The notes beneath the pieces are model-generated. The model made no database searches and was not told where the DNA came from. It was given only the letters and a program-made list of their open reading frames with translations. From NCBI GenBank assembly GCA_023381555.1, contig JAMCRV010000083.1, forward strand, positions 1 to 51,791: 51,791 nt of DNA, written 5' to 3'. A program made the translations under genes and the position numbers. The DNA comes from Chloroflexota bacterium. Its GTDB lineage: Bacteria > Chloroflexota > UBA4733. Below, piece after piece: positions 1-51,791 of the stretch. Numbering within the stretch: position 1 is the stretch's first letter; each line of letters starts with the position of its first letter.

Positions 1-181
1 AGGGACGATTGTCAAGAACGTGCTGCCCATTCTCCTTGCGAGACACGAGACAGCCACGTTCGCGTGCCTCGCGAATGATACGCTCGGCAGCCGCGATAGC
101 TTCTCGGGCCTCCTCTGAATCTGTCGTGTTCCACTCCACCACCTGGTGGCCGAAGCGGTTGGCGATGATGATTCTGTGCAC
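1..181 (-). CDS. Small hypothetical protein, runs off the window edge (not in the ORF track)
   Basis: GTG at 181-179 preceded by AAAGGAG. The frame is open to base 1: MHRIIIANRFGHQVVEWNTTDSEEAREAIAAAERIIREARERGCLVSRKENGQHVLDNRP... Confidence 0.6.
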   Translation of the reverse strand, partial: MHRIIIANRFGHQVVEWNTTDSEEAREAIAAAERIIREARERGCLVSRKENGQHVLDNRP

Positions 182-415
182 CAAGAAACTCCTTTCAGCC
201 TTACTGAGGCAGTCTGGCGTCGGAACGGTTCAAGTCGAACAGTCCCGATCGGCTGAAACTGTGGTGCCTCTAGCATAAATCACGCCGGCCTGAAATGCAA
301 GTCGATCAACGAGTATAGCGGTCACTCGGTTACGTGATCCAGCGAGTTTCTCTGCTACTATTGCAACCGTGAGGAATTGCGGGGGCTCGCGCAGCCCAAC
401 GTGAGGAGGTGTCAG

Positions 416-946
416 ATGGTCACTCGCCAAGAGACGCAACTGCACCCATCTGCTTCCGCGGGCCTCGCTGCAAAGAGCGTGCTCGATGTACTCGACGCAC
501 GTGGAGTCACTCACCTCATCTGGCTTCCTGACAGTGAGTCTGCTGCGCTCTTTGTGGAAGTACAAACAGCTGGACGACCTACTCTCATACAAGTATGTCG
601 AGAGGGAGAAGCGTTTGGTGTGGCGGCTGGGCTCATTGCAGGGGGCAAGAAGCCGGTTGTTCTGATCCAAAGTACAGGTTTGTTCGAGTCGGGTGATTCC
701 TTGCGAGGTCTCGCTCTCTGGCTGCGGTTGCCGCTGCCTCTCCTCGTTGGATATCGTGGGTGGGATGCGTCGGGTCAGTCACGCGATAGCGCGGCCTGGT
801 TTCTCGAACCTGTGCTGACGGCGTGGAAGATTCCGTACCGGCTTGTTACCGGTGAAGAAGACCTAGATGCGCTGGACCAGGTAATGAGGGAGGCAAGTGC
901 CCAACACTGCACCTTAGCAGCCTTGATCACAACAGAATGGGTCTAG
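416..946 (+). CDS. TPP-dependent decarboxylase alpha subunit (sulfopyruvate/phosphonopyruvate decarboxylase ComD-like, N-terminal PYR domain only)
   Basis: ATG at 416 after GAGGAGGT. Motifs GVTHLIWLPDS, CREGEAFGVAAG, VLIQSTGLFESGDSL, LLVGYRG. Confidence 0.8.
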   Translation: MVTRQETQLHPSASAGLAAKSVLDVLDARGVTHLIWLPDSESAALFVEVQTAGRPTLIQVCREGEAFGVAAGLIAGGKKPVVLIQSTGLFESGDSLRGLALWLRLPLPLLVGYRGWDASGQSRDSAAWFLEPVLTAWKIPYRLVTGEEDLDALDQVMREASAQHCTLAALITTEWV

Positions 947-1035
947 CAAGGACCGCGGGCTGCCATCGCAAGTAGAGAGTCCAGTTCATCCGTCAGCGTT
1001 TTTGGGTGACTATAATCGTAGTGCTCCGTCGTGTA

Positions 1036-1072
1036 GGCGGGGGATGCTGCCGGGCAGCACCCCCCCCCCGCC
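1036..1072. terminator. GC-rich hairpin between convergent genes
   Basis: GGCGGGGG-A-TGCTGC / CGG loop / GCAGCA-C10-GCC. Confidence 0.5.
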
Positions 1073-1094
1073 ATTTTCGAGGTGAGTCTCGTCC

Positions 1095-3230
1095 TCACTC
1101 CTGTGTAAACGCGTTGGTAAAGTTCGTGGTGGGCAGTAGGCTCTGGTTGTGCACCCAATTCGGCTGGCTGGGGTCGTACTGGTTCAGGAAGGGGCTGCCT
1201 ACCGCCTCCTGGGCGAGGTCCGCTGGGAGGTTCTGCCCGGTGATGATCGCCTTGAGGTAGTCGGCGAGCAGGATGCCCTGCGTGCAGTTGCAGGTCGCAT
1301 CGTACATCATGATTCCCCGCTGCCAGCGCAGATAGATGAAATTGTTGTTGTGCGGATCGACCATGGGCTGGCTGGTCGGCACCCCCCACATCTCCAGGTC
1401 GATGCCCGGCAGGAGGCCAGCATCGCCGCCGTTGGGGAAGGCGGTCTGCGCCGAGACGGTATTGCTGAAGGTGGCATAGAAGTTGACGGGAGCGCCGTTG
1501 AAGCTGTTGGGGGCATTCTGCTGCACCCAGGCGAGGACGGCGGGCTGGTTGGTGGGTGCAGGAGCAGTCGCCACGAGGCTCGCATTGACGCCAGGGAAAG
1601 TGGAGAAGTTGAAGCTCGTGTAGTTGAGCAAGCCTGGATCGAGCAGGTTGAGCAAGCGGGCCTGACCACCGTGACTCAACTGGACGATGCGCCGCTGGAA
1701 GAACTGGACCGTGTAGCCCTGGAAGGTGAAGGTGCGACTGGTGGGGTAGCCGAACGTCGTGACGCCGCCGCGGCGCCGGAAGTAGTTCCAGATGGTGTTG
1801 TTGTCGATACGGTAGCCCGTCTGCGGAAAGTAGCGCGGGCCGAGCGGTACTAGGCCGATATTCACGGTTGGATTCTGGCCTGGTGTAAGCTCCAGTGCGC
1901 TCTCACCGGAGAAATTCGGTCCGGTCGTTACTACGGGGCGACCGGGTCGCGAGGCAGTGGCGACGACGGTGTAGAGCTGGCCGCTTGTGACATTAGAGAG
2001 TGTGATCGAGTAGTTGCCGTTGGCATCGGCTGTTGTGGTGCCGGCAGTGGGGGTGCCGGAGCAACTACTGCAGACGACGCTGACGCCCGCTCCTGCGGCT
2101 GCCCCCTCATTGGGATCACGGATGTAATTGCCATTCACGTCGTACCAGAGCGACCCGCTAATCGTGACACTGCCGGAGGTCGTTGGCGGCGTCATGGTGC
2201 CAATCGCTGTCAGATCGCCCGTATAACTCGTGATGCCTTGGCCACCGGTGTAGAGGGTCTGCGGATTATTGTTGTCCATTCCTACGGGCGCGTTCGGGTA
2301 GTTTCCGATAAGGGTGAAGGTGTTGCCGCCATTGGTGCTGCGGTAGAGACCGCCGCTGCCGCTGACCATGATCAGGTTGGCATTGGTCGGGCTCACGGCG
2401 ATGCTGGTCACAGTGCTACTGATATTGAGATTCGACCAGTTACCACCGGCGTTGGTCGTCTGGTAGAGGCTGGTCGTCGTGGGGCTGGTACCGACCGCGG
2501 CGTAGAACGTGCTGTTGGAGCCGGGCGTCACTGCCAGGCCAAAGACGCCGGTGCCACTAGGAAGGCCGGTGTTCATCTGCGTCCAGGTGTTACCGCCGTC
2601 AGTGCTCTTCCAGATACCGCCGTTGGTATTCGGGTTGGTGCCGGCATAGATAACCGAGGGATTCGTAGGATCGAGCACCAACGCCTGCACGTTGTTTGTG
2701 CCCATACCACTGAGCTGCGTGAAGGCCGTGCCGTTTGTGGACTTATACACCCCCATGTTGGTTCCAACATAGACGTTGTTGGCGTTGGTTTGGTCGATGG
2801 CCAGCGCCTGTACGCTGGCACTGCCGAGCCCACTTCCGGCGGCCGACCAGGAGCCACCACCATTGGTGCTGACGTAGAGCTGGCCCTGATTGGTAGAGAA
2901 GTTATAGCCACCGACATAGACTGTCTGCGGATTGGAGACGGAGACGGCCAGCGCGAAAACGCTCATCAGCGACGGTAGACCGCTGTTCATCTGCGTCCAG
3001 ATCGTGCCCTGATTTGTCGTCTTGTACACGTAGGGATTGCTCTGGCTGTTATTGCCGGCAGCGTAGACCGCATTATCGCCGGAAAGGTCGACAGCGATCT
3101 GGCTGAAGGTCTGGTTGGCCAGCGCGGTACTAAAGGCGTTCGGAGCAGCCATAGCCGGACTGGTTAGCGTAACAAATGGTATGAGGATGATGGCGGCCAT
3201 GAGGCCGAACCTTCGAAACATTCGTTGCAC
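1095..3230 (-). CDS. Secreted Asp-box/BNR beta-propeller protein with SdrD-B-like Ig domain and Chloroflexota-type C-terminal cell-surface domain
   Basis: Signal peptide ending SPAMA-A. Six (S/T)(T)NxG..W/F Asp-box-like repeats, GSLWYDVNGNYIRDPNEG, and RYFPQTGYRID...YFRRRGGVTTFGYPTS. RBS GAGGAGG before GTG. Confidence 0.75.
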   Translation of the reverse strand: MQRMFRRFGLMAAIILIPFVTLTSPAMAAPNAFSTALANQTFSQIAVDLSGDNAVYAAGNNSQSNPYVYKTTNQGTIWTQMNSGLPSLMSVFALAVSVSNPQTVYVGGYNFSTNQGQLYVSTNGGGSWSAAGSGLGSASVQALAIDQTNANNVYVGTNMGVYKSTNGTAFTQLSGMGTNNVQALVLDPTNPSVIYAGTNPNTNGGIWKSTDGGNTWTQMNTGLPSGTGVFGLAVTPGSNSTFYAAVGTSPTTTSLYQTTNAGGNWSNLNISSTVTSIAVSPTNANLIMVSGSGGLYRSTNGGNTFTLIGNYPNAPVGMDNNNPQTLYTGGQGITSYTGDLTAIGTMTPPTTSGSVTISGSLWYDVNGNYIRDPNEGAAAGAGVSVVCSSCSGTPTAGTTTADANGNYSITLSNVTSGQLYTVVATASRPGRPVVTTGPNFSGESALELTPGQNPTVNIGLVPLGPRYFPQTGYRIDNNTIWNYFRRRGGVTTFGYPTSRTFTFQGYTVQFFQRRIVQLSHGGQARLLNLLDPGLLNYTSFNFSTFPGVNASLVATAPAPTNQPAVLAWVQQNAPNSFNGAPVNFYATFSNTVSAQTAFPNGGDAGLLPGIDLEMWGVPTSQPMVDPHNNNFIYLRWQRGIMMYDATCNCTQGILLADYLKAIITGQNLPADLAQEAVGSPFLNQYDPSQPNWVHNQSLLPTTNFTNAFTQE

Positions 3231-3584
3231 GAATACTTTCCTCCTCTAGCTGCACTACCGTGGAACCGTTACCTGCTGTGTTCCACATGGTGGCAGCAGA
3301 CCCGCTGCCATTTGAGGCGTCTCATCCCTTCTAACGATGGGGCAAGCGAAACGGTACGGTAGCACAGGTTGTGCTTGAAAACGCGGACTGCGGCACGAGG
3401 TCGTTGGTCTACCACATCTCGCAGCTGAGGATCTTCTGATTTGCTCTTGTCAGGCGTGGACGGTAGAGAAGAGAGGGCGAAGTATGTGCACCGCTCAAGC
3501 GGATGACCGCTCATCCTGCCGTCGTCGAACACAGGCGGCCTGGCTGCACAGCTGCCTACGTCCCGCAGCAGTAGCCGTACGACT

Positions 3585-4739
3585 CTACCGGTGCTGGCTG
3601 GCGTGCGCCGGAGGCGCCAGTCGCTCGAGTTGGAATGGCGTGAGATCCCAGCTCGGAGACTGGTCACAGAGTATCTCTGTCATGAGCTGCCCAGTGAGCG
3701 GACCAAGAAGCACACCATTGCGGAAGTGCCCCGTTGCAACGATGAGGTTCTTGAATCCTGGTGCTCGCCCCATGGCCGGGTAACGGTCAGGCAGTGCCGG
3801 ACGCAGGCCCGCCCACATTTGGGCAACCGGAAGAGAGCCGAAGCGAGCCGAGATGTCCGTCGCTCCTGTCGCTAGCTGCAACAGAGCCGACAGTGTAGGT
3901 CGCCGGTCGAAGCCCGAGTGCTCTTCTGTGGAACCCACAATGATCTGGCCATCCGACTTAGGAGTGAGGTAGCATTCTCCCGACCACAGGATGTGCTGCG
4001 GCAGTGCTAGCAACCCGTCGAGGGCGACGATCTGCCCTTTGATTGGCTGCACCGGGAGATATAGACCTAGCATAGAGGCTAACCTGCCAGACCAGGCACC
4101 AGCGCTCAGTACGACAGTGCCAGCTGCGAAGGACCCCACTGCTGTGTTGACCTGCTCAATTCGATCTCCAGTGGCGACTACCTCAGTGACCGGTGTCCCC
4201 TCGAGCACGCGGGCACCGCGCTTCGACGCTGCTTCAGCAAGTGCCCGCACGAGCCTAGGGCTGCGCACCTGCGCCTCATCGGGCAAGTGTAAGGCCCCAG
4301 CGAGACGCCAGCTTGCTGCGCCCTTGAGGAGCGGCTCTACCTCGGCAACCTGAGGAGCGTCCAGCCACTCAGCACGTAACCCCCGGGTCTCTTGCCACTT
4401 TTGGCGCCCCCGCAGGTCGACGGCTTCTCGATCTTCCAGAGCCAGGCGCAACACTCCGGGTACGCGATATTCTACGTCGACGCCGATTTCAGAGCGCAGA
4501 GTCTCCGCGAGCTGGGCGTGAACTGCCCGGGCAGCGAGGGAAAACTCGAAGAGCTCATCGGGCTGGTGGGCCTCGACTTGGGAAGCGAGCATTCCGGCCG
4601 CCGCACCCGATGCGCCAGCGGCGATTATCTCTGCCTCCAGGAGAGTGACGCTCAAGCCGGCTCGTGCGCAGTAGTACGCAGTCGAGCAGCCGATGATGCC
4701 ACCGCCGATGATCAGCACGTCACTCGTATGCGATACCAT
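3585..4739 (-). CDS. thiO: Glycine oxidase ThiO
   Basis: DVLIIGGGIIG, GASGAAAGML, PIKGQ, WAGLRP, ATGHFRNGVLLGP. Directly downstream of thiG. Confidence 0.92.
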   Translation of the reverse strand: MVSHTSDVLIIGGGIIGCSTAYYCARAGLSVTLLEAEIIAAGASGAAAGMLASQVEAHQPDELFEFSLAARAVHAQLAETLRSEIGVDVEYRVPGVLRLALEDREAVDLRGRQKWQETRGLRAEWLDAPQVAEVEPLLKGAASWRLAGALHLPDEAQVRSPRLVRALAEAASKRGARVLEGTPVTEVVATGDRIEQVNTAVGSFAAGTVVLSAGAWSGRLASMLGLYLPVQPIKGQIVALDGLLALPQHILWSGECYLTPKSDGQIIVGSTEEHSGFDRRPTLSALLQLATGATDISARFGSLPVAQMWAGLRPALPDRYPAMGRAPGFKNLIVATGHFRNGVLLGPLTGQLMTEILCDQSPSWDLTPFQLERLAPPAHASQHR

Positions 4740-4741
4740 CG

Positions 4742-5800
4742 CTAGCTCCTTCCCGAAGAAATGGCGGCCTGATCGCGGCTCTGGAGTAGTGGAGACACCA
4801 CGCCATCCAGTGGGCTCGACGGCACGGCATGATCGAGGCGTGGCACCCGACCAGCGAGGAAGGCGAGCCGGCCTGCTTCCACGGCATAGCGCATCGCCAG
4901 GGCCATGCGCTCGGGATCACGGGCGCGCGAGATGGCTGTGTTGATAAGGCATGCTGCGGCACCCTGCTCCATCGCAATGGTGGCGTCAGAGGGAGTGCCA
5001 ATACCGGCGTCAACAACCACCGGACACTTCACTCGCTCAACGATGCGCCGGATGCTGCCAGCGTCCTCGACACCCCGTCCGGACCCGATCATGGCAGCCA
5101 TTGGCATCACGGCAGCCGCTCCGACATCTTCGAGACGTAGGGCTGTGACGAGGTCGAGACTCGTATACGGCAGAACAACGAAACCTTCCCTAACGAGGAT
5201 CTGGCAAGCTTCAACAGTGCCCGTTGGATCGGGCCAGAGCGAGCGCTCATCTCCGATGACCTCCAGCTTTATCCAGTTCGTCCCAGTGGCTTCTCTTGCT
5301 AGTTGGGCCATAAACACGGCCTGCCGGACTGTTGTGGCTCCGGCAGTGTTAGGAAGAAGGGAGTAGTGCTGCAGATCGAGCTCATCAAGCAGCCCACCGC
5401 TGGTGGTCTGTCCATCCAACCCAAGGGCCCGAATCGACACTGTGACGAGCTGTGTACCGGAGAGAATGAGGCTGTGACGGAGGATCTCCGGGGAGGGGAA
5501 GCGACCGGTGCCGAGAAAGATCCGGGAAGAGAACTCTCGGTCGGCGATACGTAAAGGATCTAGCACAGGCCCTTCTTGGGAGCCGCCGGAGACGGCGCGC
5601 ACAATGTCGACAGTATCGCCATCGGTCAGTGCTATGTCATCCCACCGCGCGCGCGTGATCACGGAGCCATTCACGGCGAGCGCTACCCTCGTGCTCTGCA
5701 GGCCTAGGTGTTCCAAGAGGCGGTCCAGGGTCGACTGCGGTGGCAACGTCACTGGCTGACGGTTGACAAGGACTATCACCGAATCACGTGATTCTGACAT
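4742..5800 (-). CDS. thiG: ThiS-ThiG fusion (sulfur carrier plus thiazole synthase)
   Basis: ATG at 5800 after GGGAGGAG. A 73-aa ThiS domain ends VDIVRAVSGG and continues in frame into ThiG (FSSRIFLGTG, LLPNTAG, WIKLEVIGD, PVVVDAGIG). Confidence 0.9.
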   Translation of the reverse strand: MSESRDSVIVLVNRQPVTLPPQSTLDRLLEHLGLQSTRVALAVNGSVITRARWDDIALTDGDTVDIVRAVSGGSQEGPVLDPLRIADREFSSRIFLGTGRFPSPEILRHSLILSGTQLVTVSIRALGLDGQTTSGGLLDELDLQHYSLLPNTAGATTVRQAVFMAQLAREATGTNWIKLEVIGDERSLWPDPTGTVEACQILVREGFVVLPYTSLDLVTALRLEDVGAAAVMPMAAMIGSGRGVEDAGSIRRIVERVKCPVVVDAGIGTPSDATIAMEQGAAACLINTAISRARDPERMALAMRYAVEAGRLAFLAGRVPRLDHAVPSSPLDGVVSPLLQSRDQAAISSGRS

Positions 5801-5859
5801 CTGCACATCTCCTCCCGATGCACGTGGGGCAAGAGACACGGTGAGGAGATCGGCACCTC

Positions 5860-5949
5860 ATCACGCATCCCTACGCCGGTATTACCCAGATCAAGTGAAA
5901 GGGGTTAGGCGGAACCGCCTTCTCAGCCGACAGGCACCCCCTGCGTGAT
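5860..5949 (-). ncRNA. TPP (thi-box) riboswitch
   Basis: Minus strand reads GGGGTGCC...CTGAGAA...CCC...TGATCTGGGTAATACCGGCGTAGGGA. P1 is formed by TCACGCA/TGCGTGA. Lies upstream of thiS-thiG-thiO. Confidence 0.95.
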
Positions 5950-6031
5950 CTTCTATTTGCTTCGATTATAGCGAATCGGAGCCCGGCTGGCTTGCCCACA
6001 TCTCTGCTATGCTCGTGCAGCACAAGAGCCT

Positions 6032-7132
6032 ATGGCGAGTCTGAGGAAGGATGAAGGTGTGGAACAACTTGGGTTGGGGCTCATCGGTACTGGCCGCATT
6101 GCTCACAGTCACCTAAGGGCGCTCGCAGACTACCTGCCAGCGCGAGTCAACAGTGTATTCGACGTGCTGCCGGATAGAGCCGAAGCGTTTGCACAACAGT
6201 TCAGCATTCCGTCGGTCAGCCCCAGTCTGGAGGATCTGCTCGCCCGCACCGACATTGATGCGGTGATCGTGGCTACCCCTCCGTTCGCTCATGCCCAGCC
6301 CACCATCGCTGCTCTCGAAGCCGGGAAGCACGTGCTCTGTGAGAAGCCGTTTTCTCTCAGCGTGCCGGAGGCTGAGCAGATGGTTGCTACCGCTGAGCGA
6401 ACCGGTAGATTCCTCGCTGTCTGCTCTGCTCGATACCGGCACGCCGATGGAGCGCGGCGTGCTCACGAGCTCGTCGCGGCCGGTGAGCTGGGAACGATCT
6501 ATCACGCTCGGTCGAGCGCATTCCGGCTACGCGGACGGCCGGGCATTGACATGTTCACCGACGCGACCTGGTTCATCGACAAGACCCGCGCTGGTGGGGG
6601 AGCACTCATTGACATTGGGGTCTACCAGATCGATCTGTTGCTCTGGATGCTGGGAAACCCTCACGTTACCAGTGTACTCGCGACGGGCTTTCAAGGCATT
6701 GGTGATCCTCCTCCTGCGGGGGTGGTTCAGACGGTTGAGGACCATGCCGTGGTGATGATACGCTGTGACAACGGCGCCAGCGCCGTTCTCGAGATCGCAT
6801 GGTCTTCGAACATTACGGATAATAACGCTTTTCTCGTCTTCGGTACGGAGGCAGGGCTGCGCCTCAATCCCTTGCGGAAGGTGACGGTAAGTCCGGACCG
6901 GAAGCCCGTAGAGGAACGTCTGTTGCCCGAGGAGGGTCCTGAATCCAGAGGATTCGGTCGCGTCACGACAGGCTTCGTGGACGACATATTGGCAGGCCGC
7001 CAGCCCTGGACATCTGGTCGGGATGCCCTCGAAGTGACACGTGTAATCGACGCTGCCTATCGTTCCATCGCCACTGGACGCGCCGTTGAGATCGCAAGCA
7101 TTCCAAGGTTAGCGGAGTCCCTCGAGCGCTAG
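6032..7132 (+). CDS. Gfo/Idh/MocA family NAD(P)-dependent oxidoreductase
   Basis: GLIGTGRIA, GKHVLCEKP, GGGALIDIGVYQID. Alternative start GTG at 6059. Confidence 0.9.
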   Translation: MASLRKDEGVEQLGLGLIGTGRIAHSHLRALADYLPARVNSVFDVLPDRAEAFAQQFSIPSVSPSLEDLLARTDIDAVIVATPPFAHAQPTIAALEAGKHVLCEKPFSLSVPEAEQMVATAERTGRFLAVCSARYRHADGARRAHELVAAGELGTIYHARSSAFRLRGRPGIDMFTDATWFIDKTRAGGGALIDIGVYQIDLLLWMLGNPHVTSVLATGFQGIGDPPPAGVVQTVEDHAVVMIRCDNGASAVLEIAWSSNITDNNAFLVFGTEAGLRLNPLRKVTVSPDRKPVEERLLPEEGPESRGFGRVTTGFVDDILAGRQPWTSGRDALEVTRVIDAAYRSIATGRAVEIASIPRLAESLER

Positions 7133-7218
7133 AGCTTTGCATGCGATGCGCACTCCGTCTGCATCGAGGCACAGAGGGGCGGCGTTGCTGACCCGGCTGC
7201 GCTATTCAGAGACGAGAA

Positions 7219-7248
7219 GAGCAGGGAGGCGAGGCTGCCTCCCTGCTC
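7219..7248. terminator. Perfect 12-bp hairpin between convergent oxidoreductase genes
   Basis: GAGCAGGGAGGC (7219-7230) / GAGGCT loop / GCCTCCCTGCTC (7237-7248). Confidence 0.65.
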
Positions 7249-7287
7249 CGGGCACCGGCGGCACGCCGGAGATCCGACGGCTCGTAT

Positions 7288-8259
7288 TTACATCATTGGA
7301 ACCATGACCGGCTGCCCCGTGGTCGCCGACTGGTTGGCAGCCAGCGTCACCAAGAGCGTCCGCGCAGCATCTTCATACGTGCAACGGACGAGGGACCTGT
7401 CTCCACTTTCCACGGCCCTGATGAAAGCCTGATCTTCGAGAAAATAGGGGTTTTCAGCCGAGCGTAGCTCAGTTGTCTTTCCGGGCTCAAGGATGCGCAG
7501 GTTGTTGCTGTGCTCTTCGATGATCAGGCCGGGGCACACGATGTGCAGGCCAACGGTATAGCCCATGCCCGCAAGGCAGCTCGTGGAGATGTTCCCAACG
7601 ACCCCTGAAGCGAATTCGACGTTCACGGTTCCCGTGTCCCAGACCGTGAAGTTCTCCACGTTGCCCATGGATCGCACGGCATAGCTCGCACTGACACGGG
7701 TGATCTCGCCGACGAGGTACCGAGCCAGGTCCACGATGTGAGTCGTCTGCTCGACGAACTGCCCACCCGAGCCATCGAGGCGGCGCCACCACGGCACTTG
7801 CGGGAAACCCCCGTGCCAGTACCCGTGGACAATGCCCACGGCCTTTCCTTCGAGGAGCCCACGGGCGCGGTCGGTCAGGGGGCTGTACCGCCAATGGTAC
7901 CCAGCTGCGGCGATTACTCCCGTCTGCCGGATCGCTGCAAGCACTTCTCTGGCCTTGGACTCGGTGATCGCCACGGGCTTCTCGACGAAGAGGGCGATGC
8001 CCTTCTTCGCTGCGAGAATTTCCTGGTCATCGTGAGCAAATGGAGGCAGGCATACGTAGAGTGCCTGTACCCCGCTGCGTTCGATGAGCTCCTGGTGATC
8101 GCCGTAGACGTGAGAGCCAAAGCGCTTCGCGACAGCCTCGGCGCGATCTCGAGCGATGTCGAAGACTGCGGTCACTCGCGCGTTGGCGATTCTCTCCAGA
8201 CCGTTCAGGTGTTGGTTCGCGATGCCTCCGGTCCCGATAAATCCCACCTCGACTGGCAT
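7288..8259 (-). CDS. Gfo/Idh/MocA family oxidoreductase
   Basis: MPVEVGFIGTGGIA, LFVEKP, SGGQFVEQTTHIVD. Confidence 0.9.
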   Translation of the reverse strand: MPVEVGFIGTGGIANQHLNGLERIANARVTAVFDIARDRAEAVAKRFGSHVYGDHQELIERSGVQALYVCLPPFAHDDQEILAAKKGIALFVEKPVAITESKAREVLAAIRQTGVIAAAGYHWRYSPLTDRARGLLEGKAVGIVHGYWHGGFPQVPWWRRLDGSGGQFVEQTTHIVDLARYLVGEITRVSASYAVRSMGNVENFTVWDTGTVNVEFASGVVGNISTSCLAGMGYTVGLHIVCPGLIIEEHSNNLRILEPGKTTELRSAENPYFLEDQAFIRAVESGDRSLVRCTYEDAARTLLVTLAANQSATTGQPVMVPMM

Positions 8260-8367
8260 AAATTCCTCTGGCCCTTCCACTTGAACGTTACGACAAGGCA
8301 GAGCGATTGTACTCTAGTGGCATCCGGAGACGCGACCACTGGTCTACTGCAATGCTGGGTCTCTTTC

Positions 8368-9837
8368 TTACCCTCTCTGTATCTGTCTGCCAGGAAGCCC
8401 AATTGCTCCAGAGGATTGCTCAAGAGCGTGGCCGATCCGGAGCAGCTCTGCCTCTCCCCAAGCACGTCCCATGAGCTGAAGGCCGACGGGTAGGTGGTCG
8501 ACTAGGGCGCACGGAACTACCAGACCTGGCAGCCCAGCCAGATTCAGTGGGATGGTACAGACGTCTGAGAAGTACATCGCCACGGGGTCACCGGACTTCT
8601 CGCCGAGGCGGAACGCTGTCGTGGGTGCGGTGGGTGCGGCCAGCACGTCGACGGTTTGCAAGGCGTCCTCATAGTCCTTGCGGATCAAGGTGCGCACTTT
8701 CTGGGCCTGGAGATAGTAGGCGTCGTAGTAGCCGGCGCTGAGGGCGTAGGTTCCTAACATGATGCGCCGCTTCACTTCCGAGCCGAAGCCCTGGCCGCGT
8801 GTGGCAGCGTACACATCCCACATGGCATCCCCCTCAGCGGCCCGGTAGCCATATTTGACCCCATCGAAGCGAGCAAGGTTAGCGCTGGCCTCTGCAGGCG
8901 CAATGATGTAGTAGGCTGGGAGCGCGTAGGGTGCATACGGTAACGAGACATCGTGGAGCGTCGCGCCCAACCGCTCGAGCTCACATAGGGCATCCTGAAT
9001 GGCTGCTTGGACGCCAGGTTCCATACCTGAGACGAAGAACTCCTTGGGAATGCCAACACGGATACCGTCGAGATGCGTTGATTTGAGAGCCCCTACGTAG
9101 TCGGGGACCTCCCTGCTGGACGACGTCGAGTCCCGGGGATCGCCCCCTGCGATCACGCTCATCACCCGCGCGGCATCCGCACAGGTGCGAGTGAGGGGGC
9201 CCACCTGATCCAGTGACGATGCAAAGGCTATGAGACCGAAGCGAGAGACACGACCGTAGGTGGGCTTCATTCCTACAACACCGCAGAATGACGCCGGCTG
9301 GCGGATTGAGCCACCGGTGTCGGAGCCGAGCGTGAATACCGCTTCGCCAGCTGCCACGGCCGCGGCGGAGCCCCCACTCGATCCACCCGGCACACGGGTA
9401 TGGTCCCAAGGGTTATGGACAGGCTTGAATGCGGAGTTCTCATTCGAGGATCCCATCGCAAACTCGTCACAGTTGAGCTTGCCCAGCAGGACGGCACCTG
9501 CCCGCTCAAGACGCTCGGCTACCGTGCTATTGAAGGGGGGCACGTAGTTCATGAGCATCTTTGAACCGGCAGTAGTCGTGATTCCTTTAGTGATGAGTAC
9601 ATCCTTGAGTGCCATAGGGATCCCGAGCACTGGGGTTCGCTCTCCCGCGACCAGGCGAGCGTCAGCAGCACGTGCCGCCGCTAGAGCCTGGTCACGAATG
9701 ATGGTCAGAAAGGCGCCGATTGTGGAATCAAGCTCCGCAATGCATTCCAGTGCCTGGGTCGTGAGCTCTAACGAGGACGTCTTGCCCGTGTCGAGCATCT
9801 GACGGCACTCTGTCAGGGTGGGTAGCGGGGTGGCCAT
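8368..9837 (-). CDS. gatA: Asp/Glu-tRNA amidotransferase subunit A
   Basis: Amidase signature [46 protein letters not shown]. Start trimmed to ATG 9837, just after gatC. Confidence 0.97.
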
Positions 9838-9844
9838 ACGATGT

Positions 9845-10138
9845 CTACTCCTCGTCGAGGATTGCGCGAACGCGGAAGAGATTCCCCGATCGATCAGGCG
9901 CATTTGCCAGCACCGCATCAACTGGCAACGACGGCTCAGCCGCATCAGGGCGTTCCACGTTGTAAAGATCGAGAACGCTTGCGGTCGGAGACACCGCAGA
10001 TGTGTCGACTTCGGCCAGCCTGTTGACGTGTTCGAGGATTGAGCTCAGCTGATGCAGCATCTGTTGCTCTTCTTCGGCGGTGAGAGCTAGCCTGCAGAGC
10101 ATAGCTACGTGTTGTACCGTCTCGCGTGTCAGTTGCAT
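9845..10138 (-). CDS. gatC: Asp/Glu-tRNA amidotransferase subunit C
   Basis: [19 protein letters not shown]...LANAP....FRVRAIL; 97 aa, upstream of gatA. Confidence 0.93.
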
Positions 10139-10154
10139 CGGAGCGCAATCCCGT

Positions 10155-12431
10155 CTAGACCTTGACCATAGGCGCGAAACTGGCCGCGAGCTTCTTCCGG
10201 CCGTGATGCGGGAAGTCCACTATGACTTCCTCTTCGTTGGCTCGCACGGAGCTGTTGACTACGACACCATCTCCAAAGAGCTTGTGGTGCACGTGGTCGC
10301 CTTCGTGGTATCGTAGCCTGCCTGGTTGCGGTGTTGTGGCAGTGCTTGCCCGCCGCGCCTCAAGTTGTGCGATGATCGAGGGTCGTCCATTGGACTGCGG
10401 GGCGCGCTGTCTCTCTAGGTCTTGCCGCTCTGCCCTGCTTGAGTGTGACGGCGCTGTGTCTACAGCTCTCGAAATTGAGGTTTCCAGAGCAGTTCCGAGC
10501 CGGCGCACGTGCTCCGCGGGGATCTCGCGAATGAAACGAGACGGTTCATTGACGAGTGTACTGCCATAGAGCGTGCGCCGCAGCGCACTGATGAGGTAGA
10601 GGTGGTGCTTGGCTCTAGTCATACCGACGTAGCACAGCCTCCGCTCCTCCTCGAGCTCCTCGGCTCGGTCGAGGGTGCGGCTGTGTGGGAAGAGCCCCTC
10701 TTCCATTCCGACCATGAAAACTGCGTCGAACTCTAGTCCCTTTGCAGCGTGCAACGTGAGCAATGTGACTGCTTCGTCTCCATCATCCATATCGTCGGTG
10801 GCGGCGACGAGGGAGACCTGTTCGAGAAACTGCTCCAAGCCTTCGGCAGGTTCGAGATGGGCGAATTCACTGGCCACGCTCTGGAGCTCGAGCACATTCT
10901 GCCAGCGCTCCTGCCCTTCTCCGGTTCCATCCTGGACGAACGACGCATAACCGGTACGCTCGCAGATCCACATCAGCAGATCGGGAACCGGCAGCCGCCT
11001 ACCTGCGTCAGTAAGCTCTTGCAGAAGGCGGGCCAGTTCTGTTACAGACCGGGTGGCTCGAGGGCTCAGCCGGGAGATCTCGCTCGCGTGTGCGAGCATG
11101 GAGGCTAGTCCAATGTTACGCGCCGCAGCCTCAGCGACCAGTTGCGCGACTGTCCGGAGCCCAAAGTTGCGCGGTGGGACGTTGATGACCCGCTCTAGGG
11201 CACGAGTATCAGATGGGTTGTTTACGAGACGCACGTAGGCCAGCACGTCGCGTACTTCCTTACGGTCGTAGAAGCGTGTGCCACCCACGAGCTGGTAGCG
11301 GATTCCTTCGCGAAGGAACGTCTCCTCGAGTGTTCGCGATTGGGCGTTTGTTCGATAGAGCACGGCACACTGTCCGAGTTTGACAAGCTCTCGCGCTTGG
11401 AGGCGGCGAATCTCCCGCGCTACCAACGAGCTCTCTTCCTGTTCGTTGAAGACCTCGATGAGTGAGACTGGCTCCCCATCGCCCAGTGCAGTCCAGAGCT
11501 TCTTGGCGGCACGCGCACTCACTCGTTCTATGACAGCCTGGGCTGCTCCGACGATGTGTCCTGTGGAGCGGTAGTTCTGCTCGAGCCGGAATACTTGGAC
11601 GCCGGGGAAGTTCTGCTCGAAAGACAGGATGTTGCCAACCTCCGCGCCGCGAAAGCGATAGATGGACTGGTCATCGTCGCCCACTACGAGAACGTGACAC
11701 GGACTCTGCCCGAGAAGCTGAATGAACCGGTACTGCGGGGGATTGGTATCTTGAAACTCGTCCACCAGAATGTGGCGATACCTTCTTCGATACGCCTCCA
11801 GTACATCGGGATACTCCTCGAAGAGTTGCAGCGTATGGAGCAACAGATCATCGAAATCGAGGGCATTGTTCCGAGCGAGAAGTTCCTGATATGCGGCGTA
11901 GGTACGATGCGCGATTTCTTCGAAGTAGCTCCCTGCTCGGGAAGGGAATGCCAGCGGGCGCTCAAGATGGCTCTTGAACCGTGATATTGCTCCCAGGATC
12001 GACCGCGGAGAGAAGTGTTTTTCGTCAACATTGAGTTGTTTGAGAGCCTGTTTGATGAGGGCAAGCTGATCATCTTCATCGTAAATCGTGAAGCGGGAGT
12101 CATAGCCGAGATGATGGATGTCGCGTCGGAGGATCCTTGCGCAAATCGCGTGAAAGGTGCCGACGGAAAGCGAGCGAGCGTGATCACCAGCAAGCAACGC
12201 TAGCCGCGACTTGAGCTCGCCGGCGGCCTTGTTCGTGAACGTCACCGCCATAATCTGATACGGGCTGACTTGACGCTGGCCGATGAGATAAGCGATGCGG
12301 TGGGTCAGCACCCTGGTCTTGCCAGAACCCGCACCAGCAAAGACGAGGAGGTGTTGCTCTGGAGCCTCAACGACACATCGCTGTACATAGTTGAGCGACG
12401 ACAAGCCAGAGAGTAGGCGGTTTTCATTCAC
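10155..12431 (-). CDS. pcrA: SF1 DNA helicase PcrA/UvrD
   Basis: AGAGSGKT, VDEFQDTN, VGDDDQSIYRFRGA, LEQNYRS, TLHAAKGLEF, EEERRLCYVGMTRA, C-terminal Tudor-like tail. Start trimmed to GTG 12431. Confidence 0.96.
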   Translation of the reverse strand: MNENRLLSGLSSLNYVQRCVVEAPEQHLLVFAGAGSGKTRVLTHRIAYLIGQRQVSPYQIMAVTFTNKAAGELKSRLALLAGDHARSLSVGTFHAICARILRRDIHHLGYDSRFTIYDEDDQLALIKQALKQLNVDEKHFSPRSILGAISRFKSHLERPLAFPSRAGSYFEEIAHRTYAAYQELLARNNALDFDDLLLHTLQLFEEYPDVLEAYRRRYRHILVDEFQDTNPPQYRFIQLLGQSPCHVLVVGDDDQSIYRFRGAEVGNILSFEQNFPGVQVFRLEQNYRSTGHIVGAAQAVIERVSARAAKKLWTALGDGEPVSLIEVFNEQEESSLVAREIRRLQARELVKLGQCAVLYRTNAQSRTLEETFLREGIRYQLVGGTRFYDRKEVRDVLAYVRLVNNPSDTRALERVINVPPRNFGLRTVAQLVAEAAARNIGLASMLAHASEISRLSPRATRSVTELARLLQELTDAGRRLPVPDLLMWICERTGYASFVQDGTGEGQERWQNVLELQSVASEFAHLEPAEGLEQFLEQVSLVAATDDMDDGDEAVTLLTLHAAKGLEFDAVFMVGMEEGLFPHSRTLDRAEELEEERRLCYVGMTRAKHHLYLISALRRTLYGSTLVNEPSRFIREIPAEHVRRLGTALETSISRAVDTAPSHSSRAERQDLERQRAPQSNGRPSIIAQLEARRASTATTPQPGRLRYHEGDHVHHKLFGDGVVVNSSVRANEEEVIVDFPHHGRKKLAASFAPMVKV

Positions 12432-12460
12432 GGGTCGGCAGTATACCAGCAGCGCACCAG

Positions 12461-13726
12461 CTACCTGCCATCGGCAAGCACCACTCGACCAGCTGCAATG
12501 CCTGCGTACAGTGCGCCATTGATGCTGCTGGACTGCAAATACTCGCCCGCCAAGTACAGGCCAGGCGTCGCCGACCGCGCGCTCGGGCGAAGTGATCGCC
12601 AACCAGGTGTTTGTGCAAACTGAGCGTGGGGCAAGCGATACAATCGTAGCGGCCTGAGCCCCTTGGCACGAGCCCCGAACCAAGACACGAGCTCGTCCTT
12701 GGCGACCTTGATCACCGTTTCATCATCGTGCTGATTCTGGCCTAAGGCCGTACAAGAAATGAGATGCTGGCCTGGAGGCGCATACTCCGGCGCAACGTTG
12801 GTGAGCTGAGCGGCTTCGTTGATGAGGCCGTGTTGATCAGGGTTGAGGACGATCAGAGGCTCATCATAGAGCGAGGTGTCGCTCGCAAAGTACATCGTCG
12901 TGCAGCCGAGGGGGTGCACGACGGGAAGCTCTGGCAGGAGCTCTCGAGCCCGCCACAGGTCGGCGGCCACGATGACGGTGCTGGCCGTGACGCACTCGTC
13001 ACCGATCCATACGCCTTGCACACCAGTAGATGAGCGCTCAATGCGGGTTACAGGGGCGTGCAATCGAATTGCTGAGAGAGGAAGACGCTGGGCGAGTTCA
13101 TTGGGAATAGCGCCCATGCCCGTGGCTGGTACTGCGGTTCTCCCATCCGACAGCATCTTGAAGACGAAGAGAAACCAGGGAGCGCGAACTTGGAGCGAAC
13201 GGTCCAGAAAGATGCCACCGAAGAACGGGCGGAAGAACCGGTCGCGTGCCCGCTCGCTGACACCTAGTGCCGTAAGCTCTTCGCTGGCCGTGCGTTCGAC
13301 AGCGTGGGTTAGCAGGTGGGGGCCCGGACCGGCCAAGCCTACTTTGAGCCGGGCAAGCGCGGCTATGTCGTAGAGGTCGAACGGTGAGCGCCGCAGGAAA
13401 TCACCGATTCTGTCGGGATGAGCGAAGGGATCAATGGCCAGTTCCATCGGTTGAGAGCCAGCCACGAGAGCACCCGAACCGAAGTAGTGCAGGTTCAGCC
13501 TCGGGAGATCGAGTAGATCCTGTGCCGTAGGATAGCTGGTGAATAGGACTTGGAAGCCGCGGTCCAGCAGAAAGCCATCCTCCGAATGGTCGGTGCGCAC
13601 CCGGCCACCAATGCCGTCACTGGCTTCGAGGAGAAGGACCCGGCGTCCTTTCTCGTGGAGTGTCACCGCCGCTGCCAGGCCGGCGAGACCAGCGCCAATG
13701 ATGATGACCGGCTGTGTGTCTTCCAT
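12461..13726 (-). CDS. FAD-dependent oxidoreductase (amine oxidase/protoporphyrinogen oxidase-like)
   Basis: IIIGAGLAGLAAA, LEASDGIGGRVRTD, LDRGFQVLFTSYP, LAGEY...SINGAL. Confidence 0.85.
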   Translation of the reverse strand: MEDTQPVIIIGAGLAGLAAAVTLHEKGRRVLLLEASDGIGGRVRTDHSEDGFLLDRGFQVLFTSYPTAQDLLDLPRLNLHYFGSGALVAGSQPMELAIDPFAHPDRIGDFLRRSPFDLYDIAALARLKVGLAGPGPHLLTHAVERTASEELTALGVSERARDRFFRPFFGGIFLDRSLQVRAPWFLFVFKMLSDGRTAVPATGMGAIPNELAQRLPLSAIRLHAPVTRIERSSTGVQGVWIGDECVTASTVIVAADLWRARELLPELPVVHPLGCTTMYFASDTSLYDEPLIVLNPDQHGLINEAAQLTNVAPEYAPPGQHLISCTALGQNQHDDETVIKVAKDELVSWFGARAKGLRPLRLYRLPHAQFAQTPGWRSLRPSARSATPGLYLAGEYLQSSSINGALYAGIAAGRVVLADGR

Positions 13727-13731
13727 CACCT

Positions 13732-14550
13732 CTACCACCACTCTCTCGGCACACTGTCGTACAAATCGAGCATGGGAAAGACCCTCCACCGTAAGATTCG
13801 TTCCAGTCTGTCTCGGAATGCCGCAACCTCTCGCTTGGAGATCAGTTCTTCTAGCTCGACTGCCAGGCTCACAAAAGGCCCGCCAGTGTAGAACCCTTCC
13901 AGGTCGTCTACCAGCCACTGGCACAATCGCAGACCGGTGAACTCGCGGATCACGGTACGCAGCTTCACGTCCTCGTGAAACGTGAGACCGTGATCGATAC
14001 CCCACACCGTGCCTTCCTTATCAAGAAGACAGTGCGAGGCCTTGCGATCCGCATTGTTAGTGACATAATCGAATACGGCCAGTCGTGACAGCTCAGGCAG
14101 GTGCTGCTGGCGCCAGAGAGGGTAGTGCGTCGAAGAATTAGGCTCGATGTAGAGCTGCACCGTACCGGCGCCATAGGGACCATCTCGCACCACAGTCGGA
14201 GGGATGAAAGTCCAGCCGAGGGCCTGACTCGTCCGGTACGCTGCGAACTCTCGCCGGTACAACGATCCGTTTGGAAAGTCCCAGAGAGGAGCTTCACCGC
14301 GGCGGGGCTTATAGATGCCGATGAGATCGATGTCGTGCCCACTGGTCGATAGCCCCACTGCGAATGAGTAGTTCGAGCCACTGGGAAGTGGCTCGCAGGC
14401 CACGATCTCTGCCTGCTCAAGCTGACGGCAGATCAGCGCGTGGTCGATCTGCGGTGGCTCTGGGGGCTCCGGAATGCCAGCGGCCAGTGCGGCGGTATTA
14501 TCCCCTGGAAGAGGGTCAGGACGACTCCAGCGTGCGCGATACCGTGTCAT
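13732..14550 (-). CDS. SCO1664-family phosphatidylinositol 3/4-kinase-like protein
   Basis: GSNYSF, IYKPRRGEAPLWDFPNGSLYRREFAAY, VPPTVVRDGPYG, NNADRKASHCL, GIDHGLTFH. Confidence 0.85.
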   Translation of the reverse strand: MTRYRARWSRPDPLPGDNTAALAAGIPEPPEPPQIDHALICRQLEQAEIVACEPLPSGSNYSFAVGLSTSGHDIDLIGIYKPRRGEAPLWDFPNGSLYRREFAAYRTSQALGWTFIPPTVVRDGPYGAGTVQLYIEPNSSTHYPLWRQQHLPELSRLAVFDYVTNNADRKASHCLLDKEGTVWGIDHGLTFHEDVKLRTVIREFTGLRLCQWLVDDLEGFYTGGPFVSLAVELEELISKREVAAFRDRLERILRWRVFPMLDLYDSVPREWW

Positions 14551-14656
14551 TAAGTCAGTATACAGAGGGTTCGGAGGCTGAGTCTGTGCCTCTGGACGGC
14601 TACCCTCCTGCCAGGGAGTCGTGAGCTGCTGGTGCCTACGCGATGCTTCGCCGATG

Positions 14657-15382
14657 TCAGACGAACTGCCCCACAGCGAAGGACAAGACCACCCCAGCAA
14701 GAGTCAGTGCAAAGGCAGCTGGTCCCGGGTGGCTCCGGTATGCGCGCGGAAGGATCTCACTCGCACCAATGTAGAGCAAGAAGCCGGCAAAGAAGCCGAG
14801 GTAGAGAGGAAAGAAAGTCTGAGGCAGGTGAACCAAGCTCGCCACAATGACACCGGTGACTGGTGCGGCCGCGTCCAGCATCAACAGAAGCGCTGCGCGA
14901 CTGCGGCTGTTGCGATGCACCAGCATAAGGGTCACTGTGTTGAGTCCATCGGAGATGTCATGGGCAATCACCGCGAGGGCCACGATCACTCCAACGGTTG
15001 CGCTCACTTGGAACCCAAGTCCGATACCAACACCGTCCATAAAGCTGTGGCCCACGAGCGCAAGCGCCGAGAGCACGCCGACCGTCCGGTGCGTATACTC
15101 TTGAGTACTGTCATCTTCCCGAGTGTTTATGAGCATGCCGTACTCGAGGAAGTGCATCCCCATGAAGGCGAAGATGAGCGCGAGCATAGGCTCGATCACT
15201 TGAATGTGTGCTTCTTCGACGCGGCGAAAAATTTCTGGCAGCAGATCCAGCACAACGAGCCCGACGAGTACGCCGCCGGTGAATGCCATGATCAAAGTCA
15301 GTTGAGCGCGCCGACGCAGCGCAATGAAGCCTCCGAACGACGTCGAGAGCAAGGCCAAGAGAGAAAAGCCGATGGCGGTCAT
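14657..15382 (-). CDS. ZIP (ZupT-like) metal transporter
   Basis: Multiple TM helices with GHSFMDGVGIG and AHDISDGLNT. ATGA overlap with the fur stop. Confidence 0.88.
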   Translation of the reverse strand: MTAIGFSLLALLSTSFGGFIALRRRAQLTLIMAFTGGVLVGLVVLDLLPEIFRRVEEAHIQVIEPMLALIFAFMGMHFLEYGMLINTREDDSTQEYTHRTVGVLSALALVGHSFMDGVGIGLGFQVSATVGVIVALAVIAHDISDGLNTVTLMLVHRNSRSRAALLLMLDAAAPVTGVIVASLVHLPQTFFPLYLGFFAGFLLYIGASEILPRAYRSHPGPAAFALTLAGVVLSFAVGQFV

Positions 15383-15816
15383 TGTGGGTGGGATTCTCCG
15401 GAAAGACAGTGGACGCACGTGCCAACGAGTGTCAATTCGTGAGACTCGATGAGGTGCTCAGAATTCAAGGTCAGCGCCGCAAGCGCTCGCTCGAAGTCGG
15501 AGCACCTGATGTCGATAATGCTGTGACAGGCCTTACAGACGAAATGGTGATGATGCCTCTTCTCCACACAACGGGCGTAGCGCCATACTCGACGCTCGTC
15601 GCCGGTGGGCAACAAGTTGCCATCGGGAACGGCAATGACGAGGTGCTGCTGAACCAGAAACCCGAGCGCCCGATACGTCGAAGCAGTGCTCGTGCCGGCC
15701 CGCTGGCCAACCTCTGCGGCCGTCAACGGAGCGTTCGCCTCTTCAAGCACCGCAAGCACGCGCAGTCGGAGACTAGACAAGCGCACAGGTCGCTTCCTGA
15801 CTTGCTGCTCGCTCAT
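15379..15816 (-). CDS. Fur-family transcriptional regulator (Zur-like)
   Basis: STASTYRAL HTH, HHHHFVCKAC and CVHC Zn ligands. RBS AAGGAGGA before ATG 15816. Confidence 0.88.
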   Translation of the reverse strand: MSEQQVRKRPVRLSSLRLRVLAVLEEANAPLTAAEVGQRAGTSTASTYRALGFLVQQHLVIAVPDGNLLPTGDERRVWRYARCVEKRHHHHFVCKACHSIIDIRCSDFERALAALTLNSEHLIESHELTLVGTCVHCLSGESHPQ

Positions 15817-15844
15817 GCCGTCCTCCTTACTCACGCCACTGTAT

Positions 15845-15879
15845 TGAGAATAGTATCACATATTCTGCGAATAGTATCA
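15845..15879. promoter_or_regulatory. Tandem operator-like sites upstream of fur-ZIP
   Basis: GAATAGTATCA at 15848-15858 and 15869-15879, 21 bp apart. Each lies in an imperfect TGATACT/ATTC(T/G)CA dyad. Confidence 0.55.
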
Positions 15880-16128
15880 AGAACTAGCTCTGTTATGTGG
15901 AGGTCGCGTCGAGGGCGGAGGAGGATTGCTCATTGTACTTCTCCTGTGGGCAGGCGAAGTACTGCGCAGCCGTGCCTACTCTTCTTGATTTTGGAGGATC
16001 AGGAGGGCGTACGGGCGCTGTGGTGCTGCCGGGTAGCTTGCTTCACAATCAGCGATATCCCTTACGCTCCACGTTCGCTATCGACTCCGCGGGCCGGACG
16101 AGCACGAACTCTGTGGTGGCCTCCGGGC

Positions 16129-17145
16129 TTACCACAGGCCGAAGCACTCTCGGTAGAACGCCTCAACCACTGAAGAGGCTGTTGCCGAGCACCTCGCATA
16201 GCGTTCGTGGACGCGTTCGAGATCGGTAGAGAGCGAGGGATTCTGGCGTTCGTGGGCGAAGAAGTGAAGGATGCCGGATACCCCGGAATTGACAGCTTCC
16301 TCCAGCTGCGGGAGCTCACTCTGCGTATGCGCGACGGTCACACTCAGACGGGCGATGCGTTCGCGCGCGACGCTCTTTCCTGCTCCCGTCGTGAGCCTAT
16401 CCACGAAGTCGCGATCTTTGCCAGCTATCCACGCGGGAAGCTTCTCCCGGACGTAGGGCTCGAAGAAGGAGCGAAAGCTCTCACGCAGGTAATCATCGAG
16501 CGACTGGCCACGGGTGCGATGTTCACGCTCGAGGTTGTGCATGGTGATGTGGATGTTGCGGTAGAGCGCGGGCAAGCCAATGTTCGCGTCAATGGTATCG
16601 GCATCGTACAGACAGCGACCTTCTAGGCTTGTCTCTGCTGTGACGTGCAGATGGGAGGCGATGATTTCTACTACGTGGGCGCGGAAGTGTTCCGGATAGC
16701 CACGCTCTGCCAAAAGGGTGTCTGCAATGCGTGCCCCGGAGACATTGTGAAGCTCGCCACGAAGGTTGAGCGCCTCGTACAGTTGGGTGACCTTGTTGCT
16801 TCGCCGTGGCGGCAAATAGGCGTTGCGCCAAAACCCGTGCTCGTCAACAATGCGCTTCCCATTCTCCATCAAGATCTCGCCGTCGTACGATTTCGTGACG
16901 TCGTGGAGTGTGGCTCCGAAGTCGAGTGGGCGTTGGTCACCGCCGGCACGCCGCGCGAGCACCATCGCAAGGTTTCGCACACGGCGGACGTGATCGTGTG
17001 TATAGGCACGCCACGAAAAACCGACCCAATCCTCATCCCACAGTGTGTAGGTTTCTTGGACAAGGGTTACGAGCTCGGCGAGCACCACCGCATCGTCGGG
17101 GTAAGCCGGAGGTGGGGCGAGAGAGTCCGTCAAAAAGGCAGTCAT
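16129..17145 (-). CDS. HD-domain metal-dependent phosphohydrolase
   Basis: HDHVRRV, GATLHDVTK, IIASH, LYDADTID. Start ATG 17145 after GGAGGA. Confidence 0.75.
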   Translation of the reverse strand: MTAFLTDSLAPPPAYPDDAVVLAELVTLVQETYTLWDEDWVGFSWRAYTHDHVRRVRNLAMVLARRAGGDQRPLDFGATLHDVTKSYDGEILMENGKRIVDEHGFWRNAYLPPRRSNKVTQLYEALNLRGELHNVSGARIADTLLAERGYPEHFRAHVVEIIASHLHVTAETSLEGRCLYDADTIDANIGLPALYRNIHITMHNLEREHRTRGQSLDDYLRESFRSFFEPYVREKLPAWIAGKDRDFVDRLTTGAGKSVARERIARLSVTVAHTQSELPQLEEAVNSGVSGILHFFAHERQNPSLSTDLERVHERYARCSATASSVVEAFYRECFGLW

Positions 17146-17221
17146 CGCTTGCAAACTTTCCTCCACAGGAACGGGGTTTCTCGGCGCTGCATAGTGTAGA
17201 TACTTTCTCTTCACTGTGCTA

Positions 17222-19165
17222 TCAGTGGAAGTCCAAGAACGGGATGGGCACAGGGTCAAGAGCCTCCTGGAGTGGAAGGTTTAGGACACGTGCGAAGAAA
17301 TAGAGCTCGCACTCCAAAGCTCTGCTAATGTTTGTGGCCTGCCGGAAGCCGTGACCTTCTCCTGGAAAGGTGACATAGGCGTGCGGGACCCTCTGGGCAA
17401 CGAGGTGGTGCACGAGCACCTCAGCTTGATTGGGCGGCACGACTTTATCATCGAGTCCCTGAAACAGGATCACAGGCTTGTTGAGAAGCTGCGCGTGGTA
17501 CAAGGGGGAGCGGGCTCGGTAGGTTTCCATCGCAGCCGGCCAGGGTCCGATCATCTTGTCCAGATAGCGCGACTCAAACTTGTGGGTCTCCTTCGCGAGT
17601 AAGGTGAGATCACTGATGCCAAAGTAGCTTGATCCCGCGTGGAAGGTGTTCCGGAAGGTGAGCGCTGCGAGAGTTGTGAATCCTCCGGCGCTGCCACCAG
17701 AGATAGTGAGGCGATCCTCGTCGACAAGGCCCTGCTCGGCTAGCTGTGCTGCACTCGAGCAACAGTCATCGACATCGGCAATACCCCAGTTCCCTTCGAG
17801 AAGCTGGCGGTAGGCACGCCCGTAGCCACTGCTGCCACGGTAGTTCACGTCGAGAACAGCGTAACCCCTGCTTGTCCAGAACTGAGTGGCCAAGCTGAGC
17901 GCAGTAGTCGTAGAGCTTGTTGGACCACCATGGCAGATGATTCACAGAGGTGGTCTTGTAGCTCTGGGAGCGTGAAATCGCCCGCTGCACGGACCATAGA
18001 AGAAGGCGTGAATTGACTCACCTGTCGCGGCTTGAAAAGTCATGGGTTGGGGGATTGAGATAAACGTCGTGTCCAATGCCAGCTCGCTGGAGCGCTTGAG
18101 GATTTGGAATCTGCTAGATAGCGGATCGACCCGGACTACACACCAGGGAGTTTGCGGGCCTGCTGCCACACAGATCACGTGACCCTGCACCTTCGCAACG
18201 GTAGGCGCGATCGCTGTGAAGGGCAGAGATAGCGGTGTAACGATGCCGGTGCTGATGTCGATCAGGAACAGTCCGGTCCCGCGTTCTGTCGAGCCCACCG
18301 CAACGATGCGGGTCTCGGAGATCATGGCGTAGGTGCTTAGACCGAACTGCCATTGAGGAACGCCGAAGTCGCGAACCTCCGCTGTGAGTTGGACGGATGC
18401 CCCGGCTGAGAGTCGATAGAAATTCCACCGGCCTGTACGATCTGACAGAAAGAGAAGCTCTCCGCTCGATGACCACTGCGGACAGAAGATGCTCTCCGCC
18501 TGACCGCCCGCGACACGGTGCGCGTCGTGGACAGCACCAAGGTAATCAAGTGTCCCCACCCAGAGCTCGGTGCCATCCCACGGCATGTTCGGATGATTCC
18601 AGCTCAGCCAGCAGAGCTTGGTGCCGTCGGGGCTCACGCGAGGATTACTGTAAAAATCAGCACCCCGTACAAGCGGGTACACCGGGCCCGATACATCGTA
18701 GTGAACGGCTACCAGGCTATTGACGGGCTCAACGTCGCCGCTCGAGTGGTCTTCCGAAACGCAGATGAGACGATGGCGCCGCTCGTCGACCGTCAAATCA
18801 GCATAGCGGAAAGGGCCTTCAGGGGTGAGCGGAGTAGTTTCTCGTTCGCTCAGGCGATATACGCGACCGTCGATGAGGTGAGAAGTGTACACTACCCCTT
18901 TGGACACACAGTAAGAGCCGCCGCCGTACTCGTGAACGCGTGTCCGGGCATTGAGCCAGGAAGAGCCCACGTCTTGCAGGTCACCATCAGGAGAGCACCG
19001 GACGATGGCTGATCGACCGGCCTCGGAAGGACGGCCCTCCGTCCAATAGATCGCCAAGTCATCAGCCGCGACTTGCCCAAAAGACACGCCGGCGCTCGCC
19101 ACCATTTGTGCGCTCAATGGCGAGGTCCAGCCGCCGTATGGGGCGAGTTCTGGCGCTGACGCCAT
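17222..19165 (-). pseudogene. S9 family prolyl oligopeptidase/acylaminoacyl peptidase interrupted by one in-frame TGA (17944-17942)
   Basis: The two ORF-track pieces are in the same frame: ...RPPL*IICHGGPT... The triad motifs GGSAGG, GLDDKVV and GEGHGF are intact. Read-through length is 647 aa. Confidence 0.85.
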
Positions 19166-19393
19166 CAGGTGCTTCTCCTCTCAAGGTGCTGTCGGCACAC
19201 GTGGCCAGAGCTGCGCCTGTCGGGCCGCTCAGCACGCGCTAGCACTCGTGCCGCTGTTGATCAAAGTATAATCGCGGTGATGGCGAGCCGTGAGCGGTCA
19301 TGGAGTCCGCCAGAAAATCGCTAAACGCTAAACATCGAGATAGCCCGACACCGCTGCGAGCGTGCGGTACGGTGTCAGACGAGGGGCCCGAGC

Positions 19394-20212
19394 GTGGCTA
19401 CAGGAAGTCCCTATGAAGATGCGGAGACGCGTGAGGCCGTGCGTCTCCGCCGAAGGTTCCGTCGAGATCTCATGTTTGTCACCGGAAGCACCTATGAAGT
19501 TGCGGCTACCGGTGTCGTAGCCGCCCTGGCCATTCTCCCACTCATTTTCGTGCCATCTTCCATCGTGTTGCTGCTCTTCTCCCACACACTGGCAAAGGCT
19601 GCTGTGGAAGCGTCTCAGGCTTTAGGCGTTCAGCCTCTTGATGCGACACCGCCGCCACCAGCAACATCCTCGCTCTTGGTCGCGCTCGTCGTACTGGCCG
19701 CTGCGCTGGCTCTCAGCGGTGGGTGCAGTGCGTGGGTGCGGAGACGCACATACCTCGCTGCCGGAGGGTTGCGACGCTTCCCGGAGCGGGTGTCTGCACG
19801 TCACGCAACACTCGCGTTTTTCGGACCCCTGTGGCTCCTAGTTGTTGCCGTGCTGGTGAAAGCGCAGTTGGGACGGCTGCCCCAGACGCGGTCGCTCGAT
19901 GTCGTCGCGACAACCTCCGTCGATCGTCTGGTCGTCTATGCCTTCCTGGCGATCGTCTTATGCACCATCACCCACCTCCTATGGGAGCTTTGTTTTGAAG
20001 CTATTTGGCCTTCACTGACTTCGGCCAGCGTGGATACGGCACTTGCGGAACGCGAGCTGTACACTGCACAGCTGATTCAAGCCGAAGAGACCCGGCTGCG
20101 TCAACCGTGGGAGTACCTGATTGCTGAAACCTGGCGACGTAGTGAGCCCGTGGCGCGAGAAGTGGGTGGAGACTTGAAAGATGCAGCTTCGCGTGAAACG
20201 GAGCAACAATGA
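19394..20212 (+). CDS. Hypothetical multi-pass membrane protein
   Basis: GTG after GAGGGG, 4-5 hydrophobic segments, ATGA overlap with the polA start. Confidence 0.65.
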   Translation: MATGSPYEDAETREAVRLRRRFRRDLMFVTGSTYEVAATGVVAALAILPLIFVPSSIVLLLFSHTLAKAAVEASQALGVQPLDATPPPPATSSLLVALVVLAAALALSGGCSAWVRRRTYLAAGGLRRFPERVSARHATLAFFGPLWLLVVAVLVKAQLGRLPQTRSLDVVATTSVDRLVVYAFLAIVLCTITHLLWELCFEAIWPSLTSASVDTALAERELYTAQLIQAEETRLRQPWEYLIAETWRRSEPVAREVGGDLKDAASRETEQQ

Positions 20213-23019
20213 GCGTACAGCGGTGTGTCTTCGTCGATGGCAACGCGCTGGTACATCGTGCGTTCCACGCTATTCCTTTGCTTACTACTTCCAAGGGTGA
20301 GCCGACAAACGCCGTGTTCGGCTTCACATCCATGCTCCTGAAGGCTCTGCAGGATCTGCAGCCAGATTGTATAGCAGTAGCGTTCGATACGGCAGCGCCA
20401 ACCTTCCGCAAGCAGCAGTTCGAGCAGTACAAGGCCCACCGGCCGAAAATGCCTCCGGAGCTGGCCTCCCAGTTTCCGCGTGTGCGCGAAATTGTGCAAG
20501 CTCTGGCTGTCCCGATCTTTGAGTTGGAAGGCTTCGAAGCGGACGACCTGCTTGGCACACTGAGCCTCCAAGCGAAAGAGCAGGGCTTTGCGGTTACTAT
20601 TGTCACGGGAGACTTAGACGCGCTCCAACTCGTTGATGAAGATGTCTCTGTCATGATCAACCGCCGTGGCGTGCAGGAAGTGACGGTTTACACTCCCGCT
20701 CTCGTCCGTGAGCGCTACGGCTTTGGACCTGAGCTCATCCCCGATTACAAGGCATTAGTCGGCGACGCCTCAGACAACATTCCCAAGGTGCCAGGCGTCG
20801 GTGACAAGACTGCCGCTGATCTCCTGAGCCGGCACGGTAGCATCGATGGTCTCTATGAACATCTCTCCGAGCTGAAACCAAAGCTGACCGAGACTCTCCT
20901 GGCAAGCCATGACCAGGTTTTCCAGAGCCGTGATCTTGCCAGAATCCGCCGTGATACTCCGATCGTCTTCGACTCACACCGAGCAAGACGAACGCACTAC
21001 AGCAGGGCGGATGCCACACTGCTCTTGCAGGAGCTAGAGTTTCGCTCGCTGGTTGCGAAGCTTCCAGTAGACTCGTCGGAAGTTACTGCGCCGGTGACAG
21101 TGCATCAGAGCTCCCTGTTTGATGCAGCTGAAGATGGCGAGCTTGCTGCTCAGCGTCCTGTCCCGGCCGGGGCACCCGATACGTCGTGGAGGATCGTCGA
21201 TACGGAGCAGGGTCTCGCGGACTTAGTGCACGAGTTAGAGATGGCAGACTGCATCGCGTTTGATGTCGAGACGACAGGCACGGACGCCCTCCGTTGTGAC
21301 TTGGTTGGGATAGCTCTTTCCGGCGCTCCAGGATGGGGAGCCTATCTGCCTGTGGCTCACGCAGCTGCCACAGGCGACTCTGGACGGAAGTCGCTGCCGC
21401 TCGAGCTTGTCCGAGCGCATCTTGGCGCGCTACTCGCTCGTGAGAACCGGCCAAAGATTGCCCACAACGCCAAGTTCGACGTAGAAGTGCTCGTGCGCCA
21501 CGGCCTCGACGTTCGAGGGCTCACCTTCGACACCATGATCGCTGCCTATTTACTCAACTTACGGAGCCTTGGTCTCAAGGATCTTGCGCAACAAGAGCTG
21601 GGAATCGTCATGACTCCAATCACAGACTTGATTGGTACAGGATCCCAGCAGCGCTCGATGGCTGATGTGCCGGTCGAGCTGGCCGCGCCGTACGCTTGCG
21701 CTGACGTCGATGTCACGCAGAGGCTCGCCCAGATCTTCCGGCCCCGTCTCGTTAGCGCAGAGCTGCAGTCTTTGAACGACGATATCGAAGTTCCGCTCAT
21801 CGACGTCTTGGCACAGATGGAGCTATCAGGGATCGCCATCGACAGCCTTGGTCTGAAGGATATGTCGCAGCGTCTCGCGCAGCAATTGCTTGCATTGGAG
21901 CGTCGGATTGTTGACGCGGTGGGCCACAGTTTCAACATCAACTCTCCTGCCCAACTGGGCAAGGTCCTATTTGAGGAGCTCGAGCTTCCGCTCGATTCCC
22001 GCCGGCGCACGAAGATTGGCTATCCAACTGGCTCGGATGTCCTCGAAGATTTGCGGCCGGCTCACCCTGTCGTGGGGCTAGTCCTCGAGTTCCGCGAACT
22101 AGCGAAACTGAAGTCCACGTACGTCGACCGCCTGCCAGCGCTGGTCAATCCGGCAACTGGGCGTGTTCACACGTCGTTCAAGCAGCATGTGGTGTCAACT
22201 GGGCGACTTAGCTCCACCGATCCGAATCTGCAGAACATCCCCGTGCGGACAGAGCTTGGGCGGGAGATCCGGCGTGCCTTTGTACCTGGCCACCCTGATT
22301 GGCTACTGCTCTCTGCCGACTACTCCCAAATTGAGCTCCGTATCCTTGCTCATCTCAGTGGTGACCCATCTCTGACTGCTGCCTTCCTGGCAGAGGAGGA
22401 TATTCACGCAGCAACCGCGTCACGGGTCTTCCGTATCGCAGCCGGAGACGTGCAGCCCCAACAGCGTCGCATGGCCAAGGTCATCAACTTTGGAATTCTC
22501 TATGGAATGGGGCCAGATGCTCTCGCCCGCCAAATTGATTCCTCCCGCAAGGAAGCCCAGGAGTTCATCGCACAGTACTTTCAGACATTTCCTCAGGTGC
22601 AGCAGTTCATCGAGAACACGAAGCGTGAGGCTGCAGAGAATGGGTTCGTGACCACGATTACCGGACGGCGCCGCTCTATGGAGGAGCTACGTGATCCGAG
22701 ACGTGCGATTCGAGCCCAAGCAGAGCGAGCAGCTGTCAACGCACCAGTGCAAGGTAGTGCGGCGGACATCATCAAGATCGCCATGGTACGCCTGCACCGC
22801 CTGTTTCGCGAGCAGGATCTAGAGGTGCGTATGCTCCTGCAAGTACACGACGAGCTCGTGTTCGAGTTGCCAGCCACAGAGCTGCGTACAGTTGCTCCGC
22901 TCGTGCGCGCAACGATGGAAGAGGCCTACAGGCTGTCCGTGCCGCTCCGTGTCGAGAGCAAGAGTGGTCCGAATTGGGCGGATCTAAGGCCAGTCGATGA
23001 GCCTGGTGGCGAAAGATAG
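20209..23019 (+). CDS. polA: DNA polymerase I
   Basis: 5'-3' exo (VDGNAL, EADD, GDASDNIP), 3'-5' exo (FDVETTG, HNAKFD, YACAD), polymerase motifs ADYSQIELR, KVINFGILYG, LQVHDEL. Confidence 0.98.
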   Translation: MSVQRCVFVDGNALVHRAFHAIPLLTTSKGEPTNAVFGFTSMLLKALQDLQPDCIAVAFDTAAPTFRKQQFEQYKAHRPKMPPELASQFPRVREIVQALAVPIFELEGFEADDLLGTLSLQAKEQGFAVTIVTGDLDALQLVDEDVSVMINRRGVQEVTVYTPALVRERYGFGPELIPDYKALVGDASDNIPKVPGVGDKTAADLLSRHGSIDGLYEHLSELKPKLTETLLASHDQVFQSRDLARIRRDTPIVFDSHRARRTHYSRADATLLLQELEFRSLVAKLPVDSSEVTAPVTVHQSSLFDAAEDGELAAQRPVPAGAPDTSWRIVDTEQGLADLVHELEMADCIAFDVETTGTDALRCDLVGIALSGAPGWGAYLPVAHAAATGDSGRKSLPLELVRAHLGALLARENRPKIAHNAKFDVEVLVRHGLDVRGLTFDTMIAAYLLNLRSLGLKDLAQQELGIVMTPITDLIGTGSQQRSMADVPVELAAPYACADVDVTQRLAQIFRPRLVSAELQSLNDDIEVPLIDVLAQMELSGIAIDSLGLKDMSQRLAQQLLALERRIVDAVGHSFNINSPAQLGKVLFEELELPLDSRRRTKIGYPTGSDVLEDLRPAHPVVGLVLEFRELAKLKSTYVDRLPALVNPATGRVHTSFKQHVVSTGRLSSTDPNLQNIPVRTELGREIRRAFVPGHPDWLLLSADYSQIELRILAHLSGDPSLTAAFLAEEDIHAATASRVFRIAAGDVQPQQRRMAKVINFGILYGMGPDALARQIDSSRKEAQEFIAQYFQTFPQVQQFIENTKREAAENGFVTTITGRRRSMEELRDPRRAIRAQAERAAVNAPVQGSAADIIKIAMVRLHRLFREQDLEVRMLLQVHDELVFELPATELRTVAPLVRATMEEAYRLSVPLRVESKSGPNWADLRPVDEPGGER

Positions 23020-23137
23020 ATGGTCCCTGTCGCTCACAAGCTGTGTTGCACCGCGGATAAGGCCAGAGAATCATCGAATTCCGGCGGAGCAGAAGCCCAC
23101 GCTGGTAGCGGTGCATATTGCGACTGTGCCGGCCTTC

Positions 23138-23707
23138 TCAGGCATGATTCGCACGGATGAGGACAAGCGCTTCAAAGAGCGCGAAGATGAGGAAGATGAT
23201 GATGCCCATCGCTGGAGACCAGAGGTGCATGAGCCGCGAGACAAGGTTGAGCTCGAGGAATCCGGCGGCGAGGAGACCTTGACGCAACGCATCATAGGCG
23301 ATAGCAGGGTGCAGTCGTTGGGGCTTGTTGTGATGAAATATCCAGATCACCAGCCCCACGATCCCCCAGATGAGAAACCCAGAGGAAAGGACGAAGATCA
23401 GTTGATGCTTAGCAGTATCCGGTGAAAGGCTCGCTAGTGCAAAGACGGTGAAAAAGACGCCGATAAGAGCAAAGAGGCCCAGCAAGATCACAAAAGGGTG
23501 AATGGGGAAGTTGCGCAGAGGAGGTGCTTGGGGAGTGGCCTTGGGGACATCCTTGACTGCCTGAGGGCGGCTCTGGCGGTGTTGCCGGACGAATGTCTCT
23601 GCCTGTAGGTGTCGCTGGCGCGCTGACCGGCGCGCTTGCAGCCGACTGAGCACGCGCTGCCGGTCTAGCGCGCGCCGCTGATCACTCTGCGGACTCTGCA
23701 TCTTCAT
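23138..23707 (-). CDS. Hypothetical membrane protein
   Basis: Basic N-terminus followed by four hydrophobic helices; overlaps the 3' end of obg. Confidence 0.6.
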   Translation of the reverse strand: MKMQSPQSDQRRALDRQRVLSRLQARRSARQRHLQAETFVRQHRQSRPQAVKDVPKATPQAPPLRNFPIHPFVILLGLFALIGVFFTVFALASLSPDTAKHQLIFVLSSGFLIWGIVGLVIWIFHHNKPQRLHPAIAYDALRQGLLAAGFLELNLVSRLMHLWSPAMGIIIFLIFALFEALVLIRANHA

Positions 23708-24983
23708 CCTCCCAACGTGACCAGGAGAGCTTCCCTTCTTCCAAACGCCAGATCGCCGGTCCCACTTGCACTTCTAGCGGCACAAGGTGGCTTCGGGCGA
23801 CGGCCTGAGGCACGCGCAGCTGAATGAGCCGGCGCCGCAAGCGCTCAATGGCATCACGCTCTCGAAAGTCTGTCTGGCTGGTGACTCGATCAACGATAGG
23901 ACCCTCAACGCGGACGAGTCGCTCAGCCACGGACACAATCCAGAACTCCGGCATTTCGGGACGTGCCGTAACCTCCACTGCCGGAGGCGAAGGAAGCTCA
24001 TCAAGCAGTGCAGCTACACGCTGCAGCAGCTGGCTGAGACCGTCGTGCGTTGCGGCGCTTACGAGAAAAACTTCGTGCTCGTGGGCATAACGACGCCTAA
24101 TCTCCTGAAAGTATGCGTGAGTCTCAGGGAGATCGCTCTTGTTGACCACAAGCAGCCGTGGACGTGTCACAAGCTCTGGGTCAAACTGCTGGAGCTCCTC
24201 CACGATCACCTCGATGTCGTGAGCCGGGTCATGTCCTTCGAGCCCCGAGCCGTCGACCAGGTGAAGAAGCAAGCGCGTGCGTTGCACGTGTCGCAGAAAA
24301 TCGTGGCCGAGGCCAACACCACGGTGTGCTCCTTCGATCAGCCCGGGAATGTCGGCCACGACAAAGGAGCGGTCGCCAACAGTAGCTACGCCCAGGTTCG
24401 GCTCAAGGGTGGTGAAGGGGTAGGCGCCGATCTTCGGCTGCGCTCGCGAGACGGCTGCCAGGAAGGTCGATTTTCCGGCGTTTGGTAGGCCGACGAGACC
24501 AACCTCAGCAATCAGCTTGAGCTCGAGGTGCAGCGCGAGCGTTTCTCCAGGCTCTCCCCGATCAGCAACCCGCGGAGCCTGGTTCGTCGCAGTGGCAAAA
24601 TGCACATTGCCGAGACCGCCACGACCGCCGCGTGCGACGAGCACGCGCCGGCCAGGCTCCATGATGTCGGCAAGAACCGTGTCAGAACCAGTCAGCCGCA
24701 CGATGGTGCCGGCTGGTACCCGGATGATGAGGTCGTGCCCCTTGGCGCCGTGCCGGCGGTTGCCTCCACCGTGTCCCCCGTGGCCTGCCCGGAACTCATG
24801 TTGATGGACGAACCGGCCGAGCGTATTGAGGTTGGTCTCACCCACTAGGTAGATGGAGCCACCGCGACCACCATCACCACCGTCGGGGCCTCCGAAGGGA
24901 ACGAACTTCTCACGGCGAAAGTGGGCGCTTCCATCCCCGCCGTTACCCGCGTGGACAATGATCTCGGCGTGGTCTGCAAACAT
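23682..24983 (-). CDS. obgE: GTPase ObgE/CgtA
   Basis: GGPDGGDGGRGG, GLPNAGKST, YPFTTLEP, DIPGLIEGA, NKSD. Confidence 0.97.
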   Translation of the reverse strand: MFADHAEIIVHAGNGGDGSAHFRREKFVPFGGPDGGDGGRGGSIYLVGETNLNTLGRFVHQHEFRAGHGGHGGGNRRHGAKGHDLIIRVPAGTIVRLTGSDTVLADIMEPGRRVLVARGGRGGLGNVHFATATNQAPRVADRGEPGETLALHLELKLIAEVGLVGLPNAGKSTFLAAVSRAQPKIGAYPFTTLEPNLGVATVGDRSFVVADIPGLIEGAHRGVGLGHDFLRHVQRTRLLLHLVDGSGLEGHDPAHDIEVIVEELQQFDPELVTRPRLLVVNKSDLPETHAYFQEIRRRYAHEHEVFLVSAATHDGLSQLLQRVAALLDELPSPPAVEVTARPEMPEFWIVSVAERLVRVEGPIVDRVTSQTDFRERDAIERLRRRLIQLRVPQAVARSHLVPLEVQVGPAIWRLEEGKLSWSRWEDEDAESAE

Positions 24984-25011
24984 CTCTTCTTTGCGCTCGC
25001 TTGCTCGTCGC

Positions 25012-27069
25012 TTAGTGTACTTGAGGCGCCAGGCGATTAGGCTCGGAAGTGATCACGGCTGGGAAGCGAATGACAGCCAGCGTCCCACCGCCGGGCGATG
25101 GAATCAAGGTGAATGACCCATGCAAGTCCTTTGAAACCAAAGTATGGATGATTTGGGTACCGAGCCCACCGCTACCGTCGACCGAGAAGCCTGATGGCAA
25201 GCCGCTCCCATCGTCGAGTACCTCAACGCTTACCTCATTGAGATGGCGCCGTACGGCAACTCGCAGAGTGCCTGTTTCACGCTGAGCGAATCCGTGCTGA
25301 ATGGCATTTGTAACGACTTCGTTGAGCACAAGGGCAAGAATCGTCGCCTCTTTCGATGCGATCTGCAGCGTGTGGTCCTCGATGTCATAGTGCACAGTCA
25401 CTCCAGTGCTCGTTAGTGCAGACGTCACACTGCCGACCACCTGCTGAACGATATCACGGACGCTGGCGAGACCGATATCCTCGTGGGAGAGCAGGTCGTG
25501 AATCGACGCAATGCTCTGTATTCGCGCAATGCTCTCAGCGAGGGCTATCCGCTCGGAGGCAACCTTAGCCCGGCGCATCTGCATGGAGAGCAGCGCCGCG
25601 ATTGTCTGGAGATTGTTCTTCACACGGTGGTGCATTTCAGCGAGCAATAGGCTCTTGGTCTGCAATCCCCACCGGACCTCTTGGTACAGCTGAGCGTTGT
25701 CAAGCGCCAGCGCTGCTTCGTCGCAGAATGCCAAGAGAAGAGGAAGCTCCGCCTGCTGAAAGCCATGCGGCTCATAGGCATATAGGCAAGCGACCCCGAT
25801 TTCCGTGCGCTTCGTGAGTAGTGGCAGGGCAAGAAGTGAGCGATAACCCTCGGCTCGTACATCCTCTTCAGAAGCGGCGATGCGCGGATCGCTGAGTGCA
25901 TCGAAGACGATGACGGGCTCCTTAGTGCGCAAAGCAGCACCAACGACCCCCTGGCCTACCGGAACACGGACACGCTCGCGATAGCCCTCGCTGAGACCCT
26001 TGCTGGAAGCAATACGATACGCGCCGATCTGATCGTCGAGCACGAACACTGAGCACTTATCAGCTCGACCAAGATCCTTGAGATACGTCACGATGAGATC
26101 GAGGACTTCCTGGACATCCAGGGAGGAAGCCACGAGAGCGGAAACTCGCTGCAAGGTAGTCATCTGTTCGACCTTACGGCGCAGCTGTTCATCAGTCTCC
26201 CGGTAGAGTCGGGCATTCTCGATGGCTAGGGCGATCTGGCCGCTGACAGACTCTAGAAAAGCCGTCTCTGCTGTTGTCCAGTCGCGCACCTGCACTGTCT
26301 GGACGTTGAGCACGCCAACGAGCTTGTGCACGGTGAAGACGACGATCGGCACCGACAGCATGGAGCGATAGGACTCTTCCCCTGACTCGGGAATGTACTT
26401 GAATCTCGGGTCGGCCCAGGCATCGGCAACGGCAACCGGCTTACCGGTCTGCGCGGCCCATCCAGTGATACCTTCACCGATAGACATCCGCGCCTTACCG
26501 ATCACGTGTGGTGAGAGCCCCGTGCTCGCTCGAAGCACGAGATCATTGCGCTGATCATCAAAGACATAAATACTGCACAGGTCGCTCCGGGTTACACTGC
26601 GGACGGCCCGAGCGGTGAGGTCTAGCATCGTCCCGAGATCGAGACTTGAGTTAGCAGCGCTATTGACCGTTTGCAGAGCTGTGAGTTGCTCTACTGTCTC
26701 GGTGAGCCGCTGGTCGAGAGCACCGAGCGTCGTGATGAGCGCTGCACTGGCTTGTGCCACCACGCAGGAGATCGTTGCCACGAGCTCCGTCGAAGACTGG
26801 CGAAGGCGCCGTTCCATCTGCAGTCTCGCCTCTGCGTTCGTCACCGTCAGGTCGAGTTCCCTTGCAACTTGACCGGCGGCTGCATTGACGGCCTTCAAGA
26901 TCTCAGAGAGTGGATCTTGCTGGGTCGCGCACAGCCGGGCCAGCCGCTCGAACTGTAGCCGCAAGGATCGGGATGGGCCTTCTCGACACGCCGTTCGCAG
27001 CAGCTCGTGAAACTGTGGCTGGAGTACCTCGAGCGCGCTTCCAGGCTCGCTCGCCGAACTGTCCTGCAA
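25012..27069 (-). CDS. Soluble sensor histidine kinase: helical N-domain, GAF, GAF, HisKA_2, HATPase (PdtaS/EutW-like)
   Basis: EMHHRVKNNLQ H-box, NEVVTNAIQH, DDGSGLP, GLGTQI, two GAF domains (GEGITGW, GQGVVG), no TM segment. TTG start 3 nt after the ftsZ stop. Confidence 0.88.
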   Translation of the reverse strand: MQDSSASEPGSALEVLQPQFHELLRTACREGPSRSLRLQFERLARLCATQQDPLSEILKAVNAAAGQVARELDLTVTNAEARLQMERRLRQSSTELVATISCVVAQASAALITTLGALDQRLTETVEQLTALQTVNSAANSSLDLGTMLDLTARAVRSVTRSDLCSIYVFDDQRNDLVLRASTGLSPHVIGKARMSIGEGITGWAAQTGKPVAVADAWADPRFKYIPESGEESYRSMLSVPIVVFTVHKLVGVLNVQTVQVRDWTTAETAFLESVSGQIALAIENARLYRETDEQLRRKVEQMTTLQRVSALVASSLDVQEVLDLIVTYLKDLGRADKCSVFVLDDQIGAYRIASSKGLSEGYRERVRVPVGQGVVGAALRTKEPVIVFDALSDPRIAASEEDVRAEGYRSLLALPLLTKRTEIGVACLYAYEPHGFQQAELPLLLAFCDEAALALDNAQLYQEVRWGLQTKSLLLAEMHHRVKNNLQTIAALLSMQMRRAKVASERIALAESIARIQSIASIHDLLSHEDIGLASVRDIVQQVVGSVTSALTSTGVTVHYDIEDHTLQIASKEATILALVLNEVVTNAIQHGFAQRETGTLRVAVRRHLNEVSVEVLDDGSGLPSGFSVDGSGGLGTQIIHTLVSKDLHGSFTLIPSPGGGTLAVIRFPAVITSEPNRLAPQVH

Positions 27070-27072
27070 ATG

Positions 27073-28296
27073 TCACCTACCCGGCCGGTTGCGGAGAAAA
27101 GCGGGAACCTCGAGACCACTCGATGAGCGCCTTCGCGGTTCCTCGCGTGGTCGCTCTTCAGGAAGCCGCTGATTGGTATCCGGTTCTGGTTGTTCTAGAG
27201 GCTCTTCTGGACGTGGTGCAGTGGCAGGTCGATCAGTGTAATCGCCAGATCCCGACGGCGAGGACGATTCTCGCCACGAGGTCTGCGTTCGCACGCCGTA
27301 GCTCGACCGTGCACTCGAAGATGAATCGAATCCCGTAGCGATGATAGTGAGCTCGACTTCGTCGTCGCTGCGCTGGTCATCGACTACTGCCCCAACAATG
27401 ATGTTGGCATCTGGGTGCACACGCTTTTGGATGATCTCCGCCGAAGTGCCCACTTCCAGCATAGTAAGGCTGGTGCCACCGCGAATATTGAAGAGCACAC
27501 CCTTCGCACCGTCGATTGTCGCATCCAGTAAGGGGCTGGAGATTGCCTGCTCGGCGGCCAGTTCGAGACGCCGATCCCCCCGACCGCGCCCAATGGCCAT
27601 CATCGCTGACCCGGCATTCGCAATAATGGCACGAACGTCGGCGAAGTCTACGTTGATCAGCCCTGGAACGGTGATGATGTCCGAGATGCCTTGAACGCCC
27701 TGGCGCAGCACTTCATCGGCCAGCTTGAAGCTTTCCTTGACGGGCATTTTAGGATCAGCAATTTTGAGCAAGCGCTCATTAGGAATGCAGATGAGCGCGT
27801 CGACGTTTGTGCGCAGCTCTTCCATGCCCCGCAAGGCCGACTCGCGCCGCCGGCCACCTTCAAAGGCGAATGGCAACGTCACGACACCAACCGTGAGGGC
27901 GTGCATCTCGCGGGCGAGGCGAGCGACGATTGGAGCAGCACCCGTTCCTGTGCCGCCGCCCATTCCCGCCGTCACGAAAACCATGTCACACTCGCCAATG
28001 ATTTCGCGCAGCTTGTCTTCGCTCTCTTCTGCGGCTTTCTGACCCTGGGCAGGATCACCGCCAGCCCCCAGGCCACGTGCCTGCTTGTCGCCAATCCGGA
28101 CGACTGTCGAGGCTTTGGATAGATCCAACACTTGCTGATCGGTGTTCACGGCGATGAACTCGACGCCGGATAGTCCAGCGTCGATCATGCGGTTCACGGC
28201 GTTGTTTCCGCCGCCTCCCACACCAATCACTTTGATGCGGGCACGGTGCGGCGGCTGCACGTGGCCGTTGAGCTCGCGGCGGGAAGTGCGATCCAT
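27073..28296 (-). CDS. ftsZ: Cell division protein FtsZ
   Basis: [37 protein letters not shown]-terminal LEVPAFLR. Confidence 0.98.
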
Positions 28297-28450
28297 GCTC
28301 CTGCACTCCTTGAACTGTCGGTCGTAACTGCCTGGCTGGCAGCCGTTAACACAATAACGACAAGTTGGCCAGTTGTCGAAGACGTAACCTGTTTCTACCT
28401 ATCTTGAGTGCCTACTCGCTTCTCTGAAAACCGTGCCAGCAGCGTTCCCA

Positions 28451-29002
28451 CTAGGAGTGGCGCTGCTCGAGCGCGGAGAGTGGAATGTTGGACCGACCTC
28501 GGTTGGAAGGTGCCCAGGACCAGAGGTACACCCAGTGCGGCCTGGAATACTCCCGACCCTCGAGCCGGAAACCAGGAAGGTCGTGAAAGATGCGTAACCA
28601 TGCGGTCTGATCATCCTTCGTCTTCGCTCGGACTTCGACTGGAGATTGGATCTGGATGAGCTCGCGTACGAGGCGCTTGACAACCGCAGGATCGGGCTCT
28701 TCACCCTTTGTGCCCGCATCCTTGATCGTGACCACACCGTCGACTCGGGTATACCATTCCAACATGCCTTCGAGCAGCCAGCGGTCTTCACGCGGATCAT
28801 GGCGCTCAAGGATAAGCAGCTCATTGCGCTTCGCTGCCTCAACGTAGTTGCGGCGTGGCGTCTTGCCCCGCGGTCTGGCCAAGGAGTTACCGATACTCTC
28901 GTAGATTCGATCACAATCCTCCACAGTCGCCACGTGCAACTGATAGGTCGGTTCTGGCTCCTGTTGAGGGCTGCGCGGCATGCCGCGCTGTCCGGACACC
29001 AT
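28451..29002 (-). CDS. Hypothetical protein, GNAT-like fold with degenerate CoA-binding motif
   Basis: RBS AGGAGGAG. Pattern QLHVATVEDCDRI ... LEGMLEW ... KRLVREL ... IFHDLPGFRLEG follows GNAT topology (inference). Confidence 0.55.
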   Translation of the reverse strand: MVSGQRGMPRSPQQEPEPTYQLHVATVEDCDRIYESIGNSLARPRGKTPRRNYVEAAKRNELLILERHDPREDRWLLEGMLEWYTRVDGVVTIKDAGTKGEEPDPAVVKRLVRELIQIQSPVEVRAKTKDDQTAWLRIFHDLPGFRLEGREYSRPHWVYLWSWAPSNRGRSNIPLSALEQRHS

Positions 29003-29026
29003 CGTACTCCTCCTAGCTACCGCGGT

Positions 29027-29276
29027 CTAGAGCTTGCCGTTACTCTCTACAACGCGGAATAGGTCATTTGGTTGGGTGTTACTGTGGATAGATAGGTCTA
29101 CCTTCTTTCCGCTGACACCCCAGGTCTGGTTCCATTGCCGAGCAATGCACGAGGAGATAGTTTGCGCCGTCCGCTTGCGGAAAGCCGGGAGACTCTTATG
29201 AGATCTTCGTCTTGGCGATGCCTCGTGCGGGGAGGCTGCTCCGGAGTGAGCACGCCCCGCGCAGCGTCTTCGGCAT
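29027..29276 (-). other. Possible small or frameshifted gene upstream of the GNAT-like gene
   Basis: GAGGAG-N6-ATG at 29276 gives only 26 aa (stop 29198-29196). Another frame continues protein-like to TAG at 29027. Confidence 0.25.
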
Positions 29277-29442
29277 GCAGCACTCCTCTCGACGACTCTC
29301 AAACAAAAGAAACTCAGGTGCTCTAAAGTCTTGCTGACTGGGAGTATACCATTGTGTGCTCACTTAGACTGTAAGGGTTGGTCGGGATGGTAGTATCGCC
29401 GAGATGGCAGTCTCCCCCCTAAGCAGCTGGAGGAGAGCGGCG

Positions 29443-30309
29443 GTGAGCAAGCAAGGCGGCCTAGGCAAAGGGCTGGCATCATTGCTGCCAGATTGGCAGT
29501 CCTCACAGTTTCAAGAAGTAGCTATCACGGCGATCGAGCGGAATCCTCGCCAACCTCGCATGCGCTTCGAAGGCCTTGATGAGCTGGCAAGCTCAATCCG
29601 GACGCACGGCGTGCTTCAGCCCCTGGTCGTGAGCAAGATTGTCTCGACTAGAGCAACTGAGCCCTCCTACCAACTCATCGCCGGTGAGCGCCGCCTCCAA
29701 GCAGCGCTCCTCGCTGGTCTAGATCACGTTCCTGCCATCATCAAAGAAACGACAGAGCAAGGACTGCTCGAGCTTGCTCTCATCGAGAACGTCCAGCGTG
29801 AGGACCTCAATGCGCTGGAAGAAGCGCAGGCCTACAAAATGCTGATGGACGAGTTCGGATTCACACAAGAACAAGTCGCCGAGCGTGTTGGGAAATCGCG
29901 GGTTGCCATCGCAAACACACTCAGGTTACTGCGCTCATCCCCAGACATTCGAACAGCGCTTCTTGATGGTGTGATCACCGAGGGGCACGCTCGTGCCCTC
30001 TTGGCGCTCATCGATGAGGCGCAGGTCAGGCGAGCGCTGGCCATCGTGATCGAGCGGCAACTCAGTGTCCGCGAGACCGAGGAACTGGTCCGCCGGCTGC
30101 TCCAGCCGCCCCTTGAGCAGAGTACAGACGTGCAACCTGTCCGCGACCCCCGAGATGTCCTCAATGAAGAGCATCTCGCTGCAATGCTCGGCGCACGCGT
30201 GCGCCTCCATCGATCCAAGCGGGGAGGCCGTCTGACTATCTTCTTCTCCAGCGAGGGGGAGCTAAGCAGGCTCATGCGGCATCTCGGTGCTAGCCCAGAG
30301 CGAACGTAA
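29443..30309 (+). CDS. parB: ParB/Spo0J chromosome partitioning protein
   Basis: GGLGKGLASLL, NPRQPR, GVLQPLVV, LIAGERRLQAA, LIENVQREDLN, HTH GKSRVAIANTLRLL. GTG after GGAGGAG. Confidence 0.95.
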   Translation: MSKQGGLGKGLASLLPDWQSSQFQEVAITAIERNPRQPRMRFEGLDELASSIRTHGVLQPLVVSKIVSTRATEPSYQLIAGERRLQAALLAGLDHVPAIIKETTEQGLLELALIENVQREDLNALEEAQAYKMLMDEFGFTQEQVAERVGKSRVAIANTLRLLRSSPDIRTALLDGVITEGHARALLALIDEAQVRRALAIVIERQLSVRETEELVRRLLQPPLEQSTDVQPVRDPRDVLNEEHLAAMLGARVRLHRSKRGGRLTIFFSSEGELSRLMRHLGASPERT

Positions 30310-30377
30310 CTCTTGTCTTTCCAGCTAATTCGTTTTCCTTGCGTGTGCAGAGACCAGTGAGAGGAGGTGCCACTGGG

Positions 30378-30860
30378 ATGAATCCAGACGATCCAGATGC
30401 GGCGACTCCGGGAGTCCTCGTGTCGTCATCACGTGTCGAGCTGCAACAGCTCATGCTCCCGGCCGATGCCAATCCCCTCGGGAGCATCCATGGCGGTGCT
30501 GTGCTCAAGCTGATCGACTCTGCCGCGGCAGTTGTTGGCTGGCGTCATGCGCGAGGACCAGTCGTCACAGCTCGACTGGACGACATCAGCTTTCTCCGCC
30601 CCGTCTCTGTGGGCAATCTTCTCGTGGTCAAGGCGTCGGCAAATGCCGCTTGGCGAACGTCGATCGAGGTGGGCGTGCGCGTGGAAGCAGAGGACCTCTC
30701 GACTGGCGGACGCTGGCACGTCGCTTCTGCGTACGTGATCATGGTTGCAGTTGATGCGCAGGGAAAGCCTCGACCAGTGCCACCGGTCAAGGTGGAGACC
30801 CAGGAAGATGAGCGCCGTTTCACCGCAGCCCAGCAACGCCGTGTTGCGCGTGCGAGTTGA
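30378..30860 (+). CDS. Hotdog-fold acyl-CoA thioesterase (YciA-like)
   Basis: DANPLGSIHGGAVLKLIDSAA, GRTSIEVGV-like motif WRTSIEVGV, MVAVDAQGKPRPVP. Confidence 0.9.
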   Translation: MNPDDPDAATPGVLVSSSRVELQQLMLPADANPLGSIHGGAVLKLIDSAAAVVGWRHARGPVVTARLDDISFLRPVSVGNLLVVKASANAAWRTSIEVGVRVEAEDLSTGGRWHVASAYVIMVAVDAQGKPRPVPPVKVETQEDERRFTAAQQRRVARAS

Positions 30861-30949
30861 TTTCAACGTGCTCTGTAACCTTGTAGAGGTAAACGTCGCA
30901 GAGTAGAGTGTCACTCACAAAGTCTAGTACTTGGATGGTCCCCATGTTT

Positions 30950-30973
30950 CACTAAGGTAAATTTTCTTTAGTG
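30950..30973. repeat. AT-rich imperfect palindrome upstream of the recombinase-domain gene
   Basis: CACTAAGGTAA-AT-TTTCTTTAGTG; the arms match 9 of 11. Confidence 0.5.
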
Positions 30974-31046
30974 CCGTAGCGAACCATTCCACTGGATCGT
31001 AAAGACATTGAGGATACTCCCGGTTAAGAGAGAGGTAGTACCTGCA

Positions 31047-31532
31047 ATGGGTGATCTGGTCCCCAGGAGAGCGCGCGAAGATTGGGAGCGAGAGCGTATC
31101 CGGCTCCGAATGCTGCGAACACGTACGCGTCGCGTCATCGATGGTCGCCACGCCGGGGGACGGGTTGCGTATGGGTACCGACTGTCGATAGGAGCAGTTC
31201 CTGGTCTCTTAGAGATCGAGCCGGTCGAAGCCGAAGTTGTTCGTCGCATCTTCTCCGAACGAGCGCGCGGGCGGAGCTACCGGCAGATAGCCGAGGCTCT
31301 CAATGTTGCTGGTGTGACGAGCCCAACCGCCAGGGTGTGGGGCGAGAGCAGTATCCGGATGATCGCGACTAATCCCATTTATGCTGGAGTGCAGCGACGT
31401 AGAACTGGTGATGGCCACTACATTCAGGGAACGTGCCCACCGATCATCTCCACGAACGAGCTGATTGCGGCGATGCAGCCCAATCCGCCTGTGCGGCCCG
31501 GCCGGCGGCGCCTGGTCTCGGACTCGATGTAG
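31047..31532 (+). CDS. Stand-alone large-serine-recombinase DNA-binding (Recombinase) domain protein, no catalytic domain
   Basis: ERERIRLRM..GRHAGGRVAYGY, EAEVVRRIF, GRSYRQIAEALN, SIRMIATNPIYAG, PPIIS. ATG after GAGAGAGG. Confidence 0.75.
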   Translation: MGDLVPRRAREDWERERIRLRMLRTRTRRVIDGRHAGGRVAYGYRLSIGAVPGLLEIEPVEAEVVRRIFSERARGRSYRQIAEALNVAGVTSPTARVWGESSIRMIATNPIYAGVQRRRTGDGHYIQGTCPPIISTNELIAAMQPNPPVRPGRRRLVSDSM

Positions 31533-31743
31533 CGCTTGTATTCATTAACCTGTTACCTGGGCTGTTGAATGGTGACTCAACGCTTTGCTCGTCAATGCAT
31601 CTATGAGACGATCCGGCTCTGCGGCCAGGTCAATCTCGCGGCCTACTCGGTGACTACGTGACTATCTCGATCCCGGTATAGTGTGCATTGCTTCACCCCT
31701 TGCTTAGGAGCGAAGGAGAGGGCCTCTGCGATCTGCCTCCGGG

Positions 31744-33141
31744 TTGTACCGACGCGTCATCGTAGTGGGATCCGCGGCACTTGGAGTTGAGCTGCATACG
31801 CGCTTGCCGGCCCATTGGAGCGTCACGGTCATCGAGAAGACCAGTACTGTGGTGACCAACCCTGACGAACGGTTCACTATGCTGTCAGGCGATGGCACGA
31901 GCGCACTCGTCCTCGACAGAGCCGGAGCTCGAAGCGCAGATGCCATCGTGGCGGCGTTGCCCTCGATGGCTGAGAATCTGGAAGTGTGTCGAGTAGTAGC
32001 GGAGCGCTTCCAGGTTGAGACGCTCGTGGCCATCGCCGAAGATGCGGTCGCTGAACGAGAGCTGAAGAGTGCTGGGGCAGACGTGCTTCTTGCACCGGCG
32101 GCACTCGCATCACTGCTACGCAACCGACTCGAGCAGGCGAGCAGCATTTTGGAGGGGGTGGGACTTCAAGGCGGAGAGCTGATACAGATTACTCTGCATC
32201 ACACGTCACCAGCTATCGATCAGCCCTTACGTCAGTTCGCACCGCAAGGGTGGACGGTTGCCGCCGTATACCGGCACAGTGAGCTCATCATTCCTAATGG
32301 AAATACTGTCTTAGCAGAAGGAGACCAGCTTCTCCTCATTGGCTACCCAGGATATCTCCAAACCGTTGCCGAATACTTGAGAGTTGGGCGCACACGCTTC
32401 CCCCTTCCTTTTGGCACCGACATGGCCGTCATCGATCTCGGTGGTGACGTTGCGGAGGCGATCAGCGAAGCACGCGAGTTTGGTCGCGCAGCGGCACTCC
32501 CTGCGATTGGCGTACATAGCGCCCTGCACCAGCCTGATGGAGCGGAGGAAGACAGCTCTCCGCTGGTGCTCTGGCACCCTCTCGAGGGCGATGCCGAAGG
32601 AACGCTCGCCACGCTGTTCGACCGGCGGGGCATCGGCTGCATCTGCGCCGCCCTCCCCAAGCGCAGCCGTGCAGGATCGCACCGAGCGTTGCGCCGTGCG
32701 ATAGAGGCGCCGCAACGGCTCCTCCTGCTAGCGCGGAATGGAGTGGCGCCGGATCGTGTTGTGGCTGTGATCGCCCCGGAGCTAGGCTCCCCTTCGACGA
32801 TGGACACTGCTCTGGACGTCGCTCAGCTGTTTGATGTACCCCTAACTGTGCTGATTGTCCGTCCACCGGCGTGGATGCGTGATAGCGACGTGGACTCCGA
32901 CGTTCCGCGGTGGGCGCAATGTGTGGCGGACCGCCGGCGCCACGAGTTTTCCGCCGTGATGCGCGAAGGGAATGTGTTGCGAGAGACGCAGCGTCTGCTC
33001 AAGCGAGGTGATCTCCTTGTGCTTGGCCGGCAGCCCCATCATCCACGCAAGAATATGCTCCGCCCGGATGTGTTGGTGCAACTGGCCTTCACCTCGACGT
33101 GCTCCTCGCTCTGTGTCCCTCACCGCCACGTCATCGCGTGA
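31744..33141 (+). CDS. TrkA-N/TrkA-C (RCK) protein with C-terminal USP-like region
   Basis: GDGTSALVLDRAG..ADAIVA, SPAIDQPL...IPNGNTVLAEGDQLLLIG, C-terminal DLLVLG USP-like motif. Confidence 0.75.
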   Translation: MYRRVIVVGSAALGVELHTRLPAHWSVTVIEKTSTVVTNPDERFTMLSGDGTSALVLDRAGARSADAIVAALPSMAENLEVCRVVAERFQVETLVAIAEDAVAERELKSAGADVLLAPAALASLLRNRLEQASSILEGVGLQGGELIQITLHHTSPAIDQPLRQFAPQGWTVAAVYRHSELIIPNGNTVLAEGDQLLLIGYPGYLQTVAEYLRVGRTRFPLPFGTDMAVIDLGGDVAEAISEAREFGRAAALPAIGVHSALHQPDGAEEDSSPLVLWHPLEGDAEGTLATLFDRRGIGCICAALPKRSRAGSHRALRRAIEAPQRLLLLARNGVAPDRVVAVIAPELGSPSTMDTALDVAQLFDVPLTVLIVRPPAWMRDSDVDSDVPRWAQCVADRRRHEFSAVMREGNVLRETQRLLKRGDLLVLGRQPHHPRKNMLRPDVLVQLAFTSTCSSLCVPHRHVIA

Positions 33142-34331
33142 ACACGACAACACTCATCACGGTCTTTGTGCTCATGCTCGGTGCAGCCTTGGCGCCGATC
33201 GTGAGCGCCTGGCTGAGCATCCCCGCAGCCGTCGGTGAGCTCACGTTCGGTGCTGTGGTGGGGTTGTTCTTACCTCAAGCCCTCCGTACTGCGCCTATCA
33301 TCACGTTCTTGGGAGATTTTGGCTTCCTATTGCTCATGTTTCTTGCCGGGCTCGAGGTCGATGTGCGCAGCGTCGCCCGTGACGGGTGGCGTGGATTCGT
33401 CACGCGCGCACCATTCGGTATCCTTGTACCGTTCCTCGGCATTGGCTCAGCGTGGCTCCTACATCTACCGCTGCTCCTTGGTCTGGTAGCTGGCTGTGTG
33501 TCGCTCGGTGTGGTCTTGCCCGTGCTGAAGGAGCTCCAGCTGAGCCGCACAGGTCTAGGTCAGCACGTGCTTATCGTGGGAGCTGTAGGTGAGCTAAACA
33601 CCGTATTGCTGCTGGCAGTGCTGGGTCAGGGGTCTCAGGCCCAGCCCGGCACCCCGGTGTTCGTTGCCACGATGATTAGTCTCGCCAAGCTCCTCGCGCT
33701 CTTTCTTGCTGCCGGAGCTCTTCTCACCGCACTGAGAGAGCTGCTCTGGTGGTTTCCCCGGGCGCTGCGCGTCTGGGCGTTCGCAGAGGATCGCACCGAG
33801 CTCGGAATCCGCGCTGCCGTGGCAATCGTCGTTCTATTTGCGACACTCGCGCACGTGTTGGGTGTGCCCGACGTGCTGGCGACGTTCCTTGCGGGGCTGG
33901 CAATCGCCGCGGTGTTTCCTGGTCGGGAGCCACTGCTGGAAAAACTCGGGACCACTGGTTTCGGCTTCTTCATACCCATCTTCTTCATCAATGTCGGGTG
34001 GAGTATCAACTGGTCCGAACTGCTGCGACCCCAGAGCCTAGGGCTCATCGGAGCTTTGCTTGCAGCGACGTTTCTGCTTCGGGTGATCGCCTTCCCGGCG
34101 CTGCTCCTCCGCCTGCGTGGCAGGGAGGCAGTGGCAGCGACGTTTCTTCTGGCTGCACCGGTGACATTGCAAGTTGCGGTAGTAGCATACGGGGTGGCAG
34201 TAAAAGCACTACCCAGTTCTCTACTCCCCGTTGTCGTAATTGCGTCTGGGCTCGGCGCGATCATCGCGCCATCGATCTTCAGACGTCTTTTCCAGCGTCT
34301 TGACGAGCCAGCGAAGGGTACGTCTCAGTGA
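33138..34331 (+). CDS. Cation:proton antiporter (CPA2, KefC/NapA-like)
   Basis: About 12 TM helices, FGFLLLMFLAGLEVD, SLGVVLPVLKE, GFFIPIFFINVG. GTGA overlap with the upstream gene. Confidence 0.88.
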   Translation: MNTTTLITVFVLMLGAALAPIVSAWLSIPAAVGELTFGAVVGLFLPQALRTAPIITFLGDFGFLLLMFLAGLEVDVRSVARDGWRGFVTRAPFGILVPFLGIGSAWLLHLPLLLGLVAGCVSLGVVLPVLKELQLSRTGLGQHVLIVGAVGELNTVLLLAVLGQGSQAQPGTPVFVATMISLAKLLALFLAAGALLTALRELLWWFPRALRVWAFAEDRTELGIRAAVAIVVLFATLAHVLGVPDVLATFLAGLAIAAVFPGREPLLEKLGTTGFGFFIPIFFINVGWSINWSELLRPQSLGLIGALLAATFLLRVIAFPALLLRLRGREAVAATFLLAAPVTLQVAVVAYGVAVKALPSSLLPVVVIASGLGAIIAPSIFRRLFQRLDEPAKGTSQ

Positions 34332-34485
34332 ACTCTCGGTTCCAGGTACGCTGGCGGGCGGTGCCGTAGAGGTTATAGGTTATCCGGAGGCAGCGTTTCA
34401 CCTCCCCAAGCGCGATCAGAGGGTACCCCTCACCAGTTGCCGTACCTGTATGACGTCACGTACCTTAGCACACAGGGATAGTGGC

Positions 34486-34508
34486 CGTCACGCTGACCCA
34501 GCGTGACG
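34486..34508. terminator. 10-bp perfect hairpin between convergent genes
   Basis: CGTCACGCTG-ACC-CAGCGTGACG. Confidence 0.55.
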
Positions 34509-34556
34509 TAGACCAATAAGCGCTGAGTACGAGGAGAGGAGGTTCGCGAGAGCCGC

Positions 34557-35267
34557 TTAGGCCTTGGTGGTGTAGACGACGATCCGGTTGCTGTAGTTCT
34601 TGGTGTACGGGTCCCATTTTCCACCGCAGGTGATGAGATTCAGATTGGGTGTGGGGGCCGGACCAAAGATCTTGTCAATGGGTGCGTTGTCGTACGGGTA
34701 CGAGACCTCTCGCGTCACTTTGAAGGACACCTGCTGACCGTTGGAAAGGGTCACGGTGATGAGATCTCCCGCTTTGAGGGAGCTGAGGCGCCAGAATACG
34801 GCGGGCGCTGTCGTCGAGTCGAGGTGGCCCGCAATAGCTGCGTTGCCAGCCTGACCCGGCACGGGGCCATATTCGTACCAACCGACATCTTCCCACTTTT
34901 TCGGAACGTCCATCGCCCCGTCTGCAGTCAGACCGACCAGTTCTACGGGAGCGGTCACTCCGATGGCCGGAATCTGCAGCTTCACGGGAAGGACGGGCAC
35001 GGGCGTCGCTGTAGGTGCTGGAACCGGCGTTGTAGAGGCTGTTGTGCTCGTCGATGAGGGTGCGGAAGTCACGGCCGCTGTGGAGCCTGAAGAAGCCGTA
35101 CTAACAGTGATACTCGATGAAAGTACACTCGTGGTCGTAATGGCGGTAGTCGCTACGTGAGCAGTTGGCGAGGCTGCAACGGTGGCCGCCTGGCCCCCAC
35201 CCCCACAGCCAGCAAGAATGGTTGCTGTGGCCGCAAGAGCGGCGAACAAGAGCTTCCATTGCCGCAT
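34557..35267 (-). CDS. Class F sortase, predicted lipoprotein
   Basis: Lipobox ILAGC, T/S/A/P-rich linker, LQIPAIGV, VGWY..GPVPG..GNAAIAGHLD, LNLITCGG. Confidence 0.9.
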   Translation of the reverse strand: MRQWKLLFAALAATATILAGCGGGGQAATVAASPTAHVATTAITTTSVLSSSITVSTASSGSTAAVTSAPSSTSTTASTTPVPAPTATPVPVLPVKLQIPAIGVTAPVELVGLTADGAMDVPKKWEDVGWYEYGPVPGQAGNAAIAGHLDSTTAPAVFWRLSSLKAGDLITVTLSNGQQVSFKVTREVSYPYDNAPIDKIFGPAPTPNLNLITCGGKWDPYTKNYSNRIVVYTTKA

Positions 35268-35316
35268 GAGGTCCGAATCCTCCGAATACTGAACCATACC
35301 CGTAAGCAGGCCACCA

Positions 35317-35345
35317 GCGCTGCTCTTTATTTAGGAGAGCAGCGC
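35317..35345. terminator. 10-bp hairpin downstream of the O-methyltransferase
   Basis: GCGCTGCTCT-N9-AGAGCAGCGC. Confidence 0.5.
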
Positions 35346-35456
35346 CGAACGCGACGCTGTCTACTCTGTCATTCTGCCATGTGTTCTCACGTGGCAGACG
35401 TGGACGTCCACCCAGTCATCAATCCTCGCGTAGACTGCTGGATGGCATGGCGCCTA

Positions 35457-36110
35457 TTAGTTGACATAAGCGATAAGATAGCCGTCCCGGCCGTTGCGAT
35501 TCGGGATGATCACCGACGACAGCCGGGGGTCGGTGCTTGCCTGCTCGTTCAAATCGTGCACCGCCTTGGCACCCTCGTCGCCATCCTTAGGCGCGATCAC
35601 GGCACCGCCGCGAAGGACATTATCGGCCACGATGAGACTGCCGGAGTGCGTGAGCTCAAGCGCCCAGTTCAGGTAGTTGACATAGTTTTCCTTATCGGCA
35701 TCAATATAGATGAGGTCGAACGGTGCTTCGGCACGCAGTCCTGGCAATTGTTCTAGTGCAGGTCCCACACGCACTTCGACTCTGTCACTCAAGCCCGCAC
35801 GAGCAAAGCTTTGGCGGGCGACTTCCGCGTGGTGGGGATTGATGTCGAGTGAAATGAGCTTGCCGCCCGGCTTGAGGGCGCGAGCGATCCAGATGCCGCT
35901 GTAGCCACCGAGCGTTCCCAGCTCGAGCACCTTGGTACCACCGGCAAGCTTTACGAGAATGCTCAATAGCTTTCCGAGTGTTGGTGGAACTTGAATGGGT
36001 GGCATACCCGCGGCCTTGGTACTATCCAGCGCTGCCGTCAACGCCTCGTCTTGCGGTGCACTCAGCGCCGTCACATACGCATCGATCGTCTCGCCGATAT
36101 CTACACTCAA
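35457..36110 (-). CDS. O-methyltransferase (caffeoyl-CoA OMT-like family)
   Basis: VLELGTLGGYSGIW, FDLIYIDADKENY, IVADNVL. Confidence 0.92.
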   Translation of the reverse strand: MSVDIGETIDAYVTALSAPQDEALTAALDSTKAAGMPPIQVPPTLGKLLSILVKLAGGTKVLELGTLGGYSGIWIARALKPGGKLISLDINPHHAEVARQSFARAGLSDRVEVRVGPALEQLPGLRAEAPFDLIYIDADKENYVNYLNWALELTHSGSLIVADNVLRGGAVIAPKDGDEGAKAVHDLNEQASTDPRLSSVIIPNRNGRDGYLIAYVN

Positions 36111-36171
36111 CTCTCGTCTCCTTCAAACTTCTTCTCCATCGATCTTAGCAGACGCACACGCCTCGGAGGAA

Positions 36172-37818
36172 TCAATGTGCTGGGGCGGGCTTCGCATCAC
36201 GGAGATCAAACCCACCTTCGGGAAGCAGCGGCAGCGATTGCACCGAGGGACTGCGTAGGACGAACTCTCGATCGAAATACAGGGGAACGATTGGTAGCTG
36301 TCTGAGCAGCACAGTTTCTACCTGCCGGTAGAGCGCCAGACGTTGCTGTGAAGCTGCTGCTTGATCAGCTTGTCCGAGCAGATCATTGACGGTAGGGTCG
36401 CTGAAGTGCGTCAGATTATTTGACTTACCAGTGCGAAACAAGAGATCGAGAAAATCTTGAGGGTCGAGATAGTCTGCCTGCCATCCCTGAAGTGCGACTG
36501 ATCCTGTGAAGCTACCATCTTGGAGACTCTGATTGAGCGTGTTTCCGGACACGAGCACGATACTGACGTTCCAGTTGGAGATCTGGTGCAGGTCATTGGC
36601 GAGCGCCACAGTGACAGGTCCAGGCTGACCAGGCGCCAGAATCTCACTGGACTCGAGGGTAATGGTTCCCTCTTGCGAAGCGTAGCGTGATTGCCGCCAG
36701 ACCTGTTGCGCTAACTGCAAGTTAGCAGGGGGTGGGTCGGTTTGAGCGTACGCTCCAGGGATCTCCGGTGGCAAGATGCCACTCGCGGGCCACCCGTCTC
36801 CTCCGAGCGCCGTCGTGACGAGAGCCGAACGGTCGATCCCCAAGTCGACCGCACGACGAGCAGCGATGTCGCTGAACGGCGGTGCGTGCAAGTTGAAGGC
36901 GAGATACTGCAGTGTGGCAAAGTCATAGTAGTGTAAGAGCGCGCGCACAGAGTTCGACACCGCTGTTGATGATGGAGAGAAGAACGCTGCAGTCTCTGCA
37001 GGAGTCGCGGCAAGGGGCAGCAAGTCGAGCCGCCCTTGAGTAAAGGCCTGACCAACGTTCCCGACGGCGCTCGCACTGAGGAGATCGACAGTCTCGTAGG
37101 CTGGCTTGGGACCGTAGAAGTGCTGATAGCGCTCCAGAACGACGGTCTTCTGTGGGTCCCAGGTCACGAGACGGTATGGCCCTGTCCCGTTCGGATGCTG
37201 CCACCACGAGTTGCCCCCGTGGGTGACTGTCTGCTCGTCGAGTGGGAATGTCGCTGGCATAGTGAGCTTTGCCAAGAAGGCGCCATCGGGATGAGTCAGA
37301 TGGAACACCACCGTGAACTTTCCCTCGGCTTGGACCCCTGAGACTGTCTGAGCGTGACCAGCGAGGCGCTCAGCCACTCCCTGGATGACATCGAGATAGT
37401 CACCGATGCCTGGAACTCCGGTGTGAGGGTCACACGATCGGTTGATTGCGTAGAGGACGCTTTGCGCTGTGACGGGATCGCCGTTATGAAAGTGAGCAGA
37501 ATGGTGCAGCTCAAACGTATAGGCTGTGCCCGAGTTCGTGACAGTGTAGCTCTTCGCCAGATCGGTGACCAATGCACCAGAGCCGTTGTAGCGCATGAGT
37601 CCGCTGAAGATCGCGTGGAGTAGCGTTGAAGTGTCACCACCTGCTAGCTGAGCAGGATCCAGCGATGACGGCGGCGAAGCGAGTGGCAGCTGGAGTGTCG
37701 CTCCGGCGGTGGGGGCGGAAGCCGTGTGGCCTAACAGGCTAGTGGGACTTGTGCAGCCAGCGAGCAACAGCGTGGCGGCGAAAAACAGCGTCGGAGCGAC
37801 AGCCCATCGTGGATTCAA
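36172..37818 (-). CDS. ABC transporter family-5 (OppA/DppA-like) substrate-binding lipoprotein
   Basis: Lipobox LLAGC, SLDPA, FHNGDPVTAQSV, GTGPY, GWQADYLDP, PIVPLY. Confidence 0.9.
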   Translation of the reverse strand: MNPRWAVAPTLFFAATLLLAGCTSPTSLLGHTASAPTAGATLQLPLASPPSSLDPAQLAGGDTSTLLHAIFSGLMRYNGSGALVTDLAKSYTVTNSGTAYTFELHHSAHFHNGDPVTAQSVLYAINRSCDPHTGVPGIGDYLDVIQGVAERLAGHAQTVSGVQAEGKFTVVFHLTHPDGAFLAKLTMPATFPLDEQTVTHGGNSWWQHPNGTGPYRLVTWDPQKTVVLERYQHFYGPKPAYETVDLLSASAVGNVGQAFTQGRLDLLPLAATPAETAAFFSPSSTAVSNSVRALLHYYDFATLQYLAFNLHAPPFSDIAARRAVDLGIDRSALVTTALGGDGWPASGILPPEIPGAYAQTDPPPANLQLAQQVWRQSRYASQEGTITLESSEILAPGQPGPVTVALANDLHQISNWNVSIVLVSGNTLNQSLQDGSFTGSVALQGWQADYLDPQDFLDLLFRTGKSNNLTHFSDPTVNDLLGQADQAAASQQRLALYRQVETVLLRQLPIVPLYFDREFVLRSPSVQSLPLLPEGGFDLRDAKPAPAH

Positions 37819-38003
37819 GTACGCTCTCTACCTCCCAAAACGGCACCCTACCCCAGATTCAGCCGATGTCGACCACGTTGAGTTCAGACGCGACACGCCG
37901 CACAGTGTTACTTTCAGGGTAGTCAAGCGTCCCTTCATAGCCGGAGCAATCAGTATGACAATGCTGGTGTTAGCATAGGCCGTTGGTGCAAGGAGCGTCG
38001 AGC

Positions 38004-38951
38004 GTGATCGAGGTCAAGGAGCTTACCAAGTTCTATGGTCCGCGGGCAGCTATTGCTGACCTCACGTTCACCCTTGAACAGGGCCGTATCCTCGGTCTTC
38101 TCGGACCCAATGGCGCCGGTAAGACGACCACGATGCGGATCTTGACCGGATATATGCCCCCGAGCTCCGGCGTTGCTCGGGTGGCCGGATGTGATGCGTT
38201 CAGGGATTCGCTCGCCTTGCGCCGCCACATCGGCTATCTGCCGGAGCGCGTACCCCTGTATGAAGATATGACTGTGGATAGCTACCTGCAGTACTGTGGC
38301 CGCATCCACGGTGTAAAGGGGGTAACGCTTGGGCGCCGCGTGCGCGAGATTGTCGAGACGTGTAATGCCGGTGAATTCCACGACCGTCTCATTGGTAAGC
38401 TATCGCGTGGCCAGCGACAGAGAGTGGGTATAGCGCAGGCGCTGATTCACGACCCTGACGTGGTCATCCTCGACGAGCCGACGGTGGGTCTCGATCCGCG
38501 CCAGATTATCGAAACGCGCCAGCTGATCAAGAGTCTGGGTGGGCGCCACACCGTGGTGCTTAGCTCGCATATCCTACCCGAAGTCAACGCTATTGCCGAT
38601 GAGGTCGTCATCATCCACGAGGGTCACGTCGTCGCTCAAGACTCGCCAGCCAATCTCACGCAGCGTCTGCAGGGTGAGCAACGCTACCATCTCACGGTTC
38701 GCGGTCCGCTTGATGACATCGTCCGCACTATCAAGGAGCAAGAGTGGGTGCGAAAAGCGGAAGGACGGTCTTCAGCCTGGGACGTCTGCGAGCTCACGGT
38801 CCATGCTGCAGATTCTACGGACATTCGAGAGCAGCTAGCTGCTCTCATCGTGACGGCCGGCTGGGGGTTGCGGGAGCTCACGACCACTGGTCTGAGCCTC
38901 GAGGAGGTCTATCTCAAGCTCACTACTGAAGAGGAGATCGAAGCCGCCTGA
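38004..38951 (+). CDS. ABC transporter ATP-binding protein (GldA-like)
   Basis: GPNGAGKTT, LSRGQRQRV, ILDEPTVGLDP. GTG 38004 after AAGGAG. Confidence 0.92.
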   Translation: MIEVKELTKFYGPRAAIADLTFTLEQGRILGLLGPNGAGKTTTMRILTGYMPPSSGVARVAGCDAFRDSLALRRHIGYLPERVPLYEDMTVDSYLQYCGRIHGVKGVTLGRRVREIVETCNAGEFHDRLIGKLSRGQRQRVGIAQALIHDPDVVILDEPTVGLDPRQIIETRQLIKSLGGRHTVVLSSHILPEVNAIADEVVIIHEGHVVAQDSPANLTQRLQGEQRYHLTVRGPLDDIVRTIKEQEWVRKAEGRSSAWDVCELTVHAADSTDIREQLAALIVTAGWGLRELTTTGLSLEEVYLKLTTEEEIEAA

Positions 38952-39658
38952 TGGGCCTGTTCACTGTTGCTCGACGGGAGCTCACATCGTACTTCGGGTC
39001 ACCTGTAGCGTACATTGTGGCAGCTGCCTTCCTTGCCTTGAATGGATTTCTCTTTGCTGCGGTGATCTCGAATAGTCAGCAGGCCGACATGAGCTTCGTG
39101 TTTGGCGACGTCGCGATCGTGCTGCTCTTCGTGATTCCCGGAATCACTATGCGCTTGATCGCGGAGGAGCAGCGGCTGGGTACGCTGGAGTTGCTACTCA
39201 CGGCTCCGGTTCGCGACTGGGAGGTCATTCTCGGTAAATTCCTCGCCGCCTTTGCGTTATTCATTCTCATGCTAGTCCCGACGGGGCTCTACGTTGTCTT
39301 TCTCGTTGCCTTTGGCCATCCAGATCTGTCAACAATCCTGAGTGGCTACATCGGTATCGTCCTCTTGGGTGCGGCCTTCATCGGATTCGGCCTCGTGACC
39401 TCTGCACTGACACAGAGCCAGTTAGTGGCCTTCATCGTAGCCTTCGTGCTGGGGCTTATTCTCTGGCTTCTGCAAGGTTTGGCGGTTACCTTTTCTGGCG
39501 GTGTGGCCTCTGTCGTGAGTTTCCTCGGCCTCTCTCAGCACGTCTCCAACTTCAGCAGTGGCCTGGTGCAGAGTGACGACGTCGTGTATCTGCTCAGCCT
39601 CATCGTCTGCTCACTCTTCGTCGCTACGCGGATTCTCGAGAGCCGGAGGTATCGCTAA
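38951..39658 (+). CDS. ABC-2 permease (GldF-like)
   Basis: ARRELTSYFGSPVAY, EEQRLGTLELLLTAP, ILGKF. Confidence 0.88.
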   Translation: MGLFTVARRELTSYFGSPVAYIVAAAFLALNGFLFAAVISNSQQADMSFVFGDVAIVLLFVIPGITMRLIAEEQRLGTLELLLTAPVRDWEVILGKFLAAFALFILMLVPTGLYVVFLVAFGHPDLSTILSGYIGIVLLGAAFIGFGLVTSALTQSQLVAFIVAFVLGLILWLLQGLAVTFSGGVASVVSFLGLSQHVSNFSSGLVQSDDVVYLLSLIVCSLFVATRILESRRYR

Positions 39659-41275
39659 GTGCGCGGTGACGATCTCTTGCGACGGCTGGCCCCCTATGCC
39701 GGCATCCTTGGCGGATTGCTCCTCTTTGCTGCTGCCGGCGTGGCGCTCGTTGTCGGGACGGCTAGCCCAGCTTTAGTCTGGCTTCTCATTGCTGCTGGCT
39801 TGCTTCTACTGTTCTTCGTCGTGACCGATCCACAAGTCGTCGTAAATGCCCTCAAGCTTCGCGGTGTCCGCTATGGCTCGAACGCTGGTCTCATGACCGT
39901 TGTGTTCATCGGAATCTTCATCGTGATCAACTTCCTGGCAGTCAAACACAATGTGCAGTGGGACTTCACTCAGAGTGGTCGCTACACGCTGAGCTCAGCG
40001 ACTGTGAAGCTGGTCAAGGGCTTGAAACAGCCCGTGCACATCATTGCTTTCTACGCCAAGGGGCCCGGTGGTCAGAGCAGCGGTGAGTCTGCGGCCAAGC
40101 TGCTCTTGCAGCGCTATACAGCGCTCAGCCATGAGATCTCCGTCACGTTTGTAGATCCTGACGTGAATCCGGCATTGGCGCGGCAGTATCACGTCACCGT
40201 ATCTCCCACCATCGTGGTGACATCGAATGGACACGAAGACGCAGTGCAGCTGGCAGCCGAGCAGGATATCTCGAGCGCCATCGAGAATGTCATCGAGGGC
40301 AAGACACCAGTCGTCTACTTCCTCACCGGCAACGGTGAGCCTTCGTTGCAGCCAGCCAGCGGTCCAAGCTTCTCCTCACTGGTGAGCTTCCTGAAAAAGA
40401 ACAACTTACAGGCGAAACCGCTCTCGCTCCTCACTGTGTCAGCGATTCCCTCAGACGCGGCTGCCGTAGTCGAGGCGGCCCCGACCACTCCCTACAGTCC
40501 CAAAGAGAAGGAGATTCTCCTTAGCTATCTGGAGCACGGTGGTCACGTTCTCTACTTCGCTGAGCCCTTTGGGAAGGTGGACATGAACTGGCTGCTCAAG
40601 CCCTTCGGCCTCTCTGTGAGCGAGGGCCTTGTCGCTGATTTGAGTCCGAGCGGTTCCTTGCCAAACCAGCCGCAGGCTATAGTCATTCAGGCGTATGACC
40701 GTGGGTCCGTGGTAAAACATCAGCTTCCGCCAGGGGTGTATCTGGATGCGACCTCGATCAACGTTCCAGCGAAGCCTCCCGCAGGTGTGACAGTCGAGCC
40801 CATTGCTCAGACTAGCCAGCAGAGCTTCCTGGTGACCAACCCAAAGGCGACGGCCATCAACCCCGCGACCGACAAACGCGGGCCCTTCGCCATCGCGGTT
40901 TCGGCAGAGAAGCCCGTTGCTTCGGCTACCGCGAAGCCCGCAGCGACACCCACACCATCGCCAGCAGGTCCAGGATCTTCACCGAGCACCGGAGCCGTGA
41001 GCCGTCTTGTGGTGTTCGGCTCGACACTTTTTGCAACCGATCAGGTGCTCACTGCAAATCCCTCGATAGGTGAAGGCAATAGCGAAGCAGCTGCAGCCGC
41101 CTTGCAGTGGCTGACGGAGAGTCCAAATCACATCGTGATCCCGACGAAGACCCCTGCTGACCGCTCTATGGTCCTGGTCGGGTGGCAGAGCAATGCGCTG
41201 GTCTTTGTCAATACACTGTTCGTCCCGGCAATAGTGCTGTTTGCCGGGGTAGTAGTCTGGCTGCGCCGGCGTTAG
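39659..41275 (+). CDS. GldG-family ABC auxiliary protein
   Basis: WDFTQSGRYTLS, VDPDVNPALA..Y.V, VYFLTGNGE, C-terminal TM ending WLRRR. Confidence 0.85.
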   Translation: MRGDDLLRRLAPYAGILGGLLLFAAAGVALVVGTASPALVWLLIAAGLLLLFFVVTDPQVVVNALKLRGVRYGSNAGLMTVVFIGIFIVINFLAVKHNVQWDFTQSGRYTLSSATVKLVKGLKQPVHIIAFYAKGPGGQSSGESAAKLLLQRYTALSHEISVTFVDPDVNPALARQYHVTVSPTIVVTSNGHEDAVQLAAEQDISSAIENVIEGKTPVVYFLTGNGEPSLQPASGPSFSSLVSFLKKNNLQAKPLSLLTVSAIPSDAAAVVEAAPTTPYSPKEKEILLSYLEHGGHVLYFAEPFGKVDMNWLLKPFGLSVSEGLVADLSPSGSLPNQPQAIVIQAYDRGSVVKHQLPPGVYLDATSINVPAKPPAGVTVEPIAQTSQQSFLVTNPKATAINPATDKRGPFAIAVSAEKPVASATAKPAATPTPSPAGPGSSPSTGAVSRLVVFGSTLFATDQVLTANPSIGEGNSEAAAAALQWLTESPNHIVIPTKTPADRSMVLVGWQSNALVFVNTLFVPAIVLFAGVVVWLRRR

Positions 41276-41328
41276 GCCTGGCTCGAGTGGATCCTTACTC
41301 TCATAACAAGTGATGGTGTGGCGAAGGC

Positions 41329-41937
41329 ATGAATGTTCGACTTACCGGCGTACTCGTTGCCATCTTTGCCGTCCTCGTCGTCGTCGCCGTGGTGTCCGGG
41401 AGAGGCTCGGGGGCGGCCGCGAGCGCTACTCCTACCCCCAACCTCGGCGTCTTCACCTTCAAGCCGGCGGATGTCAAGGAGCTGACAATCAGCTACGAAG
41501 GGAAAGGTGTGACGGTCTCGCAGCCTTCTCCGGGCACGTGGAAGCTGGTCTCGCCCCCGGCGGCCTATTCCGATTCCACACACATCGCCGGTGTAGTGGC
41601 GACGCTTGCCAATCTCCAGAAGATCCGCGACGTGCCCATCGGAACGAACTCCCTGAGTGTTTTTGGCTTCGATAAGCCGTATCTCACGGCGACTGCCGAT
41701 CTCTCGAACGGTCAGCAGGAGACGCTGATCGTTGGGGGGAAGAACCCCGAGGGCTCTGGCTACTATGCTCAAGTGAAGGGGAAGAGCGGTCTCTTCATCG
41801 TCTCGCTCATCGATGTGGGCAGTCTCGCCCAGCTCGTCGTCCAACCGCCGATTGCCACACCGACCGCTGTGCCGACTCCGCTGGCGACGCCTGCAAGCGT
41901 GCCAACAGTGGCGCCAGCGGCGACCGCAACGCCTTAG
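41329..41937 (+). CDS. DUF4340-like membrane-anchored protein
   Basis: N-terminal anchor, WKLVSP, FGFDKP, LIVGGKNP..SGYYAQ; typical fourth gene of Gld-like ABC operons. Confidence 0.7.
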   Translation: MNVRLTGVLVAIFAVLVVVAVVSGRGSGAAASATPTPNLGVFTFKPADVKELTISYEGKGVTVSQPSPGTWKLVSPPAAYSDSTHIAGVVATLANLQKIRDVPIGTNSLSVFGFDKPYLTATADLSNGQQETLIVGGKNPEGSGYYAQVKGKSGLFIVSLIDVGSLAQLVVQPPIATPTAVPTPLATPASVPTVAPAATATP

Positions 41938-41966
41938 GTAGGATGTGCCAGGCTAACGTCCGAGAC

Positions 41967-43280
41967 TCAGGGCGCACGGCCAGAGGTGCGAAACGATTCC
42001 AGGTCGGCCCAGAGACGGGCCAACTCGATGATGGTGCAGGCAGAGAGACCCATGTCGCGGGCGCACACCCATTCGGACCGACTGTGGGCCTGGCGCCATC
42101 CAGCGAAGAGATTCGGTGTGGGAAGGCCACGCTCTGTCAAGCGAGAGCCATCGGTGCCGCCGCGTATCGGCGTGTGGATAGGTTCCAGTCCCACGCGCCG
42201 CACTGCTTGGTCAGCAAGCGCCGTGACCAAGGGATGGTGCTCGAGGGTATCGCGCATGTTGCGATACTGCTTCACGACGGAGAGCTCCCAACGCGCACCG
42301 GAATGGTGACTGACCGTCTCCCCGGCCAGCTCGCGGAGAAGGTCCTCCTTGGTCGCGAGTCCCGCGGTATCGAAGTCCCGCACAATGAGGGTCACCACCG
42401 TCTCTTCGATGCTCCCGCGAATGTCTGTGGGGTGGACGAAGCCCTCACGTCCCTCAGTGGTTTCAGGCGATAGCTGATCGCGGGGAAGAGCCGCGACGAA
42501 GCCGGCAGCAACTTTGATGGCGCTCACCATCTTGTCCTTGGCCGTGCCTGGGTGGGAAGAAACGCCGGTGAATCGAATGCGGACTTGATCTGCTGAGAAG
42601 GTCTCGTCCTGCACCTCACCGGCGATTCCGGCATCCAGCGTGTAGGCGTAGGTGGCGCCGAGTTGCTGTAGATCAAGGTGATCGACACCGTGACCAACTT
42701 CCTCATCCGGATTGAAGACCCACTTGAGAGTTCCGTGTCGGATATCGGTGTGGCTGATGAGGAAGGCAGCCGCTGCCATGATGACCGCTACACCAGCCTT
42801 ATCGTCTGCACCCAGGAGTGTCGTGCCATCGCTCGTGACGATGTCGTGACCGATGTGATGGGCGAGGTCCGGCGTGGTATCGACGGTCAGCACGGTGGCA
42901 GTATCTCCGGGAAGAGTCAGAAGGGTTAAAGGCTCACCCGAGTAGCTGCGCCACACGAGAGGCCGGACATTCGCTCCGGACACGTCGGGCGAGGTGTCCA
43001 CGTGTGCGAAGAAGGCGATGACTGGCGGCTGCAGTGCATCGGGGGGCAGATTCGACGGCAGCGTTGCTGTCACGTAGCCAGAGCGATCGATCGCGGCGTC
43101 TGCATAGCCGAGGTCTGCGAGCTCATCGCGGAGCATCCTCAGGAGATCGAGCTGCTTCGCCGTGCTGGGATAGGAAGAGGAATCTGGATCCGACTGGGTA
43201 TCCACGCGCACGTAGCGCAAGAAGCGGGTGAGAGCATCCGCCTCTAGTTGAGGAAGGTGAGTGAGGACCTGTTCTTTCAT
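41967..43280 (-). CDS. pepT: Peptidase T (M20B tripeptide aminopeptidase)
   Basis: RFLRYVRVDTQSD, AHVDTS, LLGADDKAG, PDEEVG, PIRGGTDG. Confidence 0.95.
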   Translation of the reverse strand: MKEQVLTHLPQLEADALTRFLRYVRVDTQSDPDSSSYPSTAKQLDLLRMLRDELADLGYADAAIDRSGYVTATLPSNLPPDALQPPVIAFFAHVDTSPDVSGANVRPLVWRSYSGEPLTLLTLPGDTATVLTVDTTPDLAHHIGHDIVTSDGTTLLGADDKAGVAVIMAAAAFLISHTDIRHGTLKWVFNPDEEVGHGVDHLDLQQLGATYAYTLDAGIAGEVQDETFSADQVRIRFTGVSSHPGTAKDKMVSAIKVAAGFVAALPRDQLSPETTEGREGFVHPTDIRGSIEETVVTLIVRDFDTAGLATKEDLLRELAGETVSHHSGARWELSVVKQYRNMRDTLEHHPLVTALADQAVRRVGLEPIHTPIRGGTDGSRLTERGLPTPNLFAGWRQAHSRSEWVCARDMGLSACTIIELARLWADLESFRTSGRAP

Positions 43281-43418
43281 AGGGAAAGGGTAGCACAGCC
43301 TGGCTGCTCTTCGTTGCCACGAGACCTAGCGCTGATCGCTTGGGTCTCGGAGCGTCACGAGCATACGGAGATGTGGTCGACAGCAGCGGCCGGACGCCGT
43401 TATACTGCGTGCTGTTCT

Positions 43419-43491
<73 letters not shown>

Positions 43492-43530
43492 CCCTGTTTC
43501 CCTCTGGGAGACCCAATAATTTTCGCTTGG

Positions 43531-43602
43531 GTCAAGCCGTTTTTGGGGCGTGTCCCCCTAATCATCCCCCTAATTGATCGCTATTGCCAAAAACGGCTTG
43601 AC
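43531..43602. repeat. Perfect 16-bp inverted repeat enclosing a 10-bp direct repeat
   Basis: GTCAAGCCGTTTTTGG (43531-43546) / CCAAAAACGGCTTGAC (43587-43602). TCCCCCTAAT at 43553 and 43565. Confidence 0.8.
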
Positions 43603-43901
43603 AATGAGCACTGAGAGGGTGGGCCAGGGGTACCGAGCACCGGAACGACGCTTTGGCATGCGGTTCCCGCTATTGAATATCGGGGACTGCAGGACGTGAT
43701 TGTCGGAGTCGGGCAGCAAGGCGGCATAGCTGAAAAGCAAGGCGTTGGCATCAGCGCCATGCAGTCTTGACGAGCCGAGGCGGCAAAGCACTGTGCTGCA
43801 CCTTCTCGCCTCGCCCAGTCTTCGCCCCTTGACGGTGATTCCAATGCCGACCAGGTGCTCGCGACGGTAAAGTGTAAGGTGGTTACCCGGGAGGGCATTA
43901 C

Positions 43902-44066
43902 ATGTGCGGTCGTTACGGCATCACGGACGTGCAGCATAATGGCGAGCGCTTTCAACTCTGCCTGGACCTCGACCAGCCCGATTTCCAGCCGCGCTACAAC
44001 GCTGCGCCTACTCATGGGCTGCCGGTCATCATTGAGCGTACGGGGAGAGCAACGCGGAGCCTATGA
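43902..44066 (+). pseudogene. SRAP (YedK/HMCES) N-terminal remnant
   Basis: GGAGGG RBS then MCGRYGIT...FQPRYNAAPTHGLPVII...*. 54 aa, lost before the WGL motif. Confidence 0.85.
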
Positions 44067-44335
44067 TTGTGTAGCTGGCGTCCCCATTTGTCCGGCTGCA
44101 GAGGATCTGGGACGGGACCACGTGGCTCGTCCGAGTGCGGCTCGTGGCATCAACCTGGCCGGTGTATTACCATAGCGACCACCCGTGTGCAGTCGGCGGG
44201 TCAACCCAGCCGGGGCTCAGAGAAGGAGGGGCAACCGACAACGCAAATATCAGTGGCCCGTTTACTTATCGGTGATCACGGTGCGATTCGTGATGGCGCA
44301 CATGGTTGCCGCGTCTGCCGGAAAGGAGCAAGAGA

Positions 44336-44998
44336 GTGAAAAAGTACATACTCTTCGATCATGATGGTGTTCTGGTGGATACCGAATTCTGGTATTACAA
44401 AGCTGGAGAGCGCGCCCTGGCGGACATTGGATTTACCTTGGATAGAGAACAATACCTCCGAGACATGACCCAGGGATTGGCCACCTGGGCCCAAGCCAGG
44501 GCGGCAGGCATTGACGAAGAGACCATCAGCAGGCAGCGTGAGGTTCGTAATGACTATTATCAGGAATATCTGAGAACAGAAGCCATTGAGATTGAAGGCG
44601 TCATTGAGACTCTTGCTGAACTGTCAAAATATGTCCGCATGGCCATCGTGACGACTGCAAAGCGTGTGGATTTTGAACTTATCCATGAAAAGCGCCAAGT
44701 TAGACAATTCATGGATTTCGTCCTTGTTCGCGAAGACTACAGGCTCGCCAAGCCGCACCCGGAACCATACCTGACCGGCTTAAAGCGCTTCGGAGCCACC
44801 AAAGATGAGGCACTGGTTGTAGAGGATTCATCCAGAGGGCTGAATTCAGCCGTGGCGGCCGGTATTGACTGTGTCATTGTCTATAACGAATTTACAAAAG
44901 GAAACGACTTTTCACAGGCTAGCTATCGAATCGAAACTCTGATTGAATTGAAGGATATCATCCTTAAATGTAACCTGAAGGAGCATTTACCAGTCTGA
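44336..44998 (+). CDS. HAD-family phosphatase (beta-PGM/CbbY-like)
   Basis: FDHDGVLVDT, IVTT, KPHPEPY, VVEDSSRG. AAAGGAG RBS. AT-rich relative to its flanks. Confidence 0.92.
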   Translation: MKKYILFDHDGVLVDTEFWYYKAGERALADIGFTLDREQYLRDMTQGLATWAQARAAGIDEETISRQREVRNDYYQEYLRTEAIEIEGVIETLAELSKYVRMAIVTTAKRVDFELIHEKRQVRQFMDFVLVREDYRLAKPHPEPYLTGLKRFGATKDEALVVEDSSRGLNSAVAAGIDCVIVYNEFTKGNDFSQASYRIETLIELKDIILKCNLKEHLPV

Positions 44999-45174
44999 AC
45001 GGGCAGGCCTACATCGTCGCGGCCGCCACCATCAGCGCCAACCGGATCACCACCACCATCGACCACGACGCCACCAACGGCGACGACCTCGCACTGCGCC
45101 AACGGATCCTCGACACGATCGACGACGTCAGCAACGCGCCAACTCAGTACGTGCAGATGTGCCTCGCTGCCTGA
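44995..45174 (+). pseudogene. Start-less 3' gene fragment of unknown family
   Basis: Strongly GC3-biased frame (LNGQAYIVAAATISANRITTTIDHDATNGDDLALRQRILDTIDDVSNAPTQYVQMCLAA*) with no start codon after the in-frame stop at 44971. Confidence 0.5.
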
Positions 45175-45214
45175 AGCGAATGTTACAACTTCGCGGCGCT
45201 ACCCACGCCCTGCA

Positions 45215-46498
45215 TCATGCAGGGACCGTTGCAACCACGGGTGGAACTGCTATGATAAGACTATGTCGACACGCAAGGCTGGCTGATCGCGGTGTGGGTG
45301 GATGCGGCGGATGTCCCGGAGTGGGACGGGGGCCGGGAGCCGGTCCGTCAGGCGCACCCGCGCCTGCGCCACCTCTGGGTGGACGCCGGCTTCGGGCCCA
45401 AGAGCGATACGCCTGCCCATCGCCCATCCGGGCGACTGCCCCATTGTTGACCTGCTCGCGAATGCCGCCGATGCCTGCCGAATAGAGCGTTACCCCTCTG
45501 GCCAGCAACTGCTCCTGCACCGCCGCCGCAATGTGCCGGAAGTACGCATCGTCGTAGAGCCAGGAATACCAGCGCGGCCTGCCGGCCGTGTAGAGCTGCT
45601 GCACCTGGGCCCAGCTTGCGTCGACCCGATCGAGCAGCGGGTCTGTCAACCCGAGGTGACGGAGCACCACGCCGCCCAGCCGCATGCGGCAGTCGAGCGG
45701 CGGATAGTCCGTGGCGTGGTGCTGGAACGGGCTCGCACTAGTCGCCAGGAGGCCGACGGCCAACGTCACGACGAAGGCCGGGCCACCGAGGAGGGTGCCG
45801 ACGACATCGCACACCACCTCTTCCATCTCGCGAAAGGCCTGAGCGCGCCATTCGAGCAGCGCCTGCGTCATGCTCTGGCGGTCGCTCGGATCGGCAGCGC
45901 TGTGGATAGCCTGTTCCTTTCCTTGGATCGCCGCGGCAATCGCGGCCTGCATCCGCTGGCCGAAGTCCGGGAACCAGAGCTGGAAGAGCACGTGCCCGAG
46001 TTCGTGGAAGGCGAGGGCAAGCTCCCCCGGATCATCGACCAACGATGCTGGCACAAAATACAGCGGGTGGCTGGCCGGCACGGCCGAGGCGGCGAACCAA
46101 TGGGGCTGATGGAGTGAGGCCACTGGATGCACGTCCGTGAGCCCGACGTCACGATGCAACGCCTCCAGCAGGTTGGAAAGGTACTGATCGTCGGGTGTGC
46201 TGGCGAGGTAGGTGGGCAATTGCTGGATCCGTAAGGCCTGCACCTGATGTGCAAGCGCTTGCATCGCCGAGAAGAGCTGCCGCCAGGTGTCGAGGGCGGG
46301 ATTGGCCGCGGCGTGATAGTGGGCGAGGCTCGTCTCGACCAGCGAAACCCCGCTCTGAAGGGCGGCAATCCCGCCGAGCTGCACACGGAGGCGTCCAGCG
46401 AGGTTGGGATGGGCGCGTGCCTGCAGGGTCGAGAACTCGTGCTGCAGATCGTCGAGGTGCTGCCGCAGCTCGGCGAGCTTGGCCGGGAACAGCACCAC
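45215..46498 (-). CDS. Uncharacterised HExxH (zincin-like) metallopeptidase; native 3' end replaced by antisense IS5 sequence below about 45394
   Basis: Helical N-terminus, LALAFHELGHVL, downstream EEVVCD, GGPAF, YPPLDCR. The final ~60 codons are the reverse strand of the IS5 fragment and flanking DNA. Confidence 0.7.
   Translation of the reverse strand: MVLFPAKLAELRQHLDDLQHEFSTLQARAHPNLAGRLRVQLGGIAALQSGVSLVETSLAHYHAAANPALDTWRQLFSAMQALAHQVQALRIQQLPTYLASTPDDQYLSNLLEALHRDVGLTDVHPVASLHQPHWFAASAVPASHPLYFVPASLVDDPGELALAFHELGHVLFQLWFPDFGQRMQAAIAAAIQGKEQAIHSAADPSDRQSMTQALLEWRAQAFREMEEVVCDVVGTLLGGPAFVVTLAVGLLATSASPFQHHATDYPPLDCRMRLGGVVLRHLGLTDPLLDRVDASWAQVQQLYTAGRPRWYSWLYDDAYFRHIAAAVQEQLLARGVTLYSAGIGGIREQVNNGAVARMGDGQAYRSWARSRRPPRGGAGAGAPDGPAPGPRPTPGHPPHPPTPRSASLACRHSLIIAVPPVVATVPA
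45265..45393 (+). pseudogene. IS5-family transposase internal fragment
   Basis: VDTQGWLIAVWVDAADVPEWDGG...HPRLRHLWVDAGF matches the VDT.G.L..V.V..A...D / PRL..LW.D.GY region of IS5 DDE transposases. Confidence 0.75.
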
Positions 46499-46501
46499 CC
46501 G

Positions 46502-46927
46502 TTACAAGCGATAGAGGCTGCGCACGTCCTCGGCAGCCTCCGCCTCGAGTAACGCTTGCAGACTGTCAAGTATTCGAAAGTCGTGGTCACGGATGGCCTG
46601 GCCACTGGCCAGTCGTTGCCGTAACCGCCGAAGCTCCGCTAGGCGATCCGGCACGTCGGCCGGGTTGACCTGGACAAACCGATCCGCCAGCCCAGCGAAC
46701 GCCAACTTCGTCGCTCCGCCCACCGTTACGGCGATCAGGTCATCGAGGAACGCGACCAGTGTCTCACGTTGCTGTGGCACGTCCTGAGCCTTGGCGTGCT
46801 GCTGGCCCGCTCGGCCCTGTACGTGCAGCTTGAGGACGAGTAGCGCGTTGCTGAGCCGGCTCAGGAGCTCCTGGTCGGATTGGTGCTTGTACGAGGTGTA
46901 CGCGAAGCCGTGCATGACCGCAGGCAC
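46502..46927 (-). CDS. Small all-helical hypothetical protein, translationally linked to the HExxH gene
   Basis: GGAG-N7-GTG at 46927 (alternative ATG 46915), amphipathic helices, stop 3 nt before the HExxH start. Confidence 0.65.
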   Translation of the reverse strand: MPAVMHGFAYTSYKHQSDQELLSRLSNALLVLKLHVQGRAGQQHAKAQDVPQQRETLVAFLDDLIAVTVGGATKLAFAGLADRFVQVNPADVPDRLAELRRLRQRLASGQAIRDHDFRILDSLQALLEAEAAEDVRSLYRL

Positions 46928-47238
46928 GATCAGACTCCGATCCTTGCAAGCCGGTGACTGACCGCTGTTTGCCCCTGGAGAACACGCTTGCCCAAAAGGA
47001 AGCAAGCAGCGACCAGGCACCGTCTACTGACCATGAGTGTAGCATAGGCCAAGCACGCCTGTTGCCGCCTGCGCCTCGGACCGGAGTCCGAGCACATCTG
47101 GGCCATCCACGCCTGGCGCGATGGCGGCAGCAGCACGATCGTTGCCGGCCAAGGAGCGTGGTTCCTGCCCCATTGGCCGCCGGCGACGTGCGCACCGTCT
47201 CGGCGCCGCCCGACCCTGCTGGCCGCCCACCGCGTGGT

Positions 47239-47628
47239 CTACCTCCGCTCGTCGCCGGCAGCAGACGGGCGGATGTTGCCGGCAGCGTAGAGCTGGCCGA
47301 GAAACCGGCTGGGTCGCGTCGCCAGGAGCCGCGTGTCGGCGAAGCCGGCGCCCCGGGCGAGCGGCCGCCAGGGCGCGAAGCTGCACGGGAAGGGTACCCA
47401 GCGGTTGCCCTGATCGGTGTCGTATTCCACCAACACCAACCGTCCGCCCGGTCGCAAGGCGGCGAAGATGGTTCGAAGGGCCGGACCCTTGTCCTTGAAG
47501 TGTAGGGCGTTGGCCAGCACGATGCCGTCGAGCGGCGGCAAGCCAAGCGGGTGGGCGAAATCAGCCAGGCAGTAATCCACGTCCATGTCGGGAAAGCAGC
47601 AGCGCAGCGCCTGCGCCTGCTGCCCCAT
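47239..47628 (-). pseudogene. Class I SAM-dependent methyltransferase lacking its N-terminal SAM-binding motif
   Basis: ADFAHPLGLPPLDGIVLANALHF, LRPGGRLVLVEYD present; no GxGxG motif I. The 5' end abuts the palindrome at 47628. Confidence 0.75.
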
Positions 47629-47680
47629 TGCTACCGTAGCAAACTTTCCGTGAATCGCGTACGATATGCTACCGTAGCAA
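47628..47680. promoter_or_regulatory. Two copies of the near-palindrome TGCTAC-C-GTAGCA(A)
   Basis: TGCTACCGTAGCAA at 47629-47642 and 47667-47680, 38 bp apart. Confidence 0.7.
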
Positions 47681-47724
47681 GCATCTTGGAGTGACCTGTC
47701 ATCGACCGCTTACCGATCGAGCCG

Positions 47725-48039
47725 TTGTTCGTCAATCGCGCGACCGAGATCGCGGCCCTTGACGACGTCCTCCGTCTGCTGCCGCGGGCGATTCGCCGGC
47801 ATACGGCACTGCTCGGCCTGCGCCGCATCGGCAAGACCCCCCTGCTGGACCAGGTTCGCCGCCGCCACCCGACCATCGCGATCGCCCGCCTCGATGTCGA
47901 CGCCATCGTTACCTCGCCTGAGCACTTCGCTCGGGCTGTCGTCTCGGAGACCCTCAGTGCCGTCCTCCGCGCGCGAGCAGCGCACGCCTATGTCGCCGAG
48001 ACGGACGACGGGCTGCGCGGGGCGGCAGCTAGACCATGA
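47725..48039 (+). pseudogene. Truncated archaeal-type AAA/STAND-like ATPase (N-terminal 104 aa)
   Basis: FVNRATEIAAL and Walker A variant GLRRIGKT; ends before Walker B. Confidence 0.75.
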
Positions 48040-48050
48040 GGAGCGCCGAC

Positions 48051-48122
48051 GTGGCAGAGCCCTACCCGGAGATCGAACCGTACGACCACATGGCGATGCT
48101 CACCGAAGGATTCTTGAATTAG
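48051..48122 (+). pseudogene. Proline iminopeptidase N-terminal stub
   Basis: GAGGAG RBS then VAEPYPEIEPYDH..ML, the characteristic S33 PIP N-terminus; stop after 23 codons. Confidence 0.6.
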
Positions 48123-48156
48123 CTTCACCAAGCGACCGGTATTGGTCGCCCAGGCG

Positions 48157-48681
48157 TCACGACGATCCTGCCGACACTGCCCCGCCGCTTCGCGGTGGTC
48201 CCGTGCGCCCTTCATCCGATGAATCCTCGAGGAGTTCACGATAGATAGTCAAGTAATGCTCGAGCTGCCGTTGCAGACGCGGGGCAATCAGAGCGACCCG
48301 CTTGTCGCCCAGCTCGCGGCCAATCGTTTCGAGCGAAGCGACGAAGCGCGCGCGTCCTGCAGGCGTCAAGGTCAGAGCAATCTCCCGACCCAGGCGCTGG
48401 CGCGCGAGGAGGCCGTGCGCTTCCAGGCGGCGCACGATGTCGGCGACGGTGTTCTTATCGGTCGCCAGGTGGTCCAGTAAGGCGGTCGCCGTCACGGTCT
48501 CTCCCCGGCATTCGCCGGCCGCTACACAGAGCAGCGCATGTTGCTGGGACTCCGTCAGGCCTACCTGGCGGCAGGCCACCTCCAGCGCCTGTACGAGCTG
48601 CCGGACCATCCCACGCACCTCGACTAACACGGCGAGGCTCACCGTGTCGAGCGCGAGGGGGATCTCGGCCTCGGTCGCCAT
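48157..48681 (-). CDS. MarR-family transcriptional regulator
   Basis: GLTESQQHAL, DKNTVADIVRRLEAHGLLAR, LTLTPAGR. RBS GAGGGGAG. Confidence 0.85.
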   Translation of the reverse strand: MATEAEIPLALDTVSLAVLVEVRGMVRQLVQALEVACRQVGLTESQQHALLCVAAGECRGETVTATALLDHLATDKNTVADIVRRLEAHGLLARQRLGREIALTLTPAGRARFVASLETIGRELGDKRVALIAPRLQRQLEHYLTIYRELLEDSSDEGRTGPPRSGGAVSAGSS

Positions 48682-48696
48682 ACGCTCCCCTCGATC

Positions 48697-48728
48697 AGTA
48701 CGATACCCGTACTATTCTACGGTATACT
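48697..48728. promoter_or_regulatory. Putative MarR operator and -10 box in the marR/clc divergent gap
   Basis: AGTACG-N5-CGTACT (48697-48713); TATACT at 48723-48728. Confidence 0.5.
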
Positions 48729-48768
48729 GAGACGTTTGGTGGCAAGGAGCGGCGGCGTGCGACGGAGC

Positions 48769-50968
48769 GTGGCAAACGGGCAGCGGCGCTGGACATTTGG
48801 TCATCCTGTTGCCTTGCGCACTGGCCTGTGGGGCGGCGTGCAGTCGCTCGGACAGACGGAGACGACGGGGCTGCTCGTCCTGGCCGTTCTGATCGGCCTC
48901 GGCTCCGGCTTCGGTGCCGTCGGCTTCCGCAAGCTGATCGATCTCTTCCACGCCACCTTCTTCGGCGCGGGCCAGCTCATCTTCAGTCCGCTCGGCGTGT
49001 TCGCGGTGGTCTTCGTGCCGGCCTTGGGTGGTCTGTTCGTGGGGCCTATCGTCTACTTCTTCGCTCGTGAGGCCAAAGGCCACGGCGTGCCGGAAGTGAT
49101 CGCCGCTATCGCTCTCAATGGTGGGCGTATCCGCCCCCGTGTCGTGGTGGTCAAGGCACTCGCCTCCGCCATCTGTATCGGCAGCGGTGGCTCGGTCGGG
49201 CGGGAAGGCCCGATCGTGCAGATTGGCTCGGCGCTCGGTTCGGCGCTCGGCCAGGTCTTCCACATGTCGGAAGCGCGCATCCGGCTCTTGCTCGCCTGCG
49301 GCGCGGCCGGCGGTATTGCCGCCACCTTCAACGCCCCCATCGCCGGCGTCTTCTTCGCATTGGAAGTGATCCTGGCGGAGTTCGAGACGCGCGCCTTCAG
49401 CATGATCGTCATCAGCTCCGTACTGGCCGCCGTGATCGGGCGTGTCTTCTTCGGCAACCACCCCTCCTTCCAGGTGCCGACCTACCAGTTTGCCAGTCCG
49501 TTCGAGTTGGTGCCCTACGCCGTTCTGGGCGTGCTTGCCGGTCTGCTGGCCGTTATCTTCATCCGCGTGCTCTACGGTACGGAAGACCTCTGGGACCGCT
49601 GGACCATCCCGGAGTACCTCAAGCCGGTTCCCGGTGGCTTGATCATGGGCGTGATCGGCCTACTGGCCTACCGTTTCCAGGCACCGTCGCCGGCCGGGGC
49701 GTCTGACTCCTACCTCTTCGGCGTTGGCTACAACGGCATCGAGCCGGCCCTTTTCAGCCAATTGACCTGGGAGGTAATGCTGCTCTTCCTGGGGCTCAAA
49801 CTGCTCGCCACCTCGATTACCATCGCCAGCGGCGGTTCGGGCGGTGTCTTCTCGCCCAGCCTGTTCCTCGGTGCTATGCTCGGCGGCGTCTTCGGCAGCG
49901 GCGTGCATGCGCTCTTCCCCACCTGGACTGCCCAGCCCGGCGCCTACGCCATGGTCGGTATGGGGGCGCTCTTCGCCGGCGCCGCCCACGCCCCCATCAC
50001 CTCGGTGCTTATCCTCTTCGAGATGACCAACAACTACACTATCATCCTGCCCCTGATGCTCGCCGTCGTGCTCTCGACGCTGCTTGCACAGCGTCTCAGC
50101 CCCAACAGCATCTACCTGCTCAAACTGGTGCGCCGCGGTGTTCAGGCCCGCCGGCCTCGCACGCAGGATGTTCTGGAGACGATCCCAGTCGCGGAGATCA
50201 TGACCACGCCGGTGGAGACGGTGCCGGCGACGTTGGCGATCGAGGACCTGGCCCAACGCTTTAATCAGTCCGGCCATCATGGCTTCCCGGTGATAGACAA
50301 GGCTGGGAAGCTCGCCGGCATCGTTACCCTGGGCGACGTCGAGCAGGCCGTCACCAATGAGCTTCCCGCTCTGACCGTCGCCGAGGTGATGACGCACCAA
50401 GTGGTCACGACCTTTCCGGACGAGTCCGTGCATCAGGCACTGGCCCGCTTCGGGGCGCGCGACGTCGGGCGCATCCCGGTAGTGTCTCGCCAGGACCCCA
50501 CACGCCTAGTTGGGCTGTTGCGGCGGGAGGACATCGTCGGAGCTTACGGCCGGGCGATCGCCGCCCACCGCACTACTCAGACACGCATCGCCCACCTGCA
50601 AGCGCGCGATCCCGCTGGCGCCCACTTTATTGAGCGCACGCTTGGTCCCGCTTCACCCGCTGCCGTGATGGTGCGCGATCTCGGCACATTTGTTCTAACA
50701 CGACGTGCGCGATCTCGGTTTGCCACCCAGTGCGGTCCTGGTCTCGATCAGCCGCAACGGGCGGACGATCATCCCGCGCGGGGATGTCCAGCTCTTGACG
50801 GGCGATCGGCTTCTGTTGCTGGTCGCCGTCGGCGGCGACTCGGCGGTGGACGCCGCGCTCACCGGGGCGAGGCCAGCCACACCAGTGCCGGGAGGGGAGG
50901 AATACGCCTCGCCTAGCCGTCCCGCTCCAGCGCCGTCTGGTACGTCCCACCTTCGAGATCACGGATGA
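48769..50968 (+). pseudogene. CLC (EriC) chloride channel/antiporter with 2 CBS domains and TrkA-C; frameshifted by a 34-bp insertion before TrkA-C
   Basis: GHGVP, GREGP, GGVFSPSLF, two CBS domains. Removing 50685-50718 joins VRDLG to LPPSAVLVSISRNGRTIIPRGD (RCK_C). Alternative start TTG 48736. Confidence 0.88.
50671..50718 (+). repeat. 14-bp direct duplication flanking a 20-bp insert
   Basis: GTGCGCGATCTCGG (50671-50684) + CACATTTGTTCTAACACGAC + GTGCGCGATCTCGG (50705-50718). Confidence 0.95.
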
Positions 50969-51176
50969 CCACCAGCCGGGAGAGCGGAAAGCTGGCGACG
51001 ATAGCCGGCGCGTACTCCGGCGCCGTATCCAGCGGCGCCGAGCGCGCCAGGTAGCTGAAGGACGGCAGCACGCGCCGGATGCGCCGTGGGCCGGCCGGCT
51101 GCCCCTCCAGCGGTGCTGCCTCCTGGCCGCCGGTGACGTCTCCCCACCAGATGCCGGTATATAGGCTGGACGCCGG
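50913..51176 (-). pseudogene. Possible 3' fragment of an unknown gene
   Basis: Open frame ...LYTGIWWGDVTGG...RRVLPSFSYLAR...PEYAPAIVASFPLSRLVVIRDLEGG...* with no convincing start/RBS. Confidence 0.35.
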
Positions 51177-51206
51177 CGCGCACGTCGTGTTAGAACAAAT
51201 GTGCCG
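51177..51206 (-). repeat. Perfect 30-bp inverted copy of 50682-50711
   Basis: CGCGCACGTCGTGTTAGAACAAATGTGCCG is the exact reverse complement of CGGCACATTTGTTCTAACACGACGTGCGCG. Confidence 0.95.
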
Positions 51207-51247
51207 GTTGTGTCCATCCAACAGAGCAGCGAGCGAGAGGAACGGCT

Positions 51248-51488
51248 ATGGCGGTCCAACCCACGGTCCCTATCGACCTTCAGGCGGCGGTTCCGGAGAA
51301 GGGAATACGAGGCGCTTAAGCAGGACCTCGCGCAACGCCATCACCACGACCGGGAGCGGTACGGCCTGGGCAAGCACGAACTTATCAATGCAGTCTTGCA
51401 ACGGGCCCTGGCGCAGCGCCCGGATCCGGACCTGAGGCCGTCAAGGCCACTGACCAATCCTGGCGGTTGGTTGATGCGAGAAGTCTGA
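51248..51488 (+). pseudogene. GrpB/UPF0157-family nucleotidyltransferase-like remnant with internal deletion
   Basis: GAGAGG-ATG stub MAVQPTVPIDLQAAVPEK fused out of frame to EYEALKQDLAQRHHHDRERYGLGKHELINAVLQRA, the GrpB C-terminal signature. Confidence 0.65.
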
Positions 51489-51630
51489 CTGGCACCAGCG
51501 CTGCCCCGTCAACGCTCACACCAACCTGGTCGCCGCGCCGTCCCTACCCGTCGGCGTCCGGGCAGCTGACTCGACCGGCCTTGCCTCAGGTCCGCCGCTG
51601 CCGGTAGGCTCGGAAACTGGTACGCTATTG

Positions 51631-51648
51631 ATCTAACTATAGTTAGAT
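51631..51648. promoter_or_regulatory. Perfect 18-bp palindrome upstream of chrB, overlapping a TATAGT -10-like box
   Basis: ATCTAACTATAGTTAGAT is self-complementary. Confidence 0.75.
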
Positions 51649-51661
51649 GAAAATCTTGCGC

Positions 51662-51791
51662 ATGACCTGGTTGTTCCTCGTCTATACCGTGCCGAGTGAC
51701 CCCTCCCGGAAGCGTGCCTTCATCTGGCGCGAGCTGAAGAAGGTCGGAGCGGTCTATCTGCGCGACGGTGTCTGCGCCTTACCGGAACGGA
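51662..51791 (+). CDS. chrB: ChrB N-terminal-domain protein (chromate-resistance regulator family), partial
   Basis: MTWLFLVYTVPSDPSRKRAFIWRELKKVGAVYLRDGVCALPER; runs off the window edge. Confidence 0.75.
   Translation, partial: MTWLFLVYTVPSDPSRKRAFIWRELKKVGAVYLRDGVCALPER

Follow-up and report, generated by a model that had tools for sequence, protein, structure and literature searches.

A gene pair for a small helical protein and a gluzincin-like HExxH protein, probably the stranded accessory half of an Argonaute defence system in a Chloroflexota genome

Two adjacent genes encoding a small helical protein and a protein with an HExxH motif were found in the window (the whole 51,791-nucleotide stretch of contig JAMCRV010000083.1, GenBank assembly GCA_023381555.1, that was analysed). 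They are probably (at roughly 80%) the stranded accessory half of an Argonaute defence system comprising four or five genes, and the protease roles in that system are predicted ones. The full system would consist of a Cas4-like PD-(D/E)XK iron-sulfur nuclease, a long and catalytically competent prokaryotic Argonaute (pAgo), a small helical protein (~140 aa) and a protein with HExxH (~380 aa), with an XRE-type HTH regulator as an optional fifth component, and its pAgo would belong to the DNA-guided, RNA-cleaving clade that includes PliAgo, MbpAgo and VbAgo. The window itself holds a remnant and not a complete pAgo system, and the protease gene in it is truncated.

The first gene of the pair lies in an open reading frame on the minus strand (positions 46502–47020), and comparison with homologues places its start at the ATG at 46915, giving a gene of 137 codons and a stop (46502–46915). 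The GTG at 46927 is an alternative start that leads to a product of 141 aa, about the length given in the initial annotation, which had also described the protein as all-helical; the helical character was reproduced in the AlphaFold2 model (five helices, pLDDT 80.6), whereas the homologues favour 137 aa. In an alignment of nine partners, the product shares 83% amino acid identity with the partner at locus L010 and 26–57% with eight others; it is 41% identical to the partner at L002 and 25% identical to that at L014, and the pairwise E-values in the partner comparisons were 3e-28 and 5e-07. No match was found in Pfam, NCBIfam, PADLOC or the PDB, and a Foldseek search of the PDB with the model returned nothing below E=0.2. 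The partners from L002 and L014 also had no match in PADLOC, unlike the pAgo and the nuclease encoded next to them. A conserved non-coding region precedes the pair (46916–47049, minus strand), with similarity to L010 starting at ~47049 in the DNA alignments, and a promoter scan detected no sigma-70 consensus promoter upstream of the gene on the minus strand.

The second gene starts with a GTG at 46498, on the same strand and 3 nt past the stop codon of the first, as expected from the tight coupling already noted for the two genes. Its homologous part (residues 1–368; 45395–46498, minus strand) is supported by homologues, a profile search, a structural model and dN/dS. The search recovered 37 homologues, and a profile search indicated that the family comprises at least 1053 clusters at 50% identity. 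The motifs H165-E-L-G-H169, E226-E227-VVCD, GGPAF (residues 238–242) and YPPLDCR (265–271) were invariant or nearly so in an alignment of 33 homologues, and H165, E166, H169, E227 and D231 showed no variation in either family alignment, close or distant. In the AlphaFold2 model (pLDDT 94.7), an N-terminal helical hairpin (residues 3–117) is followed by three short strands (126–148) and by the helix carrying HExxH (157–174), with E227 on a later helix (225–250). The helical N-terminal domain and the HELGH, EEVVCD, GGPAF and YPP..R motifs listed in the initial annotation were thus all recovered in the alignment and the model. The sequence contains no signal peptide, and the single hydrophobic stretch corresponds to the Glu helix, which is buried in the model, in agreement with the earlier view that the protein lacks a signal peptide and a transmembrane segment.

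An invariant HExxH on a helix that follows a small sheet, together with a Glu on a neighbouring helix, is the classical arrangement of zincin peptidases. From its motifs and the modelled order of strands and helices, the second gene product is predicted to be a cytosolic zinc hydrolase of the gluzincin type, most likely a peptidase, which is consistent with the gluzincin-like reading first proposed for it. Nothing related to the HExxH protein was found in Pfam, NCBIfam, PADLOC or the PDB. Scans of Pfam, NCBIfam and PADLOC with both proteins, the partners, and 16 close and 35 distant family members assigned no family and gave chance-level coiled-coil matches only, so the statement that the pair does not correspond to a named system holds for Pfam, NCBIfam and PADLOC (PADLOC-DB 2.0). 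Profile searches of PDB sequences with the close and distant family alignments returned coiled-coil noise only, and the best Foldseek matches of the HExxH model, which at full length is dominated by long helices, had E-values of 0.6 in the PDB and 0.2 in BFVD. As there is no fold or profile link to a characterised peptidase, the label 'protease' rests on the motif and the predicted local architecture. No relative of the close-clade HExxH protein was detected in viral contigs.

The main evidence comes from the loci of homologues. In 12 of the 12 homologous loci with enough flanking sequence to be counted (L002, L005, L007, L010, L011, L013, L015, L014, L017, L019, L020 and L029; 22–85% identity), the pair is located beside a long pAgo with an intact DEDD tetrad and a Cas4-like nuclease, the pAgo being identified by PADLOC, PDB or profile searches in ten loci and by size and position only in L005 and L007. 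The initial annotation had treated the two genes as a free-standing system, but the pair is attached to a pAgo and a nuclease in every one of these loci. The neighbouring proteins matched pAgo or pAgo_II (2e-39 to 2e-52) and Aga_Cas4-like_Nuc (5e-12) in PADLOC, and the closest PDB sequences to the pAgos were VbAgo for L019 (6e-174), the PliAgo group for L017 (1.5e-94) and MbpAgo for L029 (7e-97). The catalytic residues D563, E597, D631 and D764 are invariant in nine pAgos encoded beside the pair. In related loci, the Cas4-like PD-(D/E)XK nuclease gene (PDDEXK_1 or Aga_Cas4-like_Nuc match) is upstream of the pAgo gene.

At every locus examined, the small helical gene immediately precedes the HExxH gene, with gaps of 0–41 nt, and the homologues of the two genes co-occur throughout, bearing out the suggestion that they form a conserved, co-inherited pair. 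Two arrangements relative to the pAgo were seen. In seven distinct loci of the close clade (39–85% identity), the pair is convergent to genes for a protein of 785–815 aa and a PDDEXK_1 protein, with the 3' ends overlapping or abutting, indicating that operon coupling is not universal. The five distant loci (L014, L017, L019, L020 and L029; 22–28% identity) are each arranged as one co-directional operon in the order Cas4-like nuclease, pAgo, small protein, HExxH protein, with the L020 contig ending inside the pAgo gene. In L014, L017, L019 and L029, the four or five genes are co-directional and overlapping and form a single operon, headed in L017 and L019 by an HTH_3/XRE gene (111–121 aa) and with a 149-aa open reading frame at the same position in L029. 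No HTH gene was annotated at a conserved position beside the loci of the close clade, including L010. Between L002 and L014, each of the four proteins is 25–28% identical to its counterpart, i.e. all four diverge in step.

Across 401 genomes of the phylum, this pAgo clade was found only in G040 and G225, both of which carry the pair, and the pair was absent from the five genomes with other PIWI proteins. A divergent HExxH subfamily is present in three small Chloroflexota genomes with no detectable pAgo, indicating that the HExxH protein can exist outside Argonaute systems. The small open reading frame upstream of one such gene (L030) was considered as a homologue of the helical partner and rejected (hhalign probability 4%), and loci lacking a pAgo were therefore not counted as pair loci. 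The neighbourhoods of the pair include restriction-modification, DUF499/DUF1156, toxin-antitoxin, CHAT and E2/E1-like genes, and the defence setting proposed for the two genes is thus upheld. A CHAT protein is a neighbour of the pair in L015, and one member of the HExxH family is fused to a CHAT protease domain.

The pAgos encoded beside the pair are close relatives of PliAgo, MbpAgo and VbAgo and retain the DEDD tetrad. These belong to the long pAgos that use DNA guides and target RNA ('D-R' or gD-tR), described for the PliAgo/RslAgo group (Lisitskaya et al. 2022, PMC9360449; PDB 7R8F–7R8K), MbpAgo (PMC13346755; 9WMD) and VbAgo (PMC10448046, PMC13219720; 9V65). The published operon of the PliAgo group contains genes for an HTH regulator, a Cas4-related PD-(D/E)XK nuclease and the pAgo in that order, and members were reported to have the 'same gene composition', a description that the operons in L017 and L019 match, as may that in L029, where a 149-aa open reading frame takes the place of the regulator. 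However, the genes named in the published gD-tR operons are limited to those for the regulator, nuclease and pAgo, and the small helical and HExxH proteins are absent from the text and supplements searched. The clade nearest to the window differs from these operons in that the pair is convergent to the pAgo and an annotated HTH gene at a conserved position is lacking, and the window differs further in that both the pAgo and the nuclease are missing.

The loci also resemble APACE, in which a Cas4 family enzyme associated with Argonaute (ACE1 or ACE2) accompanies a long-A pAgo (Bobadilla Ugarte et al. 2025, PMC12094033). In both cases the gene for a Cas4-family iron-sulfur nuclease precedes that for a long-A pAgo at the same locus, and the ACE proteins are accessory to active pAgos that would otherwise be 'stand-alone'. 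The nucleases at the pair's loci (319–360 aa) are near the ACE2 average of 313 aa, a likeness of size. However, APACE1 is a two-protein, DNA-targeting system and APACE2 is uncharacterised, and no protease-like or small helical partner has been described for either (PMC12094033). Dedicated effectors accompany the short pAgos of SPARTA and SPARSA and the long-B pAgos of BPAN, BPAS and BPAM (PMC10620215, PMC13535254), where an Argonaute is likewise co-encoded with nuclease or non-nuclease partners that extend its function, and C-terminal auto-inhibition has also been reported for SPARTA. The pAgos of those five systems are catalytically dead and the partner is the killing effector, whereas here the pAgo retains its DEDD tetrad and the partner is protease-like. 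A search of the literature for a metalloprotease, HExxH protein or peptidase associated with a pAgo found nothing relevant, and none of the papers searched describes a protease-like class of partner for a pAgo system.

In the window, the locus ends abruptly within the second gene. The window aligns with L010, a relative with 85% identity in which all four genes are present, over positions ~45395–47049 only, at ~88% DNA identity down to base 45395 and with unrelated sequence beyond it. As the alignment breaks at 45395/45394, the breakpoint at 45394 in the initial annotation is exact. The protein alignment of the second gene product with its homologues likewise diverges past W367-A368, and the frame continues into a foreign 3' extension of 58 unrelated codons and a stop (45215–45394, minus strand) that was delimited by both protein and DNA alignments. 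The foreign DNA replaces ~31 native C-terminal codons and the whole downstream pAgo/Cas4-like operon, a larger loss than the 'last few codons' first estimated, given that residues 1–368 align with homologues of 379–404 aa. Judging from the alignments, the genes for the pAgo and the nuclease, together with ~31 codons at the 3' end of the HExxH gene, were lost here through a rearrangement at 45394/45395. A fragment of 46 aa resembling an IS5-family transposase (45259–45396, plus strand), with stop codons upstream, is internal to this region and adjoins the breakpoint. It matched positions 134–180 of the 258 in NCBIfam transpos_IS5_3 with an E-value of 0.02 but had no Pfam match, no second copy was found in the genome, and a tblastn search of plasmids gave one unannotated match; the IS5 identity claimed for the junction is therefore weakly supported, and the term 'IS5-like' is retained.

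The surviving cassette of ~1.65 kb (45395–47049) is within an island of gene fragments that adjoins a tRNA-Lys (CTT) gene, identified with ARAGORN at 43418–43494 on the plus strand at the edge of the island. Relative to L010, dN/dS was 0.22 for the first gene and 0.24 for the second, with dS of 0.33–0.44 and no frameshift, indicating that the pair does not consist of chance open reading frames. Neither single-protein queries nor a pAgo profile detected a pAgo in the genome, and the single-protein queries also found no Cas4-like match; as the 1.64 Mb metagenome bin is 67% complete, a pAgo may lie on an unbinned contig. The copy in the window, truncated as it is, probably no longer functions or is in the process of being lost.

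It has been suggested that the pair is an autonomous conflict module in which the small protein would be substrate, inhibitor or effector. On this view it would be a protease-based toxin-antitoxin or defence switch that merely tends to insert near Argonaute loci, and the stranded copy would still be functional. This is considered unlikely. A conserved upstream region of ~130 nt does belong to the pair itself, its transcription is separate from that of the pAgo in the close clade, and an HExxH homologue follows a small open reading frame in the three genomes with no detectable pAgo; however, that reading frame has no detectable homology to the partner, a pAgo and a nuclease are adjacent in all of the sampled loci, and in the distant branches the genes form one overlapping operon whose products diverge together. 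The dN/dS values and the intact frames would fit a functional module, but they mostly reflect the time before the loss, and the local HExxH gene is without ~31 conserved codons at its C-terminal end. Very unlikely is an assembly artefact, in which the pair without a pAgo would be due to a chimeric contig and the organism would really carry the full locus. The origin of the window in an incomplete metagenome bin and the several abrupt junctions between gene fragments within 8 kb around the pair would favour such an error, but the reading frame continues smoothly across the junction, the cassette differs from L010 on both flanks rather than one, and no fragment of a pAgo or Cas4-like gene was found anywhere in the 1.64 Mb bin.

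Two further alternatives concern the function of the HExxH protein. One is derepression of the ImmA/IrrE type, in which the protein would cleave an XRE-type repressor upon a signal of infection or DNA damage and so induce the Argonaute operon, with the small protein as sensor or adaptor. The HExxH protein resembles ImmA/IrrE (Peptidase_M78, PF06114, COG2856) in having HE[LI]GH and a downstream Glu in E-x-x-[AC]-[ND] and in its predicted cytosolic location, and a regulatory-protease logic would fit. It is also co-encoded with an HTH_3 regulator in some operons, which start with the HTH_3/XRE gene and finish with the HExxH gene. The run of HE[LI]GH then E-x-x-C-D-x-x-G/A-x-L-L-G-G-P also resembles HExGH then E-x-x-A-N-x-F-A-x-x-L-L-x-P in M78. 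However, the protein is ~380 aa with a helical hairpin of 115 residues, its obligate neighbour is a helical bundle and not an HTH protein, and HExxH and the Glu are ~58 residues apart, about double the spacing in the M78 alignment. Comparison of the close and distant family alignments with an eight-sequence M78 alignment from related genomes using hhalign covered 18–19 columns at HExxH only (probability 46–52%), and no IrrE or ImmA structure matched the fold of the model. Since an annotated HTH gene at a conserved position is missing from the close clade, to which the 85% identical L010 belongs, the regulator is probably not a core partner, unlike the small protein and the pAgo. A switch of this type is considered quite unlikely. 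Membership of Peptidase_M78 itself was rejected as unproven, with a weak match (E=0.096) in a single distant member of the 51 examined and no Pfam or fold match. The other alternative, also regarded as improbable, is that the HExxH protein is a metal-dependent hydrolase other than a peptidase, or a structural subunit, that acts on nucleic acids or in guide biogenesis or loading with the Cas4-like nuclease, the small protein being a scaffold. Beyond the motif there is no similarity to known peptidases, all other parts of the system handle nucleic acids, and ACE1, which forms a heterodimer with its pAgo, processes DNA guides (PMC12094033), which shows that guide biogenesis can be a task of accessory proteins. 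Against this, HExxH with a downstream Glu and a preceding small sheet is the zincin arrangement, and the CHAT-domain fusion and the CHAT neighbour in L015 hint at a proteolytic context.

If the pair is the accessory half of an Argonaute system, the long N-terminal hairpin of the HExxH protein probably pairs with the helical-bundle partner, and jointly they would control or activate the Argonaute machinery. The favoured version, put forward tentatively, is proteolytic control of a component of the system, with removal of an acidic auto-inhibitory C-terminal tail from the pAgo as the leading candidate; the small partner or the HTH regulator could be the substrate instead. In VbAgo, the acidic C-terminus (residues 764–782) is auto-inhibitory and its deletion speeds RNA cleavage (PMC13219720). 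The pAgos encoded beside the pair mostly have acidic C-terminal ends, but the tails of the VbAgo-like pAgos of L014 and L019 are not especially acidic, which weakens the tail-cleavage idea. A broader and speculative possibility is that pAgos of the PliAgo, MbpAgo and VbAgo types are not stand-alone slicers in cells but part of a four-component machine with a dedicated gluzincin-like protease, as yet unclassified, and its helical partner. Such a protease would turn the system on or off, either by trimming the acidic tail of the pAgo or by destroying the small partner or a repressor once an invader has been sensed. The copies lacking a pAgo, in the window and in the three small genomes of Chloroflexota, would in that case hint that reuse of the protease module outside Argonaute systems is possible.

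The link to Argonaute at the level of the family is the interesting part of these findings, and the local copy, a decaying remnant, matters less, though the truncated leftover in the window shows that the Argonaute half can go while the pair persists. Work on the RNA-targeting pAgos PliAgo, MbpAgo and VbAgo has dealt with them as single proteins, and they are under development as programmable tools for RNA. Two further proteins are nearly always encoded at their native loci, one of them with features typical of a zinc protease. Should the pair control the Argonaute, no earlier protease arm would have been described for a prokaryotic Argonaute system, the auto-inhibitory C-terminus of VbAgo would be naturally explained, and the way in which RNA-targeting pAgos are reconstituted and engineered would change.

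Both genes of the pair are on the minus strand of the window. The gene 1 ORF (coordinates 46502–47020) was assigned a start at ATG 46915 by comparison with nine homologues, predicting a small partner protein of 137 aa; the ~141 aa of the initial annotation would require GTG 46927. The gene 2 ORF (GTG 46498 to 45215; 427 codons) starts 3 bases past the gene 1 stop, consistent with the tight coupling described, and all motifs noted in its product were found (H165ELGH169, E226-E227-VVCD, GGPAF and YPPLDCR). Neither protein was recognised in Pfam, NCBIfam or PADLOC scans, in agreement with the pair not having been recognised as a named system. An AlphaFold2 model of the gene 2 product (33-sequence alignment; pLDDT 94.7, very confident) predicted the helical N-domain as a 115-residue antiparallel hairpin, with three short strands (126–148), an HExxH helix (157–174) and a helix carrying E227 (225–250). 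The gene 1 product was modelled as all-helical, with five helices (pLDDT 80.6). What had been observed of the two genes was therefore confirmed, with two small adjustments.

A search of 5.8 billion proteins (E <= 0.001) identified 37 matches to the HExxH protein, made up of the window's own, 34 with 37–52% identity and two with 28–29% identity. All were metagenomic and none included a Pfam domain. In the contigs of the relatives, a gene for 143–151 aa was located directly before the HExxH gene, in the same neighbourhood every time, and the pair is thus conserved. In the closest relatives (loci L002, L005, L007, L010, L011, L013 and L015), a gene for 785–815 aa and a PDDEXK_1 gene converge on the HExxH gene, the 3' ends usually overlapping. 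The large neighbour was identified as a long prokaryotic Argonaute (pAgo; PADLOC pAgo/pAgo_II, 2e-39; VbAgo in the PDB, 1e-33), and the PDDEXK_1 neighbour matched the PADLOC model 'Aga_Cas4-like_Nuc'.

At the loci of distant homologues (22–28% identity), the genes run in one direction as a single operon, with overlaps at the gene boundaries. The order is Cas4-like, pAgo, small protein, HExxH in locus L014, with an HTH_3 gene in front in L017 and L019 and, at the same place in L029, a 149-aa ORF; in L020, a pAgo gene cut by the contig end precedes the small protein and HExxH genes. Each of the four proteins shares about 25–28% identity between L002 and L014, indicating divergence in step. All 12 distinct loci whose flanks were long enough have a pAgo gene beside the pair. 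The pair is therefore the accessory half of an Argonaute system of a known kind, and not a stand-alone two-gene system. The earlier interpretation holds in that the unit is real, has no name, is associated with defence and includes a protease-like protein, but not in that the two genes form a new system.

The HExxH and pAgo genes of the convergent loci overlap at their 3' ends by 55–88 nt (L002:9137–9191; L007:9128–9215; L010:9134–9206). The HExxH proteins have Ser-rich C-terminal tails, apparently encoded in the overlap, opposite Asp/Glu-rich pAgo tails, and each tail would therefore constrain the other. Defence-type genes surround the Argonaute-plus-pair loci, namely a Prok-E2/ThiF ubiquitin-like pair (L011:3344–5379), an SNF2, DUF1156 and HEPN/DUF499 set (L019:7219–14092), NERD and MmeI-like methyltransferase genes (L017:12997–15149), and BrnT/CopG toxin-antitoxin genes with a resolvase (L013:8367–9347).

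The pAgos of L019, L017 and L029 were close, by PDB sequence matches, to VbAgo (6e-174), the PliAgo group (1.5e-94) and MbpAgo (9WMD; 7e-97), respectively. These represent the three lineages of DNA-guided, RNA-cleaving pAgos that have been characterised. When nine pAgos from beside the pair were aligned, D563, E597, D631 and D764, corresponding to D550, E584, D617 and D756 of VbAgo, were invariant, and these Argonautes therefore look catalytically active. Among 401 genomes of the window's phylum, this pAgo clade was present in only two (G040, the genome of L010, and G225), with the pair beside it in both. Five others had only weak PIWI matches, probably representing other pAgo types, and none of the five carried the pair. 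The pair is shown to be a conserved accessory module of DNA-guided, RNA-targeting pAgo systems.

A divergent HExxH member, matching the distant profile at E about 1e-80, was found in three small (1.5–2.0 Mb) genomes of the same phylum (G092, G146 and G005), where no pAgo was detectable. In G092 (L030:2857–9290), it is downstream of a 168-aa ORF with no detectable homology to the usual partner, itself preceded by six tandem, tightly packed ORFs (the first of 361 aa, five of 222–238 aa), apparently paralogues and without Pfam matches.

D-R pAgos have been reported in operons of constant composition, with an HTH regulator (or sigma factor), a Cas4-related nuclease and the pAgo named (Lisitskaya et al. 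2022, PMC9360449); the searchable text and supplements of that study include no mention of a protease or further partner. The analysis of Ryazansky et al. 2018 was limited to genes on the pAgo's own strand, and a peptidase is absent from their list. The MbpAgo paper (PMC13346755) never mentions an operon, and the VbAgo structure paper does so only for short pAgos. No relevant paper was found in full-text literature searches for pAgo together with metalloprotease, HExxH or metallopeptidase.

L010, from an uncultured Chloroflexi genome bin and 85% identical at the protein level, includes all four genes. The window and L010 align at the DNA level (about 88% identical) over a block between about 47049, which is some 130 nt before the start of gene 1, and 45395, and are unrelated on either flank. 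The junction follows residue 368 of gene 2, after which the ORF runs on through 58 foreign codons; the entire pAgo/Cas4-like operon is missing. The last codons have been replaced as initially described, but about 31 native codons rather than a few were lost, and the pair is intact in having no frameshift relative to L010 but not at the gene 2 C-terminal end. A 46-aa fragment weakly resembling the middle of an IS5-family transposase (45259–45396, plus strand; NCBIfam E=0.02) does adjoin the break, but with no Pfam match and no second copy found in the genome its assignment to IS5 is tentative. A chimeric assembly at the junction is possible but unlikely. The window's bin (1.64 Mb, 67% complete) yielded neither a pAgo nor a Cas4-like gene, and the window copy is a truncated orphan of an Argonaute system. 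The dN/dS values against L010 (0.22 for gene 1, 0.24 for gene 2) reflect past purifying selection and do not date the loss.

The decayed neighbours were also seen, as a patchwork of fragments (43500–48100) beside a tRNA-Lys gene (43418–43494). Besides the IS5-like fragment, it includes an SRAP N-terminal fragment (43902–44066), an intact, low-GC (47–53%) HAD hydrolase gene (44306–44998), an orphan C-terminal tail (45000–45176), and pieces of a methyltransferase gene (47239–47628, minus strand) and of an AAA ATPase gene (47725–48039).

When 1.84 billion cluster representatives were searched with a profile, 1053 clusters (E<=1e-3) fell into the HExxH family, of which 370 reached E<=1e-10, and nearly all of the best 150 of the 1053 matches were 360–390 aa long; this large family remains without annotation. 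Invariant positions across this very wide family include the HExxH, the downstream Glu and several further residues, and locally the predicted structure has the architecture of a zincin. These features support the gluzincin-like assignment made initially, but no similarity to a characterised peptidase was found, either by Foldseek with the gene 2 model (PDB, BFVD) or in profile searches of PDB sequences. The resemblance to ImmA/IrrE (M78) came down, in hhalign, to the HExxH turn. A Peptidase_M78 domain is encoded on another contig of the window's genome (G000:C86:70897–71232), within a 1167-aa open frame unusually large for an ImmA/IrrE-type protein. A fusion to a CHAT (caspase-like protease) domain is seen in one family member (P0159, 609 aa), and a 999-aa CHAT protein directly adjoins the pair in L015 (101–3100), hinting at a proteolytic context.

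The gene 2 product is probably a cytosolic metallopeptidase, whose helical hairpin would engage the helical partner and which would act on one of the Argonaute system's components. Of the candidate substrates, the pAgo C-terminal tail is the most concrete. The acidic C-terminus of VbAgo (residues 764–782) sits in the nucleic-acid channel, and RNA cleavage is faster without it (PMC13219720). Most pair-associated pAgos have strongly acidic tails, but in the VbAgo-like pAgos of L014 and L019 the tail is less so, which tempers this idea. Alternatively, the substrate could be the small partner, acting as an inhibitor or like an antitoxin, or the XRE regulator, though an HTH gene is not annotated at a conserved position in the close clade; a role other than proteolysis is a further alternative. 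What is new lies at the family level, namely that RNA-targeting Argonaute systems have a protease-like arm that has gone unstudied.
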